DNA of 64,000 nucleotides from Candidatus Omnitrophota bacterium (GTDB lineage Bacteria; Omnitrophota; Gorgyraeia; Gorgyraeales; Gorgyraeaceae), in NCBI GenBank assembly GCA_041653835.1, contig JBAZEP010000006.1, positions 37-64,036 of the forward strand, given 5' to 3'. The position numbers were made by a program, and so were the translations under genes. Under the pieces are notes generated by a model, which had not been told where the DNA came from, did not search any database, and saw only the letters and a program-made list of their open reading frames with translations. Below are positions 1 through 64,000 of this stretch, piece after piece (the first letter of the stretch is position 1; every line of letters starts with the position of its first letter).

Positions 1-17
1 TTTCGGTAAGCGGCTAC

Positions 18-875
18 ATGGATAAAAACCTGGTAAAGATAGCGTTTTTATTCATCATCGTGGGATATGGCACAAAGGCGGGCCTGGCGCCTATGCATAC
101 CTGGCTTCCGGACGCGCACAGCCAGGCGATATCGCCGGTAAGCGCGCTTCTCTCGGGGGTGCTTTTAAAAACCGCGATGTACGCTATATTACGATTTAGC
201 ATAATAACGAATAACTGCGTAGGGGCGGATTTTTCCTCTAAATTATTCATCATATTCGCCCTTGTGTCACTGGCTGTCTCCGCCGGATTTATTATCATAC
301 AAAAGCACATGAAAAGGCTCCTGGCGTACAGCAGTATCGAGCATATGGGCATTATATCGCTGGGCATCGGTTTCGGGGGGCCGATCGGCACATACGCGGC
401 GCTCTTCCATATACTGAACCACGCTATTACAAAGCCCCTGATGTTCTTCGGAGCGGCGAACATCATCAAAAAATATAAAAAAGACAATATGAATATGATA
501 AAAGGCGTCATAAGCTCGATGCCTTTCACCGGGGTCATATTCGCGCTTGGTATGTTCAGCCTCATAGGCATGCCGCCTTTTTCGATATTTTTCAGCGAAC
601 TTCTGGTGCTGATGGCGGGCTTCGGAAGAGGCCTTTATCTGGCGTCCGGGCTGTATCTGTTCTTTCTCGCGCTTATATTCGCGGGGATCCTGTATCATTT
701 CAGCAGGGCACTGTTCGGCAATAGACCCGAGGGCATGAAGACAGCCGAAGAAAGCCTGTCGATAAAAACAGTTTTCATATTCCTGTTTGTGCTTATGGTT
801 ATCCTGGGCATCGCGATGCCCGCGTTTTTGAATAAGGCCATCACGGCAGGCGCGATGATCCTGGAGGGTATTTAG
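18..875 (+). CDS. Antiporter-like membrane subunit (NuoL/M/N, HyfB family) of a group-4 hydrogenase/Ehr-type complex; C-terminal part, 5' end outside window
   Basis: HTWLPDAHSQAISPVSALLSGVLLKTAMYAILRF motif typical of NuoL/M/N-HyfB proton-pumping subunits; multiple TM helices; directly precedes the NuoCD-like and NuoB-like genes. Confidence 0.6.
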   Translation: MDKNLVKIAFLFIIVGYGTKAGLAPMHTWLPDAHSQAISPVSALLSGVLLKTAMYAILRFSIITNNCVGADFSSKLFIIFALVSLAVSAGFIIIQKHMKRLLAYSSIEHMGIISLGIGFGGPIGTYAALFHILNHAITKPLMFFGAANIIKKYKKDNMNMIKGVISSMPFTGVIFALGMFSLIGMPPFSIFFSELLVLMAGFGRGLYLASGLYLFFLALIFAGILYHFSRALFGNRPEGMKTAEESLSIKTVFIFLFVLMVILGIAMPAFLNKAITAGAMILEGI

Positions 876-2384
876 ATGGACGAAGCGCATATATATGTAA
901 AACCAGAGAATTTCAAAAAGGCGTGTTTATATTTTCATAAAAAACTCGCTTCTCCCGTAGTAATGATGTTCGCGTGCGACGAAAGGCCTGAACGCGGCTC
1001 TTTCAGGATTTACTGCGTTTTTATGGGGATAAAATACAGGAAATGGGTTTTCGTGGCAATGGATATAGCCGGCGATAAGCCCGGGTTCGAGTCGATAGCG
1101 AAGGAGATATATTCGGCGGGGCTTTTTGAAAGGGAGATAAAAGAGATGTTCGGGATATCGCCGCTGGGAAACCCTGATACGAGAAGGCTTCGCCTGCACG
1201 ACGAAGTATGGCCGGAAGGGTATTTTCCGCTCAGGAAAGATTTTAAAAAACCCGGGCACGCGGAAAAAGAAAAGAAAGAATATGTTTTTAATAAAATCGA
1301 CGGAGAAGGGATATTCGAGGTTCCGGTGGGACCTGTACACGCGGGTATCATACCGCCCGGCCATTTCAGGTTCAGCGTCGCGGGAGAACCTATTATAAGC
1401 CTGGAAGCCAGGCTTGGCTGGCTCCACAGGGGTATCGAGAAAATATTTGAGGGTAAAGACCCTGGTTTTGGCGTCAAGCTTTCGGAATGTGTCGCGGGCG
1501 ATTCAGCGTTTTCCAACAGTATGGCGTTCTGCGCCGCGGTCGAGAGAATATGCGGGATCAGCGTCCCGGAAAAAGCGCTATTTTTAAGGGCGGTATTTCT
1601 CGAACTCGAAAGGATGTATAATCACGTAAATGACATAAGCGGCATAGCGATTGATGTAGGTTTTAGTTTTCCCGCGATGTACGCCGCTATCATGAAAGAA
1701 AATATCCTGTCTTTGAACGAGAACCTGACAGGCTCAAGATATCTTAAAGGTGTTAATGTAATAGGAGGTGTTTCAGCGGATATAGGTGAGGAGAAAAAAG
1801 CAGTTTTGTTAAATAAACTCGATGCGCTGGAAAAGGATTTTAGGGAACTCAAAGAAATGCTCTATTCGAGCGCCTCTTTAATGGACAGGCTTGACGGTAC
1901 CGGGATACTCAAGAAAAAAACAGCGGAAGACCTGGGTGTCCTGGGCCTCGCGGCAAGGGCAAGCGCTATTGAAAGAGATATGAGGAAAGATTTCCCCGGG
2001 ATTTATAGCAAGGTTAAATTCAATATATCGAAGGAAGCGGGCGGGGATGTGATGGCAAGGCTTAATATAAGAGTAAGCGAGTTTGAAGAGTCTATCGACT
2101 TGATAAAGCAGTTTGCCGGGAAGATAGGACAGGGGAATATAATTGTACAGGGAAAAATTGGATATGAGAAAGGTTCCGCTCTCGGATACATGGAATCATG
2201 GAGAGGGCCTTTATTGTACTGGGTTAAATTGGGAGATAACGGCATTATCGAAAGGTGCAAGATAGTAGACGTGTCGTTTCACAACTGGGAAGGGTTATGT
2301 TATTCAGTACTTGGAGACATCATCCCTGATTTCCCTGTGTGCAACAAAAGTTTCGACCTGTCTTACTCAGCCAACGACCTGTAG
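876..2384 (+). CDS. Fused NuoC-like/NuoD-like large subunit related to group-4 [NiFe]-hydrogenase (Ehr-like; Ni-binding Cys motifs degenerate)
   Basis: N-terminal 30-kDa (NuoC/HycE N-term) like region followed by large-subunit region with RLGWLHRGIEK; L1 motif reads RICGIS instead of RxCGxC and C-terminal DPCxxC is replaced by DFPVCNKS. Confidence 0.65.
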   Translation: MDEAHIYVKPENFKKACLYFHKKLASPVVMMFACDERPERGSFRIYCVFMGIKYRKWVFVAMDIAGDKPGFESIAKEIYSAGLFEREIKEMFGISPLGNPDTRRLRLHDEVWPEGYFPLRKDFKKPGHAEKEKKEYVFNKIDGEGIFEVPVGPVHAGIIPPGHFRFSVAGEPIISLEARLGWLHRGIEKIFEGKDPGFGVKLSECVAGDSAFSNSMAFCAAVERICGISVPEKALFLRAVFLELERMYNHVNDISGIAIDVGFSFPAMYAAIMKENILSLNENLTGSRYLKGVNVIGGVSADIGEEKKAVLLNKLDALEKDFRELKEMLYSSASLMDRLDGTGILKKKTAEDLGVLGLAARASAIERDMRKDFPGIYSKVKFNISKEAGGDVMARLNIRVSEFEESIDLIKQFAGKIGQGNIIVQGKIGYEKGSALGYMESWRGPLLYWVKLGDNGIIERCKIVDVSFHNWEGLCYSVLGDIIPDFPVCNKSFDLSYSANDL

Positions 2385-2385
2385 C

Positions 2386-2424
2386 TAATGTTACATTGTG
2401 ACAGTGTCATAATGTAACATTACA
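2386..2424. repeat. Near-perfect palindrome taatgttacattgtgaca-g-tgtcataatgtaacatta (variant of the CTAATGT...ACATTAG family)
   Basis: Inverted repeat read directly, one mismatch; starts 2 nt after stop of large subunit. Confidence 0.5.
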
Positions 2425-2433
2425 GATAAAATT

Positions 2434-2937
2434 ATGATTAATATGCTTAAAAATAGAATGATAAAAGGGATTGTTACAAGGCCTATTGAAGCGGACGCGG
2501 AGATAGAGAAAATAGGCGGCGAGCTAAAAAAGCTTATACATGAAAAATTCGGCAGGTCTTTTCATATAAGGGAAGTCGACGCCGGCTCCTGTTATGCCTG
2601 TGAATCCGAAATAATAGCCACTACTAATCCCATATACGATATACAGAGATTCGGTATTAATTTTGTGGCATCACCCAGGCACGCGGACGCGCTTCTGGTC
2701 ACAGGCCCTGTCTCGAAGAATATGGCGCTCGCTCTCAAAAAGACCTATGACGCCATGCCTAGCCCGAAGTTCGTTATTACCTGCGGCGACTGCGCTCTTG
2801 ATGGCGGGATATTCAAGGACTCCTATTATGTAGAAAACGGCGTCGGTAGCATCTTGCCGGTTGATTTGCATATACCTGGCTGTCCGCCCAGCCCCACAGC
2901 GATAATAAAATCTATCCTGTATTTTCTGGAAAAGTAG
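2434..2937 (+). CDS. NuoB-like / group-4 hydrogenase small subunit (4Fe-4S)
   Basis: CYAC ... VITCGDCAL ... HIPGCPPSP cysteine pattern of NuoB/HycG family. Confidence 0.7.
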   Translation: MINMLKNRMIKGIVTRPIEADAEIEKIGGELKKLIHEKFGRSFHIREVDAGSCYACESEIIATTNPIYDIQRFGINFVASPRHADALLVTGPVSKNMALALKKTYDAMPSPKFVITCGDCALDGGIFKDSYYVENGVGSILPVDLHIPGCPPSPTAIIKSILYFLEK

Positions 2938-2959
2938 CCTTGGGCGTTTTCTAATTTAC

Positions 2960-2987
2960 TTGACACAACGGAAAAACATGGTATAAT
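2960..2987 (+). promoter_or_regulatory. Sigma70-type promoter TTGACA-16-TATAAT for the pyr operon
   Basis: ttgaca at 2960-2965, tataat at 2982-2987. Confidence 0.5.
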
Positions 2988-3009
2988 TCAAAATTAACAG
3001 ATACCTTTA

Positions 3010-3050
3010 AATCAGCACAGAGAGGCTGAAAAGGGAGCGAAAAGTGGATA
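3010..3050 (+). promoter_or_regulatory. PyrR-binding RNA loop (pyr attenuator anti-antiterminator element)
   Basis: AGCACAGAGAGGCUGAAAAGG resembles PyrR box consensus ARUCCNGNGAGGYU; located in leader of pyrR. Confidence 0.5.
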
Positions 3051-3090
3051 TTTCAGATAGAGTTTTGTTAAATATATTGTGCCAACACAA

Positions 3091-3132
3091 CCTCGCAGAG
3101 GGCATAAAAGCCTTTTGCGAGGTTTTTTATTT
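3091..3132 (+). terminator. Intrinsic terminator / attenuator hairpin in pyr leader
   Basis: cctcgca...tgcgagg stem followed by ttttttattt, immediately upstream of pyrR RBS. Confidence 0.6.
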
Positions 3133-3141
3133 GAGGTAAAC

Positions 3142-3681
3142 ATGCCCATAAAACAGGTTTTTACCAGGGAAGAGATCGAGCGCGCCATTACCAGGATAAG
3201 CCACGAGATCATAGAAAATAATAAAGGCGTCAAAAGCCTCGCCATAGTAGGCATCAGGACCAGGGGGTATGTCCTGGCGGAGCGTATCGCCAAAGTAATA
3301 GACAATCTGTACGGGACTAAATTGGATGTAGGCGCTCTGGATATAACATTTTACAGGGATGACCTCAGTGTCATATCGGAACAGCCCGTAATACACAATA
3401 CGGAGATAGATTTCGACATAGAGAATAAGAATATAATTCTAGTGGACGATGTTTTATATACAGGCCGGACTATCAGGTGCGCGCTGGATGCCCTGATAGA
3501 CTTTGGCAGGCCCGGGACTATACAATTGGCAGTGCTGATCGACAGGGGCCATCGTGAGCTCCCTATACGGGCTGATTATGTGGGGAAAAACCTTCCTACA
3601 TCCCGGAAAGAGCTTGTGCAGGTCAAATTGCAGGAAATAGACAATGAAGACAGTGTAAGTATAGAGGAAAACGGGGAATGA
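3142..3681 (+). CDS. pyrR: Bifunctional pyrimidine operon regulatory protein / uracil phosphoribosyltransferase PyrR
   Basis: [25 protein letters not shown]..., PRTase motif [13 protein letters not shown]; start moved to ATG 3142 with GAGGT RBS. Confidence 0.85.
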
Positions 3682-4646
3682 CAAAAAAGAAAACAACAAA
3701 ATGGGCGCACAAAGACCTCCTGGGGCTGGAAGAGCTTTCAAGAGAAGATATCGAACTCATACTTGACACAGCCGTGTCTTTCAGGGAGATATTGGACAGG
3801 AAGATAAAAAAGGTGCCTGCCCTGCGCGGAAAAACCGTGGTCAATCTTTTTTACGAACCATCCACAAGGACAAGGGTATCTTTTGAGGTGGCGGCGAAAA
3901 GGCTTTCCGCGGACGTAATAAATATCGCGGTGGAATCTTCAAGCGTGAGAAAAGGCGAGACATTGAACGATACAGGCAAAAATATAGAGGCATTGAAAGC
4001 TGATATAATTATATTAAGGCACAATTGTTCGGGCGCGGCCACGATGCTGGCGCGCAATGTGAACATAAGCGTGATTAATGCCGGGGACGGATGGCACGAA
4101 CATCCTACGCAGGCGCTCCTGGATATGTTTACGCTGAGGCAGAAGACAGGAAAGTTAGAGGGCTTGAACGTAAGCATAGTCGGGGATATCGCGCATTCCC
4201 GCGTAGCCCGCTCGAATATATGGGGGTTGACCAAATTCGGGGCAAATGTAACTGTGTGCGCGCCCAGGATATTGATCCCCCCGGGAATAGAAAAAATGGG
4301 CGTCAGGGTTACGGATGATATCGACGAGGCGCTGAAAGAATCCGACGCCGTGAATGTGCTTAGGATGCAGTTTGAGCGCGATGACTCAAAGGCGTTCCCA
4401 AGCCAGCTGGAATATTTCAAAAATTTCGGGATTACGGAAGAGAGGATCGAAAAAGCCAGGAAAGGCATTATCGTGATGCACCCGGGACCGATAAACAGGG
4501 GTGTTGAGATCTCCAGCGGGATCGCGGACGGGGAAAATTCCGTGATACTCGAACAGGTCACGAACGGCATCGCGGTCAGGATGGCGGTGCTCTTCTGGGT
4601 ATCCCAGGCAAAAGACAAGGATATAAAGAATGAAATTACTTATTAA
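3678..4646 (+). CDS. pyrB: Aspartate carbamoyltransferase catalytic subunit
   Basis: [21 protein letters not shown] motifs. Confidence 0.9.
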
Positions 4647-5904
4647 AAACGGGCATATGGTAGATCCTGCCAACAAGATAGACGGGATAGCGGATATCCT
4701 TGTGGAAAACGGGAAAATAGCTAAAGTGGGCAAGGATATAAATACCGCGGCTGAGACAGTTATCGACGCCTCCGGTAAAATAGTAATACCCGGCATAGTG
4801 GATATGCATGTGCATTTGAGAGAGCCGGGCAGGGAAGACAAAGAGACTGTCGCGAGCGGCACAAAGGCAGCCGCGAAAGGCGGGGTTACGAGCGTCCTTG
4901 CCATGCCGAACACCCTGCCGAGCCTTGATTCACAGGATATAATCAGGACACTCAGGGATATTATAAATAAAACAGCGAATATAGATGTATTTATATGCGG
5001 GGCGATAACAATAGGAAGAGAAGGCAAGGCATTAACGAACGCGGCAATGTTAAAAAAAGAAGGCATAACCGCGCTCTCCGATGACGGCTCCTCGGTTGAC
5101 AGCGATGAATTGATGTTAAAGGCATTAAAGGCCGCCAAAAAAGAAAATCTCCTTGTTATATGCCACTCCGAAGATAAAGCCCTTGCCGCGAAAGGCGTGG
5201 TCAACATGGGATTCACATCCACAAGGCTGGGCTTGAGAGGCATATCAAAAGAATCCGAATATGAAAGAATAGCCAGGGACATAAAACTGGCGGAAGAGGC
5301 GGGCGCGGCAGCGCACATCGCCCATGTAAGCACGCTCGAGGGTGTGGAGATAATAAGAAAAGCCAGGAAAAAAGGTTTTAAAGTGACCGCGGAAACAGCG
5401 CCGCATTATTTCAGCCTGAGCGACGAAGATCTTCTGGACTATAATACAAATATGAAGGTCAATCCTCCTTTAAGGACAAAAGATGATGTCCTGGCGATAA
5501 AAGAGGGATTGAAAGACGGCACAATAGACATTATCGCGTCCGACCACGCCCCTCATACCGAGAGCGAAAAAGAAATAGAATTCGAACGCGCGGAATTCGG
5601 GAGCATAGGGTTAGAGACAGAACTCAGCGTGGTTATCACGGAACTCGCGGGCACGGGATTATTGACATGGAATGATATCGTAAAAAAGATCTCTCTTAAC
5701 CCGGCAAAGGCGCTGAATATAGACAAAGGCACATTGGGGCAGGGAAAAGACGCTGACATTACTATTATTTCTCCTGACAAAGAATGGGTAGTCAAAAAAA
5801 GCGATCTTGTTTCCAAGTCCAGGAATTCCGCGTTTTTGGGCAGGAAATTAAAAGGCGTAGTCGAATATACTTTGTGCAAAGGAAAGGTCGTGTATAAGGC
5901 ATGA
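4630..5904 (+). CDS. pyrC: Dihydroorotase
   Basis: DMHVHLREPG metal-binding motif, amidohydrolase fold signatures. Confidence 0.85.
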   Translation: MKLLIKNGHMVDPANKIDGIADILVENGKIAKVGKDINTAAETVIDASGKIVIPGIVDMHVHLREPGREDKETVASGTKAAAKGGVTSVLAMPNTLPSLDSQDIIRTLRDIINKTANIDVFICGAITIGREGKALTNAAMLKKEGITALSDDGSSVDSDELMLKALKAAKKENLLVICHSEDKALAAKGVVNMGFTSTRLGLRGISKESEYERIARDIKLAEEAGAAAHIAHVSTLEGVEIIRKARKKGFKVTAETAPHYFSLSDEDLLDYNTNMKVNPPLRTKDDVLAIKEGLKDGTIDIIASDHAPHTESEKEIEFERAEFGSIGLETELSVVITELAGTGLLTWNDIVKKISLNPAKALNIDKGTLGQGKDADITIISPDKEWVVKKSDLVSKSRNSAFLGRKLKGVVEYTLCKGKVVYKA

Positions 5905-7133
5905 AATTCATAGCGGATTTTCATATACACTCTAAATACAGCCGGGCTACAAGCCCTGATATGAACGTAAAGACGCTTTCGGAATACGCGAAACTTAAGG
6001 GCATATCTTTGCTGGGCACGGGAGACTTTACGCACTATCTGTGGCTGGAAGAGCTGAAAAATACGCTTAAGGATTCAGCCAACGGCTTATTCGAATATAA
6101 CGGCGTGAATTTTATGCTTACAGGAGAGATATCGAGCATATATTCCAAGAACGGCAAAGTAAGAAAGATACATAACGTAATCTTTGTCCCGAGCTTTGAT
6201 ATCGCGGATAAGATAAACTCGGTTCTTTCGGGTTACGGCAATATCGCGTCCGACGGACGGCCCATCATAGGCATTGACGCGAAAGACTTGGCGGAGATAT
6301 TATTCGGCATCAGTAAGGATATCTGCTTGGTGCCGGGCCATATCTGGACCCCCTGGTTCTCGCTCTTCGGCTCCAAGTCTGGCTTTGATTCGATAGAAGA
6401 GTGTTTTGAAAAATACGCGAAAGACATCTACGCGCTTGAGACAGGGCTTTCTTCGGACCCGTCAATGAACTGGCAGTGGAGCAAATTAGACAGGTTCAGC
6501 CTGATATCGAATTCCGACTCTCACAGCGCGCGGAAAATAGGCAGGGAAGCCAATGTGTTTAATACCGAGATGAGTTATAACGCGGTATTGGACGCGCTCA
6601 GGAAAAAAGACAAAAAGAAATTTTTATCCACTATCGAATTTTTTCCCGAGGAAGGCAAATACCATTACGACGGCCACCGTCTCTGCAATGTTAGGTTCAG
6701 TCCACAAGAGAGCAAAAAAAATAAAAATATCTGTCCAGCATGCGGAAAACCACTTACAATAGGGGTTATGAACAGGGTAGCGGAACTGGCTGACAGGCCC
6801 GAAGGTTTTGTCCCGGAAAACAGCATCCCCTACAAAAGGATGATACCTTTGGCTGAGATAATCGCCGATGTATTGGACGTGGGGGACGCGTCCAAGGCGG
6901 TTGACACGGAATACCGCGCGATAGTCCCAAGGCTTGGCACTGAACTTGAAGTGCTCATTGAGATAAACGAGGACAAACTTTTAAAGGAACTGCCTGCAAA
7001 GATAGCGAAGGCGATCATAAACGTAAGGAACGGTAATGTTAATATCCTGCCGGGCTTTGACGGCGAATACGGCACAATAGAGATATTGAAAGAAAAAGAC
7101 GCCTCAGGCGAAAAGCAGATGGATTTATTTTGA
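5901..7133 (+). CDS. PHP-domain protein with C-terminal Zn-finger, endonuclease Q-like
   Basis: N-terminal FHIHSKYSRA PHP motif, GHRLC...CPACGKP zinc ribbon, C-terminal ILPGFDGEYG; embedded in pyr operon. Confidence 0.45.
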   Translation: MKFIADFHIHSKYSRATSPDMNVKTLSEYAKLKGISLLGTGDFTHYLWLEELKNTLKDSANGLFEYNGVNFMLTGEISSIYSKNGKVRKIHNVIFVPSFDIADKINSVLSGYGNIASDGRPIIGIDAKDLAEILFGISKDICLVPGHIWTPWFSLFGSKSGFDSIEECFEKYAKDIYALETGLSSDPSMNWQWSKLDRFSLISNSDSHSARKIGREANVFNTEMSYNAVLDALRKKDKKKFLSTIEFFPEEGKYHYDGHRLCNVRFSPQESKKNKNICPACGKPLTIGVMNRVAELADRPEGFVPENSIPYKRMIPLAEIIADVLDVGDASKAVDTEYRAIVPRLGTELEVLIEINEDKLLKELPAKIAKAIINVRNGNVNILPGFDGEYGTIEILKEKDASGEKQMDLF

Positions 7134-7134
7134 T

Positions 7135-7914
7135 ATGAAAGACATCAGGGCAAAAATTTTATCCAATAAAAAGACCGGGCACGCTTATTATAAGATGGTT
7201 ATCGACGCCCCTTATATAGCGAGGGCGGCGAAGCCGGGCCAGTTTGTGCAGATTAAGTGCGGGGAGAATTCCGGGCCGCTTTTAAGAAGGCCGTTCAGTA
7301 TCCATAAGGTGGAAAGAGGGATAGAGATTTTATATGAAGTGGTCGGTATCGGCACAAGGATATTAGCGGGTAAAAGACAAGGGGATTTTATAGATGTTTT
7401 AGGGCCTCTGGGGAACGGATTTTCTGTGCCGCGGGCACAGGGCTTAAAGCCCAGGGCCATTATTATCGCGGGCGGCATAGGCGCCGCGCCGCTCGTATAT
7501 CTGGCGGAAGAATTGAAGAAAAAAAAGATAAAAACGATTGCGTTGATAGGCGCAAAGACAAAAAATCTTATTTTATGCGAAAAGGATTTCAAAAAGGCCG
7601 GGGCAGAGGTCTATATCTCCACCGATGACGGCAGTTATGGCTGTCATGGGTTTGTGTCAAAACTGTTCCACAAGATTTTAAAGACCTCGGAAAGTAAATT
7701 CATGACCGTAGTATATGTCTGCGGGCCGCATGGGATGCTCAGGTGCATCGCGGATATATGCAAGGAAAGAAATTTTGAGTGCCAGTTGTCGCTGGAAGAG
7801 AGAATGGCTTGCGGGATCGGCGCGTGCCTGGGATGTGTAGTCAATACGATATCAGGCAATAAACTTGCCTGCAAAGACGGCCCGGTCTTTAACGCCTCTG
7901 AACTAACCTGGTAA
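7135..7914 (+). CDS. pyrK: Dihydroorotate dehydrogenase electron transfer subunit
   Basis: FAD/NAD-binding fold, C-terminal CGxGxCxxC 2Fe-2S motif (MACGIGACLGCVV). Confidence 0.85.
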   Translation: MKDIRAKILSNKKTGHAYYKMVIDAPYIARAAKPGQFVQIKCGENSGPLLRRPFSIHKVERGIEILYEVVGIGTRILAGKRQGDFIDVLGPLGNGFSVPRAQGLKPRAIIIAGGIGAAPLVYLAEELKKKKIKTIALIGAKTKNLILCEKDFKKAGAEVYISTDDGSYGCHGFVSKLFHKILKTSESKFMTVVYVCGPHGMLRCIADICKERNFECQLSLEERMACGIGACLGCVVNTISGNKLACKDGPVFNASELTW

Positions 7915-7923
7915 ACTTAGGAA

Positions 7924-8850
7924 ATGACGGGAACAAAAATGGCGATTTTGGACATAAAAATAGGGAAGATTAAATTAAAGAATCCTGTGATGGCCGCTTC
8001 AGGCACTTTCGGGTATGCCAGGGAATTTGAAAAGTTAACCGACCTTTCTCTTATAGGAGCTATTATCACAAAAACGATTACCCTTAATCCGCGGCAGGGA
8101 AATCCCATGCCCAGGATATGCGAGACCTCGGCGGGGATGCTTAACGCGATCGGGCTCCAGAACGAAGGGTTCGATAATTTCATAAAAGAAAAAATGCCGT
8201 ATCTCTCCAGGCTCGGCGTGCCGGTTATCATAAGTATATCCGGGAACAATATAGACGAGTTCTTTATCCTCGCGAAACGGCTCGATAAAATAAAAAGCAT
8301 AGCCGGCATAGAGCTGAATATATCCTGCCCGAACATCAAGTGCGAAGGCCTGGTGGCGCAGGACGCTAAAGAAACTTACGAGGTTGTAAAGGCTGTCAGG
8401 AAAATAACAGGAAAGACTGTTATCACAAAACTTTCCCCGAACGTGACGGATGTAGTCAAGATTGCCGGCGCCGCGGAGGACGCGGGTTCGGACGCGGTAA
8501 GCTTGGTCAATACATTCTTAGGCATGGCGATAGACATTGATACAAGAAAACCGAAATTAGGGAATATCACAGGCGGCTTAAGCGGCCCGTGCATAAAACC
8601 TATAGCCGTGAGAATGGTATACGAGGTAGCGAGAAATATAGATATCCCTGTCATAGGTATAGGCGGTATAATGGCGAGCGATGACGCTATAGAGTTTATG
8701 CTGGCAGGCGCCACAGCTGTCCAGATAGGTACCGCTAATTTTGTAGATCCGGGTATTTGTGTTAAGACAGTAAGAGGGATAGAAAATTATTTGAGAAAGC
8801 ATAAGATAGAAAAAATCGAAGATATTATAGGCGGCATGGAGCAAAAGTGA
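7924..8850 (+). CDS. pyrD: Dihydroorotate dehydrogenase catalytic subunit (class 1B)
   Basis: TIM-barrel DHODH motifs (AASGTFGY, NISCPN, IGIGGI). Confidence 0.9.
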   Translation: MTGTKMAILDIKIGKIKLKNPVMAASGTFGYAREFEKLTDLSLIGAIITKTITLNPRQGNPMPRICETSAGMLNAIGLQNEGFDNFIKEKMPYLSRLGVPVIISISGNNIDEFFILAKRLDKIKSIAGIELNISCPNIKCEGLVAQDAKETYEVVKAVRKITGKTVITKLSPNVTDVVKIAGAAEDAGSDAVSLVNTFLGMAIDIDTRKPKLGNITGGLSGPCIKPIAVRMVYEVARNIDIPVIGIGGIMASDDAIEFMLAGATAVQIGTANFVDPGICVKTVRGIENYLRKHKIEKIEDIIGGMEQK

Positions 8851-9539
8851 AAGACAAAGTCATTGTAGCGCTGGATGTGAATAGTCTTAAAGAAGAACAG
8901 CGGCTCCTGGATATCTTAAGCCCGCATGTCAGGGTTTTTAAAATAGGCATGGAATTATTTTATTCATGCGGGGCGAAGGCAGTGGAGCTTGTCAAAAAAT
9001 ATGACAGGGACATATTCCTGGACCTGAAATTCCACGATATCCCAAATACAGTTTACGCCGCGGCTAAAGCCGCTGTAAGGTTCGAGGTGTTTATGTTCAA
9101 TGTGCACGCCTCAGGCGGCGCGGATATGATGAAAAAGGCGCTGGAAGGCGCGGAAGAAGAAAGCGAAAAGCTTGGTATAGCCAGGCCGAAAATTTTAGGC
9201 GTGACAGTCCTTACCAGCATGGACACAGAAGCGCTTAAAAAGACAGGCATCAATAAATTACCTGAAGAGCAGGTGTTGAATTTAGCGAGACTGGCTAAAG
9301 AAGCGGGATTGGATGGCGTGGTGGCATCTCCCGAAGAAATAACCGCAATAAGAAAAAATATCGGGAAAGATTTTTTAATAGTTACCCCGGGCGTCAGGCC
9401 GTTAGGTTCGGATACCGGGGATCAAAAAAGGGTGGCTACGCCGAAAGAGGCATTTGAGCGGGGCGCGGATTATATTGTGGTCGGAAGGCCTGTCACAAAA
9501 GCCAAAGATCCTGTTAAGGCGCTCGAAACAATCATATAA
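8847..9539 (+). CDS. pyrF: Orotidine 5'-phosphate decarboxylase
   Basis: DLKFHDIPNTV motif. Confidence 0.85.
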   Translation: MKDKVIVALDVNSLKEEQRLLDILSPHVRVFKIGMELFYSCGAKAVELVKKYDRDIFLDLKFHDIPNTVYAAAKAAVRFEVFMFNVHASGGADMMKKALEGAEEESEKLGIARPKILGVTVLTSMDTEALKKTGINKLPEEQVLNLARLAKEAGLDGVVASPEEITAIRKNIGKDFLIVTPGVRPLGSDTGDQKRVATPKEAFERGADYIVVGRPVTKAKDPVKALETII

Positions 9540-9543
9540 AAAT

Positions 9544-9588
9544 CCCTAATGTCACATTTAAGACACTGTCTTAAATGTGACATTAGGG
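9544..9588. repeat. 45-nt perfect palindrome containing 41-nt core CTAATGTCACATTTAAGACACTGTCTTAAATGTGACATTAG (copy 1)
   Basis: Exact inverted repeat read in sequence; identical 41-nt core at 44028..44068. Confidence 0.8.
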
Positions 9589-9606
9589 AAACAGAAGAGG
9601 GGTTTT

Positions 9607-10173
9607 GTGAAAGAAAAGGATATTTTAAAATTATTTGAGGATACAGGTGCGCTTTTGAGCGGGCATTTCAGGCTTTCGAGCGGGCTTCACAGCGGGAATT
9701 ATTTTCAATGCGCGCTCTTGCTGCAAAACCCTTCTGTAGCGGGAAAGATATGCAAGGAGCTGGCTGACTATTTTAAAGACGATAAACCTACATGCGTGGT
9801 GGCGCCTGCCCTGGGAGGCGTGATAGTCTCTTATGAAACCGCCAGGGCGCTCGGCGTAAAATCCTTATTCACGGAGCGGGTGGAAGGCAAGATGGTCATA
9901 AGAAGAGGCTTTGACCTGAAAAAAGAGGACAGGGTCCTGGTGGTAGAGGATGTTATTACGACAGGTCTTTCCACAGGCGAGGTCCTGGAGGCGGTTAGAT
10001 CAAAGGGATCCAAAGTGATAGGGGTAGGCTGCATAGTAGATAGGAGTGGAAAAACTCCGGATTTTGGTGTAAAATTAAAAAGTCTGGTTAGACTTAATTT
10101 TCCCACCTATAAGCCGGAAGACTGCCCTCTCTGCAAAAAGGGCATAGAGATAAAAAAACCCGGGAGCCGCTAA
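9607..10173 (+). CDS. pyrE: Orotate phosphoribosyltransferase
   Basis: PRTase motif VLVVEDVITTGLST; start assigned to GTG 9607 after AGAAGAGGGG RBS (track start lies inside the palindrome). Confidence 0.8.
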   Translation: MKEKDILKLFEDTGALLSGHFRLSSGLHSGNYFQCALLLQNPSVAGKICKELADYFKDDKPTCVVAPALGGVIVSYETARALGVKSLFTERVEGKMVIRRGFDLKKEDRVLVVEDVITTGLSTGEVLEAVRSKGSKVIGVGCIVDRSGKTPDFGVKLKSLVRLNFPTYKPEDCPLCKKGIEIKKPGSR

Positions 10174-10176
10174 GCC

Positions 10177-10494
10177 ATGAAAGATATCGTTGAAAAGATA
10201 CTAAAGGAAGAAGAAAGGGCCGGCAAGATAGTTCAGGACGCGAAGGAAGAAGCCGGCCGCATTTTAAAAGAGGCCATTAAAGAGAAAGAGAACATCATAA
10301 GCCGCTCGGTCAGCGAGGCGGATGATTTCAGCCGCAGGCAAAAAGAAGATTCCGAAAAAAGAGCTGTATCCGAAAAAGAAAAAGTCCTTGCGGAGGCAAG
10401 AAAGGAAATCGCGCTTGCCCGCGACAATAGAGAAAAGGACATTTCCGGGCTTTCCGCCAAGATATTTTCCCGGATAATAACCATCGAAAATTAA
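10177..10494 (+). CDS. V/A-type ATPase peripheral-stalk subunit G/H
   Basis: 105-aa Glu/Lys/Ala-rich coiled coil at head of V-ATPase operon. Confidence 0.5.
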   Translation: MKDIVEKILKEEERAGKIVQDAKEEAGRILKEAIKEKENIISRSVSEADDFSRRQKEDSEKRAVSEKEKVLAEARKEIALARDNREKDISGLSAKIFSRIITIEN

Positions 10495-10496
10495 AT

Positions 10497-11543
10497 ATGC
10501 GAGAGCTTGCTGCGTATTCTTTCATTAACGCCAAGATAAGGGCCATGATATCGTTCCTGCTGAGCCCGGAGTTTTTTTCCGGCATGCTGGAGGCGGAGGA
10601 TTTTTATAGCGCCCTGGAGCTGTTAAAGGAATCCTCTTCCTACAAGACCGTCATAGATGCCCTGCCAAAAGAAATAAACGACCTGAGGACAATCGAAAAA
10701 CAATTTATAAAAAACGACCTGGATATATACAGGAAGATACTCCGCTCGATCCCGGGAAAAGCGGAAAAAGCGATCATGGAGCTTTTTATAGAAAATTACG
10801 AGATCGAGCAGTTGAAAGCGGTGTTGAGGATATGGAATAAAAAGGCGCCGGTAAGCGCGGAAGAATTCCTTCCTGCGGAAAAAATAAGTTTCGGCATAGA
10901 TTACAAAAAGATCATTTTCGCGCCTAATATAGAAGAGATAATCCTTATCCTGGAAGACACGCCTTACAGGAGGCCTCTTTTAAGCGCCAGGCAGAAATTC
11001 AAGGAAACAGGCTCATCGTTTTACCTGGAGGCCGCGCTGGATATGGATTATTATCAAAGGCTTCTCGCTTGCGCGGAACAGCTCTCCGCCCGCGATAAGG
11101 AGATAGCCAAAGGGATAATAGGCATAGAGATAGATACTGAGAATATAAACTGGCTCATCAGGATGAGGAAATATTACAGCCTTTCCGCGGGCGACATACT
11201 CGAAGGCGTGATACCGGGCGGCACGCGCATAAATAAAGAAAGTATAATAAGGCTTTATACCACCGACGGCCTTACGAATATGGCGGAGAGCGTTTCCCTC
11301 GGCCCGTACGCCAGGATAAAAGAGCTCATTGAGGAAAACGCGCAGCTCATAGAAAACTTCCTTCATGAGGTTTTTATGAGAGAGGTCAAAAGGGCGCTTT
11401 CGGGATACCCTTTTACCATAGGAGTGGTACTGGGATATACGGTGCTGAAAAAGAACGAGACAAAAAATATCGTGTCTATTCTATATGCCAGACATTTCGG
11501 CTGGAAAAAGGATGAGGCGAACAGCCTCCTGAATATATGTTGA
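10497..11543 (+). CDS. atpC: V-type ATPase subunit C (d)
   Basis: ~350 aa alpha-helical protein in canonical operon position between G and I. Confidence 0.6.
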   Translation: MRELAAYSFINAKIRAMISFLLSPEFFSGMLEAEDFYSALELLKESSSYKTVIDALPKEINDLRTIEKQFIKNDLDIYRKILRSIPGKAEKAIMELFIENYEIEQLKAVLRIWNKKAPVSAEEFLPAEKISFGIDYKKIIFAPNIEEIILILEDTPYRRPLLSARQKFKETGSSFYLEAALDMDYYQRLLACAEQLSARDKEIAKGIIGIEIDTENINWLIRMRKYYSLSAGDILEGVIPGGTRINKESIIRLYTTDGLTNMAESVSLGPYARIKELIEENAQLIENFLHEVFMREVKRALSGYPFTIGVVLGYTVLKKNETKNIVSILYARHFGWKKDEANSLLNIC

Positions 11544-13438
11544 GCGCGTCGAGCATGGAATTGATAAGTATAGTTGTCCTGAAAGAAAAAATAGAGGCCA
11601 TAACTCTGCGCCTGCTGAAGCTCGGGATATTCCATCCTGTTGATATACGCCGGATAGAGGATGAGCTGGGGGAGTTGTCAGTTTGCGACATAGACAAGGA
11701 ATATGACGGATGGGACGGCCTGGAGGCGGGGATAAGGGATAACCTGAGAAGGCTTGGCATTTCTCCCGCGTTGAGCCGGGACATAAAGGCGTTTTCGCGC
11801 GAGGACGTCCAGGATATCCTTGCCAGGCTGGAAAAAGAAGCAGGCCCTTTATTTTCCAGGAGAGAAGAGCTGGATTCCGAACTCCAGACGAAAAAATCTA
11901 TTTCCTCGCAATTGAAAGCGTACCCGATGTTTTCCCTGAAGAGGGAATCGGTTTACAGTTTCCTGGAAGTAACACTGGGCAAGGTGGCGGAAAAAAATAT
12001 CACGGTCCTGGAAAAAAGCCTCAAGGATATCCCGTACGTGTTTTATCCTTTCAGAAAAGAAGGGGAGAGAGTCACGGCGCTGTTCATAGGCCTCAGGCGC
12101 GACAGGGTTTTTATAGACAGGGTTTTAAAGGATATATCCTGGGAGAAGATAGCCTTCCCGGAACAGGTGGAGGGGATCTCGAAGGATGTGGAGGCCAAGC
12201 TCTCCGGGGAGATCGAGGTAATAAGAAATAAAATAGAAGAGACAACAGGGGAGATAAAAAAGACGGCCGCGGCGTACCAGGAAGAATTGTCCGGAGCGCA
12301 CTCATTCATCAGGCTCAAAAAATCTTTGCTGGAAGCTAAAAAATATTCGTGCATGACCGATAAGACAGTGCTGCTTTCGGGCTGGGTGCCCAGGGAAGAA
12401 AAAGAAAACGCCATAAAAGAGATAAAGAAAATAGACAAGGAATGTTATATCGAATCGAAAAACGCGGAAGAAGTGAATATCCCCAGGGAAGAGATACCTG
12501 TGAAACTCAGGCACGCGGCGTTCGTCAAGCCGTTCGAATTGCTGATAGACTCTTACGGCATACCAAGATACGGCACCATAGACCCTACGATATTTACCGC
12601 GATAAGTTTCCTCCTTATGTTCGGCGCCATGTTCGGGGATATAGGCCATGGCCTGGTGCTCGGCCTGGGGAGTTTTTTATTGAGGTTCAGCAAAAATGAA
12701 AAAGCAAGACAGGCGTTCGCGCTTATGCTTTACTGCGGCATCAGCTCCATCATCTTCGGGATACTTTACGGAAGTTTCTTCGGGATAGAATTCCATTCCC
12801 TATGGCTCAAGCCCATAGATAATATCATGGAGATATTCAAAGTGAGCATTATATTCGGCATAGTTTTCATGAGCCTCGGTATATTGATAAACATAATAAA
12901 CGCGCTAAGGGACAGGGATTACCTGAAGGTGATTTTTGACAAGGCAGGCCTTGTGGGCGGTATCATCTACTGGTCCGCCATAGGGCTTTTTGTAAAAATG
13001 TCCATGTCCAGGACGCAGGGCCTGAATATTTATTTTATCATAATATCCGCCGGCTTCGCCCTTTTGTTCCTGAAGCCTTTTATAGAAGCGGTTTTTAAAA
13101 AAGAAAAACATAATATTTTTACCGCTGTTATGGAGAGTACCATAGATATACTGGAAGTAGGCATGAGCTATCTGGCCAATACAGTATCCTTTATACGTAT
13201 AGCCGCGTTTGCCCTGGCCCATACGGGATTATTTATCGCCATATTCGAGCTTTCCAGGATAGTGGAGGCCTCTGGCGGGGCGTTCCTGTCTTTTTTGGTT
13301 GTTATTTTGGGAAATATACTTATAATTTTACTTGAAGGGCTTGTGGTAAGCATACAATCGCTCAGGCTGAATTACTATGAGTTTTTCTCAAAATTTTTCA
13401 TGCAAGGGAAGGAAACGTATAAACCGGTGAAATTGTAA
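11537..13438 (+). CDS. atpI: V-type ATPase subunit I (a)
   Basis: Soluble N-terminal half plus C-terminal multi-TM domain, 633 aa. Confidence 0.8.
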   Translation: MLSASSMELISIVVLKEKIEAITLRLLKLGIFHPVDIRRIEDELGELSVCDIDKEYDGWDGLEAGIRDNLRRLGISPALSRDIKAFSREDVQDILARLEKEAGPLFSRREELDSELQTKKSISSQLKAYPMFSLKRESVYSFLEVTLGKVAEKNITVLEKSLKDIPYVFYPFRKEGERVTALFIGLRRDRVFIDRVLKDISWEKIAFPEQVEGISKDVEAKLSGEIEVIRNKIEETTGEIKKTAAAYQEELSGAHSFIRLKKSLLEAKKYSCMTDKTVLLSGWVPREEKENAIKEIKKIDKECYIESKNAEEVNIPREEIPVKLRHAAFVKPFELLIDSYGIPRYGTIDPTIFTAISFLLMFGAMFGDIGHGLVLGLGSFLLRFSKNEKARQAFALMLYCGISSIIFGILYGSFFGIEFHSLWLKPIDNIMEIFKVSIIFGIVFMSLGILINIINALRDRDYLKVIFDKAGLVGGIIYWSAIGLFVKMSMSRTQGLNIYFIIISAGFALLFLKPFIEAVFKKEKHNIFTAVMESTIDILEVGMSYLANTVSFIRIAAFALAHTGLFIAIFELSRIVEASGGAFLSFLVVILGNILIILLEGLVVSIQSLRLNYYEFFSKFFMQGKETYKPVKL

Positions 13439-13442
13439 AGAG

Positions 13443-13508
13443 AGTCCCTCATCTGCCACAGAACTTTGGCGGGCTCGGGACGAATTTTGTTTCACAAAAT
13501 TCGGAGGC
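13443..13508 (+). promoter_or_regulatory. Conserved leader element AGTCCCTC...GGCGGGCTCGGGACGAATTTTGTTTCACAAAATTCGGAGGC (copy 1), hairpin + SD upstream of atpK
   Basis: 37-nt identical to 55355..55391; 8-bp stem cgaatttt/aaaattcg with 7-nt loop followed by GGAGG and ATG. Confidence 0.6.
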
Positions 13509-13512
13509 AAGT

Positions 13513-13833
13513 ATGGAGCGTATCATAAGATGGTCGTGGCGCGTAGTAAAGTTCAGCGTATTTTTTCTATTTGTGTCTTTTTGCGGTTCCGCCTGGGCGC
13601 AGACTACAACCGACCCGGCAATAGTCGGGTGGGCATTTTTAGCGGCTTCTATCGCGACCGGCCTTAGCGCTATAGCGGCAGGCATAGCGGTAGCGCATGT
13701 GGGAGCGGCCGCTGTCGGAGCGATAAGCGAGAAACCCGAGATGGCAGGCAAGGCGCTGATATATGTAGGTCTGGCTGAAGGTATAGCGATATATGGACTT
13801 ATTATAGCTATAATGATATTAGGGAAAATATAA
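13513..13833 (+). CDS. atpK: V-type ATPase proteolipid subunit K (c), two-helix hairpin type
   Basis: GLAEGIAIYGLIIAIMIL with essential Glu; N-terminal extension hydrophobic. Confidence 0.75.
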   Translation: MERIIRWSWRVVKFSVFFLFVSFCGSAWAQTTTDPAIVGWAFLAASIATGLSAIAAGIAVAHVGAAAVGAISEKPEMAGKALIYVGLAEGIAIYGLIIAIMILGKI

Positions 13834-13876
13834 AACTGGGAGCATAGAACTGGGAGTCCGACTCCCAGTAAGACAT

Positions 13877-14179
13877 ATGACTTTTTTTTGCATAGCTGAT
13901 AAAGAATCGAGCCTTGGTTTCAGGCTTGCCGGCATAGAGACAATGGAGGTTTTAAGCCGCTCGGACAGCCTGGAGGCACTGAAGATAGCGCTGGCAACCG
14001 AAGAGGCGGGGGTGCTCCTTGTCACGGAAAAGGCCGCGTCTTTTTTAAGGAACGAGCTTAATAACCTTATGTATAAGAACCAAAGGCCGTTGATACTCGA
14101 GCTTCCCTCAAGAGGCTCGTCCGCCAAGAAAAAGAGCGTGGGGGATTATTTAAAGGACGCGATAGGGGTGAGCGTGTGA
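13877..14179 (+). CDS. atpF: V-type ATPase subunit F
   Basis: 100 aa, SLGFRLAGIE motif. Confidence 0.7.
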   Translation: MTFFCIADKESSLGFRLAGIETMEVLSRSDSLEALKIALATEEAGVLLVTEKAASFLRNELNNLMYKNQRPLILELPSRGSSAKKKSVGDYLKDAIGVSV

Positions 14180-14796
14180 CGGATAAAACACTTTATTCAA
14201 AGGTAAAAATGGAAGATGCCCAGGAGATATGCAAAAGGATAATAGACGACGCGTCATCCCAGGCTGATACGATGCTCTCGAACGCCAATAAAGAAAAATC
14301 CAGGATGATCGAAGAGGCGAATCTGGAAGCGGACGCCAAAAGAAAAGACATCCTGAAGAATAGCGAGCTGGGAACAGAAAAGACGAGGCAGAAAATCTTC
14401 TCCACGCTGAATCTTGAGAAGAAAAAGCTTTTTCTTGAAGAAAAAGGCAGGTTTATAGAAGCGGTATTCGAAAAGGTCAGGCTCGCGGCGGAAGAGTTCA
14501 GGGAAAATCCCGGCTATAAGGCATTTTTGGAAAAGGCCATAAAAGAAGGTATCGATGTCATAGGCGGGGGCGAGGCAGAGGTGTTATATTCTACGATGGA
14601 TGAAAGAATAATAAAAGACGATATCATGAAAAATATAAAAGACAGCGCGATCCAGTTTAAAAAAAGCGATTTTAAGGATATAGGGGTCATTGTGCGCTCA
14701 AAGGATTCCAGGCTTATCTACGATAACACGTTTTCCGCCAGGTTCAAAAGGATGCGCGATGAAATATATATGGAGCTATTGAAGGGAGTGTCGTAA
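14176..14796 (+). CDS. atpE: V-type ATPase subunit E
   Basis: ~200 aa charged coiled-coil N-term, operon position. Confidence 0.65.
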   Translation: MTDKTLYSKVKMEDAQEICKRIIDDASSQADTMLSNANKEKSRMIEEANLEADAKRKDILKNSELGTEKTRQKIFSTLNLEKKKLFLEEKGRFIEAVFEKVRLAAEEFRENPGYKAFLEKAIKEGIDVIGGGEAEVLYSTMDERIIKDDIMKNIKDSAIQFKKSDFKDIGVIVRSKDSRLIYDNTFSARFKRMRDEIYMELLKGVS

Positions 14797-16560
14797 ATGC
14801 TAAAGGCCGCGGGTAAGGTTTACAGGGTCATGGGGCCTGTTGTCGAGGCGGAAGAGGTGTCTTTTTTAAGGATGCTGGATATGGTGGAAGTGGGCCATGA
14901 GCATCTGGTAGGGGAGGTCGTGCGGTTGAAAGAAGACAAGGCATATATCCAGGTCTATGAGGACACCACATCCCTCAAGGCCGGGGATATTGTTTATACG
15001 CAGGGATTCCCGCTGTATGTGGAATTAGGGCCAGGTCTCTTAGGGAATATTTTTGACGGGATACAGCGGCCCCTCGAGGTATTAAAAGAAAAAGAAGGAT
15101 TTTATATATCGAGAGGCGTCCATGTGCCTGCCCTGGACAGGAAAAAGAAATGGGATCTCAGACTTTTAAAAAAACAGGGCGATCATGTAAAGCAAGGGGA
15201 GGCCATAGGAGAGGTCCAGGAGACATTCCTGATAAAACACAGGATCCTTGTGCCTCCGGGTATACAGGGCACGGTAAAGTGGATTGTGCCAGAAGGCGGC
15301 TATTCCCTTGATGAGAAAATAGCGGTGGTAAGCGACAAAGATTCCGAAAAAGAGATCTTTATGTATCAGAAATGGCCTGTGAGGCGGCCAAGGCCTTATG
15401 GCGAAAGGACCCCGATAAGCGAACCTCTTATCACAGGACAGAGGGTCATAGATACCTTGTTCCCTGTCGGCAAGGGCGGGTGCGTTGTGGTGCCCGGGGG
15501 ATTCGGGACAGGAAAGACCGTTGTACAGCACCAGATCGCCAAGTGGAGCAACGCTGATATCGTGATATATGTGGGATGCGGGGAAAGAGGGAACGAGATG
15601 ACGGATATCCTGCTTAATTTTCCGAAACTCATAGATCCCGCTACTAAAAGGCCTATCATGGAAAGGACGATATTTATCGCGAATACATCCAATATGCCTG
15701 TTGCCGCCAGAGAGGCCAGTATTTATACCGGTATTACGCTCGCGGAGTATTATCGCGATATGGGTTATAACGTGGCGCTTATGGCTGACTCGACATCAAG
15801 ATGGGCGGAGGCACTTAGGGAGCTTTCCGGAAGGCTTGAGGAGATGCCTTTGGAAGAAGGATTTCCGGCTTACCTGCCGTCAAGGCTCGCGGAGTTTTAC
15901 GAAAGGGCGGGCCGCGTCAGGACGCTCAATAACGATAACGGCTCTATTACTATCATCGCCTCTGTTTCCCCGCCGGGCGGAGATTTTTCCGAGCCTGTCA
16001 CATCCCACACGAAAAGATTTATACGCTGTTTCTGGGCGCTTGACAGGGATCTCGCGAACGCCAGGCATTACCCGTCCATAAGCTGGATAGACAGCTATTC
16101 CGAATACCTGGATGACGTAAAAGACTGGTGGCATAAAAATGTGGACAAAGACTGGCTTTCCGCCAGGTACGCTATAATGGAACTCCTGCAGAAAGAACAG
16201 AGGCTGCTCCAGGTCGTGAAACTTGTGGGACCGGACGTACTGCCGCACCGCCAAAGGCTTATACTCGAGACGTGCAGCATGTTCAAAAATACGTTCTTGC
16301 AGCAGAGCGCTTTCGATGACATAGACACGTATTCATCGAGCCGCAAGCAGTTTTTAATGTTGAAATCCATAATAAAATTTTACGAAAAAAGCGATGAACT
16401 GATCAAAAAAGGCGTAAACATAGAAGAGATAAGGGGCAGCTCGGCGTACCAGGAGCTCATAAGAATGAGGCATAAATATTCTGAATCAAAAGAGGATATG
16501 GCTAAACTGGCGGAGCTTCCGTCGGAAGTCGAACACTCTCTCGGAGAATTGGAGTTCTAA
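14797..16560 (+). CDS. atpA: V-type ATPase catalytic subunit A
   Basis: Walker A PGGFGTGKT, non-homologous region, 587 aa. Confidence 0.9.
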   Translation: MLKAAGKVYRVMGPVVEAEEVSFLRMLDMVEVGHEHLVGEVVRLKEDKAYIQVYEDTTSLKAGDIVYTQGFPLYVELGPGLLGNIFDGIQRPLEVLKEKEGFYISRGVHVPALDRKKKWDLRLLKKQGDHVKQGEAIGEVQETFLIKHRILVPPGIQGTVKWIVPEGGYSLDEKIAVVSDKDSEKEIFMYQKWPVRRPRPYGERTPISEPLITGQRVIDTLFPVGKGGCVVVPGGFGTGKTVVQHQIAKWSNADIVIYVGCGERGNEMTDILLNFPKLIDPATKRPIMERTIFIANTSNMPVAAREASIYTGITLAEYYRDMGYNVALMADSTSRWAEALRELSGRLEEMPLEEGFPAYLPSRLAEFYERAGRVRTLNNDNGSITIIASVSPPGGDFSEPVTSHTKRFIRCFWALDRDLANARHYPSISWIDSYSEYLDDVKDWWHKNVDKDWLSARYAIMELLQKEQRLLQVVKLVGPDVLPHRQRLILETCSMFKNTFLQQSAFDDIDTYSSSRKQFLMLKSIIKFYEKSDELIKKGVNIEEIRGSSAYQELIRMRHKYSESKEDMAKLAELPSEVEHSLGELEF

Positions 16561-17946
16561 ATGGGAAAAGAATATAATTTAAGGGAATATAGCGGCCTGA
16601 CAGAGATCACAGGGCCTATCTTCGTCATACGCAATATCCATAATGTCGGATATAACGAGATAGTGGAGATAGTCGATGACGAGGGAAAATCAAGGCTCGG
16701 AGTCACGCTCGAAGTCGGAAAGGGTTTCGCGGTGGTGGAGGTGCTGGGCGGCACAAGCGGCCTCGCGATAAAGAATTGCAGGGTGAATTTCAAGGAAAAA
16801 CCGCTTATGATGGGCGTATCCGAAGAGATTCTCGGAAGGGTTTTCGACGGACTTGGTAATCCCCTTGACGGCATGCCAAGGCCTGTCCACGACGAGATGT
16901 TCAATGTGAACGGGCTCGCCATAAACCCGGTGTCCAGGGATTATCCGGAAAATATAATAGAGACAGGTATATCCTCGATAGACGTGATGAACACGCTTGT
17001 AAGGGGCCAGAAGCTCCCGATATTTTCTGGAAGCGGACTGCCCCATGACCTTATAGGCACACAGATCGCGCGCCAGGCGCAGGTAAAAGGCGAGAGTTTC
17101 TGCGTAATCTTCGTAGCCATGGGCGTCAAATATGACACAGCGAGATTCTTCCAGAAAAGTTTTGAGGAGTCAGGGGTCCTGGAGAGGGTAGCCATGTTCC
17201 TGAGCCTGGCTGACAGCCCTTCGATAGAAAGGCTTCTTACGCCGCGGCTCGCGCTCAGCTGCGCGGAATATCTGGCGTTCCGGAAAAATATGCACGTCCT
17301 GGTCATAATGACGGACATGTCTAATTATTGCGAGGCGCTAAGGGAAGTCTCCACAATAAGAGGCGAGATACCTGCCAGGAAAGGTTATCCCGGGTATCTT
17401 TACAGCGACCTGGCAAGCATATATGAAAGGGCGGGCATGGTAAAAGGGGTAAAAGGCTCTATAACCCAGCTTCCTATCCTGACAATGCCCAATGACGACA
17501 TTACCCATCCGATCCCGGATTTAACAGGCTATATCACTGAAGGCCAGATAGTACTTGAGAGGGAAATGTATAACAGGGGCATATATCCTCCCATAGCCGG
17601 GCTTCCTTCTCTATCAAGGCTCATGAAAGATAATATAGGTAAAGGCCTTACACGGGACGACCATCCGTCGCTCGCTTCGCAGTTATTCGCGTGTTACGCC
17701 CACGTGAAGGATGTTCGGGCGCTCGCGTCGATTATAGGAGAGGAAGAACTTTCAGCGCTCGATAAACTTTACCTGAAGTTCGGGGAAGACTTCGAGAAAA
17801 AATTCCTCAGTCAGGGGTATATGGAAAGAAGGACATTAGAAGAAGGGCTGGACCTGGGGTGGGACGTGATATCGGTGGTCCCGGCCGAGGAACTCGTCAG
17901 GATACGCGAAGAAGACCTTAAAAAACATTATAAAAAGAAAACATGA
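16561..17946 (+). CDS. atpB: V-type ATPase subunit B
   Basis: 461 aa, degenerate P-loop region, strong A/B family similarity. Confidence 0.9.
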
Positions 17947-18560
17947 GAATCAATATAGCGGCAACAAAAACAAATCTTTTAAAGTCCAAGAAATTATTAT
18001 CCCTCACGAAGGAAGGGCATAGTCTTCTAGACGAGAAAAGAAGGATACTTATAAACGAATTGACCGCCATCATACATATTGTGGACAGGCTCCAGCGCGA
18101 GGCGGATAAAGCTTTGCAGGAAGCATACGCTATTGTGGACAAGACGATTGTATTGATGGGAAGAAAGAGGCTGGAAGAGATCAGTTACTCGATAAACATC
18201 AAGACAAGCCTTTCTATCTCGGAGAGAAGGGTTATGGGCGTAAGCCTGCCTGTCATAAGCATGAACACGGCAGAGAACCCGCCTTACTACAGCCCGCTCG
18301 ACGTAAGTTTCTATGTGGACGAGGTGATAATAAAGTTCAAAGACGTCTTGAAGGTTATCGCGTCGCTGGCTGAGAAAAAAATAGCGCTTATCAGGATTGC
18401 CAAAGAAGTGCAGAAGACTATAAGGAAGGTAAAGGCGCTTGAGAAGATATACCTGCCTTTTTACGAAGACAGCGTGAAATATATAAGTGACAGGCTTGAC
18501 GAAGATTCAAGAGAGGCATTTTCAATGTTGAAACTCATCAAGGAGAGGATAAGAGAATGA
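17943..18560 (+). CDS. atpD: V-type ATPase subunit D
   Basis: [21 protein letters not shown]... typical D N-terminus. Confidence 0.8.
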
Positions 18561-19033
18561 AGCAGATAATTGTCTCGCTCGCAGGAGGACCAACCTCAAT
18601 AATTACGGCGAAATACGCGATATATCTCGCGAAACTCCTCCAGGTGAAATTGACCGCCATCTATGTTATAGACGAGAACACGTTGCAGGAATTATTGAAA
18701 AGCAGGATATTCGTGGAGATCGAGGCTAGGGAATACGAGATAGACATGGAGCAGCAGTCCAGGCTTTTTATGCAGAGGGTAAGGGCGCTCGCGGAAAATA
18801 AAAAAGTGGAATTCGATTCAGTGATTTTAAAAGGAGAAGTTCATACCGAGATAGCCGCCAAGGCGAAAGAATTGGGCGCGGATCTTTTGGTAATGGGAGA
18901 CCTGAAAGAGGTTTTATCGTGGAAAGAAGCGTTTTACAGCGAAGGCGAAAGGATATTCAGGGAATCGCCATGCCCCGTGGTTGTAGTGAAAAATCCCCAG
19001 GAAGCGGAGAGGCTGTATAAAGAGCTGCAGTAA
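18557..19033 (+). CDS. Universal stress protein family (UspA)
   Basis: 158 aa Rossmann-like; LLVMG and C-terminal VVVVK. Confidence 0.7.
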   Translation: MKQIIVSLAGGPTSIITAKYAIYLAKLLQVKLTAIYVIDENTLQELLKSRIFVEIEAREYEIDMEQQSRLFMQRVRALAENKKVEFDSVILKGEVHTEIAAKAKELGADLLVMGDLKEVLSWKEAFYSEGERIFRESPCPVVVVKNPQEAERLYKELQ

Positions 19034-19051
19034 ATATAGAGGCGGTGAGAT

Positions 19052-19654
19052 ATGTCAGAAAATTTAAAGGGCCTTCTTGAAAAAATAAACCAGGAAGGCA
19101 TAAAATCAGCCGAGGGAAAGGCCAGGGCGATAGAGGACAAGGCCAGGATAGAGGCGGCGAAAATTATCGAAGACGCCAAAAAACTGGCGGACGACATTAC
19201 ACGGAAAGCCGTTCTTGAAGCGGAGAGGGTCAAAAAAGGCGCGGAGGCAGGGCTCAAGCAGGCGTCAAGAGACCTTTTGCTTGGCTTGAAAGAAGACATA
19301 AGAGAGATGCTTAATAAAATTGTATCTGGCGAGATAAATAAGGCGTTATCGAGCGAGGAGATAGCGGTTATATTGGCGGAGCTGATAGATAAATACGCGG
19401 AGAAGAACGGCAAAGAAGGCGACATAAAAGTCCTGGTCAGTAAGGATGCCCTGGAAAAAATAAAAAGCGCTTTTATATCCAGGCTGAAAGATAAGATCTA
19501 TTCAGGAGTGGAGTTCAGGCCTTCCGAGAATATAAACGCGGGGTTTTCCATAAGTTTCGATAAAGGGAAGTCGTTCTTCGATTTCAGCGATGAGGCGCTT
19601 GTGGAGACGCTGTGTGTTTACCTTAACCCCGAAATCGCCAAATTGCTCAAATGA
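19052..19654 (+). CDS. atpE: V-type ATPase subunit E (second operon)
   Basis: Coiled-coil AIEDKARIEAAKIIEDAKK N-term, 200 aa. Confidence 0.65.
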   Translation: MSENLKGLLEKINQEGIKSAEGKARAIEDKARIEAAKIIEDAKKLADDITRKAVLEAERVKKGAEAGLKQASRDLLLGLKEDIREMLNKIVSGEINKALSSEEIAVILAELIDKYAEKNGKEGDIKVLVSKDALEKIKSAFISRLKDKIYSGVEFRPSENINAGFSISFDKGKSFFDFSDEALVETLCVYLNPEIAKLLK

Positions 19655-20151
19655 AAAATAATTATTATTACCTGATCGCGGGACTCCCGATGCTGCAATT
19701 CGGTATGAAGCCCCCGCTTTCGCACAAAGATTTTCTGGAAGAATGCCGGAGACAGCTTAGCGCGGGTGATATGGCCAACCTGGAAAAAAACACAGTGGGC
19801 TTATCGAAAGAGTGGAATATTTTCGATATAAGCCTCAGAAATGAACTGGTAAGGCTGCGCTCGGCAAAGAAGGGCAAAAATCCGGACAATTATTTACGCG
19901 GCACAAAAGAAACAAACCCTTTTACCGAGCCTATGGCGCACTGGGCAGTAAACCAGGATTCTCCCATGGACGCGGAAAAATACCTTGATAAAATAAGATG
20001 GGAAAAAATAGAGGATATTAAACGAGGGCATTATTTTGATACAGACTATCTTGCCGCGTACGGGATCCAACTCAGGATACTGGAACGATGGGACAGGATC
20101 GATTCGGGCGGCGGCATGAAAATTCTGGAAGAATTGACAGGGAAAATATGA
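19651..20151 (+). CDS. Conserved hypothetical of spirochaete/chlamydia-type V-ATPase operons (position of CT309/BB0095-like gene)
   Basis: 166 aa ORF in the E-x-A-B-D-I-K arrangement. Confidence 0.4.
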   Translation: MKNNYYYLIAGLPMLQFGMKPPLSHKDFLEECRRQLSAGDMANLEKNTVGLSKEWNIFDISLRNELVRLRSAKKGKNPDNYLRGTKETNPFTEPMAHWAVNQDSPMDAEKYLDKIRWEKIEDIKRGHYFDTDYLAAYGIQLRILERWDRIDSGGGMKILEELTGKI

Positions 20152-21881
20152 GCGCGGGAAGAACAGGCATACTGACAGGCATAAACGGGAACATGGCGAC
20201 GGTCGAGTTCAAGGACTATGTCATGCAAAACGAGGTCGCTTTTATAATCCACAACGAGGAACGGCTTAAATCCGAAGTCATACGCGTGAGAGGTAATATC
20301 GCGGAGGTCCAGATATACGAAGATACCAAGGGACTTACCCTGGGGGAAAAGGTGGAGTTTACGGGAGAACTTCTTTCAGTGGAACTCGGGCCCGGCCTCT
20401 TGGGCCAGATATTCGACGGATTGCAGAATCCGCTGCCCCAGCTGGCCGAAAAAACCGGGTTTTTCCTGAAAAGAGGCATGTACCTGGAGGCGCTGGACAA
20501 TAAAAAAGAATGGGAATTTACGCCCATCGCGAAGGCCGGGCAAAAATTAAAGGCCGGCGAAAAATTGGGATCTACGCAGGAGGGTATTTTCGAACATTGG
20601 ATAATGGCGCCTTTTATTTTAAAAGGCTCCGCTGTGGTGGAGAAGATAGCCGCAAAAGGCAGGTATAATATAAAATATCCTGTGGCGCAATTGAAGGACG
20701 AGCGCGGCAATATTTATACTGTTACCATGTCACGGACATGGCCGGTAAAAGTGCCTATAACGGGTTTCGCGGAAAAATTAAAGCCTTCGAAGCCTCTCGT
20801 AACAAAGATAAGGATCATAGATACATTAATGCCTGTGGCGCTGGGCGGGACTTATTGCGTGCCGGGGCCTTTCGGGTCAGGCAAGACAGTGTTGCAGCAA
20901 CTGATCAGTAAGCACGCCGAGATAGATATAGTGATCATAGCGGCGTGCGGGGAAAGAGCGGGCGAGGTCGTGGAGACATTGAGGGAATTCCCGCATCTTG
21001 TCGATCCCAGGACAAAGAAAAGCCTCATAGAGCGCACAGTAATTATCTGCAATACCAGTTCAATGCCAGTGAGCGCCAGGGAGTCAAGCGTTTACACGGC
21101 TGTTACGATCGCGGAATATTACCGGCAGATGGGGTTGAATGTGCTTTTGCTCGCGGATTCCACTTCGAGATGGGCGCAGGCGATGCGTGAGATGTCAGGG
21201 AGGCTGGAAGAGATACCAGGGGAAGAGGCATTCCCCGCGTATCTCGAGAACAGGATAGCCTCTTTCTATGAAAGGGCAGGCCTAGTGAGATTGCATGACG
21301 GGAGTTTAGGGTCTGTGACAATAGGCGGCACAGTCAGCCCTGCCGGAGGGAATTTCGAGGAGCCTGTTACGCAGGCTACGCTCAAGGTTGTGGGCGCGTT
21401 CCATGGGCTTTCGCGCGAGAGGTCGGACGCGAGGAGATATCCCGCTATAGACCCGCTCGAAAGCTGGAGTAAATATACCAGTTTCATAGACATTAAGGAA
21501 GTCAAGAGCGCCCAGTCTGTTTTAAAAAAGAGTTACGAGGTAAAACAGATGATGAAGGTAGTGGGAGAAGAAGGTACTCCCCTCGCGGATTTTATAGCTT
21601 TTCTGAAAGGCGAATTCATAGACGACGTGTATCTCCAGCAGAACGCCTTTGACGAAGTTGACGCCTCTACCATAGAAGACAGGCAGAAGCATGTATTCCA
21701 TGCCTTGCATGAAATAACAGAGTCGAGGTTTACTTTTGACAATAAAGACAGCGCCAGGAAATTTTTCCAGGACCTCAGGCAGGCGTTTATTGAATGGAAT
21801 TCATCCGAATGGCAGTCGGATATTTTTTCCAAAAAAGGAAAAGAGATAAAAGAAACATGCAAAAAATATATAACCGCATAA
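20149..21881 (+). CDS. atpA: V-type ATPase catalytic subunit A (second copy)
   Basis: Walker [10 protein letters not shown]; start at ATG 20149 (MSAGRTGIL). Confidence 0.9.
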
Positions 21882-23164
21882 TCCAGATAGCGGGTAATGT
21901 CATCACTGTAGAGGCAAGAGACGTGGGTTACGGCCATCTCGCCGAGATATCTTCCAGGGCCGGTAAGTCGCTCGCCCAGGTAATAAGGATAAGCGGGGAA
22001 AAAGTGTATCTCCAGGTATTTGCCGGGAGCCGCGGCATTTCAACAGAAGACAAGATAAGGTTTTTAGGTCACCCCATGAGGGTGTCGTTCACGGAAAATC
22101 TTTTGGGGCGTTTATTCAACGGGGCGGGCCTTCCCAGGGATAACGGCCCAGCGCTCGAGGAGAATATGATAGAGATAGGCGGGCCGTCCGTAAACCCCGC
22201 TAAAAGGATCATACCAAGAAAAATGATCCGGACCGGCATCCCTATGATAGACGTGTTCAACTCTCTCGTGGAATCCCAGAAACTTCCTATATTCTCGGTG
22301 CCGGGCGAACCTTATAACGAACTCCTGGCGCGCATAGCCATGCAGGCGGAAGTAGATATAATAATCCTTGGCGGCATGGGGCTGAAATACGACGACTATC
22401 TTTTCTTCAGGGACACCCTGGAGAAGAATGGGTCTCTGCCCAGGGCGATATTTTTCGTGCATACCGCCCAGGACCCGACAGTAGAGTGCCTGCTTGTGCC
22501 TGATCTGAGCCTGGCGTGCGCCGAGCAATTCGCGCTGGAAGGAAAGCGCGTGCTTGTGCTTTTGACTGACATGACTAATTTCTGCGATGCCTTGAAAGAG
22601 ATATCTATTACCATGGAACAGATACCTTCCAACAGGGGATATCCCGGGGATCTATACAGCCAGCTCGCGAGCCGCTATGAAAAAGCAGTTGATTTCGATA
22701 CAGCAGGCTCTATAACCATACTCGCGGTAACCACAATGCCAGGGGATGACGTGACCCATCCTGTGCCGGATAATACAGGGTATATAACAGAAGGACAATT
22801 CTACCTGAGGAATAGCTCCATCGAGCCGTTCGGGTCATTGAGCCGCTTGAAACAACTTGTGAACGGAAAGACCAGAAAAGACCACCGCGCCATAATGGAC
22901 AGGATGATACAACTTTTCAGCGATTACAGGGAAACCCTCGAGAAGCAGGCAATGGGTTTTCATATGAGCGGATGGGACAAAAAACTCCTTAAATACGGCC
23001 GTTCGTTCGAGGATAACATGATGAATCTCTCGGTGGATATTCCCCTCGAAAAGGCGCTTGATATGGGCTGGAAGATCCTGTCTGAAAATTTCGAGCCAGG
23101 CGAAATAGGCATGAAAACGGAACTCGTAAGCGAATTCTGGCCAAAAAAGAATGGCGAAAATTAA
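21857..23164 (+). CDS. atpB: V-type ATPase subunit B (second copy)
   Basis: Start ATG 21857 ([15 protein letters not shown]); A/B family. Confidence 0.9.
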
Positions 23165-23768
23165 ATTTACAAAAGGCGAACTTAAGAGACAGCGCGACGC
23201 CCTGAAAAGGTTTGAGCGTTATCTGCCTATACTCCAGCTCAAGAAACAGCAGATGCAATTAGAGATGCAGCGTTCGCACGAAAGGCTTGCCCTGAAGAAC
23301 CAGGAATTGGACGCGCTTGAAGGCGAGATAAACGAGTGGGCCGATCTCCTGGAAGAGAAGCCGGATTATGTAGACAGCAATATAACGCCAAAAAATATTG
23401 TTGTTTCCAGCTTTAATATCGCGGGCGTGGATATACCTGTATTTGAGGGCATAGAATTTGCGGATGTTGATTATGATCTATTCGCGGCGCCTTTATGGGT
23501 TGATAACGCGATAATAGAAGTAAGAAAATTTGTGGCGTTATTGGAAGAAAAAAAGATATTGAGCGAACAGTTGAGGATCCTGGGTGAAGAGCTCAGGATA
23601 ACTAACCAGCGCGTAAACCTTTTTGAAAAAGTAAAGATCCCGGAGTCGAGCGATAACATAAGACGGATAAGGATATATCTGGGCGACCAGCAGGCAGGGG
23701 CTGTGGGCAGGTCCAAAATGGCGAAAAAAAAGATTGAAAAAATGAGCTTAGAGGCGGTCCCGGCATGA
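23151..23768 (+). CDS. atpD: V-type ATPase subunit D (second copy)
   Basis: [35 protein letters not shown]. Confidence 0.8.
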
Positions 23769-25507
23769 TAGTTAAGATGAAAAAAATAATCTTGATTACG
23801 CAGTCAAAAGATATGGAGTCTGCGCTCGAGTCTGTGAGGAAGCTCGGGCTTTTGCACGTGGAGCACGAGAACGCGCCATCCGGGGGTAATATTGCGGCGC
23901 TCAAAGAAAGATTGAGCCGAATTTCAAAAGCCATAGCGGTTTTGCCGGATATAAAAAACCAGGGCGCAGCGGACAGAGATAAGGCAGATTCTCTAGCAGA
24001 CGAGATATCCGCTCTCCTGGATGAAAAAGAAACTCTGGCAGAAGAACTGCAGATACTGAAGAGCGGCATAGAAGAATGGAAGGAGTGGGGTGATTTCGAC
24101 CCGGATATTATCGAGGATATGGAAGATAAAAATGTCTGGGTTAAATTGTGCAAGATCAATGTCAGGGAACTCGGGAAAATTCCAGAAGGCGTTGCAATGG
24201 AAGAGATGTTCAGGAAGGGGAATATCGTTTATTGCGCTGTTATTTCAAAGAAAGAAGTGGAATTGCCTTTTGAGACGCTCAACCTGCCTGGGATGAGCGT
24301 GGGAGAGATGGTTTTTAAAGAGAAAAAAATCGAGGAAAGGTTCGGTTTGATAGAAAAAAGACTTTCAGAGATAGCGGGCCATAAAAACAGCCTGCGCGAT
24401 CATGAAAATTATTTAAAATCGGTCATCGAATTTAACGAAGTGCGCGAAGGTTCGGGCAGGTTCGAAAAATTGTCGTATATAAAAGGGTATTCTCCCGCTG
24501 ATAAAATCAATGTCATTGAAACCGCCGCCTCGATGGAAAAATGGGGGATTGTTATCGCCGATCCTCTGGAGAATGACGTGCCGCCTACGCTGATAAAGAA
24601 TCCTAAATGGGTGGAAATAATAAAGCCGATGTTCAATATCATAAAAACCATACCCGGATATAAAGAGGTCGATATAAGCCTGCATTTCCTGGTATTTTTC
24701 TCTATTTTCTTCGGGATGCTCATAGGCGACGCGGGTTACGGCATGATATACTTTCTCCTGGCCCTTATTGCGCAAAAAAAGGCAAAGGCGGTAAAAGATA
24801 AATCAATATTTTTCCTGATATATGTGCTCAGCTCCTGCGCTATCGCGTGGGGGCTTATGACAGGGATATTCTTCGGGCCTCACCCATGGATGAGGCCGAT
24901 GGTACCCTATTTCGCCGACAATACCAATGTCCAGGCGTTCTGTTTCCTGATAGGCGCTGTCCAGCTCAGCCTGGCGCATGCCTGGAAAATTTTAAGGAGA
25001 TTCCCTTCGCTGAAAATATTGAGCGATGCCGGATGGATATGTGTTTTATGGTCGGTATATTTCCTGGCAAAGACATTGATACTGGGTTTTGAATACCCGG
25101 GTTTTGGAAAATGGCTGTTTATAGCAGGGTCATGCCTTATTATTTTATTCACAAGCCCGGCGAAGAATATATTAGCGGGCATTGGTTCCGGCTTAGGGGA
25201 TTATCTGCTGAAAGTAGTGAATAGCTTCGCGGATACGGTATCTTATATAAGGCTTTTCGCCGTAGGACTGGCAGGCGTGGCAATAGCGAACGCGTTTAAC
25301 CAGATAGCCTCCGGGATCGGCTGTGGAAGTGTTTCGAGCTGTCTATTAAGCGGATTTGTGCTTTTTGCCGGGCATTCATTGAATTTAGCGATGGGAATAT
25401 TATCGATACTTGTCCATGGGGTCAGGCTGAATGTCCTGGAGTTTTCAGGCCATCTGGATATGGAATGGTCAGGCACGGAATACAGCCCTTTTAAGGTGAA
25501 GCAATAA
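23765..25507 (+). CDS. atpI: V-type ATPase subunit I (second copy)
   Basis: 580 aa, N-terminal soluble + C-terminal TM domain. Confidence 0.75.
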   Translation: MIVKMKKIILITQSKDMESALESVRKLGLLHVEHENAPSGGNIAALKERLSRISKAIAVLPDIKNQGAADRDKADSLADEISALLDEKETLAEELQILKSGIEEWKEWGDFDPDIIEDMEDKNVWVKLCKINVRELGKIPEGVAMEEMFRKGNIVYCAVISKKEVELPFETLNLPGMSVGEMVFKEKKIEERFGLIEKRLSEIAGHKNSLRDHENYLKSVIEFNEVREGSGRFEKLSYIKGYSPADKINVIETAASMEKWGIVIADPLENDVPPTLIKNPKWVEIIKPMFNIIKTIPGYKEVDISLHFLVFFSIFFGMLIGDAGYGMIYFLLALIAQKKAKAVKDKSIFFLIYVLSSCAIAWGLMTGIFFGPHPWMRPMVPYFADNTNVQAFCFLIGAVQLSLAHAWKILRRFPSLKILSDAGWICVLWSVYFLAKTLILGFEYPGFGKWLFIAGSCLIILFTSPAKNILAGIGSGLGDYLLKVVNSFADTVSYIRLFAVGLAGVAIANAFNQIASGIGCGSVSSCLLSGFVLFAGHSLNLAMGILSILVHGVRLNVLEFSGHLDMEWSGTEYSPFKVKQ

Positions 25508-25523
25508 AACGAGAGGAGAATTT

Positions 25524-25988
25524 ATGGACGGAAACACATTGGTTCAATTCAAAGATATCGGGATAGCGGGCGCGGCGCTCGCCTTTTCAGCAATAGGCTC
25601 GGCGGCAGGAACAGGAGCGGCAGGCATGGCAGCCATAGGGGCCTGGAAAAAATGTTTCGCGCAGAATAAACCCGCGCCTTTTATATTCCTGTCATTCGTG
25701 GGCGCGCCCCTTACGCAGACCATATACGGCATGATAGTGATGAACGCTCTTATAGACGCGAGTAAAACCGTGCAGAACCTCGGAATATTGAGCGCGCTGG
25801 GTATGCTTTCGGGCGCGGCAATAGGTTTTTCGGCGTGGTTCCAGGGAAAGGCCGCGGCGTCTGCTTCCGACGCGATGGGCGAGACAGGGAAAGGCTTTGG
25901 AAACTATCTCATGGTACTCGGTATAATCGAGACAGTCGCTATATTCACGATGGTATTTACGCTGATGGCAATAGGTAAAGTACAGTAA
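25524..25988 (+). CDS. atpK: V-type ATPase proteolipid subunit K, four-helix (16-kDa) type
   Basis: 154 aa, four hydrophobic helices, GIIETVAIF carboxylate, PLTQTIYG motif. Confidence 0.75.
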   Translation: MDGNTLVQFKDIGIAGAALAFSAIGSAAGTGAAGMAAIGAWKKCFAQNKPAPFIFLSFVGAPLTQTIYGMIVMNALIDASKTVQNLGILSALGMLSGAAIGFSAWFQGKAAASASDAMGETGKGFGNYLMVLGIIETVAIFTMVFTLMAIGKVQ

Positions 25989-26053
25989 GCAGATACAAAA
26001 GAAGTACTTGCAAAATGCAGGCTCGTATAGTATATTAAGAGGCGCTTTAAAAA

Positions 26054-26128
26054 GGGCGATTAGCTCAGTTGGCAGAGCGCTTCGTTTACACCGAAGAGGT
26101 TTCACAGGTTCGAGCCCTGTATCGCCCA
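26054..26128 (+). tRNA. tRNA-Val (anticodon TAC)
   Basis: Acceptor gggcgat/atcgccc, D-arm gctc/gagc, anticodon stem cttcg/cgaag, loop tttacac; my fold gives an unusually long 7-nt variable region. Confidence 0.75.
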
Positions 26129-26130
26129 CC

Positions 26131-26159
26131 GAATTTTACGAAGTAAAATTCGTCCCGAG
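26131..26159 (-). repeat. Inverted copy (copy 3) of CTCGGGACGAATTTT-N7-AAAATTCGG hairpin element, abutting tRNA-Val 3' end
   Basis: rc reads gctcgggacgaattttacttcgtaaaattcgg; loop differs from copies 1 and 2. Confidence 0.5.
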
Positions 26160-26203
26160 CAACCCTGATATTTGGTAAATAGTTGCGAGGGGCAGATTTT
26201 ATT

Positions 26204-26488
26204 ATGACTCAGTGGATTTTGTATATATTGAAATGCGCTGATGGTTCTTTGTATACAGGCATAACAACTGATTTAAAACAACGGCTAAAAAGACATAATC
26301 AAGGCAGAGCTTGTAAATATACCAGATCAAGAAAGCCAGTTAAAGTAGTGTATAGTGAGGTTTTTAACAACGAATCTTCGGTAAGAAAACGAGAGATAGA
26401 AATTAAGAAATTATCTCGTATAAATAAGTTAAGATTGATAGGTTGTTTCCCTCGCCGCATAAGTATAGATAAGGGCGGCTCGGGATAA
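26204..26488 (+). CDS. GIY-YIG nuclease family protein (UPF0213/YhbQ-like)
   Basis: WILYILKCADGSLYTGITTDLKQRLKRHNQG GIY-YIG signature. Confidence 0.7.
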   Translation: MTQWILYILKCADGSLYTGITTDLKQRLKRHNQGRACKYTRSRKPVKVVYSEVFNNESSVRKREIEIKKLSRINKLRLIGCFPRRISIDKGGSG

Positions 26489-26512
26489 AATTTTTTCTTC
26501 AAAAAAATTTCA

Positions 26513-26589
26513 GGGGACGTAGTTCAGTTGGATAGAACGCCAGATTGTCGATCTGGAGGTCGCGGGTTCGACCCCCGTCGTCCCCGCCA
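26513..26589 (+). tRNA. tRNA-Asp (anticodon GTC) with encoded CCA
   Basis: ggggacg/cgtcccc acceptor, anticodon stem ccaga/tctgg loop ttgtcga, T-loop ttcgacc. Confidence 0.9.
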
Positions 26590-26625
26590 GTACTTTTAAC
26601 TAACTTTGTTAGTTGTAATAAATTA

Positions 26626-26664
26626 GGCGTAATTCCTAATAAAATATGGAATTACGCCTTTTCT
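26626..26664 (+). terminator. Hairpin terminator ggcgtaattcc-loop-ggaattacgcc + TTTT
   Basis: 11-bp perfect stem, T-run. Confidence 0.6.
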
Positions 26665-26709
26665 ATTATCTCCGCCATCTCCACTAATTTCATCAAATCT
26701 GTCAAATTC

Positions 26710-26740
26710 CACTATACATTCACTATACACTTACTATACA
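26710..26740 (+). repeat. Three direct repeats of (C/T)ACTATACA at 11-bp periodicity (iteron/operator-like) just upstream of RBS of the 26754 gene
   Basis: cactataca tt cactataca ctt actataca gggagg. Confidence 0.6.
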
Positions 26741-26753
26741 GGGAGGTATTATC

Positions 26754-27209
26754 ATGAACTACCAATACCTCCATTACGACTTCTTCACCACCTGCCGTAA
26801 AAGAAAAATCAATAAAGTCCCCATGCTTCTATTAATCTATCTCCGCGGCCTCTATTCTAGATTTGGCAACATATTTACCTGGAAAGACAAAGTAATCCTT
26901 AGTGACTTGGGCATAAACCGCAAAATGCTCCAAAGATCGCGACTCACTCTGCAAGAAAAGGGCGTTATTGACTTTGTAAGCGGCAAAGGCCAGGAACCTA
27001 CTCAATACCTTATATTAGACAGTGTTCTTGCGCCAGAGAGAGTGGACAAAAAGCAAACAGGACTGGACAGAAATAAACAGAGGTATGGACATATTGTCCA
27101 GTCTATATATAAGAGTTATGAAAATAATAAAGATAAAATACCTATCAAAATATTTCAAGGCATGTCAGAGCAAGATAGAGTTTTTTTAAAGAGTAAAGGC
27201 CTTCTTTAA
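26754..27209 (+). CDS. Winged-helix DNA-binding protein, possible replication-initiator/replisome-organiser N-terminal-like
   Basis: LSDLGINRKMLQRSRLTLQEKGVIDF wHTH-like segment; iteron-like repeats upstream. Confidence 0.35.
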   Translation: MNYQYLHYDFFTTCRKRKINKVPMLLLIYLRGLYSRFGNIFTWKDKVILSDLGINRKMLQRSRLTLQEKGVIDFVSGKGQEPTQYLILDSVLAPERVDKKQTGLDRNKQRYGHIVQSIYKSYENNKDKIPIKIFQGMSEQDRVFLKSKGLL

Positions 27210-27211
27210 CT

Positions 27212-27427
27212 ATGGATTTTAGACTCAAGAACCTAATATATCCAAAAACATGCTTCTGGATAAACGCCTTTCTTCTCAAAGAGACCCGGAAAGCTATTTT
27301 AATCATGTTTGATGGCAATAAAGTCTGGTTACCTAAAGCATGGATTTTAAGGATTCGGCGAATTAAAGACAACAATGCCATCAGAATTAAAATATCTGAG
27401 TACTACTGGATTATGAAATTTTTTTAA
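27212..27427 (+). CDS. Small hypothetical protein (71 aa)
   Basis: ORF only; no recognisable motif. Confidence 0.25.
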   Translation: MDFRLKNLIYPKTCFWINAFLLKETRKAILIMFDGNKVWLPKAWILRIRRIKDNNAIRIKISEYYWIMKFF

Positions 27428-27438
27428 TAAAATAATAG

Positions 27439-27467
27439 TTGACAAGAAATAAATTGTTGCATATAAT
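27439..27467 (+). promoter_or_regulatory. Perfect consensus sigma70 promoter TTGACA-17-TATAAT
   Basis: ttgaca 27439-27444, tataat 27462-27467, followed by AAAGGAGG RBS and ATG 27549. Confidence 0.65.
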
Positions 27468-27548
27468 TCAGCTTAGTCGACACATCCTTCCCTAGCAGGG
27501 TGCTAGAGGACTTGAGTGGATGGTCGTACAATTAAAAGGAGGTGCTTT

Positions 27549-28727
27549 ATGCAGGGCCAGTCTGCGCGTCAGCGCGAAGTAGTTCATTTTCCTTTCTACA
27601 ACGTAAGAAACATAAGTTGTCCGGACGACAATAATAATTGTCGCAAGATTTATGTAGGACACGCTCCCGTATCTTCTATTATAGACATACCAACGGATGA
27701 AGATGTTCGTGGTTATCTTATAGGAGCGGAAGGCAAAAAGAAAAAAGTTCCTTCTCAGGTGCATCGAGCCATTCGTTCAACAATATCAGACAATCCAGAA
27801 AATTTTTCTGTTCTAAACGGAGGGGTTGTTATTGTAGCTCGTGAATGCACTATTGATGAAAATGAAAAAACGTTGCTATTAAAAAATCCAAGTATTATTA
27901 ATGGTGCACAAACCCAGGGTATTGTTTCTGATTTTTTCAAAGATAATAGCGAAGAGTTAAAGGCTCAGGAATTTTCTTGTCATGTCAAGTTTGAAATTGT
28001 CGTTACCAATGACGACGACTTGATTGCTGAAATTTCTATTGCTAGAAATTTTCAAAATGACGTTATGACACTATCTATTGTCGGACGCAGAGGATACTTA
28101 GATGAACTTGAGCAAAGTTTTCAAGTTAAATCACCTGGTACGCAATTACAGAAGTCTGAAACTAAATTATCGGAAGATTATATTAAAACAGAAAGGCTTC
28201 TTCAAGTAATCGCGGCTCTTATACCGGAAGAATTATGGGTTAAAAAGGAAGATATTAATAAAGTTTATACTTATAGCATGAAAGCAAAATGTTTAAAAGA
28301 ATTTCAGGAAATTTACTTGAAAGCAAAGAAAAAAGAAGACCCTGAGCATCATAAATACCTAGAACTTTATCAATTTTATCTAGATATTTCCGCAATAGCA
28401 TGGGAGCTATACAGCAAATGGAAAACTCATCAGGGATTTGCAGGTACTGGGCTACATTCAATTAAACGCGAAGGTAGCACTATCAAAGAAGTGCCGGATG
28501 GTATAGTTTTTCCGATCCTAGCTGCTTTATCAGTTTTTGCTAAAAAGACGAATGAAGGATGGACAATTAAACTACCCAATTCATTTAGCGAAAAAGAGCT
28601 GATTAAGTCTGTCAAATCAATTTATCAAGAGATAGCTGATAGAAATCCTAATGTTATGGGTAAGAAAAAAGCCTGCTATTCTTCCTTAATTCAGATAACT
28701 TCAATATATAAAAGATTATCAAAATAG
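27549..28727 (+). CDS. Island cargo protein, possible abortive-infection (AIPR-like)/ParB-like-nuclease-fold protein
   Basis: 392 aa; INGAQTQG motif reminiscent of DGQQR/DGQHR of DUF262/DndB-like proteins; strong promoter and RBS; call by resemblance only. Confidence 0.35.
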   Translation: MQGQSARQREVVHFPFYNVRNISCPDDNNNCRKIYVGHAPVSSIIDIPTDEDVRGYLIGAEGKKKKVPSQVHRAIRSTISDNPENFSVLNGGVVIVARECTIDENEKTLLLKNPSIINGAQTQGIVSDFFKDNSEELKAQEFSCHVKFEIVVTNDDDLIAEISIARNFQNDVMTLSIVGRRGYLDELEQSFQVKSPGTQLQKSETKLSEDYIKTERLLQVIAALIPEELWVKKEDINKVYTYSMKAKCLKEFQEIYLKAKKKEDPEHHKYLELYQFYLDISAIAWELYSKWKTHQGFAGTGLHSIKREGSTIKEVPDGIVFPILAALSVFAKKTNEGWTIKLPNSFSEKELIKSVKSIYQEIADRNPNVMGKKKACYSSLIQITSIYKRLSK

Positions 28728-28742
28728 GAAGAAAAACTACTA

Positions 28743-28769
28743 CCGGGTGCTCTTTTAAAGAGCGCCCGG
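28743..28769. terminator. Bidirectional hairpin between convergent genes (ccgggtgctcttt / aaagagcgcccgg)
   Basis: 13-bp stem with one G-U position. Confidence 0.5.
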
Positions 28770-28808
28770 TACAGTTCATTTTATTAATTATTATATAAAA
28801 ACCAAAGG

Positions 28809-29585
28809 TTAACTTAATTTCGGAGGATAAAAAACGCCCAGTACCATAAAGGTCGAAGGGAAACGGTGCGTATTACCTACATAGAAATAAACATCATTCT
28901 TTGTGGCACATATCAACTCGAGCCATCTTTTACGTATCATCTCAAGTAAGTGTTCTTCAGGTTTATACTTATGCCTCCACTCCCGATATGATTGCCCAAT
29001 CTCCCAATCAATTATCATCAGATCATGACCTGGGCAAGAAGATTCACCTTCACAGAAAAATTTATATCTAAATTCAAATGGTATTAGTTCGATGGCTTGC
29101 TTCTTTTTATCAAAAAATGATAATTGCGCATAGCAAGCCTCTCTTGCTGCTTCATCTTTGGGCTTTGCTTTGCAAGAGACGAAATCAATATTCTTAGGTT
29201 TGAACATTCCGAGAGATTTCTTACTATCCGTATTTTGTTTTACTATTTCACAGAATGACTTTTCAACAGTTGTTAAAACAATGTTTTTTCTTTTTTCCCA
29301 TTTATCAGTAGTATCAAGATAATCTATTTTCTTGATACTCCCGGCATCTGCCCTAAAACTTTCAGGCCGCTTATCATCTTTCGGCCTAATGGTTTTAACT
29401 TCTATTATTGTATATTTCTTGAACTTTTGGCTTTCATCTAAATCTCTGAAAGGTATAGGATAAAGTCTAATCCAACTTTTCGTATCAAGATCAATGCCTG
29501 CAACGCATATGGTTTCTCCATATTTTTTACTCGGATTAGGATATGCCTTGACGGTGACTAATATACGCTTTGTTTGTCCGTTCAT
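28809..29585 (-). CDS. Hypothetical protein (258 aa), no recognisable domain; downstream gene of DUF488 operon
   Basis: Long ORF, 9-nt gap to DUF488 gene, Cys/His cluster CEGESSCPGHD. Confidence 0.55.
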   Translation of the reverse strand: MNGQTKRILVTVKAYPNPSKKYGETICVAGIDLDTKSWIRLYPIPFRDLDESQKFKKYTIIEVKTIRPKDDKRPESFRADAGSIKKIDYLDTTDKWEKRKNIVLTTVEKSFCEIVKQNTDSKKSLGMFKPKNIDFVSCKAKPKDEAAREACYAQLSFFDKKKQAIELIPFEFRYKFFCEGESSCPGHDLMIIDWEIGQSYREWRHKYKPEEHLLEMIRKRWLELICATKNDVYFYVGNTHRFPSTFMVLGVFYPPKLS

Positions 29586-29594
29586 AGAAAACTA

Positions 29595-30056
29595 TTAGAT
29601 ATGCTTTACCTCGAAAGAAATGCCATTTATTCTGCTGACTCTATTAGCAACTGCGCTACGATGACAATTGGTATATTCTTTCTCGAAACATAAAAGGCAG
29701 GATAGCTTTTCATTTACGATCTCGTATAACTCCTCCAACTCTTTACTGCAAGTCTCTAAGTGTTCCCCATACTTCTCAAAAAAATAGTCAAAGTCTTTAT
29801 CTTGATAAACCTTCTTTCGTAAATACGAAGGACTTCCAAGTGCTTTTATATGAATGTAATCAATGTCATTGTCTGCCAGGCGCTGTCGTAAAACGCTTTT
29901 AGAAAAACCTTTTTTACGGCTCAATGGAATTTCTCTGACATCGACTATTCTCTGGATATTATAGGCATTAAGATATTCTATGAATTCTTCTATCTTTCTT
30001 CCTTCATATCCGGTAGTATAAACAGTCTTATATGATGAAATAGATAAGTTTTCCAT
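29595..30056 (-). CDS. DUF488 family protein
   Basis: TVYTTGYEGRKIEEFIEYLNAYNIQRIVDVREIPLSRKKGFSK matches DUF488 N-terminal signature. Confidence 0.55.
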   Translation of the reverse strand: MENLSISSYKTVYTTGYEGRKIEEFIEYLNAYNIQRIVDVREIPLSRKKGFSKSVLRQRLADNDIDYIHIKALGSPSYLRKKVYQDKDFDYFFEKYGEHLETCSKELEELYEIVNEKLSCLLCFEKEYTNCHRSAVANRVSRINGISFEVKHI

Positions 30057-30121
30057 CGCTCTTTCCTGAAATTATACCCCAGTATATAGAAAAAAGCAAA
30101 TCTTTCTGATTAAGAGAAAAT

Positions 30122-30143
30122 TGTCTTGACAATTGTCAAGACA
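30122..30143. promoter_or_regulatory. 22-bp perfect palindrome TGTCTTGACAATTGTCAAGACA (operator) overlapping -35 of promoter TTGACA-17-TATACT for HTH regulator
   Basis: Palindrome read directly; tatact at 30149-30154; regulator ATG at 30163 (near-leaderless). Confidence 0.6.
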
Positions 30144-30162
30144 TCGGGTATACTTATTTTAG

Positions 30163-30342
30163 ATGACGGAAAGGGAAATACTTTCTAAGATCGAAGACTA
30201 CATGCGAAAACATAACCTCCGTCAGTGGGAATTCGCGAAAAAGATCGGAATTCCTGATGGCACGCTTAATAGGTGGCTTAGAGGCAGGTCAAATATCTCA
30301 AATGCCTATCTGAAGCTGCTAAAAAAAGAAGGGGTTATATAA
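30163..30342 (+). CDS. Small HTH (XRE/Cro-CI-like) transcriptional regulator, 59 aa
   Basis: MTEREILSKIEDYMRKHNLRQWEFAKKIGIPDGTLNRWLRGRSNISNAYL; below ORF-track size cutoff. Confidence 0.55.
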   Translation: MTEREILSKIEDYMRKHNLRQWEFAKKIGIPDGTLNRWLRGRSNISNAYLKLLKKEGVI

Positions 30343-30362
30343 AAATATTTTTTTATTCAAAA

Positions 30363-30378
30363 TCTTGACAATTGTCAA
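30363..30378. promoter_or_regulatory. Second copy of operator palindrome CTTGACAATTGTCAAG upstream of excisionase-like gene
   Basis: 16-bp perfect palindrome identical to core of 30122..30143. Confidence 0.6.
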
Positions 30379-30404
30379 GCCAGTTGTTCAGTGAGGAGGT
30401 AAAA

Positions 30405-30590
30405 ATGACTTATCTAACACCAAAAGAAATTAGCGTAAAGACAGGTTTGAAGTACTCAACTGTTCTTGAATGGGCTAAAGACGGCATCATCCCTGCCCGG
30501 ATAATACAGAACAGGAAGAAAAGCAAGTATTTCTTTGTGGAAAAAGAGGTTGAGGCAGTAATAGAAAGACATAAAATAGCGGCGTTCTGA
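30405..30590 (+). CDS. xis: Excisionase-like HTH protein (AlpA/Xis family)
   Basis: MTYLTPKEISVKTGLKYSTVLEWAKDGIIPA; stop overlaps integrase ATG. Confidence 0.5.
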   Translation: MTYLTPKEISVKTGLKYSTVLEWAKDGIIPARIIQNRKKSKYFFVEKEVEAVIERHKIAAF

Positions 30591-31681
30591 TGAAAAAAGG
30601 ATATATATTCAAAAGAGGAAACAGCTGGTTTATTGCGCTGCCGGACCCATCTTATGCCTCAGGTTATAGGATTAAAGCTCCCTCCTACAGCACAAGATCC
30701 GCTGCTCAAAAGGCACTTAGAGAAAGAAAAAACGCCATAGGGTCCAGCCAAGCCGGATGGCTTAGCGAAGGCGACACATATTATGCTGATTACATTAAGG
30801 ATTATCTACAATTTGTTTTAACCAATCATAGCCAGGAGACCCTAAAAACATACAAAGGCGTGTTAAAAGATTTTAACCTCTTCCTTCAAGAGAAATACCC
30901 GCGAATGCAGCGCCTTAAGGAATTTTTTATCAGGCTTTTTGAAGAATACAAAATATGGCTTAAAGAAACAGGTCATAAGGACAATACAGTAAATAACCAT
31001 ATTAAGGTATTAAAGACTATATTTAACCAGGCAATAAGGTGGGAATTATTAAAAAAGAACCCTGTAAAGGATGTGCATAATATAGGCGTGGAAGATGAAA
31101 AGCCGATCGTCAGCCTAGATACGCCGGAAAAATTCGAATTATTCTTTGAAAGATGCAAAATTATAAGACCGGAATACTATAATCATTACTACTGCACGGC
31201 AAAACTTGGCCTTAGATGGAAAGAAATGATAAGTCTTGAATGGGATGATGTTGATTTTGAGAATGCAGTTGTAATTATAAGGAAAAAGAAAGGATTTATC
31301 CCGAAAGGCAGGACTCAAAAAGACCGTAAGCCCAAAACCAGGATAATTTCTGCGCCTCAAGATGTTTTGGATATATTAAAATCAATGGAACATAAACATG
31401 GGAAAATATTTCTTAAAGATGACAGCCCAATAAGTCCTAAGGATAAGAGTTTTAGAAGATGGATTATCGCGATAGTCAGGGGGACGCAATTAGAGGGGAT
31501 GTCGCGAATGCATGAATTAAGGCATACCACAGGCCGTATATTAGGACTAACTCACAGCCTTCATGAGATAAAAGAATTTTTGGGCCATACTGATATCAGG
31601 ACTACCGAAAGATATGTACGGGTAGGAGATGCGGCTAAGAAAAGTATGGCTAAAAGCTTAGAACAGTTTGGGAGGAAATAA
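30590..31681 (+). CDS. int: Tyrosine recombinase / phage-type integrase
   Basis: C-terminal HELRHTTGRIL...GHTDIRTTERYVRV catalytic R-H-R-Y motifs. Confidence 0.85.
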   Translation: MKKGYIFKRGNSWFIALPDPSYASGYRIKAPSYSTRSAAQKALRERKNAIGSSQAGWLSEGDTYYADYIKDYLQFVLTNHSQETLKTYKGVLKDFNLFLQEKYPRMQRLKEFFIRLFEEYKIWLKETGHKDNTVNNHIKVLKTIFNQAIRWELLKKNPVKDVHNIGVEDEKPIVSLDTPEKFELFFERCKIIRPEYYNHYYCTAKLGLRWKEMISLEWDDVDFENAVVIIRKKKGFIPKGRTQKDRKPKTRIISAPQDVLDILKSMEHKHGKIFLKDDSPISPKDKSFRRWIIAIVRGTQLEGMSRMHELRHTTGRILGLTHSLHEIKEFLGHTDIRTTERYVRVGDAAKKSMAKSLEQFGRK

Positions 31682-31790
31682 TATGAATTTATTATACATT
31701 TCACTACACAAGCTATATAATAAAAACTGTAACTTATTAAAAATAATGGCGTTGAGGATTAGGGGGAATTTATCCCCGTCGTCCCCGCCA

Positions 31791-33259
31791 ATATACCTAA
31801 GATACTCAAGTTTTGCATGTTTTAGGTATTTTTTTATGCTTTTTCACTCTTACCGCAGCACACTTTGAAGTCTAAAAATGCCAGATTTTAGGGTAAAAAA
31901 CAATATCGTAATGTCGGTTTGTTCTTTATTTGTCGCCCTATTAATTATAGAAATAGTTATTTTTAATTTTTCAAGTCTTTCCAAGGATGAGAAAAAAGTT
32001 TGGACAACAACGAGCAAAGGCTATGGAAATTGTTATTCATCCGATACAAAAGGCTATTTTCCGATATCTTTAAGAATATCGAAAGATAGAGAAGTCTTTC
32101 GAAAAATTCTGCTTAGTCCCACCATAGAATATCTTGTTGATAAAACCCCTTATTGCATTGTTTATGATGGACAAAAAAGGAGAGAGGGATTTTTTGCTGA
32201 CAGAGAACGTGAGGTGGCTATAGTAGGAGATTCTTTTGTTTTCGGAGAGGGAGTCAAAGAAGAAGATACATTAGGGTATTTACTGGGGTTAAAATTCACC
32301 AAAGCCAATTTCAAAAACTATGGGAGCACGGGGCTAATATCGAGTCACTCTTTACGCTCACCTTAGATATGTTTGAATGGGAAAAAGATATAGATGCAGT
32401 AGTCTATTTTTATAATCTCAACGATATATTAGTATGTCCTGAGATTGAAAGCCGGAGAAAATATATAATAGATTTTCAGAATATTAAATTGGAAAACGTT
32501 AAAAGATCGCGCAACTCCATAACAAAGTTATTATCAAAAAGCAATATCTACCGCTTGATAGAAAACTTGCTTATCCTTAGCAGAGAAACTCATTTGACAG
32601 TTGAAAATTATTTAGATATGTATTTTAATCCTATAAACTCAGATGAATTTGAAAAGACAATAGGATTTTTAGTGTCTATGAGTAATGTGGCAAAAGAAAG
32701 AAACGTTAATTTTTATGTTGTCATTTACCCTCTTTTATATAAAGATATCTATGGAAGATATTCGTTCCTTCAGGTTCACGAGCTCCTAAAAAATATCTGT
32801 GAGAAGCATAACATTCCCTGTATAGATGCTTATCCTGCTTTTGCAAACAGGTACTCTTTAAAGAAATTTACAGTTCATCCGATAGATTATCATCCGAACC
32901 GGATCGCTAATGAGAGAGTGGTTGAGTATTTGTCAAAAAAGGATGATTTCTTACAAGGTTACAAATAATCTTAAGAGTCTCCAAAAGTCCTTAAAATCCC
33001 GATAGTTGGTTACCCTCAGTTTTTATACTTGCGTAGTTATTTTGGATCAAATTTTGAGATTTTGTGTGCCAGATTTGTGCCAAGAATTAATAGGTTGGCA
33101 ATTTATTGAAGATAGAACAGAGAGAGGGTGCGAAAGAACAATATACCCAAGATATATCATATAGCACATTTTTAGCACACTTCAGATCTTGACTTATATA
33201 ACCCATGTATTTATAATGTACTAGGGATATGGGGAATGGTTCCCTGTCCGTCCCCGCCA
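31791..33259 (+). mobile_element. Remnant island 2 (older tandem insertion) ending in degenerate tRNA-Asp 3'-half copy
   Basis: 33225..33259 gggatatggggaatggttccctgtccgtccccgcca resembles tRNA-Asp T-arm+acceptor with last 10 nt identical. Confidence 0.4.
31878..32968 (+). pseudogene. SGNH/GDSL hydrolase disrupted by a frameshift near 32330-32366 (ORFs 31878..32366 and 32369..32968)
   Basis: Block I VAIVGDSFVFGEG in first ORF; block III YFYNLND and block V DYHPN in second ORF; frames differ by 1. Confidence 0.5.
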
Positions 33260-33268
33260 TAAACTTAC

Positions 33269-33302
33269 AAGCCATAATCTGATAAAGATTATGGCTTTTT
33301 TG
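33269..33302 (+). terminator. Intrinsic terminator aagccataatc-loop-gattatggctt + TTTTTT (likely native tRNA-Asp terminator)
   Basis: 11-bp stem, T-run. Confidence 0.6.
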
Positions 33303-33307
33303 TTACC

Positions 33308-33336
33308 TTGAAATAGCCTGTTTTATATGGTATAAT
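33308..33336 (+). promoter_or_regulatory. Promoter TTGAAA-17-TATAAT
   Basis: Sequence read directly. Confidence 0.5.
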
Positions 33337-33405
33337 TATATAAATATCGGATATTTGAACCATATAGCCTTAATAAAAGGACAAGGCTATTTTTTTGGAC
33401 TAATT

Positions 33406-34815
33406 ATGACGAAGATTAAAAAAGTATTAATCCTGATCCTGGTGGCCCTTTTTATTTCTACCAATATCTTGGCAGAAGACAAGGGTTTACCGCCTTCATC
33501 AGAGGCTTTTTTACGTATTCCTCTGGGGACAGCCCAGGTTTCAGACCGTTTCCAAAGGATACTCGAGCTAAGAGCTAAACATACAGATGTCATAAAAGAA
33601 AATATAGGGCGGCTTGAAAAAGAACTCAGTAAATTATACATAGACCTGGAAAAAGTTTTTTCAAAGGCGCTTATGCCGCTCGAAAAAGGCGAAATCGGCA
33701 TAGAAAATATCCGGAAGAGGTTCGGTATCAAAAATACACAAAATATGTATAATACTATAACAAGGATAAGAAAAAGGGAAATTAAACTCTCGATTTTAAA
33801 AAATGACAGGGATTCATTTCTCAATTTAAATTCTCACGGAGAGGGATATCCGGCAGCTGATCTGAGCGTGAATATTGAGCAGTGTTTTTCCAGGGCGGCC
33901 AATAAGATAGGCCTAACCGCATCTCTTTATAGGCATTATGATAACCGGACAGGGAGTATTGCACATAGTTATCTTATCCTGTCCGCAGACAATAAAGCTA
34001 TATCTATAGATTTCGCCGCAGGCCGGTTTATCCCTGAAAACGCGAAACAGGTTGTTGTCGAAGAATTTTCCGCATACCGGGATAAAATACAGCAGGCCAT
34101 AGATAACGCGTACTCCGCAGAACGATACGCGGATGATATGGAAAAAATAGAAAGCGGCAAGGAAGATTTTTTAAATAAAACCGAAGACAATATAAACATC
34201 GCGGCGGAAACCTCGGATGTCTCCGTGGAAATGGCATCTTTTTCCGATTATTCACGCCTGGTAAAGGAGTTGTATGATATCCCGGAGCGGGAACAAGAGG
34301 ACGCCGATTCCACGGTATATCTTAGCGATATGACAAAAGATATAGAGATGGATATCTATAAAAAAGAAACTGAAAAGGTTTTACTGTCTGTTTTTGTCGC
34401 GAGGGGCGTATCCGGTAAAATACTGGGAATAAGGGTGCTAGATAAACCGCACTATGTTCCGGAATTTGGGATAAAAGTGGTGTTCGGGGAAGACTTTGTA
34501 TTAAAAAAATACAGAGAACTGGGGGTAGGCACCAAGCTTAGAATGGCGGCGTTGGCCTATCTGATAGAAAACAAGTACGAAGCTTATGAGGTGGGCGTAA
34601 AAGAAAATAATGCAGCCAGTTATAATAATTTCATAAGTATATGCAATAGCCTCGGGATCCCCAGAAAAAATATTGTACCGGTTACGCATAAATTATATCC
34701 GGAAAGCGTAGGCAGCTTTAAGCATTATCTTCTATTGTTGAAACCCGGAGAAGATCTTTTCGAAAAGCTGCATGATAACGTGATCGCTGCCAGGGGAATA
34801 AAAACCAATATTTAA
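33406..34815 (+). CDS. Secreted protein with C-terminal GNAT-like region
   Basis: Signal peptide MTKIKKVLILILVALFISTNILA; C-terminal ...RELGVGTKLRMAALAYL... resembling acetyltransferase motif A. Confidence 0.4.
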   Translation: MTKIKKVLILILVALFISTNILAEDKGLPPSSEAFLRIPLGTAQVSDRFQRILELRAKHTDVIKENIGRLEKELSKLYIDLEKVFSKALMPLEKGEIGIENIRKRFGIKNTQNMYNTITRIRKREIKLSILKNDRDSFLNLNSHGEGYPAADLSVNIEQCFSRAANKIGLTASLYRHYDNRTGSIAHSYLILSADNKAISIDFAAGRFIPENAKQVVVEEFSAYRDKIQQAIDNAYSAERYADDMEKIESGKEDFLNKTEDNINIAAETSDVSVEMASFSDYSRLVKELYDIPEREQEDADSTVYLSDMTKDIEMDIYKKETEKVLLSVFVARGVSGKILGIRVLDKPHYVPEFGIKVVFGEDFVLKKYRELGVGTKLRMAALAYLIENKYEAYEVGVKENNAASYNNFISICNSLGIPRKNIVPVTHKLYPESVGSFKHYLLLLKPGEDLFEKLHDNVIAARGIKTNI

Positions 34816-34864
34816 AGATGCGCGCGTCTTATGGCATTAAAGAACGCCGCGATAGTAAATTCTT

Positions 34865-36865
34865 ATGAAGATCAAAATAAACCATAATTCCATGAAGACA
34901 TTATTAATAGCAGGTTTTATATCGATTTTTTCCTGCGCTTATCCGTGTTTTGCGCCTGCCGAGGAAAATCTCAGAGTGCCGATCAACAGTTATGATAGGA
35001 TAACCAAAATCTTCGAGCGTTTCAGCGAGGCAGATCGGTTAAAAATGGAAGCGGAACTATCTATGTTATCTCAGGATTGGGCAGGATTCAATGAGATAGT
35101 AAAAAGGCTTAAGGCCATGGATAATATTGAAGTTTTTGTCGCGGCAGGTCCGGAAATGAAAGAAAAAGATATTGCTGTGGACATTATCTTATCTTCACTG
35201 GTCAAACAGGACAGATTGACAGAATATCTGTCCAAAATAAATTTTGAGCACACTAATGACGAGCGCGCGTTTTTAGAGCATACTTTAGATAATATTTATC
35301 AGCATGTCAAAGAAGGGGTAGGCCTGATCATAAAACAAAAAATAGTTTTAGATACGGGCGACATGTATTCGGAAATATCGGTTATTGATAATGGCCCGGG
35401 CTTTATAGATAGAAGCGGCAACCGGGTATCAATAGAAACAGCGCTTGAATTGGAAAAGAGCCCGGGCAAAGGAGGAAGAGAAGGCCTTGGCTTACCAGCC
35501 GCAACAAAATTTTATACAGATTTTTCCACGATTCACATACCGGGCAGCAGCCAGCTTTCCAATGGATCATGGAAGAGCTCGAACAAGAAATCTTTCGGCA
35601 CGACTATCACGGGATATTTCCTGATAAATACGGTAAGATGGGAAGCTGTTAAGAAGGATATAATAAAAAGAGCTGTTTTGTATGTGGAGGATATGGAACT
35701 CGCGTCAGCCATAGAGAATACATCGCCTCCGGATACGGATATTCGAAAGGTATATGATTTTATTGCCGCTAGATTTGGACAACAGCGCGATGAAGCGCTG
35801 TCTATGATGGGAAGGCATCTGTTGGATCCGGCAAGATGGGAACTTATCGATGAGGCATTGGACCGCAAACTTTCCATAACTTCGATAGCCGATCTGCTTT
35901 ATTACAAAGCTCTGGACGGAGAAGTTCGGATGGAGACGTTCCCTGCCTGGTTCAGGGAACTTGTTTTGACGCAAAGCGGGTTTAGCAGTACAGGTATGCA
36001 CCGGCATGTGGTGGATATATTGTGGTCGGTTTACTATAGGCAAAAACATCTGGACCTGGCCTCGGGATCGCCGTTACTCGACAAACTTGTTAAGATAACA
36101 GAGCAGGACCGAATGTCGGGAGAAATATTAGGCGCGATCCAGGGGAAGATGCCGGATTATTCAGCCCGTGATATTACAAAATTTATTGTTTCAAAGCTTA
36201 GAGATATCAATGTAGTGGATTCCGCGTATAATTTCGGGGGCATTAATAGGTTATTAAGGGATGATATAGTTGTAGAAGAGGAATCTGCCGGAGGCGCTCC
36301 GCTTAGACTGAATAATTTAAGATTAAAGCATGAATTGAAAAAATCTCAATTAGCGTTTACCAGCGCCGATCTTGGTTCCCGAAAAGAAGGTTTTTATGTA
36401 TGGTTGACAGATATGCCGTTATGCCGTGAATTATCGCAATATATTAGAACTAAATATGGGTCCAAAGGACCGGTGCTTTTGAGTTCAGTGGAATTTGAAC
36501 TTATTAGCGGGGACGGCACGGCTCAGGTGGATATGCTGCAGGGATGGCTTCGTATTGACAGCAGGTTCCCTAAAGGTATCCGGGAAAAAATAGGTCCTGT
36601 AAGTTCTGCTGAAGAGATAAGCGCGGAGGCCTTCTACGCTTATGCCGTACAACGCGGTTTCAACAGGATCCGCGCGCCAGCCGGCAGTCAACTATTCGCG
36701 AGCGACACTGAACTCCCTATGCATAGAAACACTATAGAACGCCTTAATAATTTATACCGCAGGCTGGGATATAAATTGATATGTGAAAAAGATAAATGGT
36801 GGTGGGAACTTGAAATGCCTTACAATAAGTACGCAGGTTTGGATAGCAGAAGGACTGATTTATAA
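34865..36865 (+). CDS. Secreted protein with GHKL (HATPase_c-like) ATPase domain
   Basis: Signal peptide; N box EHTLDNIYQH, G1 VIDNGPGF, G2 GKGGREGLGL, G3 GTTITG; no HisKA or receiver seen. Confidence 0.45.
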   Translation: MKIKINHNSMKTLLIAGFISIFSCAYPCFAPAEENLRVPINSYDRITKIFERFSEADRLKMEAELSMLSQDWAGFNEIVKRLKAMDNIEVFVAAGPEMKEKDIAVDIILSSLVKQDRLTEYLSKINFEHTNDERAFLEHTLDNIYQHVKEGVGLIIKQKIVLDTGDMYSEISVIDNGPGFIDRSGNRVSIETALELEKSPGKGGREGLGLPAATKFYTDFSTIHIPGSSQLSNGSWKSSNKKSFGTTITGYFLINTVRWEAVKKDIIKRAVLYVEDMELASAIENTSPPDTDIRKVYDFIAARFGQQRDEALSMMGRHLLDPARWELIDEALDRKLSITSIADLLYYKALDGEVRMETFPAWFRELVLTQSGFSSTGMHRHVVDILWSVYYRQKHLDLASGSPLLDKLVKITEQDRMSGEILGAIQGKMPDYSARDITKFIVSKLRDINVVDSAYNFGGINRLLRDDIVVEEESAGGAPLRLNNLRLKHELKKSQLAFTSADLGSRKEGFYVWLTDMPLCRELSQYIRTKYGSKGPVLLSSVEFELISGDGTAQVDMLQGWLRIDSRFPKGIREKIGPVSSAEEISAEAFYAYAVQRGFNRIRAPAGSQLFASDTELPMHRNTIERLNNLYRRLGYKLICEKDKWWWELEMPYNKYAGLDSRRTDL

Positions 36866-36875
36866 TTAATCCCGG

Positions 36876-37679
36876 CTATTTCATTTTTTTAGATTTACGG
36901 ATTAAGACGTGCGTCGAACCGATGTCTGTCTCCAGGCCCTCATATTGGAGCCAGTCATAGGGCTCCTGGGCGGTGAACCATATAAAGGTAGGGGGTACCA
37001 TGGATTTAGCTATGCCGGTCAGGAGGCCCAGATCAGGTATGAGCCTCAATTTTATCGCTTCTATCTTTCCACCGGCTAGTTCCAGCGTTTCAACGCCCAT
37101 ATCCCGGACATTAACCCTGTATAAATGCGCCCTATCCGATATCAGATAGAAAGCCCTGTATTCTTTTTCGTTTCGATGAGCGGCGAATGTCTTTAAAAAA
37201 TGTATCAGGGTGGGGCCGTCAACAGTCTTGCCTTTTATTGGAAATACGGCTTTTTTAATAATATCTCCTCCGGTATCGAGGATAATGTATTGTATCCTCC
37301 GCCCGCTATAATCAAAAGTTTTTTCATGCTTTACGATCAAATCGCCGTTTTTGTCTTTAATTGAATTAGAGCTGTAGATGGGATAAAGAAATCCATCCCG
37401 CTCTTCCATCTCAGCCTCCATATCAAAAGTTACATCTTCGTATTCGTCATAATCGCCTTTGCCGTTAGCCGTGTATTTATATATCACGCGATTATCCCGC
37501 AATATGCGTTCGGTGAAAAAAGATGACGCTGAACGCCGTTCCGAAGTCTTTTTATCAAAATAAATAACTTCGCCGTTTTCGTGTTCAGGCATAAATGCCC
37601 TTGATATCTCCGCCGCGGATACCCACACGGGCATAAATAAAAGGCATAAGATTAAAACTTTCTTAAAAAGCGCGTTCAT
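36876..37679 (-). CDS. Secreted hypothetical protein (267 aa)
   Basis: Signal peptide MNALFKKVLILCLLFMPVWVSAAE. Confidence 0.5.
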   Translation of the reverse strand: MNALFKKVLILCLLFMPVWVSAAEISRAFMPEHENGEVIYFDKKTSERRSASSFFTERILRDNRVIYKYTANGKGDYDEYEDVTFDMEAEMEERDGFLYPIYSSNSIKDKNGDLIVKHEKTFDYSGRRIQYIILDTGGDIIKKAVFPIKGKTVDGPTLIHFLKTFAAHRNEKEYRAFYLISDRAHLYRVNVRDMGVETLELAGGKIEAIKLRLIPDLGLLTGIAKSMVPPTFIWFTAQEPYDWLQYEGLETDIGSTHVLIRKSKKMK

Positions 37680-37769
37680 ATTTTTATTATATAGCTTTGC
37701 ATGATATTTGTAAAGTTGTAGAAACTATATTAAAAAATGTTATAATGTATCACAGAAAAGAGGTGAGAG

Positions 37770-38264
37770 ATGGCTGATTTTTCGTTTGATATTACTTCGA
37801 AGGTGGATCTTCAGGAGATAGACAATGCCGTGAACCAGGCGAAGAAGGAACTTGCCAACAGGTATGATTTCAGGGGCGCGAAATTTTCCATAGATTATAA
37901 CAGGGAAGAAAAAAAGATAACGCTGGTCGCGGGAGATGATTTTAAACTCCGCGGTATCCGGGACTCGCTCGGCATGAGATTATCTAAAAGGGGCATCTCG
38001 CTCAAATCCATCAAATACCTGGAACCTGAAAAGGCTTTCGAGGGCAATCTCCGACAGACAGTGGAGATCACGGACGGCATACCAAAAGAGAGGGCAAGAG
38101 AGCTGGTGCAGATAATCAAAGACCTGAAGCTGAAGGTCCAGGCAAGGATCGAGGAAGATAAGATAAGGGTCAGCGGAGCTAAAAAAGATGATCTCCAAAC
38201 GGTTATGACGCATTTAAGAGGTATAGATTTCCCTGTATATTTACAATTTGGTAATTACAGGTAA
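37770..38264 (+). CDS. yajQ: YajQ family nucleotide-binding protein (UPF0234)
   Basis: MADFSFDITSKVDLQEIDNAVNQAKKELANRYDFRG. Confidence 0.75.
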   Translation: MADFSFDITSKVDLQEIDNAVNQAKKELANRYDFRGAKFSIDYNREEKKITLVAGDDFKLRGIRDSLGMRLSKRGISLKSIKYLEPEKAFEGNLRQTVEITDGIPKERARELVQIIKDLKLKVQARIEEDKIRVSGAKKDDLQTVMTHLRGIDFPVYLQFGNYR

Positions 38265-38285
38265 TAGAATAAAGGAGATTGCTGG

Positions 38286-38726
38286 ATGAAATATACAAAG
38301 GGCAGGCTCGGCAGGGTATTTTTGATCAAATTCAGCGATAAGGATATTTTTCTTAAAGAAATAGAAAAAATCGCGAAAAAAGAAAAGATAAAAGCCGCCG
38401 CCATGATTTTCCTGGGGGCGTTGAGAGAAGGGGATCTGGTAACAGGGCCCAAGAAGACAGTGATACCGCCTGAGCCGAACTGGGTAAAATTCAGGGACGG
38501 CTGGGAGGTATTCGGGATAGGCACAATATTTACAAATAAAAAAGGGCCGCAGATACATATCCACGCGAGTTTGGGGAAGAAGAAAAAGGTTTTCACAGGT
38601 TGTGTGCGCGGGGATTCGAAGGTTTTTCTTGTGATCGAGGCGATTGTGTTGGAGCTGAAAGGCGTGAAGGCGTCAAAAGACATAGATCCCGCCACAGGCC
38701 TCAACCTGCTCCGGATATATTCTTGA
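38286..38726 (+). CDS. PPC-domain (DUF296) predicted DNA-binding protein
   Basis: GRLGRVFLIKFSDKDIFLKEIEK... pattern. Confidence 0.5.
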   Translation: MKYTKGRLGRVFLIKFSDKDIFLKEIEKIAKKEKIKAAAMIFLGALREGDLVTGPKKTVIPPEPNWVKFRDGWEVFGIGTIFTNKKGPQIHIHASLGKKKKVFTGCVRGDSKVFLVIEAIVLELKGVKASKDIDPATGLNLLRIYS

Positions 38727-38765
38727 CGTTGGCGGAAAAGCGCGTTTATGGTATAATACGGTTAA

Positions 38766-39848
38766 ATGATGAAAGAATATTCAAGAAAAAAACTGAATAA
38801 ATCAGGAGCGATCCTCAAAAAAAAGATATTATCTTTGCCTGTGGAGCCTGTAAAAATAGAGCCTGGCTCCAGGATATCAAGCCTCGTAGGCAGTTTCAAA
38901 AACAGCTCCATACAGGCCAGGAATATTTATCAATGCGCGAATGTATTCAGGAAAATGCTTGTGGACAAGAAACAGCCTACCATATACCTGGGCCTGGCAG
39001 GGCCGCTTATAGCAGCCGGCCTCAGGGATATTATAAGGAATATGATAAAGTTCAGGATGGTGGACGTGGTTGTTTCCACCGGAGCGATAATATACCAGGA
39101 CATATACCAGGCAAGAGGTTATAAGCATTATGTGGGTAATCCCGACGCGGATGACAGGGTATTGGATAAACTATATATAGACAGGATATATGATACATAT
39201 GTGGACGATGAAAAGTTCTGGGATACGGATAACTGGATAGGACGCGTCGCGGATACCATGGAACCTGGCAATTATTCTTCCAGGGAGTTTGTAGCCGGGC
39301 TCGGTTCGCGCTTAAGCGACGAAAATTCCATTGTACGGACCGCTTATAAGTACGGCGTGCCTGTTTTCGTGCCTGCCCTGAACGACAGTTCGATAGGTAT
39401 CGGCCTTACCGGGCATTACCACAGGTGCAAAGAAAATAAATTACCGGGCGTGCATATCGATTCCATACAGGATAATTACGAGATAACGCAGACCATAGTG
39501 CGCTCGAAAAAGACAGCGGCCATATATATCGCGGGCGGGGTCCCGAAGAATTACATAAATGACGCCGTCGTTATGGGGTATATTTTCAATAAAGATACGG
39601 GCGGGCATTCATACGCCTTCCAGCTTACCGTGGATGTGCCTCACTGGGGAGGACTGAGCGGCAGTACCTTAAAAGAGGCCACGTCATGGGGCAAGATCAA
39701 CAACGACGCCGATTACGCCATGGCATTCGTGGAACCGAGCGTAAGCATGCCGCTTGTTTATTCATACGCGTTCCAGGAAAAGTTCTACAAGGCCCGCAGG
39801 AGAAAAAAATTCAACTGGAATAAGGATATCCTCGAAAGCATTAGATAA
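38766..39848 (+). CDS. Deoxyhypusine synthase-like protein (possible homospermidine synthase)
   Basis: AGPLIAAGLRDIIRNMIKFRMVDVVVSTGA DHS family. Confidence 0.8.
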   Translation: MMKEYSRKKLNKSGAILKKKILSLPVEPVKIEPGSRISSLVGSFKNSSIQARNIYQCANVFRKMLVDKKQPTIYLGLAGPLIAAGLRDIIRNMIKFRMVDVVVSTGAIIYQDIYQARGYKHYVGNPDADDRVLDKLYIDRIYDTYVDDEKFWDTDNWIGRVADTMEPGNYSSREFVAGLGSRLSDENSIVRTAYKYGVPVFVPALNDSSIGIGLTGHYHRCKENKLPGVHIDSIQDNYEITQTIVRSKKTAAIYIAGGVPKNYINDAVVMGYIFNKDTGGHSYAFQLTVDVPHWGGLSGSTLKEATSWGKINNDADYAMAFVEPSVSMPLVYSYAFQEKFYKARRRKKFNWNKDILESIR

Positions 39849-39850
39849 AA

Positions 39851-40189
39851 ATGGCGGATCTTTCCAAAGTAAAGATAATTAAATTGGTTCCCGGCTCAAA
39901 GTATCAGAGGCTTTTCAATAAAGATTCCGGGACCAGCGGCATTAAGGCGGGGCATGTTATATTGAAGCCCGGCGAAGAAATAGGCGAACACTCTACGAAT
40001 GAGTTCGAGGAGGCGCTTGTCATACTCAATGGCTCAGGCAGGGTGAATATAGATAAAAAAGATACCGCTGAAATAGAGAAAGATATGGTTTTATATATAC
40101 CGCCTTATACGCTCCACGACGTAAAAAATACCGGTCAAGGCGCGCTGGAATATGTATTCATAACATCTTATGCTGAAAAAAAAGAATAG
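39851..40189 (+). CDS. Cupin-domain protein
   Basis: VILKPGEEIGEHSTNEFEEALVILNGSGRV. Confidence 0.6.
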   Translation: MADLSKVKIIKLVPGSKYQRLFNKDSGTSGIKAGHVILKPGEEIGEHSTNEFEEALVILNGSGRVNIDKKDTAEIEKDMVLYIPPYTLHDVKNTGQGALEYVFITSYAEKKE

Positions 40190-41042
40190 ACCGGATTTAA
40201 GATTCTGCGGCCTGGAAGAAAAATTTTCCTCATGGGAAAATTCCGGGATAGTGGTGCTGCCTGTGGCATACGACCTGACAACCTCGTACGGGCACGGTGC
40301 GATAGACGGTCCAAGGGCGATAATAGACGCGTCAAGGTACCTTGAGACATATGACGAGGAAACCGGAAAAGAGGTTTTTTTGTCCGGCATCCATACCGCC
40401 GAAGAGATAAGATCGTCGAAACTTCCTCCCGAAGCCATCATAGAAAAGGTAGAGGAGAAAACAACTTCCATACTGGAAGCAGGCAAGTTCCCCGTAATAA
40501 TAGGGGGGGAACATTCCATAACTCTGGGAGCTGTAAATGCCTGCAAGAAAAAGACCGGGGATTTTTCGGTTTTACAGCTTGACGCGCATAGCGATATGAA
40601 GGATGTCTTCCAGGGATGGAAATACAGCCACGGCTGTGTCGCCAGGCGGATAGCCGAGGTTACGGACATTGTCCAGGCAGGCATACGGAGCCTTTCAAAG
40701 GAAGAATCCGGACTGCGCCTCGAGAACGTAACGACATTTCTCATGAAAGACATGGTCAGGGACCAGGGCTGGCTCGACAGCGTAATAGGAGCCATAAAAA
40801 AAGAAAAGGTTTATGTTACCATAGATATGGATGCGCTGGACCCTTCCATAATGCCAAGCGTAGGCACGCCTGAGCCCGGGGGCTTAGGCTGGTATGAGAC
40901 GCTGGCACTATTAAAAAGGCTCTCGGAAAAAAAGAAGATCATAGGATTCGACGCGGTAGAACTGGCCCCTGTGGCGGGCAATGCGGCGCCTGATTTTTTG
41001 ACCGCCAAGCTGATATATAAGTTTTTAACCTATATATTTTGA
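40170..41042 (+). CDS. speB: Agmatinase / ureohydrolase family
   Basis: IIGGEHSITLG, LDAHSDM, VTIDMDALDPS Mn-binding motifs. Confidence 0.8.
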   Translation: MLKKKNRPDLRFCGLEEKFSSWENSGIVVLPVAYDLTTSYGHGAIDGPRAIIDASRYLETYDEETGKEVFLSGIHTAEEIRSSKLPPEAIIEKVEEKTTSILEAGKFPVIIGGEHSITLGAVNACKKKTGDFSVLQLDAHSDMKDVFQGWKYSHGCVARRIAEVTDIVQAGIRSLSKEESGLRLENVTTFLMKDMVRDQGWLDSVIGAIKKEKVYVTIDMDALDPSIMPSVGTPEPGGLGWYETLALLKRLSEKKKIIGFDAVELAPVAGNAAPDFLTAKLIYKFLTYIF

Positions 41043-41056
41043 AATAATATATTGTA

Positions 41057-41084
41057 TTGCAAAAAAAGTTTTTTATGCTATAAT
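41057..41084 (+). promoter_or_regulatory. Promoter TTGCAA-16-TATAAT
   Basis: Read directly; AAGGAGG RBS before 41128. Confidence 0.5.
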
Positions 41085-41127
41085 TTACTTTATTCATATA
41101 TCTGAAAGTCAAAAGGAGGAGAAGGGT

Positions 41128-41583
41128 ATGATCAAGAAATTGGTAATGACGGTATTTTTACTCGGAGCGTTGGCACTATTGCCGGCTTATGTGTTCAGCG
41201 AAGACGCCGCGGTACCGGCAGACACATCCGCGTCTGATACAGAGGCAGCGCCCGTTACAGAGGGCGAGATGATGGACGAAGAAATGATCCCGGCGGAAGA
41301 AGGGGTGGGAGAGGGAGTTGTCACAGGCGATATTACCGCTTTGGATGCGACGGCGGGTTCCGTAACCATAAAAGCCGCGGACGGCGTAGAAAAGGTTTTT
41401 AGCGTAGTGGACGGCGAAACCATACTCTGGAAAGGCATAGAAGACATAAAGCTGGCGGATATAAAACAAGGCGATAAAGCGGAAGTCGGTTATTATACCA
41501 ATGACGCTGGAAAACTTATAGCGAGCTGGGTGGATGTCATAGTTCCTGAAGTTCCTGCCGCGCCTGCAGCGACCCAAGAATAA
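41128..41583 (+). CDS. Secreted acidic hypothetical protein
   Basis: Signal peptide MIKKLVMTVFLLGALALLPAYVFS then Asp/Glu-rich stretch. Confidence 0.5.
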   Translation: MIKKLVMTVFLLGALALLPAYVFSEDAAVPADTSASDTEAAPVTEGEMMDEEMIPAEEGVGEGVVTGDITALDATAGSVTIKAADGVEKVFSVVDGETILWKGIEDIKLADIKQGDKAEVGYYTNDAGKLIASWVDVIVPEVPAAPAATQE

Positions 41584-41586
41584 CTG

Positions 41587-42165
41587 ATGAATGGTCAGCA
41601 GCTGACGCAGTCAGGCAAGATGGTCCCCACAAAAGTATTTTTTACCAAAGGCGTAGGCACGCATAAAGAAGAACTGCGTTCGTACGAGCTTGCTTTAAGG
41701 GACGCCGGTATAGAGAAATGCAACCTGGTGCATGTATCGAGCATTTTCCCGCCCGGATGTAAAATCATATCCAAAAATGACGGTATAAAAGAGCTTATAC
41801 CGGGTATGATAACTTATTGTGTTATTGCCAAGTGCAGTTCCAATGAGCCGAGGCGTCTGATAGCGTCTTCCGTGGGCACCGCGATACCCGCGGACGAGAA
41901 TATGTACGGCTATATGAGCGAACACCACGCGTACGGCCAGACAGACGAATTCGCCGGAGATTACGCGGAAGACCTGGCAGCTAAGATGCTCGCTTCCACA
42001 ATGGGCTTCCCGGATTTCGACGATTCCAAAGACTGGGATGAGATAAAGATGGTATACCAGGTCAAGGATAAGATAGTAAAGACCATGAACGTGACCCAGT
42101 CCACGATAATCGATTCAAACGGTAACTGGTCCACTGTAGTGGCAGCCGCAGTATTTTTATTTTGA
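41587..42165 (+). CDS. pdaD: Pyruvoyl-dependent arginine decarboxylase
   Basis: [12 protein letters not shown]..., HVSSIFPPG self-cleavage Ser-Ser; alternative start ATG 41620. Confidence 0.8.
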
Positions 42166-43163
42166 ACCATATGATTTTTAGATCAATCCCGCGTCTTTTC
42201 GCGATGAAGAGACGCGGGATTTTACTTTTTCTGGCATTTATCCTGGCTGGATGCGCGGGCGAGGTATCGATAAAAGAAACAAGGCTCGTGATGGATACTT
42301 TCTGCGAGATATCCTGCTTTTCTGTTGATAGGGATAAAGCTGCCGCCGCGATAGAAGACGCGTTCAAAGAGATCGAGCGCGTAGAAAAGGCATTCAGCAA
42401 GTTTGACGAAAATAGCGAGGTGTCGAGATTAAACAGGCTCGCCGGTTACGAAGGCGTGAATGTGAGCGAAGAAGTGTTCAGTTTGACAGAAAGGTCTTTA
42501 AATTACAGTGTTCTTTCAGGAGGCGCGTTCGATATAACAATAGCGCCGCTTATGGAGATATGGGGTTTTACCTTCAGGGAAGGATCGATCCCGGATAAAG
42601 GGGCTATTGAAAGCGTCCTGAAGATCGTAGGATACAAAAAGATAGCGTTGGATCCGGAAAATTCATCGATAAGATTTTTGAATAAGGACGTAAAAGTAGA
42701 TTTTGGGGGGATAGCCAAAGGTTACGCGGTTGACAGGGCGAAAGATATGCTGGTTTCACACGGCATCAAGAACAGTCTTGTGAATCTTGGCGGCAATATA
42801 TTCGCTTCCGGTAATCCGCCCGGCAGGACCGCCTGGAAAATAGGCGTCGAGGATCCAAGGAACAAAGAAAAACTGCTCCATAGTTTTGAATTAAGCGGCA
42901 AAGCCATAAGCACATCAGGAAATTATGAAAGATTTTTTGAGATAAACGGCAAAAGATATTCCCATATAATGAATCCTCTTACGGGAGAGCCTTGCCGGGG
43001 CATTATAAGCGTTACAGTAATAGCCGTGTCCGCGGAAGAAGCGGACGCGCTTTCCACGGCTATATTCGTGATGGGAGAAGAAAAAGGCATGGAGTTTGCC
43101 GGATCCGTCAGGGATATAAATGTCCTGATACTTAAAGAGGACGGCGGACTAATTTTATATTGA
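42162..43163 (+). CDS. apbE: FAD:protein FMN transferase ApbE (lipoprotein)
   Basis: Lipobox LAGCAG; ApbE family motifs ([10 protein letters not shown]). Confidence 0.8.
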
Positions 43164-43210
43164 CATAATAAGAAGGTTTGCTAAAATAAGGTAAATCTTG
43201 ACTTTAAAAC

Positions 43211-43285
43211 GCCGAGGTAGCTCATTGGTAGAGCGCGGCCCTGAAAAGGCCGGCGTAGGAAGTTCGATTCTTCTCCTCGGCACCA
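43211..43285 (+). tRNA. tRNA-Phe (anticodon GAA) with CCA
   Basis: gccgagg/cctcggc acceptor, anticodon stem cggcc/ggccg loop ctgaaaa. Confidence 0.9.
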
Positions 43286-43304
43286 TTGAAAAAGGAGGCA
43301 GTAA

Positions 43305-44021
43305 ATGAGAAAATTCCGCATAGCCTTTTTTGCAGTGATCGGAATCTTATGTTTGACTGCTTTTATATACGCCGCAATACCAAGGGTAATAAACTACCAG
43401 GGACGGCTCACCGATAAAGACGATAATCCGCTGACAGGCAATTTTCTGGTGACATTCAGGTTCTATGATGCGGAAAAGCAAGGCCAGCCTATCTGGGAAG
43501 AAGGCCACATCCTCAATATAAAAGACGGTATGTTCAACGTGCTTATGGGCTCCGTGAAGCCGCTGGAGATAGATTTCAATAAAGACCTCTGGCTTGGCAT
43601 GGAGGTCTCGAGCGACGGTGAAATGACCCCCAGGATAAAACTGGCCAGTTCTGTTTACGCGCTGAACGCCAAATCCATAGACATGATAAGTTCGAGCCAG
43701 CTTGTGAGGAACGACATGGATTCGATAATGTCCGGGTCGCTCACTTTAAAAAAAGACCTTATTTTAAAAGGCGATATGGCCGGGCCGAGCAAGATAGTAC
43801 TGTCCGATGTCCAGGGCAGGGAATATCGTTTATGGATCGATACTATGGGCAACCTGAGGCTGAAACAAGGCGCGCCTGTTTCCGATACAGACGGCGCGGT
43901 TGTGCTGAAAGAGAGGCAAGGCAAACTCTCGACTCATTTTATACAAAGCATTACCTTATTACTTCTCCTTATAGCGCTTTTCATCCTGGCGCTCATCCTA
44001 TACTCCTCAAGAAAGAAATAA
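43305..44021 (+). CDS. Membrane-anchored hypothetical protein (N-terminal signal/TM and C-terminal TM)
   Basis: 238 aa, AIPRVINYQGRLTD... and C-terminal LLLLIALFILALILY. Confidence 0.5.
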   Translation: MRKFRIAFFAVIGILCLTAFIYAAIPRVINYQGRLTDKDDNPLTGNFLVTFRFYDAEKQGQPIWEEGHILNIKDGMFNVLMGSVKPLEIDFNKDLWLGMEVSSDGEMTPRIKLASSVYALNAKSIDMISSSQLVRNDMDSIMSGSLTLKKDLILKGDMAGPSKIVLSDVQGREYRLWIDTMGNLRLKQGAPVSDTDGAVVLKERQGKLSTHFIQSITLLLLLIALFILALILYSSRKK

Positions 44022-44027
44022 ACAAGG

Positions 44028-44068
44028 CTAATGTCACATTTAAGACACTGTCTTAAATGTGACATTAG
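44028..44068. repeat. 41-nt perfect palindrome CTAATGTCACATTTAAGACACTGTCTTAAATGTGACATTAG (copy 2)
   Basis: Identical to core of 9544..9588. Confidence 0.8.
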
Positions 44069-44131
44069 AGGCCTTTATGTCCGTATTTTTCGTTGACGCA
44101 TATAATCTATATATGGTATATTAGAATCCTT

Positions 44132-45424
44132 ATGATACCAAGATATTCGCTTCCCAGGATGTCAGCGATATGGTCTGAACAGAATAAGTTCCAAAAAATG
44201 CTGGATGTAGAGATCCTCGCCTGCGAAGCCTTAACCAATTTAGGCAAAATCCCCCAAAAAGAGCTCAAAAAGATAAAATCCAAAGCGAAATTCGACGTAA
44301 AACGTATCGAGGAGATAGAAAAAACCACCCGCCACGACGTGATAGCGTTTCTGCACAATATAGCGGAATATATAGGCGATTCTTCCAGGTTCGTGCACCA
44401 GGGCCTTACATCGAGCGATGTCCTGGATACGGGCCTGTCGGTCATGATGAAAGAGTCCGCGGATATCATACTGGAAGACCTTAAGGCGCTGAAAGAAGAA
44501 TTGAGAAAGAAAGCGGATAAATATAAATACACCATAATGGCTGGAAGGAGCCATGGCGTACACGCAGAGCCTACGACGTTCGGCCTGAAAATGGCATTGT
44601 TTTTCGACGAGATAAACAGGGATATCATAAGGATCGAGAGGGCAAGGGATATTATATCCGTGGGGAAGATCTCAGGGCCTGTAGGAACATATTCCAACAT
44701 AGAGCCTTATGTAGAAGGATATGTCTGTAAAAAATTAGGGCTCATGCCCGCCAATATCTCCACCCAGGTGCTCCAGAGGGACAGGCACGCGGAATATTTA
44801 TCCGAAATAGCTATTGTGGGCGCGACCCTTGAAAAGATAGCCGTTGAATTCAGGAATCTTCAGAAGACAGAAGTACGGGAAGTCGAAGAGCCTTTCGGAA
44901 AAGGCCAGAAGGGTTCCAGCGCCATGCCGCACAAGAGAAACCCTGTTATGTGCGAAAGGATCACGGGGCTGGCGAGGGTTTTACGCTCGAACGCGCTTAT
45001 TGCCATGGAAAATATAACATTATGGCACGAGAGGGATATAAGCCATTCGTCGGCGGAGCGCATTATAATACCCGACAGCTCGATATTGCTGGATTATATG
45101 CTGAACCAGATGATCGAGATAGTAAAAGGGCTCCTGGTCTATCCGGAAAACATGAAGGCAAATCTTTACAAGACAAAGGGGCTTGTATTTTCCGCGAGGA
45201 TACTGGTGGAGCTCGAAAAAAAAGGAGTCGAACGCAGGAAGGCGTATGACATTATCCAGCGCTGCGCCATGAAGGTCTGGGAAAAAGGCGTGGATTTCAA
45301 AGACACATTGAAAAAAGACCCTGATTTCATGAAATTCGTTAAGCACAGGGAATTAGAGGACCTCTTCGATATAGAATATTACACTAAGCACGTAAATACC
45401 ATTTTCAAAAAAACCGGCATCTGA
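44132..45424 (+). CDS. purB: Adenylosuccinate lyase
   Basis: [34 protein letters not shown]; start set at ATG 44132. Confidence 0.9.
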
Positions 45425-45440
45425 CGAAGGAAGGAATGTT

Positions 45441-46145
45441 ATGGATAAAGGCAATAAGATATACGAGGGCAAGGCCAAGATTTTATACGATACGGATAAC
45501 CCGGACCTGGTGATACAGGAGTTCAAGGACGACGCGACCGCGTTCGACGCTACCAAGAAAGGTACAATAAAGGGAAAAGGCGTGATAAACAACGAGATAT
45601 CCTGCGCTATTTTCCAGCTCCTGGAGTCGAAAGGCATCCCCACGCATTTTGTAAAAAAATTAAACGACAGGGAAATGCTTGTCAAGAGATTGCAAATAGT
45701 GCTTATAGAAGTCACCGTAAGGAACATATCAGCGGGCGGGATATCCAAGCTCCTCGGGATGCCGGAAGGTATTGTCCTGAAATCCCCGGTCCTGGAATAC
45801 CATTACAAAAACGACAGCCTGCATGACCCTTTGATAAACGATTATCACATAGACGTGCTTAAATTAGCCACGCCCCAGGAATTGAAAAAGATAAAGGATT
45901 ATTCGTTCAGTGTGAACCAGATCATGAAGGATTTTTTCGATAAGGTAAATCTGAAACTGGTAGATTTCAAGCTGGAATTCGGAAGGCATAAAGGCAAGAT
46001 ATTGCTCGGGGACGAGATCTCTCCTGATACATGCAGGTTATGGGACAAGGTCACCAATGAGAAACTGGACAAGGACCGTTTCAGGCGCGATTTGGGAAGG
46101 ATTGAGGAAGCCTACCAGGAAGTCCTCAAGAGAATAAAGGCATAA
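45441..46145 (+). CDS. purC: SAICAR synthetase
   Basis: [10 protein letters not shown]-terminus, SAICAR synthase family. Confidence 0.9.
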
Positions 46146-46174
46146 TGTAGGGGCTGGTCGCGACCAGCCCCCTA
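46146..46174. repeat. Palindrome GTAGGGGCTGGTCGCGACCAGCCCCCTAC (family 2, copy 1)
   Basis: Near-perfect inverted repeat around TCGCGA core right after purC stop. Confidence 0.6.
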
Positions 46175-46217
46175 CAGAGATTTCTCCGGGTTTTGTTCAA
46201 AAAGGACAAATATTATT

Positions 46218-49076
46218 ATGGAATGGAAGATAGAGATAAAAAACAGGAAAGGTGTTTTTAATCCGCTGGGGAACGGTGTCAAAAAAGACATCCTTGACCT
46301 GGGTATTAGTTCCGTCAAAAAGGTCGATGTCAGCCATGTGTTTATTATTTCCGGGGATATTACCGAATCTGACGCTAAGAGGATAGCGGGAGAACTGCTG
46401 GCGGATCCTATTACCGAAGAATACGCGATCGGTCCGGTCAAGGGCCCGAAGGGCAGGGTCGTGGAAATAGCGTATAACCCGGGCGTAATGGATCCCGTGG
46501 AAGAGAGCGCGAAAAAAGCCATAAGGGATATGGGGATATATGGGGTAAAGTCCCTGAGGACGGAAAAGAAATATTTTATAGAGGGGAAGATCACGGAAGA
46601 GGATTTTAAGAATATATGCGAAAAGCTGCTTTACAATAAAGTTATACAGCATGTGGCGAAAGAGCGAAGCGTAAAAAATGGCCTTCGCGGCAGCGCGTAT
46701 AAATTTAAATTGATAACAGTCGATATGCTCGGCGCGGATGATAAGAAACTGATGAACATCAGTAAATCGGGACAACTTTTCCTGAATCTCAAAGAGATGC
46801 AGGAGATAAGAAAATATTTCAGGAAATTAGGCAGGAACCCGACAGACTGTGAGCTTGAGACGATCGCGCAGACATGGTCCGAACATTGCGGGCATAAGAC
46901 ATTTCGCGGGATCATAGAGTACGAGGAAGAGGGCAAGAAAAGAATAATAGATAATCTCCTTAAGAACACGATAATCAAGGTTACCAATGAGCTGAAAAAG
47001 CCGTGGTGCGTATCGGTTTTCAAGGACAACGCCGGGATCATCAGGTTTGACGAGGATGACAATATATGCTTCAAGGTGGAAACGCATAATCACCCTTCGG
47101 CGCTTGAGCCTTACGGCGGCGCGGGCACAGGCATAGGCGGGGTTATCAGGGATATACTGGGAGTGGGGCTGGCCGCGAAACCCATAATGAATACGGATAT
47201 ATTCTGTTTTGGGCTTCCGGACGCGGAGCATAAAAAAGTCCCCAGGGGCATGCTCCATCCGAAACGCATAATGAAAGGCGTGGTAAGCGGGGTAAGGGAT
47301 TACGGGAACCGCATGGGCATACCTACGCTGAACGGCGCGGTTCTTTTCGATGAACGCTATACCGGAAATCCTCTGGTGTATTGCGGCACAGTGGGCATAA
47401 TGCCAAAAAATAAATCTTTCAAGTCCACCAGACCGGGGGAGTTGATCGTCGCGGTAGGCGGCCGCACAGGAAGGGACGGTATCCATGGCGCCACGTTTTC
47501 TTCCGGAGAGCTTACCCATGAATCAGGGACTGTATCAGGCGGGGCAGTACAGATAGGAAATCCCATTACCGAGAAAAAAGTTACGGATACGCTTTTAAAG
47601 GCGCGCGACAGGAGTTTATACACCGCCATCACCGACTGCGGCGCGGGCGGGTTTTCAAGCGCTGTAGGCGAGATGGGCCAGGGTATCGGTGCGGAAGTAG
47701 ATTTGGAAAAAGCGCCCCTTAAATATCAAGGCCTTAACTATACCGAGATCTGGATATCTGAGGCGCAGGAGAGGATGGTACTTTCCGTGCCGAGAGAGAA
47801 TCTCGCGGAACTTTTAGATATTTTCAGGAAAGAAGATGTCGAGGCGGTTGTGATAGGATGTTTTACGTCGAATAACAGGCTGAAATTAAGATATAACGGA
47901 AATGTGGTGTGCGACCTTGACATGGGTTTTTTACACGACGGCACCCCGAGGTTCGAACGTAAGGCCGTCTGGTCAAAACCTGTGCATAAAGAATGCCGGT
48001 ATAAAACCAAGAGAAATTTCAACCCTGATTTATTGAAGCTCCTTTCAAGCTGGAACGTCTGCAGCAAGGAATGGGTGATAAGGCAGTATGACCATGAAGT
48101 CCAGGGCCAGAGCGTTTTAAAACCTCTTGTAGGCGTAAAAAATGACGGGCCTGGTGACGCGAGCATCATAAGGCCGAAATTCAATTCTAAAAAAGGGATT
48201 ATAATTTCAAACGGGATAAATCCCAGGTTCGGCATGATCGACCCATACCTGATGGCGGGTTCGGTGATAGACGAGGCACTGCGCCAGGTAATAGCGGTAG
48301 GCGGGTCGCTGAAAAGGACAGCGATACTCGATAATTTCTGCTGGGGCAACACCGACAAGCCTGACAGGCTAGGAGGCCTGGTCAGGGCGAGTTTCGGCTG
48401 CTATGATACTGCCAAGGCTTATGGAATACCTTTTATTTCCGGCAAGGACAGCCTTAATAACGAATATTCCGTGCACGGTAAATCAGTCTCCATACCCGGC
48501 ACTCTCCTGATCTCCGCGATATCGGTGATGGATGACGTAACAAAGGCAATCAGCATGGACCTGAAAGAAAAAGGCGATCTTCTTTACGTCATAGGCGAGA
48601 CAAAAGACGAAATGGGCGGGTCTCATTATAACCTTATAAATAATTGCGTCGGGAATAACGCGCCCGTGGTGGACGCTAAAAAAGGGTCGAGGATCTTTGA
48701 CAAATTGAGCGAGGCAGCGGATTTCGGGCTGATACGCGCGTGCCATGACCTGTCCGAGGGCGGCATGGCGGTAGCGCTGGCGGAGATGGCGTTCAGCGGC
48801 GGGAGCGGGATAAAAGTGTCGCTCAAAGAAGCGCCGTCCCAGGTAAAAAAAGACCATGTAATTTTATTCTCAGAATCCAATACCAGGTTTATCGCTGAAG
48901 TAAGGAAAGAAGATAAGAAAAAATTCGAGACACTGATGAAAGGCGCCGCCGTAGGATTATTAGGCGAGGTTTCCGGGTCAAAAGATTTTGAGGTCTATGG
49001 AGTTAACGGGGATAAAATTATAGACATAAGTATCGATAAATTAAAAGAGGCGTGGCAGAAACCTTTGCGTTGGTAA
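46218..49076 (+). CDS. purL: PurS-PurL fusion (FGAM synthase PurS domain + synthetase subunit)
   Basis: N-terminal ~80 aa PurS-like, then PurL AIR-synthase-related domains, 952 aa. Confidence 0.8.
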   Translation: MEWKIEIKNRKGVFNPLGNGVKKDILDLGISSVKKVDVSHVFIISGDITESDAKRIAGELLADPITEEYAIGPVKGPKGRVVEIAYNPGVMDPVEESAKKAIRDMGIYGVKSLRTEKKYFIEGKITEEDFKNICEKLLYNKVIQHVAKERSVKNGLRGSAYKFKLITVDMLGADDKKLMNISKSGQLFLNLKEMQEIRKYFRKLGRNPTDCELETIAQTWSEHCGHKTFRGIIEYEEEGKKRIIDNLLKNTIIKVTNELKKPWCVSVFKDNAGIIRFDEDDNICFKVETHNHPSALEPYGGAGTGIGGVIRDILGVGLAAKPIMNTDIFCFGLPDAEHKKVPRGMLHPKRIMKGVVSGVRDYGNRMGIPTLNGAVLFDERYTGNPLVYCGTVGIMPKNKSFKSTRPGELIVAVGGRTGRDGIHGATFSSGELTHESGTVSGGAVQIGNPITEKKVTDTLLKARDRSLYTAITDCGAGGFSSAVGEMGQGIGAEVDLEKAPLKYQGLNYTEIWISEAQERMVLSVPRENLAELLDIFRKEDVEAVVIGCFTSNNRLKLRYNGNVVCDLDMGFLHDGTPRFERKAVWSKPVHKECRYKTKRNFNPDLLKLLSSWNVCSKEWVIRQYDHEVQGQSVLKPLVGVKNDGPGDASIIRPKFNSKKGIIISNGINPRFGMIDPYLMAGSVIDEALRQVIAVGGSLKRTAILDNFCWGNTDKPDRLGGLVRASFGCYDTAKAYGIPFISGKDSLNNEYSVHGKSVSIPGTLLISAISVMDDVTKAISMDLKEKGDLLYVIGETKDEMGGSHYNLINNCVGNNAPVVDAKKGSRIFDKLSEAADFGLIRACHDLSEGGMAVALAEMAFSGGSGIKVSLKEAPSQVKKDHVILFSESNTRFIAEVRKEDKKKFETLMKGAAVGLLGEVSGSKDFEVYGVNGDKIIDISIDKLKEAWQKPLRW

Positions 49077-49081
49077 AAGAG

Positions 49082-49849
49082 ATGAAAAAACCAAAAGTAA
49101 TAATTTTAAGGACAGCGGGCACAAATTGCGACAACGAGACCGCGGCGGCGTTCAGGATGGCTGGCGGGGAACCGGAGTTCGTGCATATAAATGAACTCGC
49201 GCGCGCCGAGAGATCCCTTAAAGATTATCAGATACTAGCCATACCCGGAGGATTTACCTACGGGGACGATATAGCGTCAGGCAAGATCCTTGCCAATGAG
49301 ATAAAATACAAGCTTAACGAGGACCTTAAGAATTTCATAAACAGCGGTAAGCTTGTGATAGGGATATGCAATGGTTTCCAGGCGCTCGTTAAAGCCGGAA
49401 TTTTACCCGGCCTGGACAACGGCGTCATGGAAGCGACGCTCAGTTTCAATGATTCCGGGAGTTTTATCGATAAATGGGTGGAATTAAAATCGCATAGCGC
49501 AGATCGCATAGCGCAAAGATGCATCTGGACTAAAGGTCTTCCTGAAACCATATATCTACCCATTGCGCATGGAGAAGGTAAATTTATACCGCGTGATAGC
49601 GATATCCTGAAACGCTTAAGAAAAAATGATCAGATCGTATTCAGGTATATCGACAACCCTAATGGATCCATAGACGATATAGCGGGTATATGCGATACAA
49701 CCGGAAGGGTGCTGGGCTTGATGCCCCACCCTGAAAGGCATTCTCTTGGCACCCAGCATCCGAGATGGACGCGTGAAGGCCTGAAGGAATACGGCGACGG
49801 CTTCGCGATCTTTAAAAACGGCATTGATTATGTAAAGGAGAAGTTATGA
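49082..49849 (+). CDS. purQ: FGAM synthase glutamine amidotransferase subunit
   Basis: KVIILRTAGTNCDNETAAAF; catalytic Cys in GICNGFQ. Confidence 0.85.
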   Translation: MKKPKVIILRTAGTNCDNETAAAFRMAGGEPEFVHINELARAERSLKDYQILAIPGGFTYGDDIASGKILANEIKYKLNEDLKNFINSGKLVIGICNGFQALVKAGILPGLDNGVMEATLSFNDSGSFIDKWVELKSHSADRIAQRCIWTKGLPETIYLPIAHGEGKFIPRDSDILKRLRKNDQIVFRYIDNPNGSIDDIAGICDTTGRVLGLMPHPERHSLGTQHPRWTREGLKEYGDGFAIFKNGIDYVKEKL

Positions 49850-50835
49850 TAGACTATAAAAAATCAGGCGTTAATATAGATACAGCCAATGATTTTGTGA
49901 AGACCATCGGGCGCCTTGCGGCTTCAACCAGGCGCAGGGAAGTGATCTGTGATATAGGGGGTTTCAGCGCGCTTACGAGCATACCGAAAAAATACAGGGA
50001 ACCTGTACTCGTTTCTTCGACAGACGGCGTAGGTACGAAATTAAAAGTGGCTGACGCGCAGGATAAACATGATACTATAGGCATAGACCTGGTGGCGATG
50101 TCGGTGAACGACGTGCTGGTTACGGGAGCGGAACCGCTTTTATTCCTGGATTATTTCGCGACAGGCAGGCTCAATAATAAAAAAGCCGTGGAGATAATGA
50201 AAGGGATCGTGAAGGGCTGTAAGCAGGCAGGGTGCGCCCTTGTAGGAGGGGAGACAGCTGAGATGCCCGGTATTTATAAAGGTGAGGAATATGACCTGGC
50301 CGGCTTCTGCGTGGGCATAGCGGAAAAAAACAAGATCATAGACGGAAGATCTGTAGCAAAAGGCGACATGATCATAGGCATAGGTTCAAGCGGCCCTCAT
50401 TCCAATGGGTTCAGCCTGATAAGAAAGTTGTTTTCCGAAAGCGAATTAAAAGGAAGATTCGGAAAAATCCTTTTGACCCCCACTATCATTTACGTAAAGG
50501 CAGTGCTGGGACTGATGAAAAAAGTAAAAATCAAATCCATGGCGCACATTACAGGCGGCGGGTTTTATGATAATATCCCCAGGGTCATGCCCGCCGGCAA
50601 ATCCGTTCTGATATATAAAGAGCTCTGGGAGGTGCCCGGGATATTTGATGTTATCAGGAAGAGGGCGAATATAAGCGATAAAGAAATGTACAGGACATTC
50701 AATATGGGAATAGGCATGGTGCTCGTGGTGTCAAAAGGCGATGTTAAAAAAGCCCATGCGGTACTGAAAAGATTCAGGTTGAAGTCCTGGACAATAGGCG
50801 AGATCATCAATGGCAATGGGGAAGTTATAATATGA
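49846..50835 (+). CDS. purM: AIR synthase
   Basis: PurM family motifs (GGETAEMPG). Confidence 0.9.
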   Translation: MIDYKKSGVNIDTANDFVKTIGRLAASTRRREVICDIGGFSALTSIPKKYREPVLVSSTDGVGTKLKVADAQDKHDTIGIDLVAMSVNDVLVTGAEPLLFLDYFATGRLNNKKAVEIMKGIVKGCKQAGCALVGGETAEMPGIYKGEEYDLAGFCVGIAEKNKIIDGRSVAKGDMIIGIGSSGPHSNGFSLIRKLFSESELKGRFGKILLTPTIIYVKAVLGLMKKVKIKSMAHITGGGFYDNIPRVMPAGKSVLIYKELWEVPGIFDVIRKRANISDKEMYRTFNMGIGMVLVVSKGDVKKAHAVLKRFRLKSWTIGEIINGNGEVII

Positions 50836-52109
50836 GAGTTTTGGTCATCGGCTCGGGCGGCAGGGAGCACGCCATAGTATGGAAATTATCTCAAAGCGCG
50901 AAGGTGGAAAAGATATTCTGCGCTCCGGGTAACGGCGGCATAAAAGAGTCGGCGGAATTAGTTGATATAAAAGCGGACGATATCCCGGCCCTCCTGGATT
51001 TCGCGAAAAAGAATAAGATAGATTTGACCGTGGCAGGCCCGGAGGTCCCGCTTGTAAAAGGCATAGCGGACATATTCAAGGAAAACGGCTTGAAGGTGTT
51101 CGGGCCTTTTAAAGAGAGCGCGATGCTGGAAGGGAGCAAGGTTTTTTCAAAAAATATGATGAGAAAGTTCGGGCTCCCCACAGCGGATTTCAGGGTTTTC
51201 GATGACGCCGCCTCCGCGAAAAAATATTTAAGGGAAAAAGGCGTGCCTATAGTGATAAAGGCGGACGGCCTCGCTTCAGGCAAAGGCGTGATATTGCCTA
51301 AGACCATAGAAGAAGGGGATAACGCGATAGACGCCATAATGGTAAAAAAGGTTTTCGGCTCGAGCGGGGATAAAATTATACTGGAGGATTGCCTGGAAGG
51401 CGAAGAAGCGTCTGTGCTGGTTTTTACGGATGGGAAAAATATCGCGCCCCTGGAACCGGCGCAGGACCACAAAAGGATCTTTGATAACGATAAAGGGCCT
51501 AATACAGGCGGCATGGGCGCTTATTCCCCGGCGCCGGTGGTTACAAAGGAGCTATTGGATGAGGTAATGAAAACCGTATTCAGGCCCATGATAGACGGGC
51601 TTGGGAAAGAGGGCAAAGTTTACAGAGGCGTTTTATACGCGGGCCTCATGATAACCGAACACGGGCCCATGGTGTTGGAATTTAATGTGAGGTTCGGGGA
51701 TCCCGAGACACAGGCGATACTCCCAAGGCTGAGATCAGACCTCTTAGATGTAATGACAGCATGCATAGACGGGACGCTTGATAAAATAGATATCAAATGG
51801 GATAGATCATCGTGCATATCCGTGGTCTGCGCCTCAAAAGGATACCCGGGAGAGTATGAAAAAAATAAAGAGATCTTCGGCCTGGAAGAGGCAGGGAAAA
51901 TAAAAGACGCGATTGTGTTTCACGCGGGCACAAAGAATAAAGATGGGAAGATTTTTACGGACGGCGGCAGGGTGCTTGGCGTGACAAGCCTGGGCAAAGA
52001 CATTAAGTCAGCCAGGGACAACGCGTATAAAGCCGTCAAAAAGATAAAATTCGAAGGCATGCAGTACAGGAAAGACATAGGCGACAAGGCAATTAAAAGG
52101 CAAAGTTGA
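50832..52109 (+). CDS. purD: GAR synthetase
   Basis: MRVLVIGSGGREHAIVWKL ATP-grasp. Confidence 0.9.
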   Translation: MRVLVIGSGGREHAIVWKLSQSAKVEKIFCAPGNGGIKESAELVDIKADDIPALLDFAKKNKIDLTVAGPEVPLVKGIADIFKENGLKVFGPFKESAMLEGSKVFSKNMMRKFGLPTADFRVFDDAASAKKYLREKGVPIVIKADGLASGKGVILPKTIEEGDNAIDAIMVKKVFGSSGDKIILEDCLEGEEASVLVFTDGKNIAPLEPAQDHKRIFDNDKGPNTGGMGAYSPAPVVTKELLDEVMKTVFRPMIDGLGKEGKVYRGVLYAGLMITEHGPMVLEFNVRFGDPETQAILPRLRSDLLDVMTACIDGTLDKIDIKWDRSSCISVVCASKGYPGEYEKNKEIFGLEEAGKIKDAIVFHAGTKNKDGKIFTDGGRVLGVTSLGKDIKSARDNAYKAVKKIKFEGMQYRKDIGDKAIKRQS

Positions 52110-52137
52110 CACTTGTGACATTGTCAAAAGTGTCAAC
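52105..52137. repeat. Inverted repeat GTTGACACTT-gtgacattgtcaa-AAGTGTCAAC overlapping purD stop (terminator-like, TGTGACATT motif)
   Basis: 10-bp perfect arms. Confidence 0.5.
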
Positions 52138-52150
52138 TTAGGGAGGGGTT

Positions 52151-52576
52151 ATGCCGGGCAAGAAAAAAATCCTGATAGGAATATTGATGGGAAGTGTTTC
52201 GGATAGCGAGACAATGGCGGAGACCGGGAAGATATTGAAAGAGAATAAAGTTCCTTATGAGATAAATGTGCTTTCGGCTCACAGGAACCCGGACGAGGTG
52301 CGTAAGTACGCCTTGGCAGCCAAGAAAAGAGGCGTAAAGATCCTGATATGCGGGGCAGGCATGGCTGCCGCGCTCGCGGGCGTTGTAAGTTCTCATACGG
52401 ATCTGCCGGTCATAGGTGTGCCTATCGAGACAAAATCGTTGAAAGGCATGGATTCTCTTTTATCAACGGTCCAGATGCCGGCTGGTGTGCCGGTGGCGTG
52501 TATGGCGATAGGCAGGGCAGGCGCAAAGAACGCAGCTATATTCGCGCTCAGGATGCTGAAGGCCTTTAAAAAATAA
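52151..52576 (+). CDS. purE: N5-CAIR mutase
   Basis: ILIGILMGSVSDSETM PurE motif. Confidence 0.85.
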   Translation: MPGKKKILIGILMGSVSDSETMAETGKILKENKVPYEINVLSAHRNPDEVRKYALAAKKRGVKILICGAGMAAALAGVVSSHTDLPVIGVPIETKSLKGMDSLLSTVQMPAGVPVACMAIGRAGAKNAAIFALRMLKAFKK

Positions 52577-52582
52577 TAAATA

Positions 52583-53635
52583 ATGCGGACAAAGATAATA
52601 AAATTAGATCCTTGTTCCCCTGAAGAAGCCCTTATAAACGAGGCGGCCGGTATATTAAAAAACGGCGGGCTCGTAGTGTTTCCCACTGAAACGGTTTATG
52701 GCATAGCCGCGGATATATCGAACAAAGACGCTATAGCCAGGCTGTACGAAATAAAAAAAAGGCCCAAGGACAAACCGTTCAGCGTGCATATATCGGATTT
52801 CGGTTCGTTGAAAAGACTGGGGGTAGCGCTTTCGAAAGACGCTGAAAGGCTGGCAAAGAGATACTGGCCCGGACCATTGACGCTGGTGGCATTCAATAAT
52901 AAAAAAGAAAAGATAGGGCTCAGGATGCCCGATAATAAGATAGCGCAGTTATTGATAAAAAAATCCGGGGTGGATGTGGCGGCGCCCAGCGCGAACATCT
53001 CGGGCAATAAACCGCCTGTTTCAATAGAAGAGGCGGCCGCTCAGATGGACGGCCTCGTGGATATTATATTGGACGGCGGCAGGGCAAGAGTAGGCATAGA
53101 GTCCACGGTCGTGGATGTGACGGGAAGGCCTTTTAAGATACTGAGGCAGGGCGCCATACCCGAAAAAGAGGCATTAACGGATTATACCCTGCTCTTTGTC
53201 TGCACGGGCAACAGCTGCAGGAGCGTGATGGCAAAAGCGCTGATGGAAAAGTTTGTAAAAGAAGCGGGCTTAGCCGCAAAGGTGCATATAGATTCCGCGG
53301 GGACATCGACATTCGCCGGGATAGGGCCCGCGCCCAATACGCTTTTCGTCATGAAAGAGGAAGGCGTAGACGTCTCAGGGCATATAGGCAAGAATATCAA
53401 TAAAGATATTCTAAAAAGGTCGGACATGATATTTGTGATGGAAAACTCCCAGAGAAATGTTATCATTAATATGATGCCTGAGGCGGGAAGCAAGGTCAGG
53501 CTGCTGCAAGAAGGCCAGGACATACCGGATCCGATAGGCAGGCCTGTCGAAGAATACAGGAATGTCAGGGAAGCCATAAAACGCGAGATCGAGAATATAT
53601 TTCTGGAAATTTTTAAAGAGGAGAAGAATGGATGA
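52583..53635 (+). CDS. Fusion: L-threonylcarbamoyladenylate synthase (YrdC/Sua5 domain) + low-molecular-weight protein phosphatase (YwlE-like)
   Basis: N-terminal VVFPTETVYGIAAD YrdC fold; C-terminal CTGNSCRS P-loop (CX5R) and DIPDP motif. Confidence 0.75.
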   Translation: MRTKIIKLDPCSPEEALINEAAGILKNGGLVVFPTETVYGIAADISNKDAIARLYEIKKRPKDKPFSVHISDFGSLKRLGVALSKDAERLAKRYWPGPLTLVAFNNKKEKIGLRMPDNKIAQLLIKKSGVDVAAPSANISGNKPPVSIEEAAAQMDGLVDIILDGGRARVGIESTVVDVTGRPFKILRQGAIPEKEALTDYTLLFVCTGNSCRSVMAKALMEKFVKEAGLAAKVHIDSAGTSTFAGIGPAPNTLFVMKEEGVDVSGHIGKNINKDILKRSDMIFVMENSQRNVIINMMPEAGSKVRLLQEGQDIPDPIGRPVEEYRNVREAIKREIENIFLEIFKEEKNG

Positions 53636-54078
53636 GAATAGCTATAGGCGCGGACCACGGCGGATTTAAATTAAAAGAGAGCTTAGTAAAATACCTGAAA
53701 TCAAAAGGCCATATCGTTAAGGACGCGGGGACTTTTTCCGAAGAAGGCTGCGATTATCCCCTGATAGGTTATGAGGTGGCAAGGCTTGTGGCCAAAGGGT
53801 CTTACCGGCGGGGGGTCCTTATCTGCAAGACAGGCATAGGCATGTCTATGGTGGCGAATAAGGTAAAAGGCGTGAGGGCGGCGTTATGCGACAGGCAGGA
53901 TATCGCGCGTTCGAGCAAAGAACACAATGATTCCAATGTGCTTGTGCTGGCCGCGAATATCGTTACGCCCCGGAAGGCGAAAATGATATTAGAAACATGG
54001 CTCGCAGCGAGGTGCCTGGGAGGCAGGCATGCCAGGAGAGTCAGGCAGATAAAACAGATAGAGGGTTTTCGAAGATGA
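53632..54078 (+). CDS. rpiB: Ribose-5-phosphate isomerase B
   Basis: [18 protein letters not shown]. Confidence 0.85.
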
Positions 54079-55319
54079 AAGCGTTAAAAAGAACAGATCC
54101 TGAGATTTATAACCTGATACGCAAAGAGCTCAAACGCCAGCAGGATAATATAGAGCTTATCGCGAGCGAGAATTTCACCAGCGTTGCCGTGCTGGAAGCG
54201 GCAGGGTCGGTATTGACGAATAAATACGCGGAAGGGTATCCTTCCAAAAGATGGTATGGCGGGTGTGTTTATGTGGATGATGTCGAGAGCCTGGCAATAG
54301 AAAGGGCGAAAAGGCTCTTCTGCGCCGAGCACGCTAATGTCCAGCCGCATGCCGGGAGCCAGGCGAATATGGCGGTATATTTCGCGCTTCTTCAACCGGG
54401 AGACACTGTCCTGGCAATGGATCTTGCTGCGGGAGGGCATCTTACGCATGGGCTTAAGCATAATTTTTCCGGGAAATTGTTCAACGTGATCCCGTACGGG
54501 CTCAACAAAGACACAGAGATGCTGGATTATGACGAGATAGAGGCGCTGGCGAAAAAACATAAGCCCAGGATGATACTCGCGGGCGCGTCCGCTTATTCAC
54601 GCGTGATGGATTTCAAAAGATTCAGGGATATAGCGGACAAGGCCGGCGCGTATCTTTTCGTGGATATGGCGCACATAGCCGGGCTTGTAGCGGCGGGCCT
54701 GCATCCTAATCCGGTGGAATATGCCCATGTTGTAAGCACCACTACCCATAAGACATTGAGAGGGCCGCGCGGCGGCATGATACTCTGCAGGCAGGAGTTT
54801 GCCAAAAAGATAGACATGGAGGTCTTCCCCGGAGAGCAGGGCGGGCCTTTGATGCATATAATAGCAGCGAAAGCGGTGGCGCTCAAAGAAGCGGAGACAG
54901 CCGAATTCAGGGAATACCAGCGGCAGATCATAAAAAACTCAAAGGCGCTTGCGGCCGGATTGGATAAATTCGGATTCAGGATAGTTTCAGGTGGCACGGA
55001 TAATCATTTATTCCTGGTTGACCTGACCTCGAAAAATATTACAGGAAAAGAAGCCAGCGAAATACTTGACAAGATACATATAACGGTCAACAAAAACCTC
55101 ATACCTTTCGATCCGAATCCCCCCGCCCTTACAAGCGGCATAAGGCTGGGCACGCCCGCTGTTACCACGCGCGGGATGGAAGAGAATGACATGAAAAAAA
55201 TAGCGCAGCTCATCGACTGCGCGGTCAAATACAGGGAGGATGCGGGTAAGCTGGAAGGATGCGCCAAAGACGTGGCAAAGCTGATAAGAAGGTTCCCGTT
55301 GTACCCGGAACTGGATTAA
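54075..55319 (+). CDS. glyA: Serine hydroxymethyltransferase
   Basis: PLP Lys motif [13 protein letters not shown]; start at ATG 54075. Confidence 0.9.
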
Positions 55320-55323
55320 AGAA

Positions 55324-55391
55324 AGTCCCTCGCCGCGATTTTTAGATATACGGCGGCTCGGGACGAATTTTGTTTCACAAAATTCGGAGGC
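55324..55391 (+). promoter_or_regulatory. Conserved leader element (copy 2) AGTCCCTC...CGGCGGCTCGGGACGAATTTTGTTTCACAAAATTCGGAGGC upstream of nrdR
   Basis: 37-nt identical to 13472..13508; hairpin + SD 5 nt before ATG. Confidence 0.6.
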
Positions 55392-55395
55392 CCAT

Positions 55396-55857
55396 ATGAA
55401 ATGCCCGTTCTGCGGACATAACGAAGACAAGGTTATCGATTCCCGTTCAAGCGAGGAAGGCCGTTCGATAAGAAGGCGCAGGGAATGCCTGAATTGCCAG
55501 AGGCGTTTCACGACATACGAGAACATAGAAGAATCCAGCCTCATGGTCGTAAAAAAAGACGGCCGCAGGGAGCCGTTTGACAGGAAAAAGATATTAAGCG
55601 GGCTTACAAAGGCATGCGAAAAAAGGCCCATAGGCACGGAACAGCTTGAAGCGCTGGCGGATAAAATAGAATACACCCTCCAGAGTAAATTCGAAAAAGA
55701 AGTGCCTTCCAGGGAAGTAGGGGAGTTATTGATGGAGCTTTTATATAAGCTTGACGAGGTTGCTTATGTGAGGTTCGCTTCCGTGTACCGCCAGTTCAAG
55801 GATATAAACCAATTTATGAAGGAATTGAAAGACCTGCTGAACCACGATAAATTGTGA
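55396..55857 (+). CDS. nrdR: Transcriptional repressor NrdR
   Basis: [42 protein letters not shown] zinc ribbon + ATP-cone. Confidence 0.9.
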
Positions 55858-55859
55858 TT

Positions 55860-55887
55860 GTAGGGGGCGGTCGCGACCGCCCCCTAC
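55860..55887. repeat. Perfect palindrome GTAGGGGGCGGTCGCGACCGCCCCCTAC (family 2, copy 2) between convergent nrdR and ppiD-like
   Basis: 28-nt perfect inverted repeat. Confidence 0.7.
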
Positions 55888-57302
55888 TTGGATGTATAGC
55901 TTACAAATCCCGCCTTTTTCTGCAGATCCTGGAAATATTTATCGAATTCTTTTTCTTTTTTATCCGACAGGATCCCCTCTTTGAATTTTTCTTTTTCTTC
56001 TATAAATTTCGATTCGTCTATGGTTATTAATTCAAGAGGCTGGATAATGACCCAGCCCGCGGGGCTTTTCAAGGGTTTCGAAACAGCGCCTGTCTCCAGC
56101 GACAAGGCCATGTCCACGAATTCCCTGGCAGGGCCGATCTCCGGTACATAGCCGTCCCGGCCTATATAATCTGTTTCTTTTGCCTCAAGAGCGTATTCTT
56201 TTAAAATATCCACGAATTTTTCGTTGTTTTTGACCCTCGCGTCCGCGTCAAGATATACCTTTTCAGCTTTTTCTTTGGCAAGCCCGATTGCGGCGTTTTT
56301 TATAAACGCGTTTTTAACCGCGTCCTTGACTTCCTCATAACCAGGTATATAAGGCCCTTTCTTTTCTTTTAATTGTATAATGTAGAACCCTTTGTCTGTT
56401 TTTATCAGCGCCTCGTTTATCTGATCTTTTTCCAGCCCAAAGCTTATTTCCATAAAATCATAGGACCAGCCTATGGCAGGGACTTCCTGGTCAACGGAGA
56501 AAAACCCGGTTTCCTTTATTTCCAGGGAATTGGATTTCGCGGGTTCTTCGAGACCTTTTTTCAGTTTTACCTGGTCCAGGACCTTGTAAGCTAGGTCTTC
56601 CGCGCCCTCCGCGGAAACAGGGATCTCGATGTACCGGACATTCGCCTGTTCTCCTTTTCTGAAAGAGGTCTTATTTTTTTCATAGAAATCCACAAGCCCG
56701 GTGTCCGTATATTGGACATCTTTTTCAAAATCGGTAAATGGTATGAGGGCGTACGATGATTTTATTTTTTCAAATTTCTTTTTATACTCATTTTTCACTT
56801 CTTCGTCGCTGACATTGACCAGGGAAGTGATCCGTTCCCTGAGTCCGGATATCAGCAGGTCGTCCCGCAGTTTTTCTTCGAATGCCCTGGCGGTATCCTG
56901 AAGCATGGATTTGTACAATTTCCTATCAAAGGCGCCGTCTCTCTGAAACGCGGGGATCGAGGCGATCCTTTCCACAACCTCGCGGTCCGTCACGGTTATT
57001 TTTTCCCTCCTGGCGGTTTCGATGAGTATTATGCGTGTCCACGCCAGCTGGTCTATGAACTCCTCAGGGACGTTATTGCCGAAGGATTTCACGGCGTAAT
57101 CCCTGGCAACGTTCCACATATCATAGTAATCATCGTAAGATATCTTTTTGCCGAAAAGCTTCCCGGCATAATCAGGTTTGCCGTCCTTATCTTTGCCGGA
57201 CGTGCCGGCGCCCCATATAACAAAAGCGGGTATTATCAATATCGCCAGCGCCCACATGATGCGCCTCATATTTTTGCGTTTGCGTAAGAATTTTAACAGC
57301 AT
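55884..57302 (-). CDS. Periplasmic chaperone / peptidyl-prolyl isomerase (PpiD/SurA-like)
   Basis: N-terminal membrane anchor, SurA-N-like region and parvulin-like segment, 472 aa. Confidence 0.6.
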   Translation of the reverse strand: MLLKFLRKRKNMRRIMWALAILIIPAFVIWGAGTSGKDKDGKPDYAGKLFGKKISYDDYYDMWNVARDYAVKSFGNNVPEEFIDQLAWTRIILIETARREKITVTDREVVERIASIPAFQRDGAFDRKLYKSMLQDTARAFEEKLRDDLLISGLRERITSLVNVSDEEVKNEYKKKFEKIKSSYALIPFTDFEKDVQYTDTGLVDFYEKNKTSFRKGEQANVRYIEIPVSAEGAEDLAYKVLDQVKLKKGLEEPAKSNSLEIKETGFFSVDQEVPAIGWSYDFMEISFGLEKDQINEALIKTDKGFYIIQLKEKKGPYIPGYEEVKDAVKNAFIKNAAIGLAKEKAEKVYLDADARVKNNEKFVDILKEYALEAKETDYIGRDGYVPEIGPAREFVDMALSLETGAVSKPLKSPAGWVIIQPLELITIDESKFIEEKEKFKEGILSDKKEKEFDKYFQDLQKKAGFVSYTSK

Positions 57303-57378
57303 AGACAGCTCCTTTTTGTTTTGTGAAAGATATTATAATCTTTATATCCAAAAAAAGCTATGGTAAAATGATTTTGTC

Positions 57379-59088
57379 ATGAAAAATAAACTTGTCGCGG
57401 ATATCTTCAGGGAAATAGCCGAGATACTGGAAATCAAGGGAGAGAATCATTTCAGGATCAGGGCGTACGAACGGGCGGGGCTTAACATAGAGTCGCTTCC
57501 GGAAGACGTGGAGGTGCTGGCAAAAGAAGACAGGCTCAAGGATATTGAAGGCATAGGCAAGGACCTGGAAGGGAAGATAAAGGAGATAGTGTCTACGGGT
57601 AAGCTGAAATATCTCGAGGAATTGAAAAAAGATGTGCCCTCCGGCCTTATAGAGATGCTGAATGTCCCGGGTATAGGGCCCAAGACAGCGAAGCTGTTGC
57701 ATGAAAAACTCGGCATACAGGACGTAATTATGTTAGAGAGGATGGCGCACGCGGGGAAGATAAGGAATCTCGAAGGCCTGGGAGAAAAGACTGAGGAAAA
57801 TATACTGCGTGGTATAGAACTTTTCAAAAAAGGCAGGGAGAGGCTTGATTTGAAAACAGCCTCGGATGTGGCCGCCGGTTTCGTGGAAGAACTTAAAAAA
57901 TTAAAAGAGGTGAAAAAAATAAACCCGGCCGGCAGCCTCCGGAGGATGAAGGAGGCGGTCAGAGATATAGATATCCTTATTTCTTCGGGCAATCCCGGGA
58001 AAGTAATGGACGCGTTTATCTCGGCAAAGGACGTAAAGGACGTGATCGCTAAGGGCGATACAAAATCAGCCGTCCTTACGAAAGATAACGTGCAGGTGGA
58101 TGTGCGGGTAGTGGATGAGAGGTCCTACGGAGCGGCGCTGTTGTATTTTACGGGTTCCAAGGAGCACAATATAAAACTCAGGCAGCTCGCGATAAAAAAA
58201 GACCTGAAACTGAATGAATACGGGATATTCAGGAAAGACAAAAAAATAGCCGGAAAAACCGAGGAAGAAATGTATAAGGCGTTGGGTTTGGCGTATGTAG
58301 AGCCTGAATTAAGGGAAGACAGGGGAGAGCTCGAAGCCGCGGCGCGAGGGAGATTGCCGGATCTTATAGAATTAAAGGATATAAAAGGAGACCTGCACGC
58401 GCATTCTACCTGGTCTGACGGCGGCAGTTCCATGGAAGAAATGGTGATAAAAGCCAGGAAGCTGGGATATGAATATATTGCCATTACAGACCATTCACAG
58501 GGACTGAAGATAGCTGGCGGGCTGGGCATCCATGAATTGGGACTCAAGAGGAAAGAGATGGAGAGGTTGAGAAAAAAATATAAAGACATAAAGATCCTTT
58601 TCGGCTCGGAGGTAGATATAGATTCGGACGGGAACCTGGATTATCCTGACAGCGTATTGAAGGAGATGGATGTTGTGATAGGCGCGATACACGCGGGATT
58701 TAAACAGCCCAGGGCCGTGATCACGAAACGCCTTATAAAGGCATGCGGTAATAAATATGTAAGCGTGATAGCGCATCCTACAGGCAGGCTCTGGGGTTCA
58801 AGAGACGCGTATGACATGGATTTCGAGGAGGTTTTTAAGGCGGCGAGGGATACCAATACGGCATTCGAGATAAATAGTTTTCCGCAGAGGCTGGACTTAA
58901 ATGATATCAACGCCAGGATGGCGAAGGACGCTGGCGTAAAACTCGTCATAAATACGGATTCGCATCTGGCGGACCAACTACCCATGATGCGGTTCGGGGT
59001 GGCGGTAGCTAGGCGGGCATGGCTTGAAAAAAAACATGTATTGAACACCGCAAGTTTAGGCAAGTTGAAGCTAAAAACTTGGAATTGA
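57379..59088 (+). CDS. polX: DNA polymerase X family protein with C-terminal PHP domain
   Basis: HhH GIGxK motifs, Pol beta palm, C-terminal DLHAHSTWSDG PHP. Confidence 0.85.
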   Translation: MKNKLVADIFREIAEILEIKGENHFRIRAYERAGLNIESLPEDVEVLAKEDRLKDIEGIGKDLEGKIKEIVSTGKLKYLEELKKDVPSGLIEMLNVPGIGPKTAKLLHEKLGIQDVIMLERMAHAGKIRNLEGLGEKTEENILRGIELFKKGRERLDLKTASDVAAGFVEELKKLKEVKKINPAGSLRRMKEAVRDIDILISSGNPGKVMDAFISAKDVKDVIAKGDTKSAVLTKDNVQVDVRVVDERSYGAALLYFTGSKEHNIKLRQLAIKKDLKLNEYGIFRKDKKIAGKTEEEMYKALGLAYVEPELREDRGELEAAARGRLPDLIELKDIKGDLHAHSTWSDGGSSMEEMVIKARKLGYEYIAITDHSQGLKIAGGLGIHELGLKRKEMERLRKKYKDIKILFGSEVDIDSDGNLDYPDSVLKEMDVVIGAIHAGFKQPRAVITKRLIKACGNKYVSVIAHPTGRLWGSRDAYDMDFEEVFKAARDTNTAFEINSFPQRLDLNDINARMAKDAGVKLVINTDSHLADQLPMMRFGVAVARRAWLEKKHVLNTASLGKLKLKTWN

Positions 59089-59113
59089 CTAGGATGGCAG
59101 GATTTGTTATAAT
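59085..59113 (+). promoter_or_regulatory. Promoter TTGACT-17-TATAAT
   Basis: Read directly, overlapping polX stop. Confidence 0.5.
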
Positions 59114-59140
59114 GCATATTTGGAAAAGAGGTAATCGACA

Positions 59141-59368
59141 ATGAGAAAGATTTGGATCTTATCGCTGGCAGCAGCGATTCTTGTGTCTCTGAGCTTGTTT
59201 ACGTTTAATATCTTCGGCAAAGGCGATGTCTTTGGCCAGGATAATGAAACGAAACAGCTTTCAGAGAAGATAGACAGGATATTGAAAAACCAGGAAGATA
59301 TAATCGCACGGCTCGCTGAGATACGCCAGGAGCTGGATATTATAAGAGTAAGGGCTTCGCGCAGGTGA
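59141..59368 (+). CDS. Small membrane-anchored hypothetical protein (75 aa)
   Basis: N-terminal hydrophobic helix, AAGGAGG RBS downstream for ccdA. Confidence 0.4.
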   Translation: MRKIWILSLAAAILVSLSLFTFNIFGKGDVFGQDNETKQLSEKIDRILKNQEDIIARLAEIRQELDIIRVRASRR

Positions 59369-59383
59369 GTCAAAGGAGGACGT

Positions 59384-60100
59384 ATGGTTGCTGGAAGCGA
59401 AGTCTCTATTCTTATAGCTTTTTCCGCGGGTGTATTGACATTCCTTTCCCCCTGCATATTACCGCTTTTACCGTCGTACATTACCTATATCACGGGCAAG
59501 TCTTTCGATGAGATAAAATCATCGGAGAGGCCAGGCAGTATAACCAGGCTTACCGCCATAAACTCTTTATTTTTTATCCTCGGGTTTTCAATAGTTTTTG
59601 TTGCCCTCGGCATCGCGCTCTCGTATTTCGGGAGTTTTTTCGGCATAAAGAGGATATGGCTTGAGAGGGCGGGCGGGCTCCTGATAATCATCCTGGGGCT
59701 TAATATAGCCGGGTTTTTGAAAATAAATTTTCTAAGCCTCAAAAAAGGGATAGGCTTAAAAGGCAAGCATACCGGTTATCTCGGGTCTCTGTTTGTAGGC
59801 ATGGCATTCGCGTTTGGATGGACGCCGTGCGTGGGGGCGATATTATCGAGTATCCTCATATACGCCTCGACGCTTGAAAGCCTGCCTAAGGCAGCAATGC
59901 TTTTATCAGCTTATTCGCTGGGCCTGGGCCTGCCGTTTTTTATGGCGGGACTCGCGATAAATCAGTTCCTGTTCCTTTTTTCCAAGTTCAGGAACTTCAT
60001 GAAGTATGTACCCCTGGTTTCAGGGATATTCCTGATATTGGCGGGCGTAGTTTTGTTCTCGGGCCAGTTTTCCAGGGTCGCAAGTTTATTTGTAAGATAA
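59384..60100 (+). CDS. ccdA: Cytochrome c-type biogenesis protein CcdA (DsbD family)
   Basis: FLSPCILPLLPSYI and second Cys in GWTPCVG. Confidence 0.8.
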   Translation: MVAGSEVSILIAFSAGVLTFLSPCILPLLPSYITYITGKSFDEIKSSERPGSITRLTAINSLFFILGFSIVFVALGIALSYFGSFFGIKRIWLERAGGLLIIILGLNIAGFLKINFLSLKKGIGLKGKHTGYLGSLFVGMAFAFGWTPCVGAILSSILIYASTLESLPKAAMLLSAYSLGLGLPFFMAGLAINQFLFLFSKFRNFMKYVPLVSGIFLILAGVVLFSGQFSRVASLFVR

Positions 60101-60110
60101 AGGAGGAAAT

Positions 60111-60620
60111 ATGAAAAAAATACAGATGGTTATTTTAGGAACTCTGGCTTTGCTCGTGGCCGGATTTGTTTTATCCGGACAGCCGGCGTTATGCAAGGGC
60201 GCGGGCCCTGTAAAAAAGGCCCCGGAGTTCTCTCTCAAAGATATCAACGGAAAACAAGTAAGCCTGTCTGATTTCAAAGGCAAAGTCCTGATAATAGATT
60301 TTTGGGCAACGTGGTGCCCTCCATGCAAGCAGGAGGTACCGCATTTCATAGAACTCTACGATCAATATAAAGATAAGGGCCTGGAGATTATAGGCATCGC
60401 GCTGGATTGGCAGGGAGAAAAAGTAGTACCAAAGTTTGTTTCGGAATATAAAATAAACTACCCCGTAGTCCTGGGCAATGATGAGGTCAGCGGTTTATAC
60501 GGAGGCATAGCGGCTATCCCCACGACGTTCCTTGTGGATAGGGAAGGCAATATAATCAAAAAATATATAGGGTACAACGCTAAAGAAGTATTCGAGAAGG
60601 ATATGAAGGAACTTCTTTAA
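60111..60620 (+). CDS. TlpA/ResA-like thiol:disulfide oxidoreductase (thioredoxin fold)
   Basis: WATWCPPC active site, signal/anchor. Confidence 0.8.
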   Translation: MKKIQMVILGTLALLVAGFVLSGQPALCKGAGPVKKAPEFSLKDINGKQVSLSDFKGKVLIIDFWATWCPPCKQEVPHFIELYDQYKDKGLEIIGIALDWQGEKVVPKFVSEYKINYPVVLGNDEVSGLYGGIAAIPTTFLVDREGNIIKKYIGYNAKEVFEKDMKELL

Positions 60621-60637
60621 ATTACCGGGGCGGATAT

Positions 60638-61300
60638 ATGATAGTTACGAAAAAAAAGCCGGCCGAGGAGGTATTAAAAGCGCTTGGTTCCGTGTCAAAG
60701 GTTTTTATAATAGGATGCGGAGATTGTGCCACTACCTGTAAGACGGGCGGAGAAAAAGAAGTCATGGAAATGAAGGCATACCTGGAGGCGAACGGAAAAA
60801 GAGTGACAGGGTGGGCGATACCCGATTCCCCGTGCATAGCGAGCCAGGTAAAACTCCACTTCGCGAAAAATAAGAAAGCGGTAGATGAGGCTGAGGTTTT
60901 TTTGGTGCTTTCATGCGGGCTGGGCGCGCAATCCGTGCTCGAAAATGACAGGAACAAAAGGCCGGTCTATATAGCCTGCGACACCGTGTTCAGTTCCATA
61001 TTAGACGCTACGGGATACGGGTTTTTCGAGAGATGCGCCATGTGCGGCGAGTGTGTGCTGAATGCCACGGGAGGCATATGCCCGGTAACAAGATGCGCGA
61101 AAGGGCTTCTGAACGGGCCGTGCGGGGGCTCCAACAAAGGCAAATGCGAGGTCGATAAAAATAAGGATTGCGCGTGGCTCTTGATCTACAACAGGGCAAA
61201 GGACTTGAACAGGCTCGAAGATTTCAGGAAAACGAAACCTGCCAAGGATTATTCGAAGGTAAACAGGCCGAGAGAACTTATTCTCGGGAATCAAGCTTAG
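60638..61300 (+). CDS. Cys-rich zinc-ribbon protein, methylene-THF reductase C-terminal domain-like (MetV-like)
   Basis: GCGDCATTC..., CAMCGECVLNATGGICPVTRC...NGPCGG cysteine pattern. Confidence 0.4.
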   Translation: MIVTKKKPAEEVLKALGSVSKVFIIGCGDCATTCKTGGEKEVMEMKAYLEANGKRVTGWAIPDSPCIASQVKLHFAKNKKAVDEAEVFLVLSCGLGAQSVLENDRNKRPVYIACDTVFSSILDATGYGFFERCAMCGECVLNATGGICPVTRCAKGLLNGPCGGSNKGKCEVDKNKDCAWLLIYNRAKDLNRLEDFRKTKPAKDYSKVNRPRELILGNQA

Positions 61301-61313
61301 CAAAGGAGTAGGT

Positions 61314-61703
61314 ATGGAAAGTTTTCACACTGAGTACAGCGAAAAAGTAATGGATCATTTTAAGAATCCGAGGAATGTGGGGGAGATCCCGGACGCGGAC
61401 GGCATAGGGAATGTGGGCAACCCTGTGTGCGGCGACATCATGAGGCTCTACATAAAGGTGGAAGATGAGAAGATCGTGGACGCAAAATTCAAGACCTTCG
61501 GCTGTGGCGCGGCAATAGCCACGAGTTCTATGGTCACTGAGCTTGTCAAAGGCAAGACCATAGACGAGGCGTTGAAGGTTTCGAACAGGGCTGTCGCCGA
61601 AGCGCTCGGCGGTCTTCCGAAGATAAAGATGCATTGTTCTGTTCTCGCGGAAGAGGCGCTGAAGTCGGCGATAGATGATTATTTGAAAAGAAAAAAGAAA
61701 TAG
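61314..61703 (+). CDS. nifU: Fe-S cluster assembly scaffold NifU/IscU N-terminal domain protein
   Basis: NPVCGDIMRLYIKV...FKTFGCGAAIA...MHCSVLAEEA three conserved Cys. Confidence 0.85.
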   Translation: MESFHTEYSEKVMDHFKNPRNVGEIPDADGIGNVGNPVCGDIMRLYIKVEDEKIVDAKFKTFGCGAAIATSSMVTELVKGKTIDEALKVSNRAVAEALGGLPKIKMHCSVLAEEALKSAIDDYLKRKKK

Positions 61704-61712
61704 AGTGTTTTT

Positions 61713-62270
61713 ATGGAAGCAAAAGAGATAGTCAGGCGAAGAATGAAAATAAAATTGAAAAACCAGAAAGGACTGGAAAGGAGACAAAGAAGTTCGAGAG
61801 TACATAAAAAATTGTTCCTTAGCGAAGATTTTTTGAAGTCTAGATGCGTGATGCTTTATGTTTCCAAGGGGACCGGCGAGGTAGAAACCGGGCCGATAAT
61901 AAAAAAAGCCCTTCGAATGGGCAAAAAAGTAGTTTTACCGGTTACATCGGAGAGGAAAAGGGAGCTAAGACCTGTGTATTTAAGGGATATAAGAAGACTG
62001 GAAAAAGGGCTGTACGGTATTTATGAACCGGAAGGGCCCTCCAATAGAAAATCAGCAGAGATGAGAGATATAGATCTTGTAATAGTGCCCGGAGTTGCTT
62101 TTGACAAAGGCAATAACCGCCTCGGGCGGGGAAAAGGCTATTACGATAATTTTCTGAGGCGCCTTCCAAAAGGCAGGCCTGCGATAGGCCTCGGCTTCAG
62201 CTTCCAACTGCTGGACAATATCCCTACCACAAAAAGAGACGTCCCTCTCACCGGTGTAATAACCGGCTGA
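61713..62270 (+). CDS. 5-formyltetrahydrofolate cyclo-ligase
   Basis: GRGKGYYD motif. Confidence 0.8.
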   Translation: MEAKEIVRRRMKIKLKNQKGLERRQRSSRVHKKLFLSEDFLKSRCVMLYVSKGTGEVETGPIIKKALRMGKKVVLPVTSERKRELRPVYLRDIRRLEKGLYGIYEPEGPSNRKSAEMRDIDLVIVPGVAFDKGNNRLGRGKGYYDNFLRRLPKGRPAIGLGFSFQLLDNIPTTKRDVPLTGVITG

Positions 62271-62310
62271 ACATCACTTTTTATATAAAATAGCTTAGGG
62301 AGGTGTCGGT

Positions 62311-63882
62311 ATGACGTCAAATGTTAAGATAATAATCTACATAGCAGAGGTAGTGCTTTTTATCCTGATATTTTTCGCCGGATATTTCATAAGGAAATTT
62401 TTCGCGGAAAAATATCTCAAGGAAATGGAGGACAGGGCGAAAAAAAGCCTCGAGGATTCCAGGAAGGAATTCGATAACAGGAAGAAAGAAATGGAACTGG
62501 AAGTAAAAGACCTGAGATTCAAAATACAGTCGGATTTCGAGCAGACGACCAAAGACAGGCGGCAGGAACTGTCCAATCTTGAAAAAAGGCTGGTGCAGAA
62601 AGAAGAGAATATAGACCGCAAGGTCGATATCCTTGACAGGAAAGAGAAAGACATAGCGAGGCGCGAGGGCCTCCTGGCAGACAAGGAAAGGTCCCTTGAG
62701 ACAAGGCATAATGAGCTCTCGAAACTTATAGACGAAGAAAAAGTAAAACTGCAGAGGATATCCGGCCTGAGCGTAGAAGAGGCCAAAAAGCTTTTCCTGC
62801 AGAGGATAGAAGCTGACGCGCAAAGAGAGGCGCAGATACTCTTTAAAGAGATAGAGGACAGGGCAAAGGAGTCCGCGGATAAAAAGGCGAAAGAAATACT
62901 TTCGCTCAGTATGCAGAAATGCGCCGCGGAGCATGTTACCAATACAACTGTATCTGTGGTTAACCTGCCGAACGACGAAATGAAAGGCAGGATCATAGGC
63001 AGGGAAGGCAGGAATATCCGCGCGCTTGAAATCGCTACCGGGGTGGATGTAATAATCGATGATACCCCTGAGGCGGTAATACTCTCCGGTTTCGACATAG
63101 TGAAACGCGAGATAGCGAGGATAAGCCTTGAACGGCTACTGCAGGACGGCAGGATCCATCCGGGCCGCATCGAAGAGGTAGTCACTAAAGTCAAACAGGA
63201 AATGGAAACCACTATAAAGGAAGAAGGGGAGCGTACGATTTTTGAATTAGGGCTTCAGAAGGTGCACCCTGAGATAGTAAGGCTCATAGGCAGGCTGAAA
63301 TACAGGACCAGCTACGGCCAGAACGCGCTGCAGCACATGAAAGAAGTCAGCATTATCATGGGCGTGATGGCAGGGGAACTCAACCTGGACGTGACCCTCG
63401 CGAAAAGGATAGGGCTTTTGCATGATATAGGAAAGGCCGTAACTCATGAAGTGGAAGGCCCGCACGCCAAGATAGGCGCGGATCTGGCTAAAAAATACGG
63501 GGAATCCGCGGACATCATAAACGCTATAGCGTCGCATCACGAGGAAGAAGCGCCTAACTCTATTTACGCTGTCCTTCTCCAGGCGGCGGATGCGGTAAGC
63601 GCCACGAGGCCGGGCGCGAGGCGCGAGACACTCGAGAATTATATAAAACGCCTCGAGAAGCTCGAGTCCATCGCGGATTCATTCAAGGGTGTTGAAAAAG
63701 CGTACGCGATCCAGGCGGGCAGGGAGATAAGGGTTGTTGTCCAGCCTGACAAGATAAGCGATCTCCAGGCAATGGGCCTGGCAAGGGAGATAACGAAGAA
63801 GATAGAAGAAGGCCTCGAATATCCCGGCCAGATAAGGGTTACGGTGATACGCGAGACAAGAGCGGTGGAATACGCCAAATGA
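62311..63882 (+). CDS. rny: Ribonuclease Y
   Basis: N-terminal TM, coiled coil, KH ([11 protein letters not shown]) and HD (LHDIGKA) domains. Confidence 0.9.
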
Positions 63883-64000
63883 GAATATTATTGATAGGCG
63901 ATATAGTAGGCAGTCCGGGCAGGGACGCTGTTAAAAAGATAGTGCCGAAACTGCGCAGGGAGAAGTCTATCGATTTTGTGATCGCTAACGCGGAAAACGC
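63879..64000 (+). CDS. YmdB-like metallophosphoesterase (2',3'-cyclic-nucleotide phosphodiesterase family), 5' part only
   Basis: [20 protein letters not shown]; overlaps rny stop (ATGA). Confidence 0.6.

What the first reader, a model, noticed from the sequence alone, without database searches (positions are those of the whole stretch)
28809..30056. Convergent two-gene operon DUF488 + 258-aa unknown inside the island: candidate uncharacterised (defence?) module
Two tightly linked minus-strand genes (9-nt gap) carried as cargo of the integrative element. The first has the DUF488 N-terminal signature (TxGYEG...VDVR). The second has no recognisable domain but a CxGESSCPGHD Cys/His cluster. They are divergently placed from the island repressor/operator and convergent with the AIPR-like gene across a bidirectional hairpin. 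Small operons of unknown function on integrase-bounded tRNA islands are typical hosts of anti-phage systems.
Basis: partly seen in the sequence, partly recalled or inferred. Interest (0 to 1): 0.7.

Follow-up and report, generated by a model that had tools for sequence, protein, structure and literature searches.

The report
DUF488 plus dual-OB candidate defence pair
The two genes are real and form a tightly conserved pair (a DUF488 enzyme and a tandem OB-fold nucleic-acid binder) that moves between genomes and is already listed, untested, as phage-defence candidate PDC-M19, so this is a new copy of a catalogued but uncharacterised module.

Summary
Two minus-strand genes, 9 nt apart, sit on a 5.2-kb island integrated at tRNA-Asp. 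The island has 20-nt att repeats, an integrase, an excisionase-like gene and a repressor with operators.

- **Gene 1** is a DUF488 protein (Pfam 9e-30). Its model resembles cysteine phosphatases.
- **Gene 2** passes no Pfam threshold. Its model is a basic tandem-OB protein with a conserved C27/C178/C184/H187 set.
- **PADLOC match:** both proteins match PDC-M19A and PDC-M19B (9e-41, 4e-67). PDC-M19 is one of 145 untested "phage defence candidates" from Payne et al. 2024.
- **Linkage:** DUF488 lies next to the OB gene in 114 of 117 assessable loci. These span more than 15 phyla, plasmids and phages, in two gene orders, with no third conserved gene.
- **Contexts of close homologues:** integrases, transposases, toxin-antitoxin pairs, a type I RM system and SIR2/HEPN genes.
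- **Phage copies:** these sit beside DNA methylases and terminase genes, or directly after the immunity repressor in Gordonia phages.

The most likely reading is a mobile conflict module in which the OB protein binds nucleic acid and the DUF488 enzyme acts on it. Defence is plausible but unproven, and the mechanism is inferred. This is a new member of a known, uncharacterised kind.

The parts
29595..30056 (-). Gene A: DUF488 protein, 153 aa (coordinates include the stop codon). Predicted enzyme subunit.
28809..29585 (-). Gene B: 258-aa basic tandem-OB protein (PDC-M19B, DuOB-like). Predicted nucleic-acid-binding subunit with a conserved Cys3-His set.
29586..29594 (-). 9-nt spacer between the stop of A and the start of B. 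Compatible with co-transcription and coupled translation.
   Evidence: Read from the sequence. Co-directional homologous pairs have estimated gaps of about -15 to 25 nt.
30071..30099 (-). Putative promoter of the pair: weak -35 TTGCTT (30099-30094), 17-nt spacer, perfect -10 TATAAT (30076-30071), 14 nt upstream of the ATG.
   Evidence: Read from the sequence. The consensus scan did not list it, because the -35 matches only 3 of 6 positions. This is an inference.
30122..30143 (.). Operator-like palindrome (TCTTGACAATTGTCAAGA core) between the pair and the divergent HTH_3 gene. It overlaps the -35 of the HTH_3 promoter. A second copy lies at 30363-30382.
   Evidence: Repeat families D7, I2 and I20. 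Promoter-like site 30126-30154 scoring 11/12. Sequence shown.
28741..28771 (.). GC-rich hairpin (14-bp stem) between the converging ends of gene B and the AIPR gene. Likely a bidirectional terminator.
   Evidence: Terminator-like site. T-runs on both strands.
26573..26592 (+). attL: the 3' end of tRNA-Asp. This is the left boundary of the 5.2-kb island that carries the pair.
   Evidence: tRNA-Asp at 26513-26589. Direct repeat D6, 19/20 identity.
31774..31793 (+). attR: repeat of the tRNA-Asp 3' end, 93 nt after the integrase gene. This is the right boundary of the island.
   Evidence: Integrase 30590..31681: Pfam Phage_integrase 9e-16, phrog_1 6e-39.
27516..28727 (+). Context only: AIPR-family (Abi-like) gene, a second and independent defence-type cargo gene of the island.
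   Evidence: Pfam AIPR 1.7e-24. PADLOC AbiU 1.5e-16, partial. phrog_1841 'Abi alpha-like' 2.6e-21. It does not recur next to the pair in other loci.

Best explanation
The region encodes a self-contained, horizontally mobile two-protein module that acts on nucleic acids. It belongs to the family PADLOC calls PDC-M19. Here it rides as cargo on a small tRNA-Asp integrative island, next to an Abi-type (AIPR) gene.

**Proposed working**
1. Gene B makes a basic protein of two OB-fold barrels. A conserved Cys3-His set (C27, C178, C184, H187), probably binding zinc, holds the barrels together.
2. B binds single-stranded or end-exposed DNA, or RNA, of an invading element.
3. Gene A makes a DUF488 enzyme of the rhodanese/Cys-phosphatase fold class. 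Its conserved cysteine-rich loop (C123...C131-H-R133) lies where those enzymes carry their active site.
4. B brings A to the bound nucleic acid. A then removes or transfers a phosphate-linked group at a terminus or sugar, which blocks replication, ligation or packaging of the invader.

**Shown**
- The genes exist and belong to these families.
- Their linkage is extremely conserved.
- The module is mobile.
- The predicted folds are as stated.
- Homologues often lie in defence or mobile-element contexts.

**Inferred**
- The two proteins form a complex.
- B binds nucleic acid and zinc.
- A has phosphatase or transferase chemistry.
- The biological role is anti-phage defence.
For: **Family membership**
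- PDC-M19A 9.1e-41 and PDC-M19B 4.2e-67, encoded by adjacent genes.
- PDC-M19 is cassette CAS_00089, one of 145 untested candidates found embedded in BREX/DISARM/type I RM loci.

**Linkage**
- DUF488 is adjacent to B in 74 of 80 genome loci. Three of the six exceptions are contig edges.
- It is adjacent in 40 of 40 viral contigs, and in the Pseudomonas, Streptomyces and Rhizobium plasmids examined and in Gordonia phages.
- Two gene orders occur: A then B co-directional, or B and A convergent with abutting ends. No third gene recurs.

**Spread**
- More than 15 bacterial phyla plus archaea, which points to horizontal transfer.

**Contexts of close homologues (60-79% identity to B)**
- integrase-A-B-HsdM-HsdS-HsdR.
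- A-B-SIR2/TPR, with a HEPN gene further downstream and RelB/YafQ upstream.
- HigB/HTH pair.
- IS200 and IS110 transposases.
- MTase-ParB-x-A-B-integrase.

**Window context**
- An att-bounded island with an integrase, an excisionase-like gene, a repressor and an AIPR gene.

**Phage position**
- In Gordonia phage Nymphadora, B (gp43) directly follows the immunity repressor, and DUF488 (gp42) converges on it.
- This is the slot where CarolAnn genes 43/44 were shown to be prophage defence genes (PMC6426606).

**Folds**
- B is a tandem OB fold like RPA70, LEF-3, TEBP and HIN-200. It has pI 9.2 and a conserved Cys3-His set.
- A's invariant C123, C131 and R133 lie on the loop between strand 4 and the following helix.
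Against: - No experiment on any member is in the searchable literature.
- Neighbourhoods of the first 26 genome loci mix housekeeping genes with mobile and defence genes. No enrichment statistic could be computed.
- In at least 16 of 40 viral contigs the pair lies between ParB/N6-N4 methylase genes and the terminase. That is a lytic-cycle region more typical of functions that serve the phage.
- B has many invariant Arg/Asp/Glu residues, so B rather than A could be the catalytic partner.
- A-B complex formation and zinc binding could not be modelled, because no coordinates or multimer tool were available.
Confidence: 0.5

Rival explanations
1. The pair serves the mobile element rather than the host. 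It would be a DNA-processing, establishment or counter-defence module. The tandem-OB protein would coat or recognise the element's own incoming or replicating DNA. DUF488 would process its ends or modification intermediates, helping entry, replication, packaging or escape from restriction.
For: - In at least 16 of 40 viral contigs the order is DUF6362, ParB_N/N6_N4 methylase, DUF488, B, terminase, portal.
- A D12 methylase and a ParB_N gene precede the pair in L126.
- On Rhizobium plasmid pRL8 the pair lies near a toprim/DUF3991 primase-like gene and a large DEAD-box helicase gene.
- On Sulfolobus conjugative plasmids B lies next to the integrase.
- From memory of the abstract of Burroughs and Aravind 2023, some enzymes of the clade containing DUF488 are predicted to carry out DNA-end processing in nucleic-acid-modifying systems.
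Against: - The window island and most cellular loci have no methylase, primase or packaging genes next to the pair.
- The pair occurs as an isolated islet among housekeeping genes or beside RM, SIR2 and toxin-antitoxin genes.
- PADLOC found it embedded inside host defence operons.
- Phages also carry defence genes in such variable slots.
Confidence: 0.25
2. The pair is the restriction-like half of a methylation-linked system. B would recognise DNA lacking, or carrying, a particular methylation mark, DUF488 would inactivate that DNA, and a methylase encoded nearby or elsewhere would protect self DNA.
For: - Three unrelated methylase families recur next to the pair: N6_N4 in 11 of the 144 neighbour proteins scanned, C-5 in 2, and D12 in L126.
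- The pair is adjacent to a type I RM system in L133.
Against: - There is no methylase on the window island.
- No methylase family recurs in the 80 genome loci.
- The methylase next to phage copies is the common ParB-fused orphan type that occupies this genome region in many phages regardless of neighbours. This last point rests on established knowledge and was not tested here.
Confidence: 0.1
3. The pair is a housekeeping or stress-related repair module for DNA or RNA ends that merely happens to lie on an island here.
For: - DUF488 is a very widespread family.
- OB folds and phosphatase-like enzymes are common in repair.
- Several loci are flanked by housekeeping genes.
Against: - Distribution is sparse and patchy. 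The pattern scan of 185,579 species genomes found 89 relatives, which is a lower bound. These span many phyla with 60% or higher identity, which argues for horizontal transfer.
- The pair occurs on plasmids, in phages and on integrative islands.
- It is never linked to known repair genes.
Confidence: 0.08
4. The pair is an addiction (toxin-antitoxin-like) module that stabilises the island. One protein would be toxic and the other would neutralise it.
For: - It is a tight two-gene cassette on mobile elements.
- The SEA-PHAGES annotators guessed 'HipA toxin' for the DUF488 gene of Nymphadora.
Against: - That annotation is not supported: the protein is DUF488, Pfam 1.2e-29, with no HipA match.
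- Neither protein matches any known toxin or antitoxin family.
- Sizes of 153 and 258 aa, and the convergent gene order seen in many lineages, are atypical for type II toxin-antitoxin operons.
Confidence: 0.07

Closest known systems
PADLOC phage defence candidate PDC-M19 (Payne et al., bioRxiv 2024.01.29.577857; cassette CAS_00089, FAM_02799>>FAM_02993)
   Same: Both proteins match its HMMs strongly (A 9.1e-41, B 4.2e-67) and the genes are adjacent. It is the same two-gene composition with no other component.
   Different: The window's DUF488 aligns only to the C-terminal half of the PDC-M19A profiles (positions 146-294 of 294, and 87-234 of 234). It therefore lacks an N-terminal extension present in the RefSeq members behind those profiles. 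The host is an uncultured Omnitrophota bacterium. PDC-M19 itself is untested.
[quoted passage not shown]
   Same: A passes the DUF488-N3a ('active subclade') threshold, 32.0 against 27 bits. Its model matches Cys-phosphatases and diphthine-synthase-like methylases, the fold class of that superfamily. B is built of two OB folds as the DuOB name implies. DuOB is the only Pfam family hit by several B relatives, 9 of 49, with matches in collinear positions.
   Different: B scores below the DuOB gathering cut-off (18.5 against 27 bits), so it is at best a distant sister family. I could not read the paper to see whether this exact pairing is described there.
Tandem-OB DNA binders: RPA70 DBD-A/B, baculovirus LEF-3, Oxytricha TEBP, and HIN-200 domains of AIM2/IFI16
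   Same: The predicted architecture is two consecutive OB barrels and the protein is basic. Foldseek alignments span the whole protein, with probability up to 0.99.
   Different: Sequence identity is only 6-11% and TM-scores are 0.22-0.40, because the barrel orientations differ. No sequence homology is detectable. B also has its own conserved Cys3-His set and many invariant Arg/Asp/Glu residues.
Cysteine-dependent phosphatases of the PTP/DSP fold (for example Tk-PTP 5z5b, NMA1982 2f46, DUF442 3gxg)
   Different: There is no CX5R signature. The loop is longer (C123-x7-C131-H-R133) and carries extra invariant residues (E125, H152). Activity is unknown.
Prophage defence genes downstream of the immunity repressor in Gordonia phages (CarolAnn gp43/gp44; PMC6426606)
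   Same: In Nymphadora-type phages the B gene directly follows the repressor gene, between the repressor and the integrase. CarolAnn 43/44, which occupy the equivalent position after that phage's repressor gene 45, confer defence.
   Different: The proteins are unrelated: CarolAnn gp43 is proposed to be a membrane ion channel. This is an analogy of position only. No defence phenotype is reported for Nymphadora gp42/43.

Membership tests
PADLOC PDC-M19 | A protein matching a PDC-M19A HMM | tested here: met
   PDLC04505 9.1e-41 and PDLC04504 2.3e-29. The match covers only the C-terminal DUF488 part of each profile.
PADLOC PDC-M19 | A protein matching a PDC-M19B HMM | tested here: met
   PDLC04508 4.2e-67 over residues 5-256. 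The protein also matches PDLC04507 and PDLC04506.
PADLOC PDC-M19 | The two genes are adjacent in one cassette | tested here: met
   9-nt gap, same strand. Adjacency is conserved in 114 of 117 assessable loci.
PADLOC PDC-M19 | Anti-phage activity | not testable with these tools
   The source paper calls the 145 PDC systems untested. No paper text mentions PDC-M19.
Pfam DUF488 (PF04343) / DUF488-N3a (PF22751) | Score above the curated gathering cut-off | tested here: met
   DUF488 104.3 bits against 22.2. DUF488-N3a 32.0 bits against 27, covering residues 68-138 only.
Pfam DuOB (PF22557) | Score above the curated gathering cut-off (27 bits) | tested here: not met
   18.5 bits, E 0.0022, a 20-residue stretch. 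9 of 49 diverged relatives hit at E<=0.1. Nymphadora gp43 matches profile positions 12-146 at E 0.002.
Pfam DuOB (PF22557) | Two OB-fold domains in one polypeptide | tested here: met
Rhodanese / Cys-phosphatase superfamily | Rossmann-like fold shared with PTP/DSP phosphatases and diphthine-synthase-like methylases | tested here: met
Rhodanese / Cys-phosphatase superfamily | Catalytic Cys-X5-Arg loop between the central strand and a helix | tested here: inconclusive
   Invariant C123, C131 and R133, with H132 nearly invariant, lie on the loop between strand 119-123 and helix 133-141. The spacing is not CX5R, and residue-level superposition was not available.
Type II toxin-antitoxin | Match of either protein to a known toxin or antitoxin family | tested here: not met
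   No such match in Pfam, PADLOC or NCBIfam. The phage 'HipA toxin' label is wrong.
Restriction-modification | A cognate DNA methyltransferase encoded with the effector genes | tested here: not met
   No methylase on the island. None recurs in the genome loci. Methylases do recur next to phage-borne copies.

The most novel reading that the evidence does not exclude
The pair is a working anti-phage system with an effector chemistry not yet seen in prokaryotic immunity. An RPA/HIN-200-like tandem-OB sensor would bind exposed phage DNA or RNA and direct a cysteine-dependent DUF488 phosphatase or transferase to alter nucleic-acid termini or sugar-phosphates. The same module would have been taken up by phages, next to their methylases and terminases, for the opposite side of the conflict.
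Probability: 0.3. Interest if true: 0.75.

Novelty: new member of a known kind. Interest (0 to 1): 0.4.

Why it matters
DUF488 is one of the large, long-standing 'unknown function' families, and no biochemical activity is reported for it in the literature I could search. The DUF488 and tandem-OB pair is compact (about 1.25 kb) and self-contained. It is found in bacteria, archaea, plasmids and phages.

If it is a defence system, it would add a new effector type, a Cys-phosphatase-fold enzyme guided by an OB-fold DNA binder. It would also give the first functional handle on DUF488.

For this particular window the value is modest. It adds an Omnitrophota example on a cleanly bounded 5.2-kb integrative island. 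The surveys run here also add linkage statistics, evidence for two gene orders, and a phage-side association with methylases and terminases, all of which can guide experiments.

Tried and rejected
**Searches that found nothing**
- Sequence searches of the PDB gave no hit for B, with either the single sequence or the profile.
- For A the only PDB hit was weak: the DnaI zinc-binding N-domain, E 0.04 with the sequence and 8e-4 with the profile. It covers the helical insert and CxxC. I treated it as probably chance, because the AF2 model puts C120 and C123 in one strand on opposite faces.
- NCBIfam gave no hit for either protein.
- Literature searches for 'DuOB' and 'dual OB' returned only irrelevant papers.
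- A search for 'PDC-M19' found zero papers.
- The key paper, Burroughs and Aravind 2023, is not held under its DOI or PMC id.
- The DefensePredictor preprint has no supplements held.

- The AFDB50 fold library was not available.

**Ideas rejected**
- A third conserved partner gene. Clustering 913 neighbour ORFs gave none.
- AIPR as part of the same system. It does not recur next to the pair.
- An HTH-DUF488 fusion as the Gordonia phage immunity repressor. Nymphadora gp44 has only a weak HTH match, and DUF488 is the separate gp42.
- The 'HipA toxin' annotation of gp42.
It was repeated with A1.
Full report
**1. Observation**

The window is a contig of an uncultured Candidatus Omnitrophota bacterium. 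The database holds a 100% identical protein from a 64,630-bp contig.

Two minus-strand ORFs occupy the stated coordinates:
- A is 29595..30056, 153 aa.
- B is 28809..29585, 258 aa.
- Exactly 9 nt separate them.

Both are genuine genes.
- A matches Pfam DUF488 at 8.9e-30.
- B has at least 894 relatives with E<=0.001, and the best 120 are 60-85% identical across phyla.
- A profile of B finds 2,559 representative clusters in a 1.84-billion-protein library, nearly all stand-alone proteins of about 260 aa.

**2. The island**

tRNA-Asp lies at 26513-26589. Its last 17 nt plus three more (26573-26592) are repeated 19/20 at 31774-31793, 93 nt after a tyrosine integrase gene at 30590..31681.

Between these att sites the GC content is about 0.35, against 0.45-0.5 upstream.

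The 5.2-kb element carries, in order:
- two ORFs with no family match (151 and 71 aa);
- an AIPR/Abi-type gene at 27516..28727 (Pfam 1.7e-24);
- the A-B pair;
- an HTH_3 repressor-like gene;
- an HTH_17 excisionase-like gene;
- the integrase.

An 18-bp palindrome, TCTTGACAATTGTCAAGA, flanks the HTH_3 gene on both sides at 30122-30143 and 30363-30382. A 14-bp-stem hairpin at 28741-28771 separates the converging ends of B and the AIPR gene.

Upstream of A I read a perfect -10 (TATAAT, 30076-30071) with a weak -35. The consensus scan did not list it, so this promoter is an inference.

**3. What the proteins are**

*Protein A*
- It is a DUF488 protein. It also passes the threshold of Pfam's 'active DUF488-N3 subclade' model, 32.0 against 27 bits.
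- Its AlphaFold model (pLDDT 84.8) is a small alpha/beta domain.
- This is the composition I recall from the abstract of Burroughs and Aravind 2023 for the rhodanese-phosphatase superfamily. That paper defines a RapZ-C/DUF488/DUF4326 clade and predicts DNA-end processing roles in virus-host conflicts. It is not held here, so this point rests on memory.
- In B-linked homologues the invariant residues include C120, C123, E125, C131 and R133, with H132 nearly invariant. C123, C131 and R133 lie on the loop between strand 119-123 and helix 133-141. That is where Cys-phosphatases carry their CX5R loop, but the spacing here differs.

*Protein B*
- It passes no Pfam or NCBIfam threshold and has no sequence relative in the PDB.
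- It matches PADLOC PDC-M19B (4.2e-67) and phrog_25907 (1.9e-58) over its full length.
- Its model (pLDDT 85.6, pTM 0.84) consists of two beta-barrels.
- Foldseek aligns the whole chain to tandem-OB DNA binders: RPA70, baculovirus LEF-3, telomere end-binding protein, CST and HIN-200 domains.
- The only Pfam family touched is DuOB ('dual OB-containing domain'). It is below threshold (18.5 bits), but 9 of 49 diverged relatives hit it, and the phage and archaeal-plasmid homologues match at collinear positions.
- B is basic, with pI 9.2 and a family median of 8.8-9.3.
- Across 49 relatives at 30-50% identity, C27 (49/49), C178 (45), C184 (42) and H187 (45) are conserved. This is a plausible zinc site. 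R40, R73, R99 and E195 are invariant.

**4. Linkage**

*Genome loci.* I fetched 80 loci from one-genome-per-species contigs.
- A DUF488 gene lies next to B in 74 of them.
- Three of the six exceptions have B at the contig edge. Two have a truncated B. One, L072, has a full-length B without a detectable partner.

*Gene order.*
- In most lineages the order is A then B on one strand, with estimated gaps of about -15 to 25 nt.
- In Actinomycetota, Chloroflexota, proteobacterial plasmids and Gordonia phages the genes converge with abutting or overlapping 3' ends.

*Other collections.*
- In 40 of 40 IMG/VR viral contigs with a B relative, DUF488 is adjacent.
- Clustering 913 neighbour ORFs found no third recurrent gene.

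Linkage that survives a change of gene order, across more than 15 phyla and both prokaryotic domains, is strong evidence that the two proteins work together.

**5. Is it defence?**

PADLOC lists the pair as PDC-M19. According to Payne et al. (bioRxiv 2024.01.29.577857), PDC-M19 is one of 145 untested 'phage defence candidates'. These were picked because they occur embedded in BREX, DISARM or type I RM loci. The cassette is CAS_00089, FAM_02799>>FAM_02993. No paper in the library mentions PDC-M19 in its text.

My own sample of annotated contexts for close homologues (60-79% identity to B):
- integrase-A-B-HsdM-HsdS-HsdR, followed by a second integrase;
- RelB/YafQ upstream, then A-B-SIR2/TPR, with HEPN_LA2681 further downstream;
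- a HigB/HTH_3 pair nearby;
- IS200 and IS110 transposases;
- an HNH/AP2 gene;
- D12 methylase, ParB_N, one gene, A, B, integrase.

A bulk scan of 148 neighbours from 26 genome loci gave a mixture:
- mobile-element genes;
- some defence genes (type I and type III RM, DruF, PIN, a Schlafen-like helicase);
- many housekeeping genes.

This is what one expects of a small cassette that inserts at many places. I could not compute a formal enrichment.

In Gordonia temperate phages of the Nymphadora type, B (gp43) directly follows the immunity repressor gene. DUF488 (gp42, mis-annotated 'HipA toxin') converges on it, between the repressor and the integrase. In the related system of phage CarolAnn, the genes in that slot were shown to be prophage-expressed defence genes (PMC6426606). 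This is an argument from position only.

**6. A complication**

In at least 16 of the 40 viral contigs the pair lies in a conserved lytic-region synteny: AAA_25 helicase, one gene, DUF6362, one or two ParB_N/N6_N4 methylase genes, DUF488, B, large terminase, portal. C-5 and D12 methylases also occur next to the pair.

This could mean one of three things:
- the phage copies serve the phage, for example in DNA modification, end processing or counter-defence;
- there is a restriction-like dependence on methylation;
- the pair simply lands in the accessory-gene hotspot where orphan methylases usually sit.

The window island has no methylase, so the module must be able to work without one there.

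**7. Mechanism**

The best-supported model is a two-part nucleic-acid-targeting module.
- B is a zinc-stabilised tandem-OB protein that binds single-stranded or end-exposed nucleic acid.
- A is a Cys-dependent enzyme of the phosphatase/rhodanese fold class that acts on phosphate-linked groups of the bound substrate.
- The outcome would be a block to an invader's replication, ligation or packaging.

The genes, families, folds, linkage and mobility are shown. Complex formation, substrate, chemistry and biological role are inferred.

I put about 0.95 on 'member of the PDC-M19 family', about 0.5 on a host-protective conflict role, and no more than about 0.2 on the specific chemistry.

**8. Rivals**

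| Rival | Confidence |
|---|---|
| Role serving the mobile element | 0.25 |
| Methylation-linked restriction-like system | 0.10 |
| Housekeeping repair | 0.08 |
| Addiction module | 0.07 |

- Housekeeping repair is disfavoured by the patchy, mobile distribution.
- The addiction module is disfavoured because neither protein matches a toxin or antitoxin family and the architecture is atypical.

**9. Novelty and score**

The instance is a new member of a family that is already catalogued: PADLOC PDC-M19, a PHROG family for each protein (phrog_14939 and phrog_25907), and Pfam DUF488-N3a with the distantly related DuOB. The family remains experimentally uncharacterised.

A specialist would not be surprised to find it on a tRNA island. 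The open question, what DUF488 does, is real, and this compact pair makes it testable.

- Interest: 0.4.
- The most novel reading not excluded, a new immune effector chemistry used by both sides of the conflict, has probability about 0.3 and would merit about 0.75.

Noticed in passing
IMG/VR loci L090, L092, L093, L096, L098-L102, L104, L108, L111, L116, L119, L120 (pair at about 5400-6750 in most): Phage-borne DUF488/B pairs sit in a recurring synteny: AAA_25 helicase, one gene, DUF6362, ParB_N/N6_N4 DNA methylase (often duplicated), DUF488, B, large terminase, portal. DUF6362 and a 209-aa protein with no family match recur with it.
   Followed up: partly
L081 (Gordonia phage Nymphadora NC_031061.1) 5813-6265, gene 42: The gene annotated 'HipA toxin, toxin-antitoxin system?' is a DUF488 protein (Pfam 1.2e-29) with no HipA match. 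Gene 43, annotated hypothetical, is the tandem-OB partner, and its start overlaps the stop of immunity repressor gene 44.
   Followed up: yes
window 30122-30143 and 30363-30382: Two copies of an 18-bp perfect palindrome (TCTTGACAATTGTCAAGA) bracket the 59-aa HTH_3 gene. Each contains TTGACA boxes facing both ways. They are likely operators that control the repressor, the excisionase/integrase genes and perhaps the DUF488 operon.
   Followed up: partly
window 30372-30590: The listed TTG start of the excisionase-like HTH_17 ORF is probably wrong. An ATG at 30405 preceded by GGAGG (30395-30399) gives MTYLTPKE... and leaves the second operator upstream of the gene.
   Followed up: no
window 26754-27209 and 27212-27427: Two island ORFs (151 and 71 aa) just inside attL have no match in Pfam, PADLOC or NCBIfam. 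In PHROGs the 151-aa ORF has none and the 71-aa ORF only a marginal hit (phrog_8389, E 0.0073). A perfect sigma-70-type promoter match (TTGACA, 17 nt, TATAAT) lies at 27439-27467, ahead of the AIPR gene.
   Followed up: no
window 26183-26488: A 101-aa ORF between tRNA-Val and tRNA-Asp looks like a GIY-YIG (UPF0213-type) nuclease by its motif (YILKC..GSLYTGIT...R...H). A similar small gene lies next to the pair in L002 (7142-7465).
   Followed up: no
window 31800-33500: Low GC (0.32-0.36) continues for about 1.7 kb beyond attR, across ORFs 31878..32366 and 32369..32968. This may be a remnant of an earlier insertion at the same tRNA site.
   Followed up: no
L082 (Sulfolobus islandicus plasmid pSOG2) 3995-5355; also pARN-type plasmids H14, H15: Archaeal conjugative plasmids carry a B homologue next to their integrase. 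The following 168-aa gene shows no DUF488 signal, so B may have a different partner there.
   Followed up: partly
window gene A, residues 73-123: A profile of B-linked DUF488 proteins gives a borderline hit (E 8e-4) to the zinc-binding N-terminal domain of the helicase loader DnaI (PDB 2k7r). It covers the helical insert and the CxxC. This is unexplained and probably chance.
   Followed up: no
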